Below, piece after piece: positions 1-32,000 of a stretch of DNA of 32,000 bases; positions within the stretch are counted from its first letter, which is position 1, and the number at the start of each line of letters is the position of its first letter. The notes beneath the pieces are model-generated. The model was not told where the DNA came from. It made no database searches and was given only the letters and a program-made list of their open reading frames with translations. The DNA is from Moorena sp. SIOASIH (lineage in GTDB: Bacteria > Cyanobacteriota > Cyanobacteriia > Cyanobacteriales > Coleofasciculaceae). The stretch covers positions 1,043,234 to 1,075,233 of the forward strand of contig NZ_JAAHIH010000004.1 in the NCBI RefSeq assembly GCF_010671925.1. The letters run 5' to 3'. Made by a program: the position numbers and the translations under genes.

Positions 1-314
1 ATAACGGCTTTATTGGCAGTGACAATATGTTTACCTTGGGCAATCGCCTTGAGCATAAGCGATCGCGCTGGTTCTAATCCTCCCAGTAGCTCTACTACAA
101 TATCTATCTCTGGGTTGGTGACAATCTCTTCTAGGTCGGTTGTTATCAACTCCTGTGGTAGTTGCACTTCTCTGGGCTTATCACGCGATCGCACTCCCAC
201 CTTGGCAATTTCTATCCCTTGCAGTAGTGGGTTTCGTCCAGCTGTGTCGAGTAAAATCTTTGCTGTCCCTGTACCAACGGTCCCTAATCCTAATAAACCA
301 ATCTTAAAAGCCAC
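1..314 (-). CDS. hom: Homoserine dehydrogenase, N-terminal part (CDS continues beyond the window start)
   Basis: The reverse complement from GTG (312-314) translates to VAFKIGLLGLGTVGTGTAKILLDTAGRNPLLQGIEIAKVGVRSRDKPREV...VVELLGGLEPARSLMLKAIAQGKHIVTANKAV. This is the typical Rossmann GxGxxG N-terminus and the ...VTANKA motif of homoserine dehydrogenases. The plus-strand ORF 13..438 is its antisense shadow. Confidence 0.8.
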   Translation of the reverse strand, partial: MAFKIGLLGLGTVGTGTAKILLDTAGRNPLLQGIEIAKVGVRSRDKPREVQLPQELITTDLEEIVTNPEIDIVVELLGGLEPARSLMLKAIAQGKHIVTANKAV

Positions 315-436
315 AATATTTATCCTGAATCTATTGCTTGCCAAACATGCGATCGCGCTTAGTGCAGATCGCGAATCTTTTTCAATTCTGGCCTACTTTC
401 CGGTTGTTCGCGTAGGGTGGCCGAAAGGCCAAGGTT

Positions 437-598
437 AATCCGTTTAAGGTTGATCCGTTGAAGGTTGAAGGTTGATCCGTTGAAGGTTGAAGGTTGATCC
501 GTTGAAGGTTGAAGGTTAATCCGTTGAAGGTTGAAGGTTAATCCGTTGAAGGTTGTTCGCGTAGCGTGGCCGAAAGGCCAAGGTTGAAGGTTGTTTCG
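437..598. repeat. Tandem array of about 22-bp units (TCCGTTGAAGGTTGAAGGTTGA), bracketed by two copies of a 35-bp module
   Basis: Direct reading shows about 5 units. The module GGTTGTTCGCGTAG(G/C)GTGGCCGAAAGGCCAAGGTT occurs at 402-436 and 551-585. Confidence 0.9.
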
Positions 599-600
599 TG

Positions 601-677
601 CAACCGGCCAATCGGCTAACCGGCTAACCTACCAACCTGCAACCTGCCAACCGGCTAACTTGCCAACCGTCTAACCC
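601..677. repeat. Degenerate heptamer array (CTAACCG / CAACCTG / CCAACCG types)
   Basis: Direct reading: caaccggccaatcggctaaccggctaacctaccaacctgcaacctgccaaccggctaac... Confidence 0.8.
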
Positions 678-956
678 AGGTATAAGGGTTTCATAGTTCA
701 GGGCGTTTTAGTTAATTAGTTTTCTAATTAACTAAAATCGGTGTTATTTATTTTTTTAGTTGATAAAGGTTTCATCATTTAGATGGGTTTGCCCTGGATT
801 TATAGGTCAACCAAATAGAGTAAAATTATTTTTTTTAGCATCATTTTTTTGTTAAGCTATTGTTTATTTAAAATAAATCTAGCGTTTATAAATAAATTGT
901 AAAAAGCGATTACCGTTTTTTTCATTACCCAAAATACCTCTATAGTTGATTAACTT

Positions 957-984
957 TTGCCTCTTGCCTCTTGCCTCTTGCCTT
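957..984. repeat. Heptamer STRR array (TTGCCTC) x4
   Basis: ttgcctcttgcctcttgcctcttgcctt read directly. Confidence 0.9.
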
Positions 985-1236
985 GACCTAAGGGAGTATG
1001 TTCACCTATGAAATACAAAGGCGCTTATCAGCTTCACTGCTTACCTCACCATTGCCATTAGCATCTTTGCTGATATCCAAGCAGATTAGGTTTTGTTGAC
1101 CTCTTTAATCTCCTCTGTGCTTGAGGCTGAAGCCCCTTTGCTGTCCCGCCTTACTTCCTAGAAGACGGGGATAGCCGCGTTCGGGTTATTATTTATTTTG
1201 GTTAACTATGAATTTACTAAACACTTAAAATAATAA

Positions 1237-2391
1237 ATGACCTCAACCCCATCAATCAAAGATAATAATCGCGTCTCCCTGACCGATATAGACATGCCTC
1301 CGACGCTGTTACTCGGACCAGGGCCATCTAATGCCCATCCCTCCATATTAACAGCCTTGGGACTGCCCCCAGTTGGTCACCTGGATCCCCGTTTCATCGC
1401 ACTGATGAACGAAGTGCAAACCTTACTCCGCTACGCTTGGCAAACTGATAACCCGATGACCATTCCCATGAGTGGGACAGGTAGTGCGGCAATGGAAGCT
1501 ACTCTAGCCAATGCAGTAGAACCGGGTGATGTGGTTTTAGTTGGGGTTAATGGTTACTTTGGACACCGACTCGTGGATATGGCTGGTCGTTATGGTGCTG
1601 ATGTCCGTAAACTAATGAAGCCTTGGGGGCAAGTTTTTACCCTTGATGAAATCCGAGAAGGCTTGGAAACTAATCGTCCTGCTGTTTTGGCTTTGGTTCA
1701 TGCTGAAACTTCAACGGGTGCCCGTCAGCCCCTTGAGGGTGTGGCTGAGTTGTGCCGAGATTTCAATTGCTTGCTGCTGGTTGACACAGTCACCAGTTTA
1801 GGTGGAGTGCCACTGTTTATTGATGAATGGGGCATTGATCTTGCCTATAGTTGCTCCCAAAAAGGGCTTAGCTGTCCACCAGGCATTTCCCCTTTCACCA
1901 TGGGAGCTCGTGCCCTCGAAAAACTCCACCAGCGTCGCACCCAAGTCGCTAATTGGTATTTGGATGTATCGATGTTGAGCAAATATTGGGGTGACGAGCG
2001 CACCTACCACCACACAGCTCCAATTAATATGAATTACGCCTTGCGCGAAGCGTTGCGGTTGGTTGCTGAAGAAGGACTAACCGCTTGTTGGGAACGGCAT
2101 CAAGCTAATGCTGAATTGCTTTGGGAAGGTTTGGCTGATTTGGGTCTAGAATGTCACGTGGAGCAAGAATTTCGTTTGCCTACCTTGACCACGATTCGGA
2201 TACCAGAGGGGGTGGATGGCAAGGCAGTTACCCGCAAACTGCTGGATGATTACAACATGGAAATTGGTGGCGGCTTGGGTGAATTAGCTGGTAAAGTCTG
2301 GCGCATTGGTTTAATGGGTTATAACTCTCGGCGAGAGAATGTCGAGCAAGTGTTGGATGCTTTAAAGGAGGTTTTACAGGATTCTAAATAA
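1237..2391 (+). CDS. Class-V PLP aminotransferase (alanine-glyoxylate / serine-pyruvate aminotransferase family; cyanobacterial 'soluble hydrogenase small subunit'-like)
   Basis: A 384-aa ORF. It has LLLGPGPSN near the N-terminus, the TGSAAMEA segment, and the SCSQKGL motif (S-x-x-Q-K PLP-lysine) typical of AGT-family class-V aminotransferases. Confidence 0.85.
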   Translation: MTSTPSIKDNNRVSLTDIDMPPTLLLGPGPSNAHPSILTALGLPPVGHLDPRFIALMNEVQTLLRYAWQTDNPMTIPMSGTGSAAMEATLANAVEPGDVVLVGVNGYFGHRLVDMAGRYGADVRKLMKPWGQVFTLDEIREGLETNRPAVLALVHAETSTGARQPLEGVAELCRDFNCLLLVDTVTSLGGVPLFIDEWGIDLAYSCSQKGLSCPPGISPFTMGARALEKLHQRRTQVANWYLDVSMLSKYWGDERTYHHTAPINMNYALREALRLVAEEGLTACWERHQANAELLWEGLADLGLECHVEQEFRLPTLTTIRIPEGVDGKAVTRKLLDDYNMEIGGGLGELAGKVWRIGLMGYNSRRENVEQVLDALKEVLQDSK

Positions 2392-2619
2392 AACATAATG
2401 GCAAGGGATTGGTAAGGGATGTAACAGATGGGGTGCATCTTGTTTGTTCAGAAATCTGGTGATTAGCTTATAGCTGACTGCTGATAGCTGAATCATTACC
2501 CTTGCCAAGGGGAAAAATACCACAAAGGGTGAAATGTTAAAAATTTCATAAGAACCAGAGCGAGAGGATAAAACGTTGCTCGGATTATGGAATTTCATGA
2601 TTCATCAATTGAAAAATAG

Positions 2620-2657
2620 GTAAATAGTCAAAAAAACTATACTTTTTGACTATTTAC
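2620..2657. promoter_or_regulatory. Perfect AT-rich palindrome (15-bp arms) in the metK upstream region; function unknown
   Basis: GTAAATAGTCAAAAA (2620-2634) pairs with TTTTTGACTATTTAC (2643-2657) across an 8-nt loop. Confidence 0.35.
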
Positions 2658-2838
2658 TCGTCAAATCATCCTGAAAAAGGATTAAGGATTTAATTCAAGA
2701 TTTTTTTCAGCATTTATTTACCATTATTTTATTAAAAATGCTACAATAATAGTTTAAAATTTTAATAGTGGCGAGTTCAAGCAACTCAAAATGATCTATG
2801 CTATACAGGTTCAGTAATAGTTAAAGGAGAATTGATAA

Positions 2839-4101
2839 TTGTCTCGTCGCTATTTATTTACCTCTGAATCGGTTACCGAAGGTCATCCTGACAAAGTCTG
2901 TGATCAGATTTCTGACACTATCCTAGATGCTATGCTCGCTCAAGATCACCAAAGCCGTGTTGCGGCAGAAGTGGTCGTTAACACCGGTTTGGTATTGATT
3001 ACTGGTGAAATTACCTCCCAAGCCCAGGTTAATTTGATTGATTTGGCGCGGAAGAAAATTGCTGAAATCGGTTATACAGATGCGGACAATGGTTTCTCTG
3101 CCAACAGTTGCTCTGTTTTAGTTGCTCTTGATGAACAATCTCCTGACATTTCCCAAGGGGTGACTACTGCCCAGGAAAGTCGGCAGGAAATGAGTGACGA
3201 TGAACTGGATGCTATCGGTGCAGGGGACCAAGGTCTGATGTTTGGCTTTGCCTGCAATGAAACTCCAGAACTGATGCCCATGCCCATCAGTCTGGCTCAT
3301 CGGGTTTCTCGCCGTCTGGCAGCTGTACGTAAAACTGGTGATTTATCTTACCTGCGTCCTGATGGCAAAACCCAAGTCAGTGTGGTTTATGAAGATGGCA
3401 AGCCGGTTGGGATTGACACGATTCTGGTTTCCACCCAACACGATGCCACTATTGGTGATATTACCGATGAGGTAGCTGTCCAGGCAAAAATTAAAGATGA
3501 CTTGTGGTCAGCAGTGGTGGAACCCTGTTTCCAAGATATCGATATTAAGCCGGATAACAAAACACGCTTCCTGGTGAACCCGACAGGGAAATTTGTGGTT
3601 GGTGGTCCCCAAGGTGATGCAGGTTTAACTGGTCGCAAAATTATTGTAGACACCTATGGTGGTTACTCACGCCATGGTGGTGGTGCTTTCTCTGGCAAAG
3701 ACCCCACTAAGGTAGACCGTTCCGCTGCCTATGCCTGTCGCTATGCAGCTAAGAATATTGTGGCAGCAGGTTTAGCAGACAAATGCGAAGTCCAGCTGAG
3801 TTACGCGATTGGGGTGGCTAGACCAGTGAGTATCCTTGTAGAAACCTTTGGTACTGGTAAGGTGGACGAGGAGATTTTGCTGGAATTGGTCAACAAGTAT
3901 TTTGAACTGCGTCCTGCTGGCATCATCCAAACTTTCAATCTGCGCGGATTACCCGCACAACGGGGTGGTCGTTTCTATCAAGACACGGCAGCTTATGGTC
4001 ATTTCGGGCGTACCGATTTGATTCTGCCTTGGGAAGAAACTGATAAAGCAGAAATCCTTAAGGAAGCTGCTGGTAAATCTGGTGCTGTATCGATGGCATA
4101 A
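2839..4101 (+). CDS. metK: S-adenosylmethionine synthetase (methionine adenosyltransferase)
   Basis: A 420-aa ORF starting [25 protein letters not shown]. It also carries [12 protein letters not shown], the [19 protein letters not shown] signature and [10 protein letters not shown]. The start is TTG, with an AAGGAG RBS about 9 nt upstream. Confidence 0.97.
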
Positions 4102-4154
4102 ACTAGTACTTGGTCAATGTACTTTTGAGGGTTAAGTCAAGGTGTTAGGTGTTA

Positions 4155-4191
4155 GGCATTAGGCTTTAGGGATTAGTTAAAGCCTAATGCC
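4155..4191. terminator. 14-bp perfect stem-loop downstream of metK (candidate terminator or repeat-derived hairpin)
   Basis: GGCATTAGGCTTTA-gggattagt-TAAAGCCTAATGCC. No T-tract follows, so it is not a canonical intrinsic terminator. Confidence 0.3.
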
Positions 4192-4210
4192 TAGTGCTAT
4201 TAAGCCGTAA

Positions 4211-4268
4211 GCAATCAGCAATCAGCTATCAGCTATCAGCAATCAGCTATCAGCTATCAGCTATCAGC
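4211..4268. repeat. Heptamer STRR array (CAGCTAT / CAGCAAT) x8
   Basis: Direct reading. Confidence 0.9.
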
Positions 4269-4282
4269 TTTTGTGAATAAGC

Positions 4283-4326
4283 GATGCAGCGCGGTCTTGG
4301 GGGTTTCCCCCATGAGCGACTGCATC
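4283..4326. repeat. Hairpin module GATGCAG...GGGGGTTTCCCCC...CGACTGCATC (small dispersed repeat)
   Basis: The outer inverted repeat GATGCAGCG/CGACTGCATC encloses a GGGGG-TTT-CCCCC hairpin. A near-identical copy lies at 9032-9075 inside a CDS, and a fragment (ctgcatcaaga) lies at 16380-16390. Confidence 0.8.
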
Positions 4327-4380
4327 AAGACAACAGGTAACCATTTGTTTAATCTGAGTTACGTCAGCCTAATGTAGATC

Positions 4381-4453
<73 letters not shown>

Positions 4454-4482
4454 TAATGCTGACCTAATACCTAATCACCTCT

Positions 4483-6219
4483 CTAGGGTTTTTGCTGATT
4501 ATCCCCTTTCTTAGTTTCAGCAGCTTTACTGGGTTGAGACTGTTTTTTCAACTGAACAAAAAGTTGAAAGCGGGTACGATTGGGGTCGATTTTGGCAACC
4601 GTTAAGCCGATGGTATTAATTGCCTTTGCTAAGGTTTCTTGCTCGGTTGGTAGTTGGGCGATATTGAGATTACTGCTGTTGAGGGTACGCTCAACATCAA
4701 GGAAAAATTGACCAGTGTTGGGATTAGGTTTGGTTGGTACGGTGTTTTGAAACAGAGGTGCTTGAATTAGTGTCTTTTGGGGTTGAGGGACCACTTCACT
4801 AGCAATGGGGGCTCCTAGGGTGAAGAAGACTACATTCCCTTCTAACCAGCCGTGGGTAGCATTTACCCCTCCTAGAGTAGCTGTCCAGCTCACCATTGGT
4901 TGACCGTTCACCTGAGTTTCTACTACGGGTAACTGATAACTATTAGTGATTAAGTCATCCAATTGCTGTAGAGTTGCTTGAGCACTAGAGCGATCGCTTA
5001 CTTTTACCATCAATGCTATCCCAGCTCCTAAGGGAGCAGAGTAAGGGTTATCCTGAAGCGCCAGTTGTTCGGGAGACATTGGTATTAAGGCTAGGGCAAA
5101 CTCCCCTTCCATCCAAGATAGTAAATCCTTTTCCCAATCCAAGCCTAAGGTGGTTTTCAATCCAGCTTGGAAATTGTCTGGGGAAATGGGCATTAAAGTA
5201 TTTAATGCTCCTTGTTCGGTATAGTATTGCCAAAATTGTCTGATGTTACCCCCAGATATAATGGCTAGGGTACTCGCTGGCATCCGTCTAGGCAAAAAAG
5301 AACCGCTAGTTTCGTTACTGGCCTTAACAGTGCTTCTGGGTTTGACCCAGGAAATCCCTTCAAAACTTATCCCCTTTGGTGCTAGGGTTACTGTTGTGAC
5401 TATGTCTTGCTTTAAGGGTTTAGCTGCTGTTGTTTCAGGCTGCTCCTGGGCATCAGCGGCTACTGCGGCTAAAAAAGTTGGTAGATTAATATACAACTGA
5501 GCAAAGGACTGATCAGTTTTAATCTGAGCGATCGCATCTTGGTAGCCAGACTTACTAGCTACGGAAATAGCTCCTTTGTAGGTGTCAATCACCTGATCAA
5601 TAATTTTGGGGTTTTCACTCACTACTAGAAAACGCCCCAGCACTGCTACTGAGTACTTTTGGGAGTTACTCTTGTTGGTTTCGTAAATCTGAATACCTCT
5701 GTAGGTTCTCTCAACCCACTGTTTCCCTGATTGAGACTTGGCTTTTTTGAACAGCTCCATTGCTTCGGTTAGTTTGTCAATGGGTAGTACAATCAAACTG
5801 GGAAAAACTGATTGATCGTTTGATAAGACTGCTGGTGATAAATCTCTAGGGCTAAAGTATGCTAGGGTAACTTCTTGACCCAACCAAGGTTTGATATCTT
5901 GCTGATAGTTGTAGCCGTTAGCAGTTAGTAAATTTTCCTGCAACTGAGCAAGCTGTTTTTCCAAAACTTGTCGAGATTCAGTTGTGCCATACTTTAGCAA
6001 CTGTTGCCATTGTTTGGAGTCTGTAGAAATTGATGCGGTAAAAAAGGCATTTTGCGGAACTAACTGGGTACTTACTTGAATATTTGGTTGTAAAATATGC
6101 CGCCGCACTAGCAACCAGTAAGCGGTTACTCCACCGCCTACTACCAAGACGGCTGCTGCAAAAATTAGCAGTAGAAAAGATTTCTTGTTTTTGGTCATGG
6201 ATTTGATTGCTAGGGACAT
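4483..6219 (-). CDS. Membrane-anchored hypothetical protein, possibly DUF3352 family (cyanobacterial)
   Basis: A 578-aa ORF with an N-terminal TM helix (FLLLIFAAAVLVVGGGVTAYWLLV) followed by a large soluble region. The size and layout match my recollection of DUF3352. No catalytic motif was recognised. Confidence 0.5.
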   Translation of the reverse strand: MSLAIKSMTKNKKSFLLLIFAAAVLVVGGGVTAYWLLVRRHILQPNIQVSTQLVPQNAFFTASISTDSKQWQQLLKYGTTESRQVLEKQLAQLQENLLTANGYNYQQDIKPWLGQEVTLAYFSPRDLSPAVLSNDQSVFPSLIVLPIDKLTEAMELFKKAKSQSGKQWVERTYRGIQIYETNKSNSQKYSVAVLGRFLVVSENPKIIDQVIDTYKGAISVASKSGYQDAIAQIKTDQSFAQLYINLPTFLAAVAADAQEQPETTAAKPLKQDIVTTVTLAPKGISFEGISWVKPRSTVKASNETSGSFLPRRMPASTLAIISGGNIRQFWQYYTEQGALNTLMPISPDNFQAGLKTTLGLDWEKDLLSWMEGEFALALIPMSPEQLALQDNPYSAPLGAGIALMVKVSDRSSAQATLQQLDDLITNSYQLPVVETQVNGQPMVSWTATLGGVNATHGWLEGNVVFFTLGAPIASEVVPQPQKTLIQAPLFQNTVPTKPNPNTGQFFLDVERTLNSSNLNIAQLPTEQETLAKAINTIGLTVAKIDPNRTRFQLFVQLKKQSQPSKAAETKKGDNQQKP

Positions 6220-6279
6220 GAAGATAAGAGCTTATATCTCTGTGTGACCGTTGAATATGATGAAAATTGGTTGTTCGTA

Positions 6280-6331
6280 AATTACCAATTAGTAATTACC
6301 AATTAGCAGTAATTACCAATTATTAATTAAC
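6280..6331. repeat. AT-rich short tandem repeat (AATTACCAATTAG-type)
   Basis: aattaccaattagtaattaccaattagcagtaattaccaattattaattaac. Confidence 0.75.
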
Positions 6332-6376
6332 AGCCATGGGTTCAATCATATTAGAAGTAATTAACTTGACTTGATC

Positions 6377-7510
6377 TTAGGTGTAGATCGTATCTCGTTG
6401 CTGATAAGGACGCCCAAGGGATTGAATGGCTGCTTGTAATGTTTCTACTTCCATACAGGTACCCCCCATAGCTCCGGCCATGGTGGTGATATGCTCCTCC
6501 ATTAATGTGCCACCAATATCATTACAACCCCATTTAAGGGCATCTGTCGCCCCAGCAAGACCAAGTTTTACCCAACTGGGTTGGTGATTTTTAATCCAGT
6601 TCCCTAGGAAAATCCGAGCTACAGCTGTGAGTAATAGAGCATCTTTCAAGACCGGTTGATCCCGTCCAACACGATGGCGTAATGGTTTCGGGGCTTCCTG
6701 TCCGACAAAGGGCAGTAAGATAAATTCAGTGATTAAGCCAGGGTATCCCTGGTTACAGGCTTTTTGTTGAAGCGATCGCAATTTTTCCAAGTGTGTCATT
6801 TGTTGTTGGGGTGTCTCAATATGACCCGAGAGCATGGTACTGGTTGTGGGCATTCCCAGTTGATGAGCTGTTGACACAATCTCTAGCCAAGTGGCGGTAT
6901 TGGTCTTTTCTGGACAGAGAATACGTCGGACATCATCATCTAAAATCTCTGCTGCTGTTCCTGGCATTGAACCAACACCAGCCTCTTGTAGTTGAGCAAT
7001 TACCTGAGCATAGCTAAGTCCATCTTGCTCAGCAATAAATTGCACTTCCTGGGGAGAGAAAGCATGGAGATGCAGCTGAGGAAAGTCTTGCTTAATGGTT
7101 TTTACCAACCCTAGGTAATAGGGCAAGGTTGACCCATTCATCTTTGCCTTGGGGTTGAGTCCGCCCTGCATGCAAATTTCTGTAGCATTCCGCCGCACCG
7201 CATCCGCTGCCTTTTGATGAATTTGCTGCCAATCGAGCCAATAAGCACCCTCGTCAGAGGCATCCCGCCGAAAAGCACAGAAACTACAGTGCTGGGTACA
7301 GATATTTGTAAAGTTGATATTACGGTTGATAACATAGGTAACGGTATCCCCGACTTGTTTATAGCGCAACCGATCCGCAGTTTCTTGAATTGACGCTACG
7401 GCCTGAGGTTCAGTTTGCTTCAAAAGCACAACCCCTTCATCGGGTGATATATCAACACCCCCTAAGGCACGGTTGAGAATAGTATCAACACTAGTGGTAA
7501 TCACAGGCAT
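6377..7510 (-). CDS. cofH: Radical SAM enzyme, CofH-type (FO synthase subunit 2; 5-amino-6-(D-ribitylamino)uracil-L-tyrosine 4-hydroxyphenyl transferase)
   Basis: A 377-aa ORF. It has [24 protein letters not shown] (CxxxCxxC radical-SAM cluster in the CofH/MqnC-like context), then [28 protein letters not shown] and [10 protein letters not shown]. Cyanobacteria use the Men rather than the Mqn pathway, which favours CofH over MqnC/E. Confidence 0.7.
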
Positions 7511-7680
7511 ATTCAGTAAACCTACACTCAGTAAATCTACAATGATCGCAGCGATCGCAGTTGAACACCTCCATGGTGTAGCCGGAAGGTGAAAATAACT
7601 TAGGGGCTAAAGCCCCCTGTTTCCATATATTTTGTCTGTCATCTATTTCAATTCCATTGGCAAGTCTGCTCCTTTGCTGA

Positions 7681-9672
7681 TTGAGGTTACTATTGTTGAA
7701 AACTTTCCTGAGAAGTCCCTGGTTTCACCCCCTGTTGCTATTGTGTTGGATTGCTATTGGCAGTGTTTTACGCTTCACTAACCTCACCCTGAAGTCCCCC
7801 TGGACCGATGAATTTGCCACAATAGTGTTCAGCTTGGGCAATAGTTATCAAACCTTACCCCTAGACCAAGCCATTTCCCTCTCTACCCTGTTACAACCAC
7901 TGCAATTTAACCCAGAATCGGGAGCATCAGCAGTTATTCATCATTTATTCACTGAGGATCACCACCCTCCCCTATATTTTGTCCTCGCGAACTGGTGGAT
8001 GAGGCTATTCTCCTTCGGTGTACAGGCGTTTGATGGAACATCGTTACAGGATAGCGACTTAGTAATTTGGGGGATGCGATCGCTTCCCGCCCTCTTCGGT
8101 ATAGTATCAATTCCAGTAATCTATGGACTGAGCTGGGTAGGGTTTCGTTCCCGGTTAGTCGCTCAACTAGCAGCAGCAATTATGGCTGTGTCTCCCTACG
8201 GTGTTTTTCTAGCCCAGGAAGCCCGTCATTACACCTTAGCCATTTTGTGGGTGATGGCATCCCTGTGCTGCTTAGTTATTGCTGTACAACATCTTCAACG
8301 CCAGACTGTTCTACCAGTTTGGATATCCCTGTTTTGGGTAGTGGTTAATTGTTTAGGTATAGCAACCCACTATTTTTTTCTCCTGACCCTCTGTGCTGAG
8401 GCCATGGTTTTATTAGGACTTTGGGGATTAGCCAAAATTTCTCCTTCTCGACCCTCTCCCATCCGGCGCATTGGTGCAGTTGCGGCAGGTAGTGCCATGG
8501 GAGGATTAGTTTGGTTACCGGTGTGGCTATCGAGTTACGATGCTCAGATGACTGAATGGATTATCAGTAGCAGTGAAGGGAGTTGGGCTTGGACCAAGCC
8601 AATTTTTCAAGCTCTCGCTGCTTGGATTACCATGTTATCTCTATTGCCCGTGGAGTCATCTTCCCTGATAGTGGTCATGGCTTCGGGTTTGGTGATGTTG
8701 GTGTTTCTAATCTGGTTGCTCCCGATACTCTATCGCTATCTAAAAATACAACTAAATCACCCTCAGACTGGTTTGGTCACAGGGGTTTTAGGGAGTTTCT
8801 TGATTAGTGCGATCGCATTATTTTTTGGTATTACTTACTGCCTTGGTACTGACCTCACCCGTGGTGCTCGGTATAGTTTCGTTTACTTCCCTGCTGTGAT
8901 TGTATTAGTAGCAGCCGCCCTAGCCGTGAGTAACCCTCACCCTTCAACAGCAAATCCCACTAGACTTCTTGCAGAAGTCGGGAACAGGGAACAGGGAACA
9001 GGGAACAGTGGACAAGAATTGACGCAAAGCGATGCAGTCGGCCAAAGGGGGTTTCCCCCAGGAGCGACTGCATCAAGAACACTATCAGAAAACTACTTTT
9101 GCAAGAGGTCTACTGAGTATAGTAGCCATGGGATCCCAAAAACTATAGCGCTAGTTTTGTTAATGGGGTTTTTGAGTAGTATTACCGTAGTCAGCAATCT
9201 AGGCTATCAAAAATACTATCGTCCAGATTTATTGGTACCCATAATCGAACAACAGTCATCAGTACCGATACTAATTGCTACTACTCACAACACCTTGGTA
9301 CAGACTGGTGAAATGATGGGACTGGCTTGGGAATTCCAACAGAAGGCTGATCAAAAACTATCTTCAGTAAATCCCCAATTTATATTGGCACATCAAGACC
9401 AAATTCAGTGCCAGCAGACAAATTGTCCGGCTGCTATCACTCTTAAACAGACTGTCGCTGAGCTGTCAAGTACCCTAGATTTATGGTTGGTGAATTTTAA
9501 CGCAACAGTGGAAGAGTTACCCAATTGTTCTGCTGAAGATTCTGTTAATAATTTAATAACCGTGGATGGTTACCAAGCTCAGGTTTATCACTGTCTTAGT
9601 CCTAAGGATTCAGCTGTCAGCTATCAGCCGTTAGCCGTCAGCCGTCAGCCGTCAGCTTATTTTATTCAATAG
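7681..9672 (+). CDS. Polytopic membrane glycosyltransferase-like protein (GT39/ArnT/PMT-like fold) carrying an in-frame repeat-element insertion
   Basis: A 663-aa ORF with many TM helices and an early SPWTDEFATI motif (like the WxDE motif of GT-C enzymes), followed by a soluble C-terminal domain. A stop lies immediately upstream (7678-7680), so the start is TTG at 7681, 7693 or 7696. The last roughly 20 codons are encoded by STRR heptamers. Confidence 0.6.
   Translation: MRLLLLKTFLRSPWFHPLLLLCWIAIGSVLRFTNLTLKSPWTDEFATIVFSLGNSYQTLPLDQAISLSTLLQPLQFNPESGASAVIHHLFTEDHHPPLYFVLANWWMRLFSFGVQAFDGTSLQDSDLVIWGMRSLPALFGIVSIPVIYGLSWVGFRSRLVAQLAAAIMAVSPYGVFLAQEARHYTLAILWVMASLCCLVIAVQHLQRQTVLPVWISLFWVVVNCLGIATHYFFLLTLCAEAMVLLGLWGLAKISPSRPSPIRRIGAVAAGSAMGGLVWLPVWLSSYDAQMTEWIISSSEGSWAWTKPIFQALAAWITMLSLLPVESSSLIVVMASGLVMLVFLIWLLPILYRYLKIQLNHPQTGLVTGVLGSFLISAIALFFGITYCLGTDLTRGARYSFVYFPAVIVLVAAALAVSNPHPSTANPTRLLAEVGNREQGTGNSGQELTQSDAVGQRGFPPGATASRTLSENYFCKRSTEYSSHGIPKTIALVLLMGFLSSITVVSNLGYQKYYRPDLLVPIIEQQSSVPILIATTHNTLVQTGEMMGLAWEFQQKADQKLSSVNPQFILAHQDQIQCQQTNCPAAITLKQTVAELSSTLDLWLVNFNATVEELPNCSAEDSVNNLITVDGYQAQVYHCLSPKDSAVSYQPLAVSRQPSAYFIQ
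8961..9112. mobile_element. MITE-like small dispersed repeat inserted in frame in the GT39-like CDS
   Basis: Imperfect 18-bp terminal inverted repeats: TAGACTTCTTGCAGAAGT (8961-8978) versus ACTTTTGCAAGAGGTCTA (9095-9112), 16/18 complementary. Inside are (GGGAACA)x4 and the GATGCAGTCG...GGGGGTTTCCCCC...CGACTGCATC module also seen intergenically at 4283-4326. Confidence 0.7.
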
Positions 9673-9755
9673 CTGATAGCTGATAGCTGATAGCTGATAG
9701 CTGATAGCTGATAGCTGATAGCTGATAGCTGATAGCTGATAGCTGATAGCTTACA
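9611..9755. repeat. Composite STRR element: (CAGCCGT/CAGCTAT)n - CTTATTTTATTCAA - (TAGCTGA)x11 - GCTTAC
   Basis: Direct reading. The architecture matches the TIR-bounded elements at 15020-15197 and 30568-30689. Its left arm supplies the C-terminus and stop of the upstream CDS. Confidence 0.85.
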
Positions 9756-9806
9756 CAAAATATGCCATAGTATCTTTTGTACCAAACTTTAATTAAACCA
9801 ACCCCC

Positions 9807-11015
9807 ATGAGCATCGCCCCCCTAACCTGGCAAGAACTAGAAGCTCTGACGGATTTTAAAATAGATACCGTTAAGGGAGCTACTAACGCTCAATCCTGTT
9901 TGCGCCTATTTGGTTTTAGTGAATCTGATATTCGGGTTACCCTATACCGAGATAACCACGCTTGGTGCCCTTACTGCCAGAAAATTTGGCTATGGTTGGA
10001 AGAAAAACAGATTCCTTATCGTATCAAAAAAGTCACCATGTTTTGTTATGGTAAGAAAGAAAGTTGGTACAAGCATAAAGTGCCATCGGGGATGCTACCA
10101 GCCCTAGAGCTAGATGGTAAATTGATCACGGAAAGTGATGACATTTTAATCGGATTAGAACGGGTTTTTAAACCCTTAGAGCAAAGCATGAAAGACCCCG
10201 CTGTCATAAACCTACGGCAGTTGGAGAGACTTCTGTTTAGAGCCTGGTGTACTTGGCTGTGCTATCCTACACGTTCATCTAAAGAAGAGCAACATCACCA
10301 AGACCAATTTATTAAAGTGGTGGGGATGGTGGAAAATGCCCTCAGTCGCACTCCAGGTCCTTACTTTCTGGATCAGTTCGGTACTGTTGATGTGATTTTC
10401 ATGCCTTATGTCGAACGGATGAATGCCAGTCTTTATTACTACAAAGGCTATTCTCTGAGGGAAGAAAATCCCCGATTGGCAGCTTGGTTTGAGGCCATGG
10501 AAACCCGACCTACCTATCGTGGCACACAGAGCGACTTCCACACCCATGTCCATGATTTGCCTCCCCAGATGGGGGGCTGCTGGCCAAACGATAAACCCCA
10601 GACGTTAGTCAATCAGGCACGGGTGGACAATGGTCCTTGGGAAGGGCTACCGGATGTAACTTACCCAGAACCGGAAACTTCCTGTACTGAAGCTCTCCAA
10701 CGAGTGCTTAAACACCGCACTAATATCATTCGAGTTAACCCCGCCGACGAAACCTTGTTTGATCCAGCCCTGCGTTGTGCCTTGACACACATGATTACGG
10801 GGGAAACCTGTATGCCACCGTTGGGTTCAGATCCTGCTCTTAGATATTTGCGCGACAGAATTAGTGTTCCCCGGGATATGTCTATCTATGCTGCTAAGAG
10901 GCTCAGAGAGTCTCTGGAAAAAACTGCCTCTTTAGTAGGAAATGGTCAAGGTTCTGCTATTCCCATCCGTCACCGACGTGACCAAGATCCAGCTAATTTT
11001 GCCAAGATGATGTAG
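9807..11015 (+). CDS. Glutathione S-transferase family protein with a glutaredoxin-like CPYC motif
   Basis: The ORF track starts at TTG 9777, but ATG 9807 ([12 protein letters not shown]) is more plausible. [19 protein letters not shown] is a thioredoxin-fold GST N-domain, followed by [22 protein letters not shown] (GST G-site-like). Confidence 0.65.
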
Positions 11016-11078
11016 AGTTGCGATTAGCCCGAAGGGCTACGCTACGCGAACGCACTAACTTTATCCAGCATATTAATC

Positions 11079-11516
11079 GTAGGGTGGGCAGTGCCTAGCA
11101 ACCCGATGGCTAGCTTGGTGAATCTGCCTGATCCACTGCCCACCCTAGATCTACTTGATATCAGTAGGGTGGGCAGTGCTTAGCAACCCGATGGCCAGCT
11201 TGGTGAATCTGCCTAATCCACTGCCCACCCTACATCTTGATATCAGTAGGGTGGGCAGTGCTTAGCAACCCGATGGCCAGCTTGGTGAATCTGCCTAATC
11301 CACTGCCCACCCTACATCTTGATATCAGTAGGGTGGGCAGTGCTTAGCAACCCGATGGCTAGCTTGGTGAATCTGCCTAATCCACTGCCCACCCTACATC
11401 AAGCTCAATACAAATACAGGGTTGTATAGTAAAAAAGTGATTAATCGTAGGGTGGGCAGTGCTTAGCAACCCGATGGCCAGCTTGGTGAATCTGTCTGAT
11501 CCACTGCCCACCCTAC
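11079..11516. repeat. Five copies of a 70-bp palindromic element (15-bp arms GTAGGGTGGGCAGTG / CACTGCCCACCCTAC, about 40-nt loop); copies 2-4 form an exact 82-bp tandem period
   Basis: The copies lie at 11079-11148, 11164-11233, 11246-11315, 11328-11397 and 11447-11516. Their loops differ by only 1-3 SNPs. The 12-bp spacers ATCTTGATATCA are identical. Confidence 0.9.
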
Positions 11517-11553
11517 ATCAACTACATCAATACAAATACAGGGTTTTATAACA

Positions 11554-12537
11554 ATGAAAACTAAATCGATGAATGGGGATAAGTCCCAACGAGCGAACAG
11601 AAAGAATCATCTAGCAAAAGCAGATAGCAAAAAGAAAGATAAGAAAAAACTAAATAAGAAAAAACTAAATAAGAAAAAACTCAAGAAACAAAAGAAGGCC
11701 AATATACCCAATTCAGAACGACGAGTATTCTACCACATTTCTGAGGCAGAAGGTAGCTCTAAACTTCCCAGGAAAATTTATGAAAAGGAGCTTGCCCGTC
11801 TGCAATTGGAACTGGTGAAAATGCAATACTGGACTAAGCATACTGGGACCCGGATTGTGATTGTGTTTGAAGGACGTGATGCAGCGGGTAAGGGGGGCAC
11901 TATTAAACGGATTACCGAACCCCTAAATCCACGTGGCTGCCGAATTGTGGCATTGGGTACACCGAGTGATCGGGAAAAGACCCAATGGTATTTCCAGCGC
12001 TATGTAGCTCATCTGCCCGCAGCTGGTGAAATTGTCTGTTTTGACCGCAGTTGGTACAATCGCGCTGGGGTGGAGCATGTGATGGGTTTTTGTACCGATG
12101 CACAGTATCAGGAATTCATGCAAACCTGCCCACAATTTGAGCGGATGTTGGTCAGATCTGGCATAATTTTGCTGAAGTATTGGTTTTCAGTTAGCGATGA
12201 AGAGCAAGAGCGACGCTTCCAATCTCGCACCACCGATCCCGCTCGTCGCTGGAAGCTCAGCCCGATGGATCTAGAATCTCGCGATCGCTGGGTGGAATAT
12301 TCCCAAGCAAAAGACAACATGTTGGCTCACACCAATATTCCCGAAGCCCCCTGGTTCACGGTGGAAGCTGATGACAAAAAGCGTGCTCGGCTTAATTGCA
12401 TCAGTCATATTCTGAGCAAGATTCCCTACGTTGATATGACACCGGAACCTCTAGAATTACCACCACGCAAAAAGGCTCCCAATAACTATGTGCGCCCACC
12501 TCTCTATGAGCAATTCTTTGTCCCCCAGTTGTATTGA
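11554..12537 (+). CDS. ppk2: Polyphosphate kinase 2 (PPK2 family) with a Lys-rich N-terminal extension
   Basis: FEGRDAAGKGGTIKRI (PPK2 Walker A), FDRSWYNRAGVE and the RW.LSP.D region. The N-terminal KKKLNKKKLNKKKLKK is encoded by a 15-nt tandem repeat at 11641-11685. The true start could be an internal Met. Confidence 0.85.
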   Translation: MKTKSMNGDKSQRANRKNHLAKADSKKKDKKKLNKKKLNKKKLKKQKKANIPNSERRVFYHISEAEGSSKLPRKIYEKELARLQLELVKMQYWTKHTGTRIVIVFEGRDAAGKGGTIKRITEPLNPRGCRIVALGTPSDREKTQWYFQRYVAHLPAAGEIVCFDRSWYNRAGVEHVMGFCTDAQYQEFMQTCPQFERMLVRSGIILLKYWFSVSDEEQERRFQSRTTDPARRWKLSPMDLESRDRWVEYSQAKDNMLAHTNIPEAPWFTVEADDKKRARLNCISHILSKIPYVDMTPEPLELPPRKKAPNNYVRPPLYEQFFVPQLY

Positions 12538-12551
12538 AATTTGGGAACCTC

Positions 12552-13025
12552 CTAAAATTCAGGACTTAGGGGTTTCTTCCTGTATATTATTTCATTATCC
12601 TTTGGCTGATCAAAGAACTGATAACCATTCCGATAAGCTTCTCTAGGGTCAAGTAAATACTGAATCTTTTGTGATGTTTCTTCAATAGCATGTAGAATCC
12701 TGCCAACGATATCAGTTTGCTTAGCTTTAACTAGCAACAAACACTGATTAGGGTAAAAAACAACAATCAGCAAAGTATCTCTAGATTCCATCAATATTTT
12801 TTGGTTGTTTACCAGACTAGGTAAGCGGTTAATAGATTTGTGAAACTCGATTATTTGATCTGCTATTTTTAGAGTTTCAGTTTTATTTAATTCACCTATA
12901 TATTCAGTAATTGGTAACTTTTTATAGAGGATAACTGCACCCACAATGTCATCATGAGCAGCTACTAAATCCCTAACAATGCTATCGTAATCTTTTGTTT
13001 TTTTTGACATATTGATTATGGTCAT
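12552..13025 (-). CDS. Hypothetical protein (possibly a Roadblock/LC7-like fold)
   Basis: A 157-aa ORF with clean coding appearance and no recognisable catalytic motif. The segment DDIVGAVILYKK...LLIVVFYPNQCLLLVKAK faintly resembles Roadblock/MglB-type domains. Confidence 0.4.
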   Translation of the reverse strand: MTIINMSKKTKDYDSIVRDLVAAHDDIVGAVILYKKLPITEYIGELNKTETLKIADQIIEFHKSINRLPSLVNNQKILMESRDTLLIVVFYPNQCLLLVKAKQTDIVGRILHAIEETSQKIQYLLDPREAYRNGYQFFDQPKDNEIIYRKKPLSPEF

Positions 13026-13057
13026 GGGATTAATTTTGATTAAACTACTCTAGCAAA

Positions 13058-13080
13058 GGGAACAGGGAACAGGGAACAGG
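13058..13080. repeat. Heptamer STRR array (GGGAACA) x3
   Basis: Direct reading. Confidence 0.9.
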
Positions 13081-13429
13081 TAGTAGGGAATATAGCATCA
13101 AAATTCTCTCAATTTATACACGGATTGCTATCTTGATAGTCTTGCTCGGTATCCGATCAAACTATGATCACATTATTCCTGAATCAATATGCTTTAGGAT
13201 TCTAATCCTTCGGCTTTGTTTGTCTCTATAAAATTAAACTTATTTGCTTGTAAATCCTGTTATTTATTACCTTCATAACTGGCTGAATCCTATAAATTAA
13301 TGGGTTTGCTTGTATCTACAGAACAGTGTGTTATATCATGTCGAGATAATTACCCTTAATAAAAATCTCCCCCATCTCCCCACACTTCCCACCCTCCCTC
13401 TAATTATGGGTATTTAACCTGACCTGATA

Positions 13430-14977
13430 TTAATTATGTCTTTGCTGATTCCTCAGCGGTGATTGCTTGACATCTGCCTTAAACAAAAAGCCACTGTAGG
13501 CAGTCATACGGTGTTCGTGGAAATCTAGACCCTCAATTTCTGCTTTTTCTGTAACTCTCAGACTTGAGGAAAGTATGCTTTTAACTAATAACCAAGCCAG
13601 CCAGCTCAAGACAACCGTTGACAGATCTACAACAACAATGCCGAGTAGTTGAATAAAAAGCTGCCGGATACTATCTATTCCGCCACCACAGAATAGTCCG
13701 GCTACTGGACCATCACCAATACCATACAAAGCACCAGGTCCTTCACTGAAAAGGCCTAAAGCCAGTGTTCCCCAGACTCCACCGACAAGATGGACAGAAA
13801 TAGCACCTACTGGATCATCAATTTTCATCCTGTCCCAGAAGTCTACTGAAAAGACCACTATTATTCCTGCAAGCAGACCTATGGTGAGAGCACTACCAAT
13901 GGTAACGAATCGACAGGATGCGGTAATGGCTACCAAACCCGACAGTACTCCGTTAATAATCATAGTGGGGTCAGGCTTACTGTCAGGATCCCTTGGGTCA
14001 AACCAGGTAGTTAGAGCTGCGGCAATACCCCCTGCACAAGCTGCTGTATTAGTCGTGAGGACAATATGGCTAATTGCCTTGGGATCTAAATTCGTCGTTC
14101 CGGGATTAAAAATGGTTGAGCCGGGATTAAAACCAAACCAGCCCAGCCATAAAATCAAGCAACCTAGAATCGCAAGGCTGAGATTGTGTCCGGGCAGCCC
14201 ATAGGAGACGCCATCTATATATTTGCCCTTGCGTGGTCCGAGAAGGTAAGCACCTACTAAGGCACAGCAACCCCCTACGGAGTGAACTACAGTTGAACCA
14301 GCAAAGTCCCAAAATTTTAGCCCTTGTAGCCAGCTTCCTCCTAGCCAGCCTCCTCCCCAAATCCAGTGACCTGTGATTGGGTAAATGATGCCCACAAGTA
14401 GAACGCTGAACAGACAAAACGCCGAAAATTTGATGCGCTCAGCCACTGCTCCAGACACAATAGTGGCAGCAGTTCCAGCAAAAACCAGTTGAAAAAAGAA
14501 CTTGGCGTTGAGGGGTATACCAATATCTTTTAGTGAATAGAAAACACCGTTGTAGGCTTCTCCTATGGCTGGACTATTATCTAATCCCGAAAGGAAAAAG
14601 CCATTGAAACCTAAAACAGGGTTTCCATCACCAAACATCACAGCAAAGCCAACTGCCCAGTAAGCGGCTGTAGACAGGGCAAAAACAATCAGGTTTTTAG
14701 TCAAAATGTTGGCGGCGTTCTTTTGTCGGCAAAGACCAACCTCCAACATCCCAAAGCCCGCGTTCATGAAGAATACTAAACAACCAGTGAATATCACCCA
14801 GATAGTATCCACGGCAATTTGGAGAGATTCAAGAGTAGTCTTAAAAGGTGGATTCTGGGCTACTGCTACCTCGGCACACAACAGAATGATTATTGCGATT
14901 GAGGGCAAGCAAACTTTCCAGCTTTGCAGCCTCCAACCACTGGTACACCTTGACCTTTTGCGGTTTTGTTTAGACAT
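13430..14977 (-). CDS. amt: Ammonium transporter (Amt/MEP/Rh family)
   Basis: A 515-aa ORF with a signal-like N-terminus and about 11 TM helices. It carries FQLVFAGTAATIVSGAVAERIKF, the DFAGSTVVHSVGG signature and VHLVGGVWGTLALGLF. Confidence 0.95.
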   Translation of the reverse strand: MSKQNRKRSRCTSGWRLQSWKVCLPSIAIIILLCAEVAVAQNPPFKTTLESLQIAVDTIWVIFTGCLVFFMNAGFGMLEVGLCRQKNAANILTKNLIVFALSTAAYWAVGFAVMFGDGNPVLGFNGFFLSGLDNSPAIGEAYNGVFYSLKDIGIPLNAKFFFQLVFAGTAATIVSGAVAERIKFSAFCLFSVLLVGIIYPITGHWIWGGGWLGGSWLQGLKFWDFAGSTVVHSVGGCCALVGAYLLGPRKGKYIDGVSYGLPGHNLSLAILGCLILWLGWFGFNPGSTIFNPGTTNLDPKAISHIVLTTNTAACAGGIAAALTTWFDPRDPDSKPDPTMIINGVLSGLVAITASCRFVTIGSALTIGLLAGIIVVFSVDFWDRMKIDDPVGAISVHLVGGVWGTLALGLFSEGPGALYGIGDGPVAGLFCGGGIDSIRQLFIQLLGIVVVDLSTVVLSWLAWLLVKSILSSSLRVTEKAEIEGLDFHEHRMTAYSGFLFKADVKQSPLRNQQRHN

Positions 14978-15019
14978 TAGTAATCAAAGGTTTAGTGCTT
15001 AGAATAAAAATCAATACTT

Positions 15020-15197
15020 GTAAGCATTCAGCCGTCAGCCGTCAGCCGTCAGCTTATTTTATTCATCAGCCGTCAGTTTATTTTATTCAAAAGCTGTTTG
15101 GTGTAGCGTGGGCTATGGACATAAACTGTTCCGGTAGCGTGGCTACAGCGCTGATAGCTGATAGCTGATAGCTGATAGCTGATAGCTGAATGCTTAC
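15020..15197. mobile_element. TIR-bounded STRR element (MITE-like), 178 bp
   Basis: Perfect 13-bp terminal inverted repeats, GTAAGCATTCAGC (15020-15032) and GCTGAATGCTTAC (15185-15197). Inside are (CAGCCGT)x3, CTTATTTTATTCA, GTAGCGTGG modules and (GCTGATA)x5. A 122-bp sibling lies at 30568-30689. Confidence 0.75.
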
Positions 15198-15558
15198 CCG
15201 TCAGCTTTCAGCTTTCAGCGTAGACCCCTGAATTAATTAATTTTTTTTGGCCTTGGGCTACTAGTGAAAACTCTTTTAGCGTAGATAAAATTTTGGCGTA
15301 GATAACACCCTAATCTTAAATAAGCATAAGTCCTGAGTGACCATTGACTTGGCTTATCCTTACACTAGTTACCTTGATTCTATGAGTAACTGAATCTATT
15401 TGTTACCTGGGCACTTGACAGTGTTTTTCCAGGAAGCAGTTAAGCACTATCTTACTCTTATAGTAGAGGATATTGTCAATATTGTGTGCTAAGATTAGCC
15501 CTTTTTTTTTTATTCGTCGAAATATATTCATGTTTTTTTACTCTCGTAAAATGTAATT

Positions 15559-15686
15559 ATTCAGCCGTCAGTGGTCAGCGGTCAGCCGTCAGCTGTCAGC
15601 CGTCAGCCGTCAGCTAGCGTGCCCATCGCCCATAAGCTGATAACTGTTCGCGTAGCGTGCGCGTAGCGCATAAGCTGAACGCTTAC
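15559..15686. repeat. Degenerate member of the same STRR element family
   Basis: ATTCAGCCGTCAG...(CAGCCGT/CAGCGGT)n...GTTCGCGTAGCGTGCGCGTAGCGCATAAGCTGAACGCTTAC. The termini resemble the 15020-15197 TIRs with mismatches. Confidence 0.65.
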
Positions 15687-15764
15687 TGAGATGTACCCAG
15701 CGAGGATTGATGATCGTGATTTTTTTTTGCATGATGGAAGTAACTCCTTTTTAGGAGGGAGGAA

Positions 15765-15805
15765 AGCCGCGCTGGTCGTGGTTAACAGGTATAGCCAGCG
15801 CGGCT
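15765..15805. other. GC-rich perfect 11-bp stem-loop (AGCCGCGCTGG / CCAGCGCGGCT, 19-nt loop)
   Basis: Direct reading. On the minus strand the stem is followed by TTTCCTCCC. It could be a terminator-like or RNA structural element inside a 1.4-kb ORF-free region. Confidence 0.3.
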
Positions 15806-15972
15806 ATTAGTATCGGTCGTAACTTTTTATAGTATAGATAACTCCTGGAAAAAATGCAAGGGGTAAATAAAAGTTTTTACATTTATTTACAAATATTAGT
15901 TTTATAAATTTATCTACTAAATTATGTGTAGTTTTTACATTATTTTTAATTGGATAATTTTTTGATATAGCA

Positions 15973-16002
15973 GGGAACAGGGAACAGTAAACAGGGAACA
16001 GG
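15973..16002. repeat. Heptamer STRR array (GGGAACA-type) x4
   Basis: gggaacagggaacagtaaacagggaacagg. Confidence 0.85.
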
Positions 16003-16098
16003 AAAGATAAAAAAAACTGTGTAACTGATAGAATAGCTAAGTTTTTTTTCCTTAAAATTTGATACTACTCAGTTATAAAAAAAACCTCAAACCTTATC

Positions 16099-16354
16099 TC
16101 CCGACTCCCGACTCCCGACTCCCGACTCCCGACTCCCGACTCCCTAATAAAATCCACCTCACCCCATTCAGAAGTATGTAGGGTGGGCAGTGCAAAAGAT
16201 AGATCAGAGCAGGTGGGGATAGGATTAGTAGGCACTGCCCACCCTACTAACTAAAAAAATCCACCTCACCCCATTCAGAAGTATGTAGGGTGGGCAGTGC
16301 AAAAGATAGATAAGAGCAGCTGGGGATAGGATTAGTAGGCACTGCCCACCCTAC
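16099..16354. repeat. Composite repeat: (CTCCCGA)x6-7, then two 107-bp tandem units each holding a 70-bp GTAGGGTGGGCAGTG palindromic element (loop variant B)
   Basis: The heptamers span 16099-16144 and the hairpin elements 16178-16247 and 16285-16354. Both are preceded by AAATCCACCTCACCCCATTCAGAAGTAT. Confidence 0.9.
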
Positions 16355-16436
16355 TAACTACTAACTGATGGGGAGGGGCTGCATCAAGACATAGTAGGGA
16401 TTTTAGCTAAATTTATCAACCATCAGTCAGGTCAGT

Positions 16437-17234
16437 TCAAGCAGTTTCTTCTATAGGAAAACTCTCTCCTTTTAAATAAGAATCAAAGTGCTTCTTGAAG
16501 TAGATACTACTTGTAATATTAGGCTCATCACATTGATCGGGAGTGAATTCATAGATAGGCAATTTTGACCGAACTAGCTCAACTAATTTAGGATTGAGCT
16601 CCTCAAAGGATTCAACTCGGGAAATGGTTGTTTCAAAATGCAATCTAGCTGGATGTCCATAACCCAACTTCATCCATGGCATCCAGGGACAATCTCTAGC
16701 CCATTCCGCACTCGGTGCGCCTTTAAACCCAGGTCGAGAAAAACTAGAGGTGAAATATTCAACTCCCTTGAAAGTCTCTCCAGAACAATAGTCCTTAAAT
16801 TTAGGTTCTTGGGCTAATGGGTGCGGATATTCCAAGGGAATCTTATTTATTCTGGTTATATATCCTTGTCCTTTGGGGATAACTATTTTTCTTTCTCGCA
16901 CTGATCCTTGAACCATTCTGTTAGCGATATGTACCACTGGTAACTTTTGACTATTTTCTTTTGGCTGCCAGTGGGACAAGATTTCCTTAGTCTCTGGGTC
17001 GCAAAATAACCCAATCTCCCTGTTGAGTCGATGTCCTATTTCGCCATACTCAGGATCGGTTTTGAGGAATCCCTTAGTGGCGTTCATGCCGATAATAGAA
17101 AATAATTTCTCCTTCGGTTTACCTGGTGCTTCGACCCACCAGATATCTCCTTCCCAGCTATAGTAAAGCTGTTTACCATGATTCTGTCTGTAGAAAACTA
17201 AGGTGCTATATTCAAAATCTTCTGAATAATCCAT
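16437..17234 (-). CDS. Hypothetical protein, possibly DUF1838 family
   Basis: A 265-aa ORF with good coding appearance. The segment YYSWEGDIWW...LFSIIGMNATKG...LPVVHIANRMVQ resembles what I recall of DUF1838 proteins from cyanobacteria and plants. This was not verified. Confidence 0.4.
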   Translation of the reverse strand: MDYSEDFEYSTLVFYRQNHGKQLYYSWEGDIWWVEAPGKPKEKLFSIIGMNATKGFLKTDPEYGEIGHRLNREIGLFCDPETKEILSHWQPKENSQKLPVVHIANRMVQGSVRERKIVIPKGQGYITRINKIPLEYPHPLAQEPKFKDYCSGETFKGVEYFTSSFSRPGFKGAPSAEWARDCPWMPWMKLGYGHPARLHFETTISRVESFEELNPKLVELVRSKLPIYEFTPDQCDEPNITSSIYFKKHFDSYLKGESFPIEETA

Positions 17235-17467
17235 TATTTAGATCTCCGTCCCAATGCCGCAATTATATAGCGTTTTTCAATTGGGTGAGTTACAGAGTCC
17301 TGGGTTTTAGGGAACAGAGGATCTGGGAATCTGGAATCGGGAACTTCGGATAAAGGAAGATTACGAACAACAGCAGAGGATTTCTTGGTGTGATCTCAAA
17401 TCAGGATTGGGTTTGATGATCTCCCGCGCGTTTGAGATACTTATGAGGTACATTCAATTTTCCCATG

Positions 17468-17655
17468 GGTCACTCCCGACTCCCGACTCCCGACTCCCTA
17501 AAAAAATCCACCTCACCCCATTCAGAAGCTCCCTACTCCCTAAATAAATCCACCTCACCCCATTCAGATGTAGGGTGGGCAGTGCAAAAGATAGATAACA
17601 GCAGCTGGCGATAGGATTAGTAGGCACTGCCCACCCTACTAACTACTAACTAACT
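17468..17655. repeat. Second, same-orientation copy of the composite repeat seen at 16099-16354
   Basis: (CTCCCGA)x3 + AAATCCACCTCACCCCATTCAGA (twice) + palindromic element 17570-17639 + CTAACTACTAACTAACT. Confidence 0.9.
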
Positions 17656-17710
17656 CACCCAATTTAAAAATACTATAATAAACAGAAACTGTGAGTAATC
17701 TCCTTCAACT

Positions 17711-18217
17711 ATGGAACCATTAGCCGCTGCCGTTGTCGCTATTTCTACTGTGCTCGCCACTAAAGCCTTAGAAAAAACTGGGGAAAATGTCGGGCAAGTT
17801 GTTTGGGACCAGACTAGCCAGTTTGTAGAATCCCTGAGAAACCAGTCTCCAGATACAGTAATGGCTATTGAGAAAACCCCAGAGGTACCTCTTAATTATG
17901 CCGACGTGGTATTGGAAGTAGAAGCAGCAGCGAAGCAAAATCCCGAAGTTGCCCAAGCCATGGAGCATTTAGTGGCTACTGTTGATGCTGAAGCTTTGCC
18001 TAACTTAGAGGAAATTCTTGAAAAGATTACCAAAGCCTTGGAATCCCACGAGGCTACTGGTGAGAATTACAACAATGAAAACGTGAAGAACTTTGCCAAA
18101 GGGGATATTATTAATCAACATAATCCTAATTTTGGAGAAAAACAAACTAATATTGGAAATATTGGAGAAAACCAAACTATTCAAAGAGGCGAAAATTTTC
18201 AAAATATTAATATTTGA
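17711..18217 (+). CDS. N-terminal module of the NLR-like locus: alpha-helical domain plus an N/Q/G-rich tail, ending at TGA 18215-18217, which is in frame with the downstream NB-ARC ORF
   Basis: A 168-aa ORF. It opens with a hydrophobic first helix (MEPLAAAVVAISTVLATKALEK), followed by an acidic helical region. The tail GENYNNENVKNF / GDIINQHNPNF / GEKQTNIGNI / GENQTIQR / GENFQNINI forms pseudo-repeats. Confidence 0.6.
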   Translation: MEPLAAAVVAISTVLATKALEKTGENVGQVVWDQTSQFVESLRNQSPDTVMAIEKTPEVPLNYADVVLEVEAAAKQNPEVAQAMEHLVATVDAEALPNLEEILEKITKALESHEATGENYNNENVKNFAKGDIINQHNPNFGEKQTNIGNIGENQTIQRGENFQNINI

Positions 18218-21200
18218 CTGCAGTCGCCTCGGAGTGAGGTTAAACAAACTCGACCAAATCAAGCACCCCCACTACCTCCGTATTATGTCGAACGCCCGGA
18301 AGTAAGCCAACGACTAAAACAAATTCTTTTATCTGAAGAAACCGCTAAAGCTGGCACCTTAGTTGTTAGTGCCATCTATGGTTTAGGAGGCATTGGGAAA
18401 TCCACCATTACTGCCGCCTTAGCCCATGATCCAGAGGTTCAATCCCATTTTCACGATGGGATTTTTTGGGCAACCTTAGGTCAGCAGCCTGATATTTTAT
18501 CCTTTCTAAGTACGTGGATACAGGCATTAGGAGATTATGACTTCAAACCGATTAATATTGATAGCGCTTCTTTACAATTAAGAACGTTATTATCCGATAA
18601 AAAAGCCTTACTAGTCGTGGATGATGTTTGGCATCCTGACCATGTTGAACCCTTTCGAGTAGCCGGTGGTGGCTGTCGGGTTTTAGTGACCACCAGAGAA
18701 GCTCCGGTTAAAGGTGCGATTCGCTATGATTTAGACGTGATGACTCCAAAGCAATCCTTGGAGTTATTAACGTCTTGTTTACAGCTTTTTTCAGATGAAT
18801 CGACCTCACTCCCTTTAGCTGCAAGCCCCCTAAATCCCCCAATTCTGGGGGACTTTAACTCAAGTTACCCCCAAAGTTGGGGGGCTAGGGGGGCGAAAAT
18901 TGCTGTAAACAACGAGTTAACTAATCAAGAACTCGACTATGCTAAAACCTTAGCAAAAACTGTCGGCTACTTACCCCTAGGATTAGAATTAGCTGCTGCC
19001 CAAGTTAGGGATGGATTCTCTTGGGAAGAGTTACTGGGTGAGTTAAAAGCAGAAATTGCTGATTTAGAAGCTTTAGATCGATTGGAAGCAGAGGAAGAGC
19101 CAAGTGACGCTAAGCGCAAAAACTACAGTCTTGTCGCTTCCTTTAATCTCAGTTTAAAGCGATTATCCCCCGAGAGATTGAAAAAATTTGCTTGGTTAGG
19201 GGTACTGCCCGATGATGTCACCATTACTGAAACCATGGCGACTACGTTATGGAACTGTAATTCATTTAAAGCCAAAAAGACTTTACGATACTTACGGCAA
19301 AAAGCCTTATTACTACCTGGTGTATCTAGTACCCAAGACACTAACTATCGCCTCCATGACCTGTTACATGATTTAGCCCGTAATCTGCTGCAACCAGAGC
19401 TAGGATTATCAATTACCGAAGCTCATCGGCAATTATTAGAACGTTATCAAACTAAGACCGATAAGGGATTATGGCATACGTTACCTGATGATGGTTATAT
19501 CTATAACCACTTAACCTGGCACCTAGAGAAAGCTGAAAAGATAGATGAAATTCATCAACTCCTGAAAGAAGAAACTCCAGAAGAAGATAACGGTTGGTAT
19601 TGGCAGTGTGAGAGACAGGGAAATACTGCTAATTTTGTTAAGGACCTATCGAGAGCTTGGGCAATAGCAGCAGCCAATTTTACAGAAAATCCTACAGAAT
19701 CGATTAGTTTACAGTGTCGGTATGCTCTGATTACCACATCCCTCAACAGCTTGGCTGGAAATATTTATCCAGAGTTAATGGCAGCATTACTGGAGAACAA
19801 AATCTGGACTGCAGCTCAAGCACTAGCTTATGTGCGACAGATTAAAGATTCTAGTAGGCAAGCAGAGGGTTTGGAGGCAATTAGTGAGTATCTTCCCCTT
19901 TCTTTATTACCGGAAGCTTTAGATTGCGCCACAGGGATTTCCGATGAATACTACCGACCCTATGCCTTAAGAGCCTTAGCCCCCCACTTACCGGATCTGT
20001 TGTTACCCCAAGCCTTAGATTGCGCCACAGGGATTTCCCATGAATACTCCCGAGACTATGCCTTAGTCGCCTTAGCCCCCCACTTACCCGATGTGTTGTT
20101 ACCTAAAGCCTTGGATTGCGCCAGAGGGATTTCCGATGAAAAAGACCGAGCCTATGCCTTAGTGGCCTTAGCCCCCCACTTACCCGATGTGTTGTTACCC
20201 CAAGCCTTAGATTGCGCCAGAGGGATTAAGTCTGAATACCACCGAGCCGATGCCTTAGTCGCCTTAGCCCCCCACTTACCGGATCTGTTACCGGAAGCCT
20301 TAGATTGCGCCAGAGGGATTAAGTCTGAATACCACCGAGCCGATGCCTTAGTCGCCTTAGCCCCCCACTTACCGGATCTGTTACCGGAAGCCTTAGATTG
20401 CGCCAGAGGGATTTCCGATGAAAAAGACCGAGCCGATGCCTTAGTCGCCTTAGCCCCCTACTTACCTGATGTGTTGTTACCCCAAGCCTTAGATTGCGCC
20501 AGAGGGATTTCCCATGAATACTCCCGAGCATTAGCCTTAATCCGCTTAGCCCCCCACTTACCGGATGTGTTACCGGAAGCCTTAGATTGCGCCATAGGGA
20601 TTTCCGATGAAAAAGACCGAGCCGATGCCTTAGTCGCCTTAGCCCCCCACTTACCCGATCTGTTGTTACCCAAAGCCTTAGATTGCGCCAGAGGGATTTC
20701 CCATGAATACTCCCGAGCCAGAGTCTTAGTCGCCTTAGCCCCCCACTTACCGGATCTGTTACCGGAAGCCTTAGATTGCGCCAGAGGGATTTCCGATGAA
20801 TACTCCCGAGCAGAAGCCTTAGTCGCCTTAGCCCCCCACTTACCGGATGTGTTACCGGAAGCCTTGGATTGCGCCAGAGGGATTAAGTGTGAAGGCTTCC
20901 GAGTTTTTGCCTTAGTCGCCTTAGCCCCCCACTTACCGGATGTGTTACCAGAAGCCTTAGATTGCGCCAGAGGGATTTCCCATGAAAAAGAACGAGCCGA
21001 TGCCTTAGTCGCCTTAGCCCCCCGCTTACCCGGTGTGTTGTTACCCCAAGCCTTAGATTGCGCCAGAGGGATTTCCCATGAATACTCCCGAGCCTATGCC
21101 TTAATCCGCTTAGCCCCCCACTTACCGGATGTGTTGTTACCCAAAGCCTTAGATTGGGCCAGAGGGATTTCCCATGAATACTCCCGAGCCGATGCCTTAG

Positions 21201-22360
21201 TCGCCTTAGCCCCCCACTTACCGGATGTGTTACCGGAAGCCTTGGATTGCGCCAGAGGGATTGACCATGAATACTCCCGAGCCAGAGTCTTAGTCGCCTT
21301 AGCCCCCCACTTACCCGATCTGTTGTTACCCAAAGCCTTAGATTGCGCCAGAGGGATTGACCATGAATACTCCCGAGCAGAAGCCTTAGTCGCCTTAGCC
21401 CCCCACTTACCGGATCTGTTGTTACCCCAAGCCTTAGATTGCGCCAGAGGGATTTCCGATGAATACTCCCGAGGCCATGCCTTAGTCGCCTTAGCCCCCC
21501 GCTTACCGGATCTGTTGTTACCCAAAGCCTTAGATTGCGCCACAGGGATTTCCCCTGAAAACTACCGAGCCTATGTCTTAGTCGCCTTAGCCCCCCGCTT
21601 ACCGGATCTGTTGTTACCCCAAGCCTTAGATTGCGCCAGAGGGATTTCCCATGAATTGTTCCGAGCCCATGCCTTAGTCGCCTTAGCCCCCCACTTACCC
21701 GATCTGTTACCGGATGAAGCCTTAGATTGTGCCAGAAGGATTTGGAATGAATGCGAGCGAGCATTAGCCTTAGAAGCCTTAGCCCCCCACTTACCCGATC
21801 TGTTGTTACACCAAGCCTTAGATTGCGCCACAGGGATTTCCCCTGAAAACTACCGAGCCTATGCCTTAGTGGCCTTAGCCCCCCACTTACCGGATGTGTT
21901 GTTACCCAAAGCCTTAGATTGCGCCAGAGGGATTAAGTCTGAATCAGACCGAGCCCATGCCTTAGTGGCCTTAGCCCCCCACTTACCGGATGTGTTGTTA
22001 CCCAAAGCCTTAGATTGCGCCAGAGGGATTTCCCATAAATTATACCGAGCCGATGCCTTAGTCGCCTTAGCCCCCCACTTACCCGATCTGTTACCGGAAG
22101 CCTTAGATTGCGCCAGAGCCATTGGGGATGAATCCGAGCGAGCCGAAGTATTATTACAGGGCTTGATCAAGAGATTAACTCCTTCGTCAGTTGATTTTCC
22201 TCTTTGGCAACAAATTCTTGATGGTTTAGCTAGTCTAACCCGTCCCAATTTTCTTGAAGCTCTTCCTAAATTAGCTCCTTTAATCATTAAGTTTGGGGGT
22301 ATTGAAGCCCTAAGAGAAACGGTGGCAGCGGTTGAAGATGTTAGCCGATGGTGGAAGTAG
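18218..22360 (+). CDS. STAND NTPase: NB-ARC domain + about 24 HEAT-like 31/32-aa repeats + helical C-terminal cap. There is no canonical start codon before the P-loop, so it is probably one gene with 17711-18217 (a pseudogene or recoded gene)
   Basis: The frame is open from 18218. The motifs are P-loop GLGGIGKST (18380-18406), Walker B/kinase-2 LLVVDDVW (18608-18631), RVLVTTRE, a GLPL-like GYLPLGLELAAAQV (from 18965) and an MHD-like RLHDLLHDLA (19349-19378). The first ATG/GTG/TTG in frame is GTG 18617, which lies inside Walker B. Confidence 0.8.
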   Translation: MQSPRSEVKQTRPNQAPPLPPYYVERPEVSQRLKQILLSEETAKAGTLVVSAIYGLGGIGKSTITAALAHDPEVQSHFHDGIFWATLGQQPDILSFLSTWIQALGDYDFKPINIDSASLQLRTLLSDKKALLVVDDVWHPDHVEPFRVAGGGCRVLVTTREAPVKGAIRYDLDVMTPKQSLELLTSCLQLFSDESTSLPLAASPLNPPILGDFNSSYPQSWGARGAKIAVNNELTNQELDYAKTLAKTVGYLPLGLELAAAQVRDGFSWEELLGELKAEIADLEALDRLEAEEEPSDAKRKNYSLVASFNLSLKRLSPERLKKFAWLGVLPDDVTITETMATTLWNCNSFKAKKTLRYLRQKALLLPGVSSTQDTNYRLHDLLHDLARNLLQPELGLSITEAHRQLLERYQTKTDKGLWHTLPDDGYIYNHLTWHLEKAEKIDEIHQLLKEETPEEDNGWYWQCERQGNTANFVKDLSRAWAIAAANFTENPTESISLQCRYALITTSLNSLAGNIYPELMAALLENKIWTAAQALAYVRQIKDSSRQAEGLEAISEYLPLSLLPEALDCATGISDEYYRPYALRALAPHLPDLLLPQALDCATGISHEYSRDYALVALAPHLPDVLLPKALDCARGISDEKDRAYALVALAPHLPDVLLPQALDCARGIKSEYHRADALVALAPHLPDLLPEALDCARGIKSEYHRADALVALAPHLPDLLPEALDCARGISDEKDRADALVALAPYLPDVLLPQALDCARGISHEYSRALALIRLAPHLPDVLPEALDCAIGISDEKDRADALVALAPHLPDLLLPKALDCARGISHEYSRARVLVALAPHLPDLLPEALDCARGISDEYSRAEALVALAPHLPDVLPEALDCARGIKCEGFRVFALVALAPHLPDVLPEALDCARGISHEKERADALVALAPRLPGVLLPQALDCARGISHEYSRAYALIRLAPHLPDVLLPKALDWARGISHEYSRADALVALAPHLPDVLPEALDCARGIDHEYSRARVLVALAPHLPDLLLPKALDCARGIDHEYSRAEALVALAPHLPDLLLPQALDCARGISDEYSRGHALVALAPRLPDLLLPKALDCATGISPENYRAYVLVALAPRLPDLLLPQALDCARGISHELFRAHALVALAPHLPDLLPDEALDCARRIWNECERALALEALAPHLPDLLLHQALDCATGISPENYRAYALVALAPHLPDVLLPKALDCARGIKSESDRAHALVALAPHLPDVLLPKALDCARGISHKLYRADALVALAPHLPDLLPEALDCARAIGDESERAEVLLQGLIKRLTPSSVDFPLWQQILDGLASLTRPNFLEALPKLAPLIIKFGGIEALRETVAAVEDVSRWWK
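18824..18895. repeat. 72-bp G/C-hairpin small repeat inserted in frame within the NB-ARC domain
   Basis: CCCCCTAAATCCCCCAATTCTGGGGGAC...CCCCCAAAGTTGGGGGGCTAGGGGGGCG contains the hairpins CCCCCA-ATTC-TGGGGG and CCCCCAA-AG-TTGGGGG. It encodes SPLNPPILGDFNSSYPQSWGARGA between the RNBS-B-like and GLPL-like motifs. A related CCCCCCTTAGTAAGGGGGG repeat lies intergenically at 24205-24223. Confidence 0.65.
19916..22170 (+). repeat. Coding tandem array of about 24 units of 93/96 bp (31/32 aa), consensus ALDCARGIxxExxRAxALVALAPHLPD(L/V)(L)LP(E/Q/K)
   Basis: Counted by eye from the translation. Units at 20204-20296 and 20297-20389 are 93/93 identical. The backbone is nearly invariant at DNA level, and variation clusters at a few codons. 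Confidence 0.9.
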
Positions 22361-22445
22361 GGAAAAGGGAGTAGGGAGTAGGGAGTAGGGAAGAGATAAG
22401 AGGCAATAGGCAATAGGCAATAGGCAATAGGTAAGAGATAAGAGT
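22361..22445. repeat. Composite heptamer array (GGGAGTA)x3 - GGGAAGA GATAAGA - (GGCAATA)x4 - GGTAAGA GATAAGA
   Basis: Direct reading; it starts immediately after the STAND stop codon. Confidence 0.9.
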
Positions 22446-22651
22446 TAATCAAGGATAGAGGAATTATGATTAGCTTTACTGGGTGTGGCGTGAACGGGTG
22501 TTAGGATTCAGTTGATGCCTGTGCCATGGGGAAGAATTGCGCTAAGCTAATGTTAGCTTAATCATGGGCAAGTTTCGTTTTGCTAACTCACCTAGACTAT
22601 AGGTAAGCTCAATCAATAATAATCAACACTCTCATCAAAACAATACTATCC

Positions 22652-22933
22652 ATGGAAAACGTCAATCAAATTACCTTAAATTTACCCACAGATTTGCTGA
22701 AAACTACAGAAGAACTAATTCAGACAGGACTAGTAAAGAATCTTGAGGAATTAGTTGTATTAGCCTTGCATCATGAAGTTGCAAAAATTAAAGGATTACA
22801 GCCAAACAATCAACAGCTACCACAAAATAGCAATGGTGTAGATGATCCCATTTGGGGACTCGGAGAGAATCCAGTTGTGGGTGGAGTCAGTGATGCTTCT
22901 ACATCTATTGATCAGTATTTATATAACTATTAA
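22652..22933 (+). CDS. Antitoxin-like protein (ribbon-helix-helix/CopG-like), VapB-type partner of the downstream PIN toxin
   Basis: A 93-aa ORF. ITLNLPTDLLKTTEELIQTGLVKNLEELVVLALHHEV fits a beta-strand plus two helices. Its stop lies 2 nt before the PIN gene start (TAATAATG). Confidence 0.6.
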   Translation: MENVNQITLNLPTDLLKTTEELIQTGLVKNLEELVVLALHHEVAKIKGLQPNNQQLPQNSNGVDDPIWGLGENPVVGGVSDASTSIDQYLYNY

Positions 22934-22935
22934 TA

Positions 22936-23343
22936 ATGAATTGCTTGTTTTTAGACACAAGCTATGTTATAGCTTTAGAATTAGCGGATGACCAAAATCA
23001 CTCAATCACTTTAAATCATTGGCAAAGTTTAGACAGAAAGACTTTAAAGTTAGTCACAACGTCTTATGTTTTTGATGAAGTGGTAACCTTCTTAAATAGT
23101 CGTTATCTTCATAGTAAAGCTGTTGAAATAGGAAAACGTTTACTAACCAGCTCTGTAGTAGATTTGATTCAGGTTAATGAAGTTCTTTTTTTAGAAGGGT
23201 GGGAATATTTTCAGAAATATCAAGATAAATCGTATTCGTTAACAGATTGCCTATCTTTTGTGGTGATGAACAAGCTAAAAATTAATGTTGCTTTAACATT
23301 TGATCAACATTTTGTACAAGCCGGATTTATTAAGTTACCATAA
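22936..23343 (+). CDS. vapC: PIN-domain ribonuclease toxin (VapC family)
   Basis: A 135-aa ORF. It has MNCLFLDTSYVIALE (first acidic PIN residue), FDEVVTFL, and the SLTDCLSFVVM...ALTFDQHF distal acidic residues. The size and gene pairing are typical of VapBC. Confidence 0.8.
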   Translation: MNCLFLDTSYVIALELADDQNHSITLNHWQSLDRKTLKLVTTSYVFDEVVTFLNSRYLHSKAVEIGKRLLTSSVVDLIQVNEVLFLEGWEYFQKYQDKSYSLTDCLSFVVMNKLKINVALTFDQHFVQAGFIKLP

Positions 23344-23506
23344 AAGGCAATTCTTAGGGTTCGTGTAGTCTCTCCCTAAGAGAATCCCGTAGTTCCTGTA
23401 AGGTGGGCACTGTCTACTGTTATTTTTGAATAATTTAATAAAGGTAACTCTTTCCCTCTAGCTTGGTAATCTTCTACCAAAAGTTCTAACACTTCTTATA
23501 AGGAAT

Positions 23507-23538
23507 CAGCTGACGGCTGACGGCTGACGGCTGACGGC
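23507..23538. repeat. Heptamer STRR array (GCTGACG) x4, the reverse complement of the CAGCCGT family
   Basis: cagctgacggctgacggctgacggctgacggc, abutting the stop of the Uma2 gene. Confidence 0.9.
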
Positions 23539-24099
23539 TTATGTTACATCTTCATACAAAGCCTCAAGACTAGTTCTAAAATCCACAGTTTCTAGATGAA
23601 TCTCACTGCCCGGATAATAAAATTGTAATGTCCAAATTCCCTCGGAATTTCGGCGGAAGCAATCTAAGCGTTTACGGTTTTGACTAATTAAAACATATTC
23701 AACCAAGGTTTCTAATTGTTGATAGTCCGAAAATTTATCACCCCGGTCAAAGGCTTCAGTTTTGGGAGATAAAACTTCCACAATTAAGCAAGGATATTTT
23801 TTATAGTTAGTCAATTCTCGGTCTCTGGCATCGCAAGTCACGAAAACATCAGGATAATAATAACTATTGGATGCTTCGACATAAGCTTTCATATCTGCCA
23901 TATAAACCCGACAGCCAGTGCCCCTGACATGATTTCTTAACAGGGCAAATAAGTTACCGGCAATAGTAACATGGGCATCACTCGCCCCAGCCATGGCATA
24001 GACTTCTCCATCACTATACTCGTGTTTGATGGAACTATCTTCTTCGTAGGATAGATACTCTTCTTTGGAAATGTAATTGGGGCTTTTATCAGCAATCAT
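23539..24099 (-). CDS. Uma2-family endonuclease (DUF820, PD-(D/E)xK-like putative restriction endonuclease)
   Basis: A 186-aa ORF with YLSYEEDSSIKHEYSDGEVYAMAGASDAHVTIAGNLFALL, PDVFV and LIVEVLSPKTEAFDRGDKFSDYQ. This is the characteristic D...EVxS..T...D...K..Y pattern of Uma2 proteins, which are abundant in cyanobacteria. Confidence 0.85.
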   Translation of the reverse strand: MIADKSPNYISKEEYLSYEEDSSIKHEYSDGEVYAMAGASDAHVTIAGNLFALLRNHVRGTGCRVYMADMKAYVEASNSYYYPDVFVTCDARDRELTNYKKYPCLIVEVLSPKTEAFDRGDKFSDYQQLETLVEYVLISQNRKRLDCFRRNSEGIWTLQFYYPGSEIHLETVDFRTSLEALYEDVT

Positions 24100-24137
24100 G
24101 ACAGTTTCAAGATAGTGACACTATTAGTATAGAATAA

Positions 24138-24230
24138 AGGGAGTAGGGAGTAGGGAGTAGGGAACAGATAAGAGGCAAAAGGCAAGAGGAATCCCCCCTA
24201 ACCCCCCTTAGTAAGGGGGGCGGGCAAGAG
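24138..24230. repeat. Composite repeat (GGGAGTA)x3 - GGGAACA GATAAGA GGCAAAA GGCAAGA, followed by a CCCCCC/GGGGGG hairpin repeat
   Basis: The first roughly 54 bp are a near-identical, same-orientation copy of 22367-22420. Confidence 0.9.
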
Positions 24231-24576
24231 TTAAAAAATCCTGTGTACCTCATAACTGCGAGAAACGCTATAAAACTCCCCCGGTGCGCTTTAGGGGGCT
24301 TTCCCAAAACCATAGGATCACGCATTCATACTTCAATTCAGCAACGAAAAAAAATACCAATTGAAGTCTGGTGGGCAAAGTAATCTAATCTAAAGGACTC
24401 AAAACTAACCAAACTTTCTTTGCCCACCCTACAAGCTCTCATTTTTACTGTTTGACCCGGTGGGTGGAATGGGCATCTTGCCCGTTACAATTTTCGGACG
24501 GATTCTCCTAACACTGGCTACCGAGAATCCCCCGTCCCTAACGCACCCTACGCAACTTCCCACACTCCCCTCTCTT

Positions 24577-24629
24577 TCCCGATTCCCGATTCCCGATTCC
24601 CGATTCCCGATTCCCGATTCCCGATTCCC
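24577..24629. repeat. Heptamer STRR array (TTCCCGA) x7-8
   Basis: Direct reading. Confidence 0.9.
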
Positions 24630-24640
24630 TTGTTGACATC

Positions 24641-25228
24641 TCAACTAGAGCCGTTCTCTTCAAAAGAACGCACCTTAATAACCTTAGCAGGAATTCCCAC
24701 TACTGTTGCGCCAGCAGGTACATCAGATAAAACTACAGCATTAGCACCAATATTTGCCCCATTACCGATAGTAACCTTGCCAAAAATCTTAGCACCAGCA
24801 CCAACATTGACACTTTTTTCTAAAATGGGCGCATCGAAAGGACGATCTAAGTAACGATTACCCAAAGTGACCCCTTGACGCAGAATACTATCATCACCAA
24901 TGCTGCAATCCCCATGAATAACAATCCCACTTTGATGCTCAATAATTACTCGGCGACCAAGCTTTACGGTGTAAGGTAATTCAATGCCATAGGTATTACG
25001 AACTTTACGATATAATGCTCGGTATAGAATACTAAAGGGAGCCCGTAGTAACTTCGGTTCGATCTTCATTCTCCAGACTCCAAACCGCTGCACCGCCACA
25101 GCCCGAAATCCAGGCTTAGTCCAATCACAACCATGGGCCTTCCAATCTTCTTTAATTTGTTGCAAAAGTACCAAATTATCCGTTTTTGGCTCGGTAGAAT
25201 TTGCCGTTAAATCTGTTGGCATCACCAT
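24641..25228 (-). CDS. Left-handed beta-helix (hexapeptide) O-acetyltransferase, serine acetyltransferase/WcaB-like
   Basis: A 195-aa ORF with IEHQSGIVIHGDCSIGDDSILRQGVTLG ... VNVGAGAKIFGKVTIGNGANIGANAVVLSDVPAGATVVGIPAK hexapeptide repeats. It sits in a polysaccharide gene cluster. Confidence 0.8.
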   Translation of the reverse strand: MVMPTDLTANSTEPKTDNLVLLQQIKEDWKAHGCDWTKPGFRAVAVQRFGVWRMKIEPKLLRAPFSILYRALYRKVRNTYGIELPYTVKLGRRVIIEHQSGIVIHGDCSIGDDSILRQGVTLGNRYLDRPFDAPILEKSVNVGAGAKIFGKVTIGNGANIGANAVVLSDVPAGATVVGIPAKVIKVRSFEENGSS

Positions 25229-25240
25229 AATCTGTTTTTA

Positions 25241-25377
25241 GAATTAAGAATCAAGAATGAAGAATTAAGAATGAAGAATTAAGAATGAAGAATTGAGAAT
25301 TAAGAATTGAGAATTAAGAATTAAGAATGAAGAATTGAGAATGAAGAATTGAGAATGAAGAATTGAGAATGAAGATT
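25241..25377. repeat. Heptamer array (AAGAATG / AAGAATT / GAGAATT) of about 19 units
   Basis: Direct reading. Confidence 0.9.
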
Positions 25378-25440
25378 TGGGAATCGGGAAGATTCCATCA
25401 GCTTTGTGGAACAGGCTTCTAGCCTGTGGCACGCCCATAA

Positions 25441-25477
25441 GCTGAAAGCTGATAGCTGATAGCTGATAGCTAAAAGC
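25441..25477. repeat. Heptamer STRR array (GCTGATA-type) x5
   Basis: gctgaaagctgatagctgatagctgatagctaaaagc. It is preceded by the hairpin ACAGGCT-tct-AGCCTGT (25411-25427). Confidence 0.85.
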
Positions 25478-25480
25478 TAA

Positions 25481-26491
25481 TCACGAAATCTTCGGACTAC
25501 TAAAGGCACCACCTTTACAAAACACACTATTGCGGAGAAAATCACTAAGTAACTGGGGTGGGTCATTATCGGGCTTACCTTGAACCACTCGGCGCAATTG
25601 CCACAATAAATAACTAGAAGCCCAGGCATGATCCGCTAGAGCAGCGTAAAACCAACCATAGTTTTTGAGGAAATACCGTCGCCGAGAATCAAAGACATAC
25701 TGGGGTCGGCGTTTGGGTGGACGCTTGGTGTCGGTAACACCTGAACTTTGTCCAACTAAGTGGACTACGCGACTTTCAGGCACATACCAGCATTCCCAGC
25801 CAGCTCTCTGGGCTTGCAGGCAAAAGTCCATTTCCTCGTAATACATGAAATAAGCTTGATCGATCAGGCCAACCTGCTCAAACACTTCCCGGCGAATAAT
25901 CATACTTGCCCCAGCAACCCAATCCGTTGGACAGGGTTGGTCAGGAATCGGTGGCCAAACTACCCACTCCGATAATAATTTCGATACCACACCGAGACGC
26001 AAACCAGAATCTAGCTCACTGAGCACGGTATGAAACCGAAATGCTGAACACTGAGGGGTACTGTCAGGCTCTTCCAGGCGAGAGCCAGCAATACCCACCT
26101 GGGGATGGTCACTCATAAACTCCACCAGGGTTTTGATCGCCCTAGGACGAACAATGGTGTCTGGATTGAGCAACAACACATAATCCGGTGGGTGATTAGA
26201 CTTCAGGGCTGGGCGGATCACAGCATTATTGCCAAACGCAAATCCACCATTGTGGTCTAGTGCCTTCACCGATGCCCAACTATCCCAGTTCTCGTTTGCG
26301 ATCGCATTTTTAATCGCAACAGCCGATCCATCCCCAGAGGCATTATCTGCCACTACTACCGTAGTATTCGATAAACCTGGGATTTCATCTGCTAGAGAGC
26401 GTAAGCAATCAATAGTTAAACCAGGGGTTTTGTAGTTAACAATTACTATAAGTAAAGAATTTAGAGTATTGTTTTTTATTTCATTATACAT
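25481..26491 (-). CDS. Family 2 glycosyltransferase (GT-A fold)
   Basis: A 336-aa ORF with LIVIVNYKTPGLTIDCLRSL, VVVADNASGDGS and LLLNPDTIV (a DxD-like NPD), then ...GASMIIRREVFEQVGLIDQAYFMYYEEMDFCLQAQRAGW. These are classic GT2 (rhamnosyltransferase-like) motifs. Confidence 0.9.
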   Translation of the reverse strand: MYNEIKNNTLNSLLIVIVNYKTPGLTIDCLRSLADEIPGLSNTTVVVADNASGDGSAVAIKNAIANENWDSWASVKALDHNGGFAFGNNAVIRPALKSNHPPDYVLLLNPDTIVRPRAIKTLVEFMSDHPQVGIAGSRLEEPDSTPQCSAFRFHTVLSELDSGLRLGVVSKLLSEWVVWPPIPDQPCPTDWVAGASMIIRREVFEQVGLIDQAYFMYYEEMDFCLQAQRAGWECWYVPESRVVHLVGQSSGVTDTKRPPKRRPQYVFDSRRRYFLKNYGWFYAALADHAWASSYLLWQLRRVVQGKPDNDPPQLLSDFLRNSVFCKGGAFSSPKIS

Positions 26492-26607
26492 AACTATTTT
26501 TGTGTTTCATTTAGCTTATTAAAGAATAATTAATTCTTAGTTATTTTGATATTGTTTGAATCAAAAAATAGCGTTTTTAAAACCGTAAAAATTAACACGT
26601 TTTTTTA

Positions 26608-26667
26608 CCCTACTCCCTACTCCCTACTCCCTACTCCCTACTCCCTACTCCCTACTCCCTACTCCCT
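26608..26667. repeat. Heptamer STRR array (CCTACTC) x8-9, the reverse complement of the GGGAGTA family
   Basis: Direct reading. Confidence 0.9.
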
Positions 26668-26679
26668 GCTATATCATCC

Positions 26680-28095
26680 CTAATTCCGTTGAACTTGTCT
26701 CCGTTGATTCCGATTTTGATTCCGATTTTGATTCCGAGAACGCTGGGCTACCAATGCAGGGGCTTTTTTAACCTTATTGGTTGTAGGTTCTTTGACCACC
26801 AATCCTGATAGTCCTCCACAAGCCAATACAAAGACTGGATTACCATGGGCATTGACCAGAAATTCTACCATGTACAACGTTACAGCCACCGTCAGCACCG
26901 CCACTGGTGCCGCTTGCCGCTTTGGCCACAACTCCGCTGGACAACGGAACCAAAACATAGTCAACACCGGCATTAGTAAGGATATGGTCAGGCTGGCTAA
27001 TCCAACAGTACCAGTTTCACCAAAGGCAATAATCCACAAACTATCTGGAACTGTAACTTGATCACCGTTGTCATTAAATATCAGACTTCTTCCCCATCCT
27101 CCCCAGCCAAACACGATCCGTTCCCGTGCTTTATCTACAAGTAACTCTTCATTATCAAATCTAAACTGTAAGGATTGGATACGCTCTTCAGGAACCACAC
27201 TCGATACATTTGAGATAATCTGATCACTAACGTAGGTTTCAGTCTGTGAGTTAATGTATAAGTAAGAACAAATAAGCCCAATTAGGAGAAATACTGGTAA
27301 AGCAGTGCGCAAATGCTTGCCCACAAACAAGATGCCAACTCCTAAGAGTAGTAAGAAATAGGCACCAGTAGATTTGCACAATATAAATGTGATCAACAAC
27401 GCAGCTACCAGCCACTTCATCGGAATATTCCACAGTTGTTTGATCACCCCAGTGTGCCATAGCCAAATTCCCACTAAACTAGCTGCCATCATCCACAGAC
27501 CCACTGGCAAACCGTGGATCATAAATACTGTCGGTCTCCATCCCCCGTAACGCATGGTTTGGCCAAAGTCAGGATGAGCATGGAAGCCGTACAATATCCT
27601 ATGGAGCTGGGGACTAAAGCGAATTTCGTACAAACATAGGGGAACATATACCAACCCCCCCATGAAAATGCCAATTGCCAATTCACGCAATCCACTCAAG
27701 TTATTGAGATATATCCGACCGAAAAAATAGGGTACTCCCCAGGTCAAGGTTTGCGTCAAAACAGTAGATAACCCATCGTAAGCCCCCAAGCCATTCGTAA
27801 TAGATGAAGCCAATGGACATAGGCACCAAATTAGCATCGGCACGTCAATCCAGCTGAATTTAAAGGAGCTAAAACGCCCAACATCGTATATAAACGTAGC
27901 CAACAAAATACCGTAGCAAGTTGCCGACATCTTAGTATAGTCAGGTAGACCAGGCAACGCATATTCTGCTACGGGTAGGAATAGCCATGCTACGATGAAA
28001 CTCACAATGACTGCCCGCTGAGCTGGAATTCTCATGAAGAGATAAAGAACAACTGGAATCCAGCCGAACATGACGATGGGGACTAAAAAACTCAT
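26680..28095 (-). CDS. O-antigen ligase/polymerase-like (Wzy-type) polytopic membrane protein
   Basis: A 471-aa ORF with at least 10 predicted TM helices. A loop with ERIVFGWGGWGRS resembles the P-x-x-G-x-G-x-G motif that follows Wzy_C domains. It lies next to wzx. The C-terminal RNQNRNQNRNQRRQ tail is encoded by a 12-nt tandem repeat (26700-26737). Confidence 0.55.
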   Translation of the reverse strand: MSFLVPIVMFGWIPVVLYLFMRIPAQRAVIVSFIVAWLFLPVAEYALPGLPDYTKMSATCYGILLATFIYDVGRFSSFKFSWIDVPMLIWCLCPLASSITNGLGAYDGLSTVLTQTLTWGVPYFFGRIYLNNLSGLRELAIGIFMGGLVYVPLCLYEIRFSPQLHRILYGFHAHPDFGQTMRYGGWRPTVFMIHGLPVGLWMMAASLVGIWLWHTGVIKQLWNIPMKWLVAALLITFILCKSTGAYFLLLLGVGILFVGKHLRTALPVFLLIGLICSYLYINSQTETYVSDQIISNVSSVVPEERIQSLQFRFDNEELLVDKARERIVFGWGGWGRSLIFNDNGDQVTVPDSLWIIAFGETGTVGLASLTISLLMPVLTMFWFRCPAELWPKRQAAPVAVLTVAVTLYMVEFLVNAHGNPVFVLACGGLSGLVVKEPTTNKVKKAPALVAQRSRNQNRNQNRNQRRQVQRN

Positions 28096-28145
28096 TGGCT
28101 TTTTTGGGCATAAACGTGAACAGAGTTGTTTGATAAATTCCTAAC

Positions 28146-28952
28146 TTAACTCATTAAGTTATTCAGAAATTTCTTGACTTTGGTTACTGGAGATTTTTTC
28201 AGTTGTATTTTTTCTCCTGGTCGAGCCTTAAATAATGTAGAATGATCACCACCCTTGGAAAGCTCTTCAGCTGGTCTGCCATTGCTGTAGTAGTAAAGTG
28301 CCAAGGATTTCCGAGTCCGTCCTTCTGGACAAGTTAATGGCTCAGGATGTCCGTGATAGGAAAAATCTGTAGTACTAAATATCACACATCGGTTGAAGAC
28401 GGGGAGAATTTTTTTCTGAGACTGAGTCATCTCTGTATCCCACATTTCAAAATAACCACCATAGTCTTCTTCCCAATCTTTGTTGAGATAGATCAGAAGA
28501 TTTAAGCGGCGGTCAAGGCGCAATTTTGTATGGCGATTGAAATCAGCATGGATTTTTAAGTAACCACCTTTTTCGATCTGATGTAAGCCACCACCCACAA
28601 AATGAGGATCAGGGATGATTCCATCAATGCCAGTTAAGGTTTCTAAAAAGTTAAGGAAAGTTGATGAATTGAGCTGATAAAGAAAAAATCGGGTGTACTC
28701 TCCCATTTGTAATTCCGATTTTGAAGCCAGTTTTTTTTCTGGTGCAGCCTCAAATTTTTGCCAATCAATTGCATCAGCTTTAGGAAATTCATTCAGAATA
28801 TTCTCTAGTATATCCTCTGGAAAGAAGTTATCCATGATAATGTGTGGGAATGGCTCAGCCTGGGCGTATACTTCACAATGATCCTTTGCAAAGTTAGTTA
28901 ACTTTTCCGGGTCTAGGCAATAGTTTAATTTTGAATCCATTTTATTCTCCAA
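28146..28952 (-). CDS. 2-oxoglutarate/Fe(II)-dependent oxygenase (prolyl-4-hydroxylase/Tpa1-like)
   Basis: A 268-aa ORF with the H-x-D triad in LKIHADFNRH, a distal His in FSYHGHPEP, and R-x-S (RKSLALYYY) for 2OG binding. Confidence 0.75.
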   Translation of the reverse strand: MENKMDSKLNYCLDPEKLTNFAKDHCEVYAQAEPFPHIIMDNFFPEDILENILNEFPKADAIDWQKFEAAPEKKLASKSELQMGEYTRFFLYQLNSSTFLNFLETLTGIDGIIPDPHFVGGGLHQIEKGGYLKIHADFNRHTKLRLDRRLNLLIYLNKDWEEDYGGYFEMWDTEMTQSQKKILPVFNRCVIFSTTDFSYHGHPEPLTCPEGRTRKSLALYYYSNGRPAEELSKGGDHSTLFKARPGEKIQLKKSPVTKVKKFLNNLMS

Positions 28953-29051
28953 TTGATTTTTTGATGATTAAATATTTATTGTTGTACTCAAAAAAATGGA
29001 ATTGTTATTCAAAAATAATAGCAATGACTGTAGGAATTGTGATAATTTTTA

Positions 29052-29088
29052 TTCCCTGTTTCCTGTTCACCGTTCCCTGTTCCCTGTT
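29052..29088. repeat. Heptamer STRR array (TTCCCTG-type, the reverse complement of GGGAACA) x5
   Basis: ttccctgtttcctgttcaccgttccctgttccctgtt, abutting the wzx stop. Confidence 0.85.
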
Positions 29089-30447
29089 TTAAAAAAGTCC
29101 ACTGATGGGATATCCAAAACCCAACATATATCGAGCCCAAATCACCCACATCAGTAAGGTCAACAGTAGTGCAGTAGCCCAGAGGTCTTGCTTAATAAAG
29201 GAAAGCCCTTCACGACAGAGACCATAAGTTATTACTAGATAAGGGAGAATGTCATTGAAAGCAATCACGACTACTGCTCCGAGTGGTCCATTGCCCAACT
29301 TTTCCATCAGATAAAATCCTAGGGGTATGCCAATACAAACATTAAGACTCTTGACCAATTGACTGTAAGCGTTATAGTTTGGCTTTCCAAGAGCCATCAG
29401 GGCTTGCTGAACGGTATCAATTAATAATGCAGGCCAGATGCCTAAAGTCAGGATTGGTAACATCCAAGCCGCCTCATAAAACCTCTCATCATATAAGATA
29501 AAAATCGCAACATCCCCAAAGGCAGTACTGACTGTCAACATCAACGCTGCAACCACTAGGATAAGTTGGCGATTGTACCAAATCTTGATCCGAAAGGTTT
29601 CCCGAGGCAAATCAGCCAGCTGAGAAAAGGTTGGCAAAAGCACCTTGGAACTAATTGCCGAGATTACCTGAGAAGGTAGGTATGCTAAATTAAAGGCAAC
29701 ACCATAAATCCCCAATAGTGTGAATGAAAACAATTTGCCTAGAATTAGTCGGTCGGCTTGGGTCGCGAGAAAGGTAAGCGCCGTTGAAATAAATATCCAT
29801 TTCCCAAAGGAAAAGATGCTGTTAGCTGCTTCTTTCTCCCAGGTAAAGCGGTTTGATGTTCCGGGAATTAACCAATGACTCATTACCATTTTGACCAATG
29901 CCGTCAGCACATTTCCAATAGCAAGAGCCCAGATTGTCCGATTGATAAAAGCCCAAGCGACCATCAAGATCAGGCCGGACAATTGCCCCACCAGCTCAAA
30001 CATCATCATCTTGCCAAATGCCATCTGGCGGTTGAGGCTCCACACAGCAGTGGAGTTGAATCCCTCAATCAGTGGTATCACACCAATTACTGGCATCAGC
30101 CCTAACAGCTGCGGGTTATCATAAAAGTGGGCAACTGGCCAAGTAATTATAAGACAAGCCACCCACAGCACAATTCCCCGCAAAACCTGAATAGTCCAGA
30201 TAGTATTCAGAAAAACTGGGTCATCCCCACGTTTATTCTGGATGATGCTTGGGCCAATGCCGACATCGGAGAATAACCGTAAGCCAATGATGAAAACATT
30301 GGCTAGAGCCATTAAGCCGAAAAACTCTGGTGCAAGCAGGCGGGTCAGAACAAGATTACTTGCCAGTCTCAGAAACTGACTTGTTCCATAACCAGCTACT
30401 GTCCAAATAGCCCCACGGAGGAGTTGTTTTTTAAGTGATGAGGACAT
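29089..30447 (-). CDS. wzx: Polysaccharide/oligosaccharide flippase (Wzx, MOP superfamily)
   Basis: A 452-aa ORF with about 12 TM helices. The N-terminus LLRGAIWTVAGYGTSQFLRLASNLVLTRLLAPEFFGLMALANVF is typical of Wzx-type 'polysaccharide biosynthesis protein' families. Confidence 0.85.
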   Translation of the reverse strand: MSSSLKKQLLRGAIWTVAGYGTSQFLRLASNLVLTRLLAPEFFGLMALANVFIIGLRLFSDVGIGPSIIQNKRGDDPVFLNTIWTIQVLRGIVLWVACLIITWPVAHFYDNPQLLGLMPVIGVIPLIEGFNSTAVWSLNRQMAFGKMMMFELVGQLSGLILMVAWAFINRTIWALAIGNVLTALVKMVMSHWLIPGTSNRFTWEKEAANSIFSFGKWIFISTALTFLATQADRLILGKLFSFTLLGIYGVAFNLAYLPSQVISAISSKVLLPTFSQLADLPRETFRIKIWYNRQLILVVAALMLTVSTAFGDVAIFILYDERFYEAAWMLPILTLGIWPALLIDTVQQALMALGKPNYNAYSQLVKSLNVCIGIPLGFYLMEKLGNGPLGAVVVIAFNDILPYLVITYGLCREGLSFIKQDLWATALLLTLLMWVIWARYMLGFGYPISGLF

Positions 30448-30567
30448 GGTTAGATTTCCGAGTAGGTAGACGGGATGGGTGGGGTTGCAGACTTAAAGGC
30501 ATCAGATAATTTAGTTAGTTTTAAAGGGCTCTACAGCTGATATCTGAGCATGTTGTGTAATGTAGGT

Positions 30568-30689
30568 GTAAGCATTCAGCCGTCAGCCGTCAGCCGTCAG
30601 CTTATTTTATTCAAAAGCATCTCAAGTAGTGTGGCCATAAGCCTTTAGCTGATAGCTGATACGCGACACGCTGATAGCTGAATGCTTAC
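30568..30689. mobile_element. TIR-bounded STRR element (MITE-like), 122 bp, sibling of 15020-15197
   Basis: It has the same 13-bp termini, GTAAGCATTCAGC ... GCTGAATGCTTAC. Inside are (CAGCCGT)x3, CTTATTTTATTCAAAAGC, the GTAGTGTGGCCATAAGC module and GCTGATA units. Confidence 0.8.
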
Positions 30690-30703
30690 ATTTAGGTTTT
30701 AAG

Positions 30704-31726
30704 TTACGGCGATGTAGATAATAGTTGTTGAGCACCAGATGAATACTCGCGAACGGTCTTTTGCCAGAAACGGGCTGGCTCTTGAGATGAGAAATAACGA
30801 CTGATATAGTCGTGAGCATTGCGTGAAATATTGTCACGAAGTTCTGCATTCTCTAGTTCCAAAAGACATCGTGCTGCAGCCTCAGGAGTCTCGGCAGCCA
30901 TAGCAGTCTTACGGTGTTCCATGCAGAAATTTGCCCCACGGGCAGTCTTACCGACTACCACAATTCCTGCTGCCATGGATTCTTGGGGAGGAAGGGCACA
31001 ACCCTCAACCTCTGCAGATGCCAGGAAGACTTGTGGTCGTCTAAACTGCTTTGCTAGTTCGTGAAAGGGAAGTCCATCCACACGCTCAAATCTCCAGTAG
31101 GTACCACCTAGCTTTTGATACCATTCCTCAGTCTCGGTGATGAACTCAGGACCTTTTCTGGGAAAGGCGAACACCAAACCTGCTTCTCTTTCTGATTGAG
31201 GAATAAATGGAAATGCCTTGTTGTCAACGACATTGGGAACGATCTCAATGTCCTTGCCAGGATAAGTGGCTTCGCATATTTCCTTCATAAAAGGAGAGTC
31301 TGTCCACAGAGCCACACGGCTATCTCGATAGTCAAAATCAGCTTTAACCAAAATTGGAACCTGGAGATAAGCGATCGCTGGTCCTTTGACATCATTAATC
31401 AATAGTGTCAGCCAATCAGGAATAATGCATACATCATCCGGACGACGATCTGCCCAACGGATAAAGGGTAGATTGTGAATCCCCCAAGTATTCCCAAAGG
31501 TGTTACGACCAGTCATGGTGGCAATTACTGCATCAGCCCCAGATTCCCGAGCTGCCAAGCAGTGACGCATGATATTCAGGTCTCCGCCGTTTACTTCGGA
31601 TTTATAAAGCCACCTACGCCTGACCCAACTCTGAATTGGCTTTAGCTTAGGACGGCTAAGGACACGGTATATTAGCTGCCAAGTGGTGCTTGTTGAAAAG
31701 TCTGGAAGCAAAAATACAAAACGCAT
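30704..31726 (-). CDS. Glycosyltransferase, GT-B fold (GT4/GT1-like)
   Basis: A 340-aa ORF. FLASAEVEGCALPPQESMAAGIVVVG matches the E-x-F-G-x-x-x-x-E-A-M-A-x-G signature region of GT4 enzymes. It lies in the polysaccharide cluster. Confidence 0.6.
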   Translation of the reverse strand: MRFVFLLPDFSTSTTWQLIYRVLSRPKLKPIQSWVRRRWLYKSEVNGGDLNIMRHCLAARESGADAVIATMTGRNTFGNTWGIHNLPFIRWADRRPDDVCIIPDWLTLLINDVKGPAIAYLQVPILVKADFDYRDSRVALWTDSPFMKEICEATYPGKDIEIVPNVVDNKAFPFIPQSEREAGLVFAFPRKGPEFITETEEWYQKLGGTYWRFERVDGLPFHELAKQFRRPQVFLASAEVEGCALPPQESMAAGIVVVGKTARGANFCMEHRKTAMAAETPEAAARCLLELENAELRDNISRNAHDYISRYFSSQEPARFWQKTVREYSSGAQQLLSTSP

Positions 31727-31789
31727 CAGCTAACTGTTACAAATAAGGGAAATTATTGAAAATGGTTATCTGTTGTCCCGATTCACAAT

Positions 31790-32000
31790 TTAAAGGCGTG
31801 AGAGCTTAGTACTACTTGGTGCTGCCTCAATGGGAGCTTGCTTTGGAGGTAGTTCAGGATTAGATAGAAATAGGGCTGACAATTTCTTGGCTTCTGTTGC
31901 GACATCATGCCGCCTAGCAATCCGCTCCGCCCCAGCTTTACCCATTTCCTCCAGGGTTTCCACCGGGGAGTTTAAGGCTTCAGCCATTGCTGCGGTTAAG
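31790..32000 (-). CDS. C-terminal end of a further glycosyltransferase-like protein (the CDS starts beyond the window end)
   Basis: The frame is open to the window edge (..LTAAMAEALNSPVETLEEMGKAGAERIARRHDVATEAKKLSALF), which resembles the C-terminal helix region of GT4 enzymes. Confidence 0.4.
   Translation of the reverse strand, partial: LTAAMAEALNSPVETLEEMGKAGAERIARRHDVATEAKKLSALFLSNPELPPKQAPIEAAPSSTKLSRL

Follow-up and report, generated by a model that had tools for sequence, protein, structure and literature searches.

The locus studied here raises the question of how a STAND-type NTPase that has no start codon of its own could be expressed when a single in-frame stop codon separates it from the ORF upstream. 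The locus lies within a stretch of 32,000 nucleotides from Moorena sp. SIOASIH (contig NZ_JAAHIH010000004.1, positions 1,043,234 to 1,075,233), referred to as the window. From the DNA letters and their ORFs, it was originally predicted that one TGA splits an NLR-like gene in two, and both the coordinates and the frame were confirmed (Table 1). The frame of ORF1 stays open for 1380 further codons past the TGA, so that a read-through product would have 168+1+1380 = 1549 aa, the length given in the original prediction. The predicted absence of a usable NTPase start also held: there was no ATG, GTG or TTG among the 133 codons from 18218 to 18616, and the first canonical start after the TGA is the GTG at 18617, which is within LLVVDDVW, downstream of the P-loop.

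We consider it probable that the locus is one translational unit with a programmed leaky UGA, giving an abundant effector and a rare effector-NLR fusion which share one motif. Observed directly are the anatomy of the locus, the conservation of the UGA, spacer and hairpin, an in-frame coding signature and the contrast with two-gene relatives; by comparative logic, read-through is most likely what connects the two parts. As TGA serves as an ordinary stop in four other long ORFs of the window, the genetic code is not reassigned, and genome-wide UGA reassignment was ruled out on this basis. A prfB-type +1 frameshift at CUU/UUU-UGA-C was also ruled out, as it is frame 0 that encodes the sensor and the +1 frame is open only as far as 18305.

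Table 1. Coordinates of the features of the locus within the window.
Feature	Position	Strand	Details
ORF1	17711-18214	+	ATG 17711; last sense codon 18212-18214; 168 aa, followed by TGA 18215-18217
Predicted Bell-type helical effector domain	17711-18055	+	ORF1 residues 1-115; N-terminal hydrophobic helix MEPLAAAVVAISTVLATKALEKTGE
Disordered N/Q/G-rich tail, candidate amyloid signalling motif	18059-18214	+	ORF1 residues 117-168; ends in NFGEKQTNIGNIGENQTIQRGENFQNINI
In-frame UGA, proposed read-through (recoded) stop	18215-18217	+	TGA at all 49 motif-bearing genome junctions
Conserved 8-nt spacer	18218-18225	+	CUGCAGUC; consensus C-U-R-N-A-G-Y-C
RNA hairpin	18226-18240	+	GCCUC 18226-18230, loop GGAGU 18231-18235, GAGGU 18236-18240
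Possible pseudoknot partner CUC (tentative)	18249-18251	+	Pairs with loop GAG 18232-18234
Sensor part without its own start codon	18218-22360	+	Linker, NB-ARC NTPase, APAF1_C, repeat array, TAG 22358-22360
NB-ARC NTPase	about 18311-18772	+	P-loop GLGGIGKST 18380-18406; Walker B (LLVVDD) around 18605-18628
APAF1_C helical domain	about 19415-19564	+	Pfam
Tandem repeat array, presumed ligand-sensing domain	19907-22118	+	Tandem Repeats Finder

A bare in-frame stop is what a recent nonsense mutation or an error in sequencing or assembly would look like, and the original prediction listed both. A few related loci have indeed clearly decayed (L060, L012 and L055). However, the syntenic orthologue in M. 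producens JHB also has this TGA, as do the loci in three finished genomes (Gloeothece PCC 7424, Nostoc linckia NIES-25 and Microcystis FBCC-A1114). Altogether, the layout was found in more than 90 independent genomic and metagenomic loci, and the part downstream of the stop is under purifying selection, as judged from the substitution pattern described below. Both explanations were therefore refuted, and the chance that either accounts for this TGA is negligible.

The comparison was based on 83 cyanobacterial genome loci from at least 20 genera, each encoding a relative of ORF1. In 49 of the 83, the relative ends with TGA followed by the conserved C-U-R-N-A-G-Y-C spacer, and in 47 of these 49 the reading frame runs on for 138-1380 codons, into a STAND NTPase or other sensor. 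Where a P-loop is present past a motif-bearing TGA, it is always in frame 0. The presence of a TGA with in-frame continuation was tied to the nucleotide motif downstream (Fisher p = 5e-17), and motif-less relatives mostly stop with TAA or TAG. A pattern scan of metagenomes identified 44 additional loci with matching layout. The TGA closes the upstream effector ORF in 44/44 of them, one being disrupted further upstream and several clipped by contig ends, and in most the frame runs on into the sensor. In-frame conservation could partly reflect the inheritance of the junction as one block.

The original prediction had asked whether codon 169 is a sense codon in orthologues. At the motif-bearing junctions the stop was always TGA; the sole TGG at this position was in L055, one of the decayed loci. 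Two protein searches found no intact homologue with a sense codon in place of the stop, suggesting that the stop itself is under selection. The relatives of ORF1 are nearly all standalone proteins of 120-175 aa, including 170 small homologues of 128-174 aa and 209 standalone homologues in a 50%-clustered library, which indicates that the stop is ancient. The long Bell proteins that were found carry other fusions, such as HEAT repeats or dynamin-like GTPases.

Judging from its relatives in sequence and from a model that is helical, ORF1 is probably a Bell-type effector. Its N-terminus reads MEPLAAAVVAIS, an 'MEP..' helix that agrees with the motif described for Bell/Bab domains. The AlphaFold2 model shows a six-helix bundle for residues 1-115 (pLDDT 81-93), and residues 117-168 have a pLDDT below 50. 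Relatives of ORF1 act as the effector in motif-sharing pairs (41-61% best-segment tblastn identity), and a second effector subfamily reached an hhalign probability of 94%. There was no match of ORF1 to Pfam, and a Foldseek search of the PDB with the model gave nothing at E ≤ 0.001. That search ranked the Rx CC domain (E = 0.57) and the Bcl-2 family (E ~1) highest. The N/Q-rich tail looks amyloid-prone, and it is colinear in the alignment with the N-terminal motif region of P0141, a conventional NLR. That the N-terminal module is probably a Bell-type effector, with a tail that may serve in amyloid signalling, was not part of the original prediction.

The tripartite architecture that was predicted for the read-through protein was largely upheld, as the helical N-terminal module, the N/Q-rich tail, the NB-ARC and the repeats were all recovered; for the label 'HEAT-like', there was no Pfam HEAT match. 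In the downstream part, Pfam identified NB-ARC (E = 4e-19; 69 bits, cutoff 23.5) and the APAF1_C helical domain (E = 1.6e-6; 28.5 bits, cutoff 22.8). The array has 23.3 copies with a period of 96 nt (32 aa) and 85% matches by Tandem Repeats Finder, and Pfam classed these repeats as neither HEAT nor TPR. An NB-ARC with P-loop and Walker B, a helical domain and C-terminal repeats, which define STAND/NLR proteins, are thus all present. Across the stop, the read-through sequence of the window is colinear with the conventional motif-NB-ARC protein P0141. The PADLOC defence-system HMMs matched neither ORF1 nor the downstream part.

From codon 11 after the stop, the sensor evolves in the manner of coding sequence. 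Among the Moorena sequences, pN/pS was 0.36 for codons 11-54 past the UGA and 0.41 for the remaining NB-ARC, pointing to purifying selection. In codons 1-10, it was synonymous change that was depressed (pS 0.073, pN/pS 1.16). These codons hold the spacer, in which, among the 47 in-frame junctions, C is at +4 in 46/47, U at +5 in 43/47, A at +8 in 42/47, G at +9 in 41/47 and C at +11 in 46/47. The third codon past the UGA is TCG in 36/47, and TCG is the rarest Ser codon of the window (6.9%).

The hairpin has 5 bp and begins 8 nt past the UGA. Over 46 sequences, 97.3% of the hairpin cells were paired, compared with at most 40% in slid controls, and pairing was 100% across 63 distinct junctions. 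Compensatory changes were found at three of the five pairs (U-A/C-G, C-G/U-A and G-C/C-G), including a G-C to C-G double change between the window and JHB, and RNAalifold gave the identical helix. As the single-sequence stability was no better than that of shuffles (z -0.5 to +0.6), it is covariation that supports the hairpin, and not thermodynamics. For the tentative pseudoknot extension, the loop-to-downstream duplex had -5.9 kcal/mol vs -3.7 ± 0.19 in shuffles, and in the fixed register 88.9% of cells were paired with a compensatory change at one pair; the extension lacks statistical support (52/500 in the partner permutation), though its pairing potential beats the shuffles. A 3-bp mini-stem, G-A-C/G-U-C, that would include the stop was rejected, as none of its pairs covaried and two of them were broken, in 10 and 6 of 45 cells.

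Leaky termination, the option that the comparative data favour among those originally put forward, had been proposed on the basis of the +4 C, to which the 8-nt spacer and the covarying hairpin can now be added. The sequence features expected of programmed read-through, which are a conserved leaky stop context, an in-frame coding ORF without an initiation site and a covarying 3' structure at about 8 nt, are all present in the aligned junctions.

The conservation of the spacer and loop in sequence, besides pairing, suggests recognition by a specific factor, and the element could be an RNA with another main role, for example in RNA processing or stability, in the binding of a regulator or in pausing the ribosome, while the sensor is expressed by another mechanism. 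The weak thermodynamics of the hairpin would fit with this, as would the lack of a match to any Rfam family: even with E up to 10, the search of 17400-18700 brought up nothing beyond chance matches of miRNA type on an upstream palindrome. We find this explanation quite doubtful. Effector/sensor junctions are the only places where the element was found, always in one register with a UGA; about 630 kb of flanking sequence showed no further copies of the junction motif, and the 8-nt spacing is that of recoding stimulators (PMC3159437). A separate RNA role also does not account for the translation of a start-less NTPase under purifying selection.

Another explanation, which the original prediction also included, is that two proteins are made, with termination at the UGA and an immediate restart at a non-canonical codon such as CUG 18218, the spacer and hairpin holding the ribosome in place. 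This would be coupled translation of an NLR without the Bell domain and tail. Bell/NLR pairs are often overlapping or closely spaced and are presumed to be polycistronic, and the NCBI annotation of one Moorena genome begins the NLR (P0122) at the codon directly after the stop. The codon at this position is CUG in 25 of the 49 loci and GUG in one, however it is CUA (16), CCA (4), CUC, CUU or GUA (one each) in the other 23, and none of these is a known bacterial start. CUG and CUA interchange freely as synonyms for Leu. In the junction set, no Shine-Dalgarno-like sequence was seen from -15 to -1, a region that is A/U-rich. Canonical starts were absent before the P-loop (or from the first 60 codons if there is no P-loop) in 10 of the 47 in-frame loci, and those present in the remaining loci are at no conserved position. 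Restart also leaves the exclusive use of UGA unexplained, as TAA or TAG would couple equally well. Restart is therefore disfavoured, and we regard it as unlikely.

The comparison with the two-gene relatives adds a further point against restart. The relatives with TAA or TAG stops are classical Bell/BASS amyloid-signalling gene pairs (for example L044, L046, L038 and L043), in which the NLR starts from an ATG of its own and repeats, at its N-terminus, the motif found at the C-terminus of the effector; the UGA-class NLRs have neither the ATG nor the repeated motif. In the window, the stretch between the UGA and the NB-ARC has neither a start codon nor another copy of the motif. Restart would yield an NLR without the signalling motif that is present in the two-gene relatives. 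With read-through, the fusion spans the stop, so the N-terminal end of the sensor would bear the same motif as the free effector.

In bacterial selenoprotein genes, the UGA is closely followed by a conserved hairpin, and the layout seen here resembles this. Dedicated decoding of the UGA, either as selenocysteine by a SECIS-like hairpin or by a UGA suppressor tRNA encoded by the genome or a phage, could therefore be considered, but it is very improbable. The UGA is in a disordered linker and not in a redox motif, there is no Cys at its position in homologues or fused relatives, the loop (AACGGGAA; GGAGU in the window) begins only 13 nt past the UGA, and there is no tRNA gene within the window.

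In the read-through mechanism that we propose, ribosomes would start at AUG 17711 and the majority would terminate at UGA 18215, releasing the 168-aa effector with its Bell-type helical, membrane-targeting domain and disordered N/Q-rich tail. A minority would decode the UGA by a near-cognate tRNA, probably tRNA-Trp, promoted by the weak UGA-C context, the 8-nt spacer and the 5-bp hairpin (possibly a pseudoknot), which would be positioned to meet the mRNA entry channel. The resulting protein of 1549 aa would consist of the Bell domain, amyloid tail, NB-ARC NTPase and 32-aa repeats. When the repeats detect a trigger, the NB-ARC could oligomerise and bring the tails together as an amyloid nucleus. 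On the model of HET-S/NWD2 and Bab/Agp, this nucleus may template the abundant free effector, leading to cell death as abortive infection or regulated cell death. Read-through suggests an economical means of keeping the motifs of sensor and effector identical while skewing their ratio.

We also lean, with slightly less assurance, towards a wider reading, in which a dedicated, programmed read-through cassette (UGA-CUR, 8-nt spacer and hairpin or possible pseudoknot) is used across the cyanobacterial phylum to fuse a death effector to interchangeable sensors, including NB-ARC, NACHT, AAA-TPR, CHAT and others, with the effector and the rare fusion sharing a single prion-like motif.

Bell/BASS-NLR amyloid signalling pairs have been described in multicellular bacteria (Dyrka et al. 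2020, bioRxiv 10.1101/2020.01.06.895854), and the Bab/Agp pair of E. coli has been characterised experimentally (bioRxiv 10.1101/2024.11.07.622273). As in these, the window has an 'MEP..'-helix effector with a short candidate motif at its C-terminus, directly 5' of a collinear NB-ARC/NACHT repeat protein. The difference is that the NLR of the window has no start or second motif, and the ORFs are in frame, parted by a UGA and an RNA element. Neither of the two papers mentions read-through or stop codons, and UGA-type pairs would escape screens that look for one motif shared between a pair of annotated proteins. There are also all-in-one NLRs that begin with a Bell/HeLo-like domain, including the fungal HeLo-NLRs, Avast2 and bNACHT, the latter two with a conserved N-terminal motif (cited in 10.1101/2024.11.07.622273). 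The predicted read-through product has the effector domain, NTPase and repeats in that same order, but it would be made by only a fraction of ribosomes beside an excess of free effector, and it has a candidate amyloid-type tail between the effector and the NTPase.

For the RNA element, the closest likeness is to viral read-through signals. One established form of read-through signal in eukaryotic viruses, type II, has UGA-CUA followed by an 8-nt spacer and a 3' stem (PMC3159437). The cyanobacterial junctions share with type II (UGA-CUA/UGA-CGG and 3' stem) and type III (MuLV pseudoknot) signals the UGA, the C-U-R, an 8-nt spacer with conserved nucleotides, a paired element with compensatory changes and, here as a prediction, a short major and a long minor product (PMC3159437). 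Unlike the viral signals, which are in replicase or gag-pol genes, the proposed cyanobacterial signal is in a chromosomal immune locus of a bacterial host, where termination is by RF2 and not eRF1, and its stem is only 5 bp.

Low-frequency passage of a UGA by bacterial ribosomes, giving an extended protein that is functionally required, is what the cyanobacterial case is predicted to share with phage Q-beta. In Q-beta, read-through of the coat gene UGA yields the A1 protein, in a phage setting, and is not known to need a dedicated downstream structure. The cyanobacterial element, in contrast, belongs to cellular genomes, has a structure and is distributed across a phylum.

That a dedicated RNA element can stimulate programmed read-through has been established for eukaryotic viruses and for a small number of eukaryotic genes. 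To our knowledge, such read-through is essentially confined to a few phage cases in bacteria, and among chromosomal bacterial genes we know of none with an established structure-stimulated signal. The searchable literature, which takes in few subscription journals, yielded no description of read-through for Bell/NLR loci or cyanobacterial NLRs. If the proposed mechanism is correct, this would be, as far as we know, the first structured signal for read-through in the cellular genes of bacteria, and bacterial ribosomes and RF2 would be open to recoding control of the same kind. It would also be a third genetic route to NLR-effector coupling, beside duplicated-motif gene pairs and all-in-one fusions, and a compact natural module of about 35 nt that fixes the ratio of two protein products. 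A class of Bell/NLR loci missed by motif-pair screens would be revealed, and the expression of many start-less cyanobacterial NLR genes would be accounted for. The NLRs of the UGA class are currently annotated from an internal GTG or TTG, which cuts off the P-loop region. In the JHB NLR, the annotated start is six codons before the P-loop, and in the window the first canonical start is past it.

The original prediction described ORF1 (168 aa) as separated by a single in-frame TGA from a long frame encoding an NB-ARC NTPase, and a walk along the sequence agreed with this. Beyond the TGA, 1380 codons are open up to a TAG; ATG, GTG and TTG are absent from the first stretch of these, and the earliest canonical start, a GTG, lies within the Walker B segment and 3' of the P-loop. 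The NB-ARC assignment was borne out by Pfam (E = 4e-19), which also detected an APAF1_C helical domain in the part downstream of the TGA and gave no match for ORF1. Of the proposed 24 HEAT-like repeats, the C-terminal array was recovered as 23.3 copies of a 96-nt unit, while the HEAT label was not, as Pfam gave no HEAT class. TGA terminates four other long ORFs of the window normally. Three long antisense ORFs in or beside the array are probably by-products of the repetitive sequence and not genes.

Coordinates of features in the window and in compared loci
Feature	Location	Strand	Remarks
ORF1	window 17711-18214		ATG start
Stop of ORF1	window 18215-18217		TGA
Codons without ATG, GTG or TTG	window 18218-18616		
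Hairpin GCCUC-GGAGU-GAGGU	window 18226-18240	+	covariation, RNAalifold
P-loop GLGGIGKST	window 18380-18406		
First canonical start	window 18617		GTG
Stop of sensor frame	window 22358-22360		TAG
Antisense ORFs	window 20883-21764, 21094-21543, 21859-22452	-	
Heptamer tandem repeats AGTAGGG x5, AGGCAAT x4.4	window 22356-22444		right behind NLR stop; overlapped by 21-nt unit x2.8
93-aa ORF and PIN-domain protein	window 22652-23343		immediate downstream neighbours of NLR, VapBC-like toxin-antitoxin pair; shared with JHB
Uma2-family putative endonuclease	window 23539-24099		downstream of NLR; shared with JHB
Dispersed palindromic repeat	window 11079-11462, 16154-16354, 17508-17639		
Called NLR start, JHB	locus position 6634		six codons 5' of P-loop
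Junction motif behind hydrolase, L109	JAAUYH010089630.1, 1610-1642		
Variant junction, L028 (Dapis sp.)	4439-4985		
TGG junction, L055 (Dolichospermum MAG)	4440-4475		
Deletion derivative, L012 (Moorena)	4001-7700		
Stop-free fusion, L025	4001-6130		

That the TGA marks a recent nonsense pseudogene or a sequencing error was refuted, because the stop is kept in relatives, including Moorena producens JHB and Gloeothece citriformis PCC 7424, the latter a finished genome. JHB shares synteny with the window at this locus (PPK2, effector-NLR, small ORF plus PIN, Uma2), and in PCC 7424 the small ORF ends TGA-CTG-SAG-TCG, in frame with an NB-ARC protein downstream. A protein search with ORF1 found 170 relatives, and each of the 120 among the matches listed stands alone, at a length of 128-174 aa (from Moorena, Microcystis, Nostoc, Gloeothece and others); Moorea (Moorena) sp. 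SIOASIH has a recorded protein identical to ORF1. When representatives at 50% identity were searched exhaustively, 209 relatives emerged, and almost all of these measure 120-170 aa. No intact variant with a sense codon replacing the UGA was found among ORF1 relatives in the protein searches.

The frame was walked in 83 loci, comprising 80 fetched genome loci with ORF1 relatives, the window, JHB and PCC 7424, and two classes emerged. In 49 of them (the UGA class) a TGA is followed by the motif C-Y-N-N-N-N-Y-C-G-Y-Y-Y; the frame then continues for 138-1380 codons in 47 of these 49, and every P-loop present lies in frame 0. Among the remaining 34 loci, most have TAA or TAG as the stop, with the frame shut within 0-45 codons; three exceptions (L028, L049 and L055) are each separately explained. 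Presence of the motif and a long in-frame continuation are strongly associated (Fisher p = 5e-17, 83 loci). At least 20 genera are represented in the UGA class, among them Moorena, Hormoscilla, Dapis, Microcystis, Gloeothece, Xenococcaceae, Nostoc, Calothrix, Scytonema, Stigonema, Nodularia, Tolypothrix and Rhizonema. Scanning metagenome contigs for exact matches to the junction pattern added 44 loci; an upstream ORF is terminated by the TGA in all 44, most often one for a 135-180-aa 'MEP...' protein (one such ORF is disrupted further 5' and several are cut by contig ends), and the open frame leads on into a STAND protein in most of them.

In the junction logo the UGA is invariant and the -1 codon is A/U-rich. 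The spacer behind it is conserved (+4 C in 46/47, +5 U in 43/47, +8 A in 42/47, +9 G in 41/47 and +11 C in 46/47), the third codon after the UGA being TCG in 36 of 47 loci, the rarest serine codon of the window genes (6.9%), and CCG in 9. A 5-bp inverted repeat comes directly after the spacer, and the predicted helix, G-Y-C-Y-G / C-R-G-R-Y, is well supported by comparison of sequences: it is 97.3% paired over 46 sequences, against at most 40% in slid controls, and 100% paired among 63 distinct junctions with 8-nt loops, and RNAalifold independently predicts the same helix. Compensatory double changes occur at three of the five pairs (U-A 22 vs C-G 20; C-G 22 vs U-A 14; G-C 39 vs C-G 5). One of these separates JHB (GCCUG-GGAGG-CAGGU) from the window, where a G-to-C plus a C-to-G change converts the encoded peptide from PGRQV to PRSEV. 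A comparison of eight Moorena copies shows reduced synonymous change over codons 1-10 behind the UGA (pS 0.073, pN/pS 1.16), while codons 11-54 (pN/pS 0.36) resemble the rest of the NB-ARC (0.41). Support for the proposed hairpin is evolutionary, not thermodynamic, as the stem is short and individual sequences are no more stable than their shuffled versions. The purine run of the loop may pair with a pyrimidine run 9-10 nt downstream to form a pseudoknot, which is not established; the candidate pairs are GGG/CCC in most loci, GAG/CUC in Moorena and AGG/CCU in Microcystis. No Rfam family matched the element, and no further motif copies were present in about 630 kb of flanks.

Programmed read-through of the UGA is probably the best explanation of the junction, a reading we hold with moderate confidence. 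The exclusive use of UGA, in the weak +4 C context, argues for it, as does a conserved spacer with a covarying stem exactly 8 nt downstream; UGA-CUA/CGG plus structure, in the same geometry, makes up the viral read-through signals of types II and III (PMC3159437). Reinitiation at the codon after the stop could also deliver the sensor, and CUG is found at +1 in 25 loci. We consider this unlikely, since +1 switches freely to the non-start codon CUA (16), CCA (4) and others, and UGA is used exclusively. The junction carries no conserved initiation signal, the logo shows no Shine-Dalgarno-like sequence upstream, and 10 of 47 loci lack a canonical start ahead of the P-loop or, if no P-loop was found, in the first 60 codons. 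An RNA element with a different primary role is doubtful and, in our judgement, improbable, because it leaves unexplained the translation of a start-less NTPase under purifying selection. Decoding of the UGA by selenocysteine or a dedicated suppressor tRNA is very unlikely; against selenocysteine, the UGA sits in a disordered linker without Cys homologues, and a Sec trait went undetected in Cyanobacteria (PMC1794560).

Programmed read-through would also fit the organisation of the encoded proteins. ORF1 shows the hallmarks of a Bell-type effector, with a hydrophobic 'MEP..' N-terminal helix, a predicted six-helix bundle (residues 1-115, pLDDT 81-93) and a tail predicted to be disordered (residues 117-168). 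In the TAA/TAG class the adjacent NLR has its own ATG and an N-terminal copy of the effector's C-terminal motif; in L044 the effector ends in ..KLAEKIGQVVMPGGKGKIENQSF and its stop is followed by the NLR MSEDSRKFAEKIGQVVMPGGQAYIGTQ.., and in L046 ANINIGGDVKGVSAYDISGGS.. is paired with ANVNIGRDVQGVSAYSISGGT... Such motif sharing is the Bell/BASS amyloid-signalling design (Dyrka et al.). The UGA-class NLR has neither a start nor a motif of its own, and the hairpin-encoded peptide leads directly into the N-terminal segment of the NB-ARC (..QAPPLPxYYVERPE.., or ..IPYRGSVHFVGRE.. in other genera). The hypothetical read-through sequence of the window is colinear across the stop with P0141, a conventional Moorena NLR with motif, linker and NB-ARC in one ORF. 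Given this colinearity and the contrast between classes, read-through would recreate the motif-duplication architecture of the other class, with a Bell domain placed ahead of it. The tail may form amyloid, the Bell domain may kill at the membrane and the repeats may sense the trigger, as the analogy to HET-S/NWD2 and Bab/Agp suggests.

The UGA-spacer-hairpin cassette is not restricted to Bell domains, because in the metagenome locus L109 it follows an alpha/beta-hydrolase of the DUF676/PGAP1-like type (at least 285 aa). Downstream partners are also diverse (NB-ARC-TPR, NACHT-HEAT-NCAB1, NACHT/nSTAND3, AAA_16/22-TPR, CHAT-TPR and PsbP-like), so that the junction behaves like a portable cassette. 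The partners other than NB-ARC/NACHT, which are a PsbP-like domain (~215 aa), CHAT-TPR and AAA_16/AAA_22-TPR proteins, occur in L041 and L048 (Tolypothrix, Aulosira), L072 (Nostoc), L011 and L024.

The proposed system would work like a Bell/BASS-NLR pair and uses the same protein families, but it has no separately initiated NLR bearing a second copy of the motif, a defining feature of such pairs. The junction would likewise work as a viral read-through signal does, but belongs to a bacterial chromosome. Stop codons and read-through are mentioned in neither the BASS nor the Bab/Agp paper, and no description of an element of this kind, for cyanobacteria or for bacterial NLR loci, turned up in searchable full text, which leaves most subscription journals outside. 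The cassette should surprise both the recoding and the bacterial-immunity fields. Gene callers place the starts of these NLRs at internal GTG or TTG codons, as for the called start in JHB, and therefore the size and N-terminus of many cyanobacterial NLRs in databases are probably wrong.

Several variant loci were also seen. L028 has a TGA-CTG junction without spacer or hairpin that runs on for 180 codons into a short TPR protein, and may be degenerate or a variant. L055 carries TGG (Trp) at the exact TGA position with the hairpin kept (TTT TGG CAG CAC TCG TCC GAC GGG GAA CGG ACA AAG), in a locus that appears decayed (ATA start, in-frame TAA within the NB-ARC). In the Moorena deletion derivatives L012 and P0121 (a protein), a Bell remnant is joined directly to the NB-ARC, with tail, UGA and hairpin all lost; L012 additionally has early in-frame stops. 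Bell-type N-terminal domains are fused without a stop to HEAT repeats (~700 aa) or dynamin-like GTPase proteins (820-900 aa) in L025 and the proteins P0255, P0300, P0325 and P0357.

Upstream of ORF1, the window contains a dispersed palindromic repeat (GTAGGGTGGGCAGTGC eight times, its inverted partner GCACTGCCCACCCTAC three times) with a companion direct repeat (CCACCTCACCCCATTCAGA, four times). All copies are intergenic, and one full copy lies 70-200 nt 5' of the ORF1 start, where the sole Rfam hits were at chance level. This repeat may be a MITE- or REP-like element.

Follow-up and report, generated by a model that had tools for sequence, protein, structure and literature searches.

The window analyzed here is a 32,000-nucleotide (nt) stretch of the Moorena sp. 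SIOASIH genome (contig NZ_JAAHIH010000004.1); all features described below are located on its forward (+) strand. A small open reading frame (ORF) at positions 17711 to 18217 starts with an ATG, ends with a TGA stop codon at 18215 to 18217, and encodes a 168–amino acid (aa) protein that matches NEO39492.1 of Moorena sp. SIOASIH at 100%. This predicted Bell-type effector with an N/Q/G-rich tail is followed by an ORF in the same frame, which extends from 18218 to 22360 and comprises a linker, an NB-ARC domain, an APAF1_C helical domain, and a repeat array.

The downstream ORF is an NLR/STAND gene, with an NB-ARC NTPase followed by a repeat region. A Pfam search identified NB-ARC (4.1e-19) and APAF1_C (1.6e-6), and the Walker A motif (P-loop) of the NB-ARC domain, GLGGIGKST, is located at 18380 to 18406. 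The repeat array, which is presumably the sensor region of the NLR, occupies positions 19907 to 22118 and contains 23.3 copies of a 96-nt (32-aa) unit with 85% matching. Within NB-ARC there is a 126-nt in-frame insertion (42 aa; 18782 to 18907) with inverted-repeat flanks. This insertion is missing from the M. bouillonii orthologue and may have impaired the NLR copy present in the window. The first canonical start codon past the TGA is a GTG at 18617, beyond the P-loop; no ATG, GTG, or TTG is found between the TGA and the P-loop.

The Bell-type domain and the N/Q/G-rich tail

An AlphaFold2 model built from a 52-sequence alignment predicts, with high confidence, that residues 1 to 112 (17711 to 18046) form an all-α domain of six helices (residues 3 to 23, 29 to 45, 47 to 54, 63 to 76, 78 to 93, and 99 to 112), with pLDDT block means of 83 to 95 over residues 1 to 110. 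Helix 1 (aa 3 to 23; 17717 to 17779) is the segment of top hydrophobicity and is preceded by M-E-P-L. The N terminus of the protein reads MEPLAAAVVAISTVLATKAL, beginning with MEPLAAAVV, and residues 1 to 19, with a Glu at position 2, had the highest hydrophobicity among the 19-residue windows sampled (Kyte-Doolittle mean of 1.38). An earlier note on this DNA had claimed a helical module of ~110 aa that opens with a hydrophobic helix, and the model bears this out. In the family alignment, the N terminus is MEPL(T/A), with M1, E2, and P3 invariant or almost so. This start is close to the “MEPIS” signature reported for Bell, Hell, and Avast2 (Ibarlosa et al. 2024, bioRxiv 10.1101/2024.11.07.622273).

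The 168-aa protein has ~170 close homologues and 358 cluster representatives, all of them cyanobacterial where the source is named. At least 120 homologues among the matches listed are standalone proteins of 128 to 174 aa, and 143 of the best 150 of the 358 cluster representatives are shorter than 220 aa. Uninterrupted fusions do occur in the family; they involve dynamin-like GTPases and other non-STAND partners (e.g., HEAT repeats), and all are without the tail. No uninterrupted Bell-tail-NB-ARC protein was detected among the 150 best cluster representatives. The Bell/BASS5 pairs of Dyrka et al. (2020) belong to the same protein family as the window effector. One of the pairs in their Table S2, KST70145.1/KST70146.1 of Mastigocoleus, is our locus L060, and KST70145.1 is 53% identical to residues 1 to 106 of the window protein. 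The Microcystis tail SQSSGQKTYIKTIEKIVNFSQRDIN is also found among these pairs; rows for both Microcystis and Nodularia are present in the table, and Microcystis ARI84452-type proteins are relatives. This homology establishes the family membership of the 168-aa protein, and we conclude from the sequence comparison that its N-terminal module is a Bell-type domain.

Database searches with the 168-aa protein itself were less informative. Nothing meaningful was found in Pfam, NCBIfam, or PADLOC; a sequence profile search of the PDB returned only de novo helical bundles, matches that were driven by composition. Foldseek gave no match to the PDB at E < 1, with Rx-CC and Bcl-2 at E of ~2, and there was no significant fold match to HeLo, Rx_N, or Bab (the PDB copy searched may lack the Bab structure). 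Thus, among the likenesses proposed in the earlier note, the one to Bell domains is upheld by homology to the Table S2 proteins, while those to HeLo and Rx_N did not reach significance at the level of fold.

The tail (aa 117 to 168; 18059 to 18214) begins with 25 aa (18059 to 18133) that align with a family-wide C-terminal motif; its last 27 aa (18134 to 18214) are an extension specific to Moorena. N, Q, and G together make up 48% of the tail versus 11% of the head; with V and I included, the values are 63.5% versus 27.6%, while K, P, and L account for 7.7% versus 19.8%. This corresponds to the composition of BASS motifs, in which Q, N, G, V, and I are overrepresented while K, P, and L are scarce (Dyrka et al. 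2020). The G-[E/D] dipeptide was observed 5 times versus 0.7 expected (0 of 5000 shuffles as high), and N-[I/F] was observed 7 times versus 2.7 expected (12 of 5000 shuffles as high). A direct DNA repeat of 22 nt at 18128 to 18179 (copies 18128 to 18149 and 18158 to 18179; 91% identical, 30-nt spacing) encodes NFGEKQTN and NIGENQTI, which therefore represent a true duplication. The self-alignment score of the whole tail was not significant when taken alone (38 of 500 shuffles as high). The run of pseudo-repeats described in the earlier note is therefore best viewed as a short periodic pattern with one duplication and not as a clean repeat array.

Motif profiles did not recognize the window tail. 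An HMM of BASS5 (18 Table S2 sequences, motif nlr_08) scored the two-gene relatives at 32 to 48 bits and the window tail at 0.8 bits, with ~5.5% of shuffles as high. With an HMM of the KIVNFAQRDIN class the tail scored −0.9 bits (113 of 300 shuffles as high), the only local match being the 7-residue core NFAKGDI (6.6 bits), and HMMs made from family tails also missed it. In the AlphaFold2 model, residues 134 to 168 are unstructured (pLDDT < 50), which is uninformative on amyloid propensity. The suggestion that the tail is BASS-like is supported by its composition and by its position, which is that of BASS5 in the relatives, but not by the BASS5 profiles or by a motif copy on the NLR side. We consider it a BASS-like assembly tail that may form amyloid.

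The UGA junction and its RNA hairpin

As the earlier note had observed, the N/Q-rich tail ends exactly at an in-frame stop. The arrangement is not limited to the window: it recurs in 50 of the 77 loci of the family (~20 cyanobacterial genera), where a TGA closes the small ORF and its frame resumes as a long ORF. A locus was counted as in-frame when the frame past the TGA is open for at least 150 codons or, as in one locus (L012), to the contig end. The stop codon was TGA in all 50 of these loci and TAA or TAG in none, and the next base was C in 47 (in the window, UGA-C at 18215 to 18218 is followed by UG CAG). Conversely, none of the 21 TAA/TAG loci continues in frame. The in-frame extensions are 180 to 1242 codons long and usually have no usable start codon; ATG, GTG, and TTG are absent before the P-loop in eight loci, including the window. 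In all 33 TGA in-frame loci with a detected downstream P-loop, the P-loop is in frame 0 without a further stop, at spacer lengths of 144, 147, 150, 153, 162, 180, and 240 nt, each of which is divisible by 3. A sense codon, Cys included, did not replace the TGA in any of ~95 loci. Together with the lack of an uninterrupted Bell-tail-NB-ARC protein among the 150 best representatives, this suggests that the stop is maintained.

Coding constraint in the extension was estimated from pN/pS. Ahead of the P-loop, pN/pS was 0.43 to 0.51 in frame 0 versus 0.8 to 3.5 in the other frames. For the first 20 codons past the stop, the values were 0.58 in the Nostocales group and ~1.1 in Moorena; these are only modestly informative, since RNA constraints overlap the coding signal in this region.

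The overlapping RNA signal is a hairpin that starts 8 nt past the UGA. In the window, GCCUC (18226 to 18230) and GAGGU (18236 to 18240) form a stem of 5 bp that encloses the loop GGAGU (18231 to 18235), with an energy of −6.2 kcal/mol. In the junction alignment, the hairpin columns are paired in 95.3% of cells, compared to 14 to 39% in controls with the 3′ partner columns offset by one to three positions. Compensatory changes were found at three of the five pairs, with 36 cells changed on both sides: pair 19-35 is split between UA (20 sequences) and CG (19); pair 21-33 occurs as CG (22), UA (11), or UG (9); and pair 22-32 occurs as GC (35) or CG (5). RNAalifold yielded the same helix from this alignment, and the same helix at the same offset was present in 11 of 12 divergent junctions. 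At the stem base, a Ser/Pro codon has G in its synonymous third position in 43 of 43 sequences. Column 21, also a synonymous site, covaries with a nonsynonymous one, and protein-level selection therefore cannot account for it. These comparisons establish a covarying hairpin downstream of the stop.

The stem is short, with energies of −5.3 to −10.3 kcal/mol, and single junction sequences, that of the window included, are not significantly more stable than shuffled versions of themselves (z = −0.5 to −1.9, or −0.09 over a 48-nt stretch). A tentative pseudoknot stem between the loop (GGGA) and a downstream UCCC was paired in 75.7% of cells, showed few compensatory changes, and needs register shifts. 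An Rfam scan gave no match at the junction and only weak ones in an upstream palindromic repeat.

Two architectures and reuse of the junction

The loci fall into two types. Where the stop is TAA or TAG, the NLR is a separate gene that begins at an ATG, and its N terminus resembles the effector tail (z = 3.6 to 15.2). No such motif is present on the NLR side of the TGA loci (z = −1.3 to 2.1). In the window, comparison of the tail to the post-stop peptide gave z = 0.2, with 123 of 300 shuffles as high. The pairing of motifs known from two-gene systems, to which the earlier note had referred, is thus not found here.

Both types can be compared to the published Bell/BASS5 pairs (Dyrka et al. 2020). 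The window locus resembles these pairs in having a Bell domain, a C-terminal motif of ~25 aa rich in N, Q, G, and I, and a same-strand NLR directly downstream, and the NLR linker after the motif is homologous (GEKQLRPTK..IPRGSVHFVGRE versus ERERTKLTPTKYIPYRGSVHFVGRE). It differs in that the NLR has neither a motif copy nor a start codon, and effector and NLR share one frame that is split by the conserved UGA-C and the RNA hairpin. The window tail is also longer (52 aa, with an internal duplication) and has no BASS5 profile match. The screen of Dyrka et al. (bioRxiv 10.1101/2020.01.06.895854) demanded a motif pair. Gene callers annotate each in-frame locus as a “hypothetical protein” plus an NLR that is truncated at its N terminus, so that the locus escapes any screen requiring a motif in both proteins. 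ACK72244 of PCC 7424 (locus L001), which is absent from the published pair table, is an example.

The junction is reused with varied effectors and NTPases. ORFs behind it encode NB-ARC, NACHT (with or without HEAT), CHAT-like plus TPR, and PsbP-like proteins. When metagenomes were scanned with the junction motif only, the junction was found behind other Bell-like subfamilies and behind one alpha/beta-hydrolase; the 44 metagenome contigs were retrieved with a TGA-containing pattern and so are not independent evidence for the stop codon. The C terminus of the alpha/beta-hydrolase is not N/Q-rich, so templating cannot explain every occurrence of the junction. Both strands of all fetched loci were scanned with a relaxed version of the motif, which hit 41 junctions and 16 other sites. 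Among the latter, long ORFs on both sides were present only at L002, which is a second copy of the L001 junction. The earlier note had suggested that the locus is an intermediate between the fused and the two-gene architectures. The direction of this suggestion was right, but it is not a one-off transition: judging from the 50 of 77 loci that carry it, the junction of UGA-C and hairpin is a widespread conserved architecture.

Proposed programmed readthrough and alternative explanations

To explain these observations, we lean, on comparative evidence, toward programmed readthrough of the UGA, which would yield an abundant free effector and a rare effector-NLR fusion. The 168-aa protein may be a Bell-type membrane-targeting cell-death effector, presumably toxic, with its hydrophobic first helix shielded by the helical bundle. 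Effector and NLR would constitute one reading frame with a single UGA interruption, and UGA-C and the GC-rich hairpin would act as the readthrough signal. The majority of ribosomes would terminate at the UGA, releasing the free effector of about 18 kDa. A minority would read the UGA with a near-cognate tRNA (tRNA-Trp being the likeliest) and go on to translate the NB-ARC and repeat sensor, producing an effector-tail-NLR fusion of about 1549 aa; that readthrough occurs, its level, and the amino acid inserted are predictions of this model. Once a trigger is sensed, the sensor would oligomerize and gather the fusion tails. The clustered tails would then nucleate a fold through which the free effector pool is recruited and activated, leading to membrane damage.

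An ordinary two-gene operon, in which the NLR is translated from a noncanonical start near the stop, such as the CUG at 18218, and the hairpin serves coupling, mRNA stability, or processing, is unlikely. It is consistent with published Bell and NLR genes being typically collinear and ≤10 bp apart or overlapping, with a CUG directly after the UGA in the window and many other loci, and with the GTG right after the UGA in L011. However, in many loci the codon after the UGA is CUA, CUU, CUC, CCA, CAG, AUA, or GUA, mostly non-start codons, and inspection of the sequences revealed no canonical start at a workable distance from the Shine-Dalgarno–like hairpin loop. An operon would also leave unexplained the exclusive use of TGA (50 of 50) and the retention of frame (33 of 33 across seven spacer lengths), and a separately made NLR would have no motif for signaling to the effector.

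We regard it as quite unlikely that the NLR ORF is untranslated, with only the small protein made, and that the junction is a DNA-level site, for example, for module-shuffling recombination. The same ~40- to 45-nt junction does join many upstream and downstream modules, GACTNNAGTC at the stop is partly palindromic, and in the window GACTGCAGTC around the stop is a 10-bp palindrome. Yet the compensatory changes preserve RNA-type pairing, including G-U, which is meaningless in duplex DNA. In addition, downstream ORFs of 400 to 1240 codons stay open with domain signatures retained, and the low pN/pS in frame 0 before the P-loop also argues against this explanation.

It is highly improbable that the UGA is a selenocysteine codon and the hairpin a bacterial SECIS element. 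An in-frame UGA with a conserved stem-loop directly behind it, whose apical loop contains G residues, is indeed the bacterial SECIS layout, but nearly all selenoproteins have Cys homologues (PMC9312934), and in none of the ~95 loci is the UGA replaced by a Cys codon or another sense codon. Furthermore, the UGA is located in an interdomain linker with no redox site, the stem is merely 5 bp, and the Sec trait was absent from Cyanobacteria in two surveys. A decayed all-in-one Bell-NLR with a nonsense mutation, or a sequencing error, as might be suggested by the repeat-element insertion in NB-ARC of the window copy and by the clearly broken relatives L015 and L061, is effectively refuted by the comparative data, with the same TGA at the same position and context in 50 loci of ~20 genera and no intact uninterrupted ancestor among the 150 best representatives. 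Two other mechanisms were rejected: a prfB-type +1 frameshift (three loci read CUU UGA C), since the NLR is in frame 0, and reinitiation from the Shine-Dalgarno–like hairpin loop, since no start codon is found 5 to 9 nt downstream.

The elements of the preferred readthrough model have counterparts in known systems. Leaky contexts described to date include UGA before a C and UGA-CUA, and readthrough is stimulated by 3′ structures ~8 nt downstream; examples are Qβ coat/A1 (UGA, about 5%), Sindbis nsP4 (UGA-C), and MuLV gag-pol (8-nt spacer and pseudoknot) (PMC7026636). The junction shares with these signals the UGA-C, often as CUA or CUG, a structure from 8 nt downstream, and, as predicted here, a short abundant and a long rare product with a common N terminus; those signals are viral or eukaryotic, whereas the present putative ones are found in cyanobacterial cellular genes and have a 5-bp hairpin. 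In the Bab/Agp antiphage system of E. coli (Ibarlosa et al. 2024) and HET-S/NWD2 of Podospora, the adjacent sensor acts through a short amyloid motif at the effector C terminus to activate a small helical protein that has a conserved hydrophobic N-terminal helix and a MEP-type start, as is proposed here. Those systems consist of two genes with the motif on both proteins, and the window domain has no significant sequence or fold match to them; the Bab domain has ~80 aa and five helices, while the window domain has ~112 aa and six predicted helices. The predicted long product has the same order as all-in-one NLRs (plant CC-NLRs, Avast2, and bNACHT with MEPIS), that is, a Bell-type domain, a NOD, and repeats. 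In contrast to these, the fusion would arise by recoding only, beside an excess of free effector.

To our knowledge, structure-stimulated readthrough is established for viruses and eukaryotes and not for cellular bacterial genes; accepted cellular examples of programmed readthrough in bacteria are, as far as we know, very few, and the known cases are mostly viral or eukaryotic. The Bell/BASS papers, the conflict-systems paper of Kaur et al., and a 2026 STAND survey mention no stop codon, readthrough, or in-frame arrangement; this coverage of the literature is incomplete, and an earlier description is possible.

Bell/NLR pairs are the bacterial counterpart of amyloid-controlled cell death in fungi and animals, and they raise the questions of how receptor and effector motifs are matched and how a safe ratio of toxic effector to sensor is set. 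If the readthrough model is true, the junction of UGA and hairpin answers both through one translational device. Amyloid signaling would be encoded by one gene, with receptor-side and effector-side motifs identical by construction; therefore, no coevolution of two copies would be needed and no cross-talk of paralogues within a genome would arise. The loci would also provide a testable family of structure-stimulated programmed readthrough in cellular bacterial genes. We hold it evenly balanced whether the broader proposition is correct, namely that many NLR-type immune genes of cyanobacteria use a recoding element, composed of UGA-C, an 8-nt spacer, and a hairpin or possible pseudoknot, that would, in a minor share of translation events, fuse an upstream death effector (of several Bell subfamilies, or an alpha/beta-hydrolase) to its sensor NTPase.

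A Bell-type protein with an N/Q/G-rich tail

The small ORF (17711–18217, plus strand) encodes 168 amino acids and ends in a TGA at 18215–18217. AlphaFold2, supplied with a 52-sequence alignment, placed helices at residues 3–23, 29–45, 47–54, 63–76, 78–93, and 99–112, with pLDDT block means of 83–95 as far as residue 110, and left the tail without predicted structure. The hydrophobicity of the protein peaks in residues 1–19. Pfam, NCBIfam, and PADLOC scans did not recognize it. A homology search found ~170 homologues, 128–174 aa long among the 120 matches listed, whose named sources are all cyanobacteria (Moorena, Gloeothece, Microcystis, Nostoc, Woronichinia, and Hormoscilla). An exhaustive profile search gave 358 cluster representatives; 143 of the best 150 are shorter than 220 aa. 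The N-terminal 90 residues, starting with MEPL(T/A), are strongly conserved across the family.

Published work ties the protein to a named family: the Bell domain and ten families of BASS motifs, short signaling motifs shared by the effector C terminus and the NLR N terminus, were defined by Dyrka et al. (bioRxiv 10.1101/2020.01.06.895854). Among the BASS5 pairs of their Table S2, the entries from Mastigocoleus (KST70145.1/KST70146.1, our locus L060), Nodularia and Nostoc (tails KLADKIGQVVMPGGTGNIQNQ), and Microcystis (tail SQSSGQKTYIKTIEKIVNFSQRDIN) belong to the family of the window's protein. The "MEPIS" signature known from Bell, Hell, and certain antiphage NLRs has its counterpart in the MEP-type start of this protein. 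Since no PDB entry matched significantly in a fold search, the evidence for Bell membership is homology in sequence together with domain features, and fold does not enter into it. The helical N-terminal module and hydrophobic first helix proposed in the earlier note held up, and its comparison with Bell domains is borne out by homology to published Bell proteins; no fold match to HeLo or Rx_N reached significance.

Asn, Gln, and Gly make up 48% of the tail (residues 117–168) versus 11% of the head, and Lys, Pro, and Leu are scarce in it. G-[E/D] occurs five times, a count matched by 0 of 5000 shuffles, and N-[I/F] seven times, matched by 12 of 5000. Part of the tail arose by duplication, as a DNA repeat with 30-nt spacing (18128–18149 and 18158–18179) shows. 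Self-alignment across the whole tail was not significant, so the "pseudo-repeats" of the earlier note is a loose label, though right in spirit. Its reading of the tail as BASS-like holds only in part. The tail sits where relatives carry BASS5, a C-terminal motif found family-wide aligns with its first 25 aa, and its composition fits. However, an HMM of published BASS5 sequences gave 0.8 bits for this tail versus 32–48 bits for two-gene relatives, and a KIVNFAQRDIN-class HMM gave −0.9 bits, with a local match limited to NFAKGDI. No similarity was detected between the tail and the post-stop peptide in the window (z = 0.2), whereas the same tail-versus-NLR comparison in six two-gene relatives gave z = 3.6–15.2. 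Judged by these comparisons, the pairing that defines BASS is missing at this locus.

The in-frame NLR behind the TGA

The frame of the small ORF runs on past the TGA into an NB-ARC domain (4.1e-19; P-loop at 18380–18406, plus strand), APAF1_C, and a 32-aa repeat present in 23 copies (ALDCARGIS.EYSRA.ALVALAPHLPD..LP; 19907–22118, plus strand, 23.3 copies of a 96-nt unit with 85% identity). No ATG, GTG, or TTG follows the TGA before the GTG at 18617, which lies past the P-loop. A 126-nt in-frame insertion in NB-ARC (QLFSDESTSLPLAASPLNPPILGDFNSSYPQSWGARGAKIAV; 18782–18907, plus strand) is missing from the Moorena bouillonii orthologue (L009). It is bordered by a 26-nt inverted repeat (18767–18792 and 18895–18920) and resembles a small mobile repeat element whose insertion left the frame open. 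Long antisense ORFs over the NLR repeat (e.g., 20883–21764, minus strand) are probably repeat by-products.

We fetched and tabulated 80 genomic loci of the family, in 77 of which the small ORF has a normal length. In 50 of the 77, a TGA is followed by an in-frame continuation of at least 150 codons (in L012, as far as the contig end); the TGA is followed by C in 47 of these loci, by A in two, and by G in one. Loci with TAA or TAG have no such continuation (0/21): these are canonical Bell/BASS pairs, in which the NLR is a gene of its own that starts at an ATG and encodes an N-terminal motif matching the effector tail. In contrast, the TGA in-frame loci have a UGA-hairpin junction where such pairs have another gene and another copy of the motif. 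Wherever a P-loop was found in these (33/33), it lies in frame 0 with no further stop, and the TGA-to-P-loop spacer takes seven lengths, each a multiple of three. Eight loci, the window's among them, lack a canonical start ahead of the P-loop; in many of the rest, the earliest "start" codes for the Val of the conserved FVGRE motif. The in-frame partners comprise NB-ARC proteins of two kinds, NACHT proteins of several types, some carrying HEAT repeats, PsbP-like proteins, and a CHAT-like protein with TPR, all of which open with the linker L-(Q/E/K)-S-(S/P)-x-x-E-(R/Q)-x-K. Initiation of the NLR separately, at a noncanonical codon, is unlikely: the codon after the stop differs among loci (CUA, CCA, CAG, and others), and the exclusive TGA and strict frame would be left unexplained.

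True fusions in the family involve dynamin-like GTPases and other non-STAND partners such as HEAT repeats, and lack the tail. Distant Bell-like members P0169, P0214, P0221, and P0256 are joined to a ~700-aa dynamin-like GTPase without an intervening stop or an N/Q tail; in P0138, L029, and L085, the fusion partners are HEAT-repeat proteins. In a decayed paralogue from Moorena sp. SS36440bin_2 (L015, about 6001–6900), stops interrupt the Bell domain; the tail, TGA, and hairpin are deleted, and ...VENYNIDNVNNQTRFNQAPPLPPYYVERPEV leads directly into NB-ARC.

Just 5′ of the Bell ORF, copies of a composite repeat (16104–16367 and 17472–17650) flank a DUF1838 gene (16437–17234, minus strand). They contain ACTCCCG heptamer runs, a 107-nt unit, and the palindrome GTAGGGTGGGCAGTGC...GCACTGCCCACCCTAC, which is all that their weak miRNA-like Rfam matches reflect. 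Directly 3′ of the NLR, a small ORF (22652–22933) and a PIN-domain protein (22936–23343) look like a toxin-antitoxin pair, followed by a Uma2 endonuclease (23539–24099, minus strand). A Nostoc relative (L006) also has PIN_3, Uma2, and DUF6887/6888 neighbors.

The RNA element at the junction and its spread

The post-stop nucleotides (consensus TGA CTR NAG TCG YCY GAM SGG GAA CGG RYA AAG) are conserved beyond the needs of the protein. A 5-bp helix begins 8 nt past the TGA, with 95.3% of cells paired in a 43-sequence alignment versus 14–39% when the 3′ partner columns were slid by 1–3 positions; RNAalifold independently gave the same helix. Three of the five pairs carry compensatory changes (UA 20/CG 19; CG 22/UA 11/UG 9; GC 35/CG 5). 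In the window, GCCUC (18226–18230) pairs with GAGGU (18236–18240), for which GCCUG with CAGGU in other Moorena loci is a compensatory pair. The Ser/Pro codon at the stem foot has G as its third base in 43/43 sequences. Column 21, a synonymous third position, covaries with a nonsynonymous base eleven nucleotides away, which selection on protein cannot produce. The helix folds at the same offset in 11 of 12 divergent junctions (−5.3 to −10.3 kcal/mol); in single-sequence comparison with shuffles no junction stands out, and an Rfam search returned nothing at the junction. The loop (18231–18235 in the window; A2 columns 23–31) is always purine-rich and Shine-Dalgarno-like (GGAGU, GGAGG, CGGGAA, CAGGAA). 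With a UCCC/CUC stretch 7–9 nt 3′ of the stem, 75.7% of its cells are paired with few compensatory changes, so a second, pseudoknot-forming stem is weakly indicated in many loci. That the junction is a DNA-level recombination site is unlikely, since neither the G-U-tolerant covariation nor the open, constrained downstream ORFs would be explained.

A relaxed motif scan of all fetched DNA, on both strands, matched 41 junctions and 16 other sites; of the latter, only L002, where the L001 junction of PCC 7424 recurs, lies between long ORFs. Scanning metagenome contigs with the junction pattern alone, of which TGA is part, yielded 44 loci. Upstream lie members of the window's Bell family, Bell-like proteins of several further subfamilies, each with an N/Q/G-rich tail of its own, and in one case an alpha/beta-hydrolase of the DUF676/PGAP1 type; downstream are NB-ARC, NACHT, and other ORFs, in frame without exception. 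Given this variety on both sides, the junction is a transferable link that joins effector modules to sensor NTPases.

The hydrolase locus (L113, contig JAAUYH010089630.1, junction 1610–1642) has a C terminus that is not N/Q-rich and a P-loop, IIISGKPLTGKSRA, in its continuation, suggesting that effectors without an amyloid-type tail can precede the junction too. Further Bell-like subfamilies precede the junction in L091, L094–L096, L101, L105, L107–L109, L115–L116, L120–L121, and L130; starts include MEPLTAGAIATLAFTKAFEKT, MTDPVTTLTAFAIAEFAFKKF, MLETIPLLLATPIAKII, and MEPLTLGAAFLIFIGG, and each has its own Q/N/G-rich tail, e.g., NIGKIQGQNVQNVYGGEAQQNN..APVIQGGSNHNITFN.

Programmed readthrough as the likely mechanism

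Earlier work has described the Bell domain, BASS motifs, and how these pair with NLRs, and also programmed readthrough, whose signals are reviewed in PMC7026636. New to us is the conserved UGA-hairpin junction in place of a second gene and second motif copy; it is not mentioned in the Bell/BASS papers, the Kaur et al. survey, the 2026 STAND survey, or full-text searches, whose coverage is incomplete.

A UGA, never TAA or TAG, followed by C, an 8-nt spacer, a structure, and a start-less in-frame extension are defining readthrough features. On this comparative evidence, programmed UGA readthrough is the explanation we consider probable, with free effector abundant and an effector-tail-NLR fusion rare. 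A selenocysteine codon would match the UGA-plus-hairpin picture but is very improbable: surveys report no Sec trait in Cyanobacteria, none of the loci compared has Cys at the UGA position, and that position falls in a linker. A pseudogene or sequencing error can be dismissed given conservation in ~20 genera.

With programmed readthrough, most ribosomes would stop at the UGA and release free effector, and a minority would pass it to make the fusion. The post-UGA linker is homologous to the post-motif linker of two-gene NLRs, so the fusion would put the tail exactly at the NLR-side motif position of the canonical system. We infer that the fusion may oligomerize and that its clustered tails may template the free effector pool, an idea weakened by the hydrolase case, where the C terminus is not amyloid-like. 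No locus has a sense codon in place of the TGA, and none of the best 150 of the 358 representatives is an uninterrupted Bell-tail-NB-ARC protein, which argues that the free effector and the fusion both matter.

Follow-up and report, generated by a model that had tools for sequence, protein, structure and literature searches.

A hypervariable HEAT-like repeat array as the probable sensor domain of an NB-ARC protein in a filamentous cyanobacterium

The analyzed window, a 32,000-nt stretch of the Moorena sp. SIOASIH genome, carries a small effector gene followed directly by a long NLR reading frame that ends in a tandem repeat array. Apart from one TGA, a single continuous frame runs from 17711 to 22360. 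The features are as follows:

17711–18217, + strand: small effector gene, 168 aa, with a helical N-domain (residues ~3–112) and the tail NFGEKQTNIGNIGENQTIQRGENFQNINI
18215–18217, + strand: in-frame TGA at the boundary between effector gene and NLR frame, candidate readthrough (recoding) site
18218–18240, + strand: recoding context, an 8-nt spacer (CTG CAG TC) and then a 5-bp hairpin
18226–18230, 18231–18235 and 18236–18240, + strand: 5′ arm, loop (GGAGT) and 3′ arm of the 5-bp hairpin
18218–22360, + strand: NLR reading frame, 1380 codons plus stop (ORF listing and translation)
18311–18772, + strand: NB-ARC NTPase domain (Pfam PF00931, E 4.1e-19, residues 32–185)
~18380–18406, + strand: P-loop GLGGIGKST, read from the translation
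~18605–18628, + strand: Walker B LLVVDDVW, read from the translation
18782–18907, + strand: in-frame 126-nt insertion in NB-ARC, QLFSDESTSLPLAASPLNPPILGDFNSSYPQSWGARGAKIAV, rich in G/C palindromes
19415–19564, + strand: APAF1_C-type helical domain (Pfam PF17908, E 1.6e-6, residues 400–449)
19916–22099, + strand: array of HEAT-like units, 23 complete, 31/32 aa each, with high internal conservation
22100–22357, + strand: degenerate unit 24 and conserved C-terminal cap, the cap including ...LTPSSVDFPLWQQIL...GGIEALRETVAAVEDVSRWWK

A helical linker, extending to 19915, joins the APAF1_C-type domain to the array. Because the array lies C-terminal to NB-ARC and APAF1_C, its position supports the proposal of an earlier note that it is an NLR sensor, here the predicted C-terminal sensor of an NB-ARC/APAF1-type STAND (NLR) protein. 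Elsewhere in bacteria, the same repeat family is found C-terminal to caspase–NB-ARC, kinase–NPHP3_N-type and nSTAND1 NTPases. PADLOC returned no matching model, so the locus has no direct tie to a tested defence system.

The effector product matches a hypothetical protein of Moorea sp. SIOASIH at 100% identity and belongs to a family of 128–175-aa proteins distributed across cyanobacteria. Its N-domain is conserved and helical, and its tail is disordered and N/Q/G-rich; the AlphaFold2 (AF2) model gives confident helices and a tail with pLDDT <50. Dyrka et al. (2020) described bacterial Bell-domain/BASS amyloid-signalling gene pairs adjoining NB-ARC or NACHT NLRs. Our locus, likewise from a multicellular cyanobacterium, resembles these pairs: directly upstream of an NB-ARC NLR, and collinear with it, lies a small helical protein whose C-terminus carries a G/N/Q-rich motif of ~25 aa. 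Furthermore, where relatives of the effector stop at TAA or TAG, the neighbouring NLR begins with a copy of the tail motif, the canonical duplicated arrangement of Dyrka et al. By this analogy in gene arrangement and tail motif, the effector appears Bell-like, with a BASS-like amyloid-signalling motif. In contrast to those pairs, the NLR in the window has neither a motif copy nor a start codon: in the ORF listing and translation, no ATG, GTG or TTG follows the TGA until the Walker B region at 18617. A conserved TGA and a hairpin connect the two frames here. Stop codons and readthrough are not mentioned in Dyrka et al. (2020).

The stop at this junction is always TGA, across 8 Moorena loci, Gloeothece PCC 7424, Nostoc sp. 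106C and metagenomic loci. A long in-frame ORF follows the stop at 40 distinct TGA junctions, compared with 0 of 18 TAA/TAG junctions, and the next codon is CTG (29), CTA (7), GTG (3) or ATG (1). Across 26 distinct junctions, 99.2% of hairpin cells are paired (12–36% in slid controls), with compensatory changes at three of the five pairs; none of 500 shuffles matched the observed paired cells, both-side changes or covariation score. In the window, compensatory changes turn the Moorena CCTG/CAGG stem into CCTC/GAGG, and a search of Rfam returned no matching family. Together, the recurrent TGA, its CTR context and the covarying hairpin 8 nt downstream suggest programmed readthrough, and the NLR would most probably be made as an N-terminal extension product by readthrough of the conserved UGA.

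UGA readthrough occurs in phage Q-beta, and in viral and eukaryotic "type II" readthrough UGA-CUA or UGA-CGG is followed by a 3′ stem-loop about 8 nt downstream. The junction shares with type II sites a UGA followed by CUR, the 8-nt spacer, a conserved covarying hairpin and a long in-frame extension under purifying selection. It differs in belonging to a chromosomal bacterial gene family and in having a hairpin of only 5 bp, and its readthrough is predicted from sequence.

The NLR could instead be translated separately, through termination and reinitiation at the CUG, GUG or AUG codon abutting the TGA, which would leave it without an effector or amyloid motif of its own. Consistent with this, an NTG codon follows the TGA at 33 of the 40 junctions, and the loop of the Moorena hairpin is Shine-Dalgarno-like (GGAGG). 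However, selected initiation would predict a predominance of ATG and GTG, and the non-initiating CTA found at the remaining seven junctions is the commoner codon among Moorena loci (5 of 8 tabulated, plus the orthologues L018–L023). Initiation would be impeded by a stable hairpin placed 8 nt downstream, but this geometry is classic for recoding stimulators. The exclusive use of TGA also speaks against reinitiation, as does the finding that all relatives with separate NLR genes have their own copy of the tail motif, which a reinitiated product would lack. We regard reinitiation as a possible but unlikely alternative to readthrough.

Within the NLR frame, TRF found a single array (19907–22118, period 96, 23.3 copies, score 2922), and the translation contains 24 unit starts of the form ALD(C/W)A. 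The last unit, from 22100, retains only ALDCARAIGDESERAEVL before giving way to a non-repeat C-terminal cap, so that the estimate of about 24 nearly identical 31/32-aa units in the earlier note resolves into 23 complete units and a degenerate 24th. Also as described there, units 4 and 5 (20204–20296 and 20297–20389) are identical at 93 of 93 nt, and the scaffold is nearly invariant in DNA: the codons GAT, GCC, ATT, CGA, TTA, GCC, CCC and TTA each occur in 23 of 23 units in scaffold columns, and many columns are fixed even at third codon positions. Over all pairs of units, mean identity is 0.86 for nucleotides and 0.77 for amino acids, and similarity to the consensus (Psim) is 0.83. Unit length covaries with the linker, all eight 31-aa units ending in LPE and the 32-aa units in LLPQ or LLPK, with two exceptions among the latter (LLPDE and LLLHQ). 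The cap is kept in homologues from Symploca, Anaerolineae, Pyrinomonadaceae and others. This repeat class, with ~4,600 cluster representatives, is uncatalogued; published surveys, which covered ANK, TPR, WD40 and LRR only, would miss the unit because no SMART/Pfam repeat model matches it.

Each Moorena genome carries three or more paralogous arrays; paralogous arrays have roughly 5 to 29 units. Scaffold nucleotide identity is 0.92 within the window array, 0.89–0.91 to non-syntenic paralogues and 0.78 to syntenic orthologues. Relative to the window, the arrays of syntenic orthologues are completely remodelled, and these orthologues differ from one another by single units (1320 versus 1288 aa). 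These differences support the suggestion that the locus evolves rapidly. Its suspected proneness to assembly errors is likewise supported, as several public contigs break or have N-gaps inside such arrays.

Assembly might thus have distorted the array, or at least the count and order of its units, by collapse, expansion or chimerism across paralogues. Public Moorena contigs stop at or within such arrays (L001, L021–L023) or have N runs inside them (L012), adjacent identical units such as 4 and 5 are the likeliest of all to be collapsed or expanded, and at least three paralogous arrays, with scaffold identities of 0.87–0.91, coexist per genome. Against an artefact, the frame stays open across 24 units and joins correctly to the conserved cap, in a source contig apparently 1.3 Mb long; the units differ sufficiently, at a mean nucleotide identity of 86%, for ordinary read lengths to place them; and many independent assemblies share both the organization and the variable columns. 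We consider an assembly artefact rather improbable.

Variation along the unit is uneven. Among the 23 complete units, amino acid entropy reaches ≥1.3 bits only in columns 9, 10, 12, 13, 16 and 32, and codons 9, 10, 12, 13 and 16 hold 103 of the 198 nucleotide differences from consensus (52%, against 16% expected from their share of 5/32 of the unit). The earlier note had placed the variation at three blocks, x1x2, x3x4 and x5x6(x7), around a fixed E and R. The first two correspond to columns 9, 10, 12 and 13; of the third, only x6 (column 16) is truly hypervariable, and x5 and x7 are not, column 15 being Ala in 19 of 23 units and column 17 in 20 of 23. Moderate variation is seen at columns 6, 19, 28 and 32. 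The cassettes recur as noted (SHEYSR five times; SDEKDR three; KSEYHR, SPENYR and DHEYSR twice each), with a further one, SDEYSR, found twice, and so do the tails (ADA seven times; AYA three; AEA, ARV, AHA and ALA twice each). Homogenization together with relaxed constraint at exposed sites could yield part of the variation pattern.

In the five hypervariable codons, pN is 0.49 and pS is 0.13; dN/dS is 5.5 there and 0.32 in the scaffold, a contrast between columns picked post hoc from the same data. The same columns are hypervariable in 11 of 11 paralogous Moorena arrays (Spearman rank correlation 0.47–0.75) and top-ranked in the unrelated arrays P0348 and P0377 from other lineages.

Neutral and recent amplification of one unit, in which differences would have gathered just where constraint on the surface is weakest, with neither selection for diversity nor a sensing role, would fit the lower scaffold dS within the array (0.11, against ~0.2 between paralogues), a sign of recent common ancestry of the units, and substitutions are generally tolerated at exposed helix positions. 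However, relaxed constraint cannot raise dN far above dS as seen in these five codons. Many differences require two or three nucleotide changes per codon (e.g. TCC/AAG, CAT/TCT), and hypervariability at the same columns extends to old degenerate arrays and to distant lineages. Purely neutral amplification therefore seems decidedly unlikely.

It is more unlikely still that the NLR gene is dead and the array a relic. The lack of ATG, GTG or TTG from the in-frame TGA to the Walker B region would suit a pseudogene, as would the 126-nt insertion in NB-ARC, which resembles a small mobile element and occurs only in the syntenic orthologues L001 and L017–L023 and in no paralogue; among these orthologues, L017 (Moorea sp. 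SIO1F2) has a frame that is truly interrupted after 218 codons. In the window, however, the 1380-codon frame is intact and, compared with paralogues, evolves under purifying selection (dN/dS ~0.25 over 524 codons, and 0.38 over the 56 codons from the TGA to the P-loop), and the junction with its covarying hairpin recurs at 40 distinct sites in several genera, never with TAA or TAG. Judged by these substitution rates, the NLR gene is functional, with its NB-ARC under purifying selection. Finally, diversity-generating retroelements (DGRs) are known to diversify sensors in cyanobacterial conflict systems, among other putative antigen sensors of multicellular bacteria, but a DGR origin is scarcely credible here: no reverse transcriptase or template repeat was found within the 32-kb window, C, T and G consensus positions vary rather than adenines alone, and the variation spans 23 tandem copies instead of one variable region.

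AF2 models the array as all-helical hairpins (pLDDT 95.1, pTM 0.87), with three or four helices of the cap closing the end of the solenoid. The best Foldseek matches in the PDB are the HEAT proteins PP2A-A subunit, importins and CAND1 (probability 1.00, TMq 0.55–0.64). In a Pfam/profile search, the HEAT, HEAT_2, HEAT_PBS and ARM profiles did not match the array; the earlier description of the units as "HEAT-like" thus holds for structure only, because no HEAT or ARM profile matches the sequence. Like the model, PP2A A subunit, the importin-beta family and CAND1 form curved solenoids of two-helix units, but sequence identity to them is 12–17%, and eukaryotic HEAT repeats are longer and much less regular than these units.

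Each unit consists of helix A (D-L-L-(L)-P-E-A-L-D-C-A-R), a loop (G-I-x-x), helix B (E-x-x-R-A-x-A-L-V-A-L-A-P-H) and a turn (L-P). In the AF2 model, the hypervariable columns map to the final two residues of the intra-repeat loop and to helix B positions 2, 3 and 6; in paralogues, helix B positions 9 and 10 vary in addition. On a helical wheel, positions 12, 13, 16, 19 and 20 fall within 340–100 degrees and the conserved residues within 140–300 degrees, so that the variable residues of the model would share roughly one ~120-degree face, a mapping derived from DSSP and helix geometry rather than from measured solvent exposure.

High internal conservation combined with hypervariable sites is established for fungal NLR sensors and has also been reported for bacterial WD/TPR NLRs, in agreement with the earlier suggestion that a near-identical scaffold with localized variation follows an NLR-sensor pattern. 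The array shares an NLR architecture with the fungal WD40 sensors HET-E, HET-D and HNWD and with the TPR and ANK arrays and one HEAT array of the Podospora high-internal-conservation (HIC) set. Further common features are units 80–100% identical to each other (Psim ≥0.7), diversifying selection on a small number of hypervariable positions in each unit, polymorphic repeat number and shuffled units. By comparison, our host is bacterial, the NB-ARC is accompanied by APAF1_C, the unit is a 31/32-aa HEAT-like hairpin, and the Moorena comparison rests on assembled sequences instead of population-level long reads. The regime is nonetheless the one known from NLR sensors, in a repeat class that had not been catalogued.

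These observations make it highly probable, in our view, that the array serves an Apaf-1-type STAND/NLR of filamentous Moorena as its ligand-recognition domain. Its evolution and signalling would be as follows. The units would stack into a HEAT-like alpha-solenoid bearing a continuous stripe of ~5 × 23 variable residues, the two loop residues and helix B positions 2, 3 and 6 (in paralogues also 9 and 10), as the putative binding surface. The scaffold would stay nearly identical in DNA through gene conversion or unequal crossing-over between units and, probably, between the paralogous arrays of a genome, and the same recombination would gain, lose and reshuffle units while selection retains or favours amino acid differences along the stripe. 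By analogy with other NLRs, binding of a ligand, for which proteins of phages or from other non-self sources are natural candidates, would relieve the autoinhibition of NB-ARC and drive oligomerization; the output may be nucleation of the amyloid-type tail of the upstream Bell-like effector, leading to cell death.

Two other repeat systems bear comparison. In PBS-lyase-type HEAT-like repeats the units span ~31 aa, and one helix bears the signature R-x-x-A-(A/L)-x-A-L. The artificial alphaRep library, which derives from these repeats, binds through a surface made up of five or six positions of one helix that were designed to vary. The HEAT_PBS and HEAT_2 profiles do not match our array, however, and an alphaRep structure appears only at rank 50 of the Foldseek list; the relation is at best analogy or very remote homology. 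The only PDB sequence match is the middle repeat region of Helicobacter pylori CagY (E 3e-13), with the shared pattern (Q)ALDC-x(11-13)-L-x(2)-L-x-P-x(5)-LL. The aligned stretches are individually weak (E 7e-4 to 18) and pair repeat on repeat, making homology putative, and CagY, unlike the NLR, is a type IV secretion component. In CagY, in-frame recombination alters repeat number.

The repeat tract is a single tandem array whose units are nearly identical over most of their length and vary at a few localized positions. The earlier note had counted about 24 such units, and both repeat detection and translation bear this out:

19907-22118: tandem array, period 96, 23.3 copies, score 2922, a single array in TRF
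19916-22099 (+): units 1-23, complete, 31 or 32 aa each

In the long-ORF frame, 24 units open with ALD(C/W)A, the last of them degenerate past ALDCARAIGDESERAEVL and followed by a non-repeat C-terminal cap that ends in ...DVSRWWK. Units 4 and 5 are identical at 93/93 nucleotides, and many codons of the conserved scaffold are the same in 23/23 units, third positions included. The unit order used here is that of the assembly. Minus-strand ORFs inside the array (20883-21764, 21094-21543, 21571-21831 and 21859-22452) have repetitive translations and were set aside as by-products of the repeat.

Numbering columns along the 32-aa unit, we found amino-acid entropy above 1.3 bits at columns 9, 10, 12, 13, 16 and 32 only, and codons 9, 10, 12, 13 and 16 hold 103 of the 198 nucleotide differences from the consensus. 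Our counts of the variable cassettes and tails agree with those listed previously, as does the dependence of unit length (31 versus 32 aa) on the linker (LPE versus LLPQ/LLPK). Of the variable blocks that had been proposed, x1x2, x3x4 and x5x6(x7), the first two and x6 stand; because columns 15 and 17 are mostly Ala, the variable set is better written as x1x2-E-x3x4-R-A-x6.

Within the array, Nei-Gojobori dN/dS on codon sets picked after inspection is 5.5 for the five hypervariable codons (9, 10, 12, 13 and 16), 1.4 for five moderately variable codons and 0.32 for the 22 scaffold codons. Because these columns were chosen post hoc, replication in paralogues and other lineages is the fairer test. 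The five columns carry the top entropy in 11/11 paralogous arrays from other Moorena genomes, with means of 1.4-2.5 bits against 0.2-1.1 bits elsewhere in the unit, and the entropy profiles of these arrays correlate with that of the window (Spearman 0.47-0.75). Two related repeat proteins of clearly different lineages, P0348 and P0377, have highly conserved arrays that vary at the five columns too.

Near-identical repeats with a few hypervariable positions are a strategy this array has in common with fungal NLR sensors, for which high internal conservation (HIC), a few positively selected positions and repeat shuffling are established in WD40, TPR and ANK arrays and in one HEAT array. In bacterial NLRs, HIC has been noted for WD and TPR repeats. 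Against the HIC threshold of Psim ≥0.70 (PMC13449251), the window units score 0.83 versus their consensus, with a mean pairwise amino-acid identity of 0.77, and when the best 150 relatives are ordered by adjacent-unit identity, the window array comes third. The array is therefore an instance of a known principle rather than a new one, in a repeat class that has no profile model.

We modeled the last eight units and the cap with AlphaFold2, using 39 homologues (pLDDT 95.1, pTM 0.87). By DSSP, the model consists of antiparallel two-helix units stacked as an alpha-solenoid: helix A spans columns 27-32 and 1-6, a four-residue loop columns 7-10 and helix B columns 11-24, followed by an L-P turn. 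The top Foldseek matches in the PDB are HEAT proteins, namely the PP2A A subunit, importin/karyopherin proteins and CAND1 (probability 1.00, TMq 0.55-0.64), which places the fold class as HEAT-like. The earlier description of the units as HEAT-like thus holds for structure and fails for sequence profiles. None of the Pfam models HEAT, HEAT_2, HEAT_PBS or ARM matches, at E≤0.1 for the window protein or at E≤1 for a segment of it and four homologues; no HEAT, ARM or TPR profile of NCBIfam and no Pfam TPR model detects the array; and no repeat or defence family in Pfam, NCBIfam or PADLOC fits it. Surveys of bacterial NLR diversification would have missed such an unmodeled class, which is in effect invisible to them at present. 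A sequence search of the PDB returned a single match, the middle repeat region of H. pylori CagY (window 21335-22357 versus 6odi_b / 6x6j_AY, E 3e-13), which has the pattern (Q)ALDC...L..L.P.....LL and its conserved Cys in common with the window repeat; homology and convergence are both possible.

In the model, the loop closes with columns 9 and 10. Within helix B, columns 12, 13 and 16 take positions 2, 3 and 6, while columns 19 and 20, variable in paralogues, take positions 9 and 10. A helical wheel separates columns 12, 13, 16, 19 and 20 (340-100 degrees) from the invariant E, R, A, L, L and A (140-300 degrees). From DSSP and helix geometry we infer that the variable residues would form one exposed stripe along the solenoid. 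The predicted placement at the loop end and on one face of helix B agrees with the earlier proposal of a helical or loop surface used for ligand recognition. For binder engineering, the array is of interest as a natural scaffold of highly regular 31/32-aa units whose variation runs along a defined stripe.

The array forms the C-terminal half of an NLR-type protein with the following parts:

18218-22360 (+): NLR frame, 1380 codons
N-terminal part of the frame: NB-ARC NTPase (PF00931, E 4.1e-19, Pfam), with Walker A GLGGIGKST and Walker B LLVVDDVW intact as read from the translation
Residues 400-449: APAF1_C-type helical module after the NTPase (PF17908, E 1.6e-6, Pfam)
18782-18907: 126-nt in-frame insertion inside NB-ARC, G/C-palindrome rich, translated ...PLNPPILGDFNSSYPQSWGARGA...

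With NB-ARC and APAF1_C modules N-terminal to it and a confidently modeled solenoid, the 24-unit array has the character of the superstructure-forming repeat domain of an NLR, which supports the earlier interpretation of the array as a sensor. Elsewhere the insertion is found only in syntenic orthologues, and it resembles a small mobile element tolerated in frame. An N-terminal effector domain would be part of the NLR polypeptide only if the UGA at 18215 were read through; otherwise about 40 residues precede NB-ARC.

This UGA is the only interruption of a frame that otherwise runs unbroken from 17711 to 22360, joining the NLR to an upstream effector gene (17711..18217, +, 168 aa). After it, the first ATG, GTG or TTG in the window lies past the P-loop. 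TGA occupies the same position in seven further Moorena loci that a genome scan recovered, and L017-L023, the syntenic orthologues, have it as well. So do Gloeothece PCC 7424, whose small gene lies at CP001291.1 4301340-4301774, and Nostoc sp. 106C; in both, gene callers had to place the NLR start within the conserved FVGR motif or past it. A metagenome scan with an alignment of the effector N-domain added 80 loci. The stop is followed by CTR, an 8-nt spacer and a 5-bp hairpin in:

18215-18240 (+): the window junction
Related loci: L001, L002, L004, L005, L009, L010, L012, L013, L015, L017-L023 and many of L024-L103

Across distinct junctions, the identity of the stop codon tracks with what follows it:

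Distinct junctions by stop codon and downstream frame (two on contigs too short to classify are left out)
Stop codon; long in-frame ORF next; short ORF only
TGA; 40; 9
TAA or TAG; 0; 18

On these counts Fisher's exact test yields p = 5e-10, with the caveat that the loci are not phylogenetically independent. At the 40 long-ORF junctions, the base after TGA is C in 36, the next codon is CTG (29), CTA (7), GTG (3) or ATG (1), and in 36 no canonical start comes until 9-133 codons further on. A sense codon joining the two frames was found at none of about 70 loci.

The hairpin is G/C-rich, and 99.2% of cells pair across 26 distinct sequences. Three of its five pairs show compensatory changes (CG/UA 13:13, CG/UA 16:10 and GC/CG 25:1). 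None of 500 shuffles came up to the real alignment in paired cells, in cells with changes on both sides or in covariation score, and slid controls paired at 12-36%. As expected of a readthrough site, the stop and its context are conserved and have a covarying 3′ RNA structure after them, and the downstream frame is coding and has no start of its own, with a dN/dS of 0.38 over the 56 codons from TGA to the P-loop and 0.25 over the whole NB-ARC part. Rfam contains nothing that matches the junction. There is no tRNA, and hence no suppressor tRNA or tRNA-Sec, in the window. Readthrough in NLR/Bell pairs is not mentioned by Dyrka et al., nor was it found by full-text literature searches.

On this comparative evidence, UGA 18215 is a candidate programmed readthrough site. 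The simplest reading is that UGA readthrough yields a minority effector-motif-NLR fusion beside abundant free effector: most ribosomes would release the Bell-like effector with its amyloid-type tail, and a minority would continue into an effector-tail-NB-ARC-HEAT-like-sensor fusion. Near-cognate decoding of the UGA would be expected to place Trp, Cys or Arg between ...FQNINI and LQSPR... in such a fusion. For the stronger proposition that the NLR of this cyanobacterial family is made only by programmed readthrough, at a signal made up of UGA-CUR, a spacer of 8 nt and a covarying hairpin of 5 bp, we consider the chances about even.

The main alternative is reinitiation at the abutting CUG, GUG or AUG, which would produce a separate NLR. 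We disfavor it given CTA at 7 of 40 distinct junctions, the commoner codon among Moorena loci, together with the position of the hairpin, the exclusive use of TGA and an NLR that lacks the motif. Selenocysteine insertion at the UGA seems unlikely, as relatives end exactly there with TAA or TAG and the site is a linker.

The effector and NLR can be compared with the amyloid-signaling Bell/BASS pairs of Dyrka et al. The effector product matches a hypothetical protein of the MAG Moorea sp. SIOASIH at 100% identity and combines a helical N-domain with a disordered tail rich in N/Q/G, NFGEKQTNIGNIGENQTIQRGENFQNINI. It fits the Bell/BASS description, in which a small helical effector (~100 aa) adjoins an NLR, is collinear with it and carries a G/N/Q-rich motif of ~25 aa at its C-terminus. 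The N-domain has no significant match in the PDB; the best, Bcl-2/Bcl-xL (E>2, TM 0.25), we counted as no evidence for that fold. The motif copy expected at the NLR N-terminus is absent from the window, where the sequence after the TGA is LQSPRSEVKQTRPNQAPPLPPYYVERPE. By contrast, TAA/TAG-type relatives show exactly the Bell/BASS arrangement, with a separate NLR gene that has its own ATG and an N-terminus copying the effector's tail motif, as in KLAEKIGQVVMPGGTGNIGNMSF* then MSEGDRKFADKIGVYIAPGGKASIGTQ.... The duplicated motif is found in:

TAA/TAG-type relatives: L033, L037, L062, L063, L039, L026, L054

Because these relatives have a duplicated motif and the TGA loci do not, two genetic solutions coexist in one effector family. 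Five Moorena paralogues (L003, L006, L007, L008 and L011) have lost the tail motif and the TGA and gained an ATG, with the N-terminus MNNQTRFNQAPP... (MNNQTR...), and their upstream N-domain is decayed, frameshifted or missing; the NLR now appears to stand alone beside a decayed effector.

Were readthrough to operate, a single genomic copy of the motif would serve both sensor and executioner, replacing the duplicated motif of two-gene amyloid-signaling pairs, and sensor/effector stoichiometry would be fixed at translation. The UGA-hairpin junction would then be a rare chromosomal case of bacterial programmed readthrough, coupling sensor and effector amounts and motif identity in prokaryotic amyloid-type death signaling, and the locus would encode a bacterial immune receptor that combines a virus-style recoding signal with a recombination-diversified sensor array. 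The array by itself is of moderate interest; the locus gains further interest from the conserved junction, which may govern synthesis of the array protein and is open to direct test with a reporter. Two copies are probably pseudogenes: in the syntenic orthologue L017 (Moorea sp. SIO1F2) the NLR frame is broken 218 codons past the TGA, and the junction of the related locus L065 reads TGA CTG TAG.

The repeat class extends well beyond this locus. An exhaustive HMMER search of 1.84 billion representatives of clusters at 50% identity returned 4,624 relatives at E≤1e-3 and 1,113 at E≤1e-30, most of them 1,000-2,000 aa long with repeats in the C-terminal half. The architectures in our sample are caspase-NB-ARC-APAF1_C, protein kinase with an NPHP3_N-type NTPase, NB-ARC alone and nSTAND1. 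P0057, from a Pyrinomonadaceae MAG, has a KAP-family P-loop NTPase with the repeat family on its N-terminal side, so the module also occurs in settings other than the C-terminus of NB-ARC proteins. The fungal strategy of near-identical repeats with hypervariable contacts extends to a widespread bacterial class of ~4,600 cluster representatives at 50% identity, and the array offers a concrete system for asking what multicellular cyanobacteria recognize.

A one-genome-per-species scan found 12 related loci, all in Moorena, at two or three paralogues per genome. Paralogous arrays range from roughly 5 to 29 units. Syntenic orthologues have the neighboring genes of the window locus (ammonium transporter, hexapeptide transferase and glycosyltransferase) and its 126-nt insertion, with an array that is quite different and more degenerate. 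Scaffold nucleotide identity is 0.92 among the units of the window array; compared with that array, it is 0.89-0.91 for non-syntenic paralogues and 0.78 for syntenic orthologues.

NB-ARC dS relative to the window is 0.18-0.23, similar for orthologues and paralogues. Because NB-ARC divergence is about equal while scaffold identity is lower in orthologues, the pattern fits array replacement or homogenization through exchange among paralogues. A diversity-generating retroelement was rejected as a source of variation, as the 32-kb window contains no reverse transcriptase or template repeat and differences among units are not limited to adenines. Between samples, orthologous contigs are exactly one unit apart in length (1320 versus 1288 aa), with an extra duplicated unit in one of them, and syntenic metagenomic orthologues, from short-read assemblies, also differ in unit content. 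Several public contigs end, or have N-gaps, inside arrays, which justifies the earlier warning that the locus is prone to assembly errors.

The genes flanking the NLR in the window are housekeeping genes, a PIN toxin-antitoxin pair and a Uma2 nuclease, and the NLR neighborhood is a variable island. Neither the effector nor the NLR protein matches any PADLOC family, including catalogued anti-phage STAND systems (Avs, bNACHT and others). Directly 3′ of the NLR are a small ORF with a PIN-domain protein (VapBC-like toxin-antitoxin pair) and a Uma2-family nuclease, at 22652-23343 and 23539-24099; syntenic orthologues instead have a ParE-like gene, and a cadherin-repeat gene upstream. An element of ~80-107 nt around the inverted repeat GTAGGGTGGGCAGTGC...GCACTGCCCACCCTAC recurs at 11079-11400, 16144-16360 and 17487-17640, in tandem (x3.9 and x2) and as another copy just 5′ of the effector gene. 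Most intergenic spacers of the window are filled by heptamer microsatellites (TRF).
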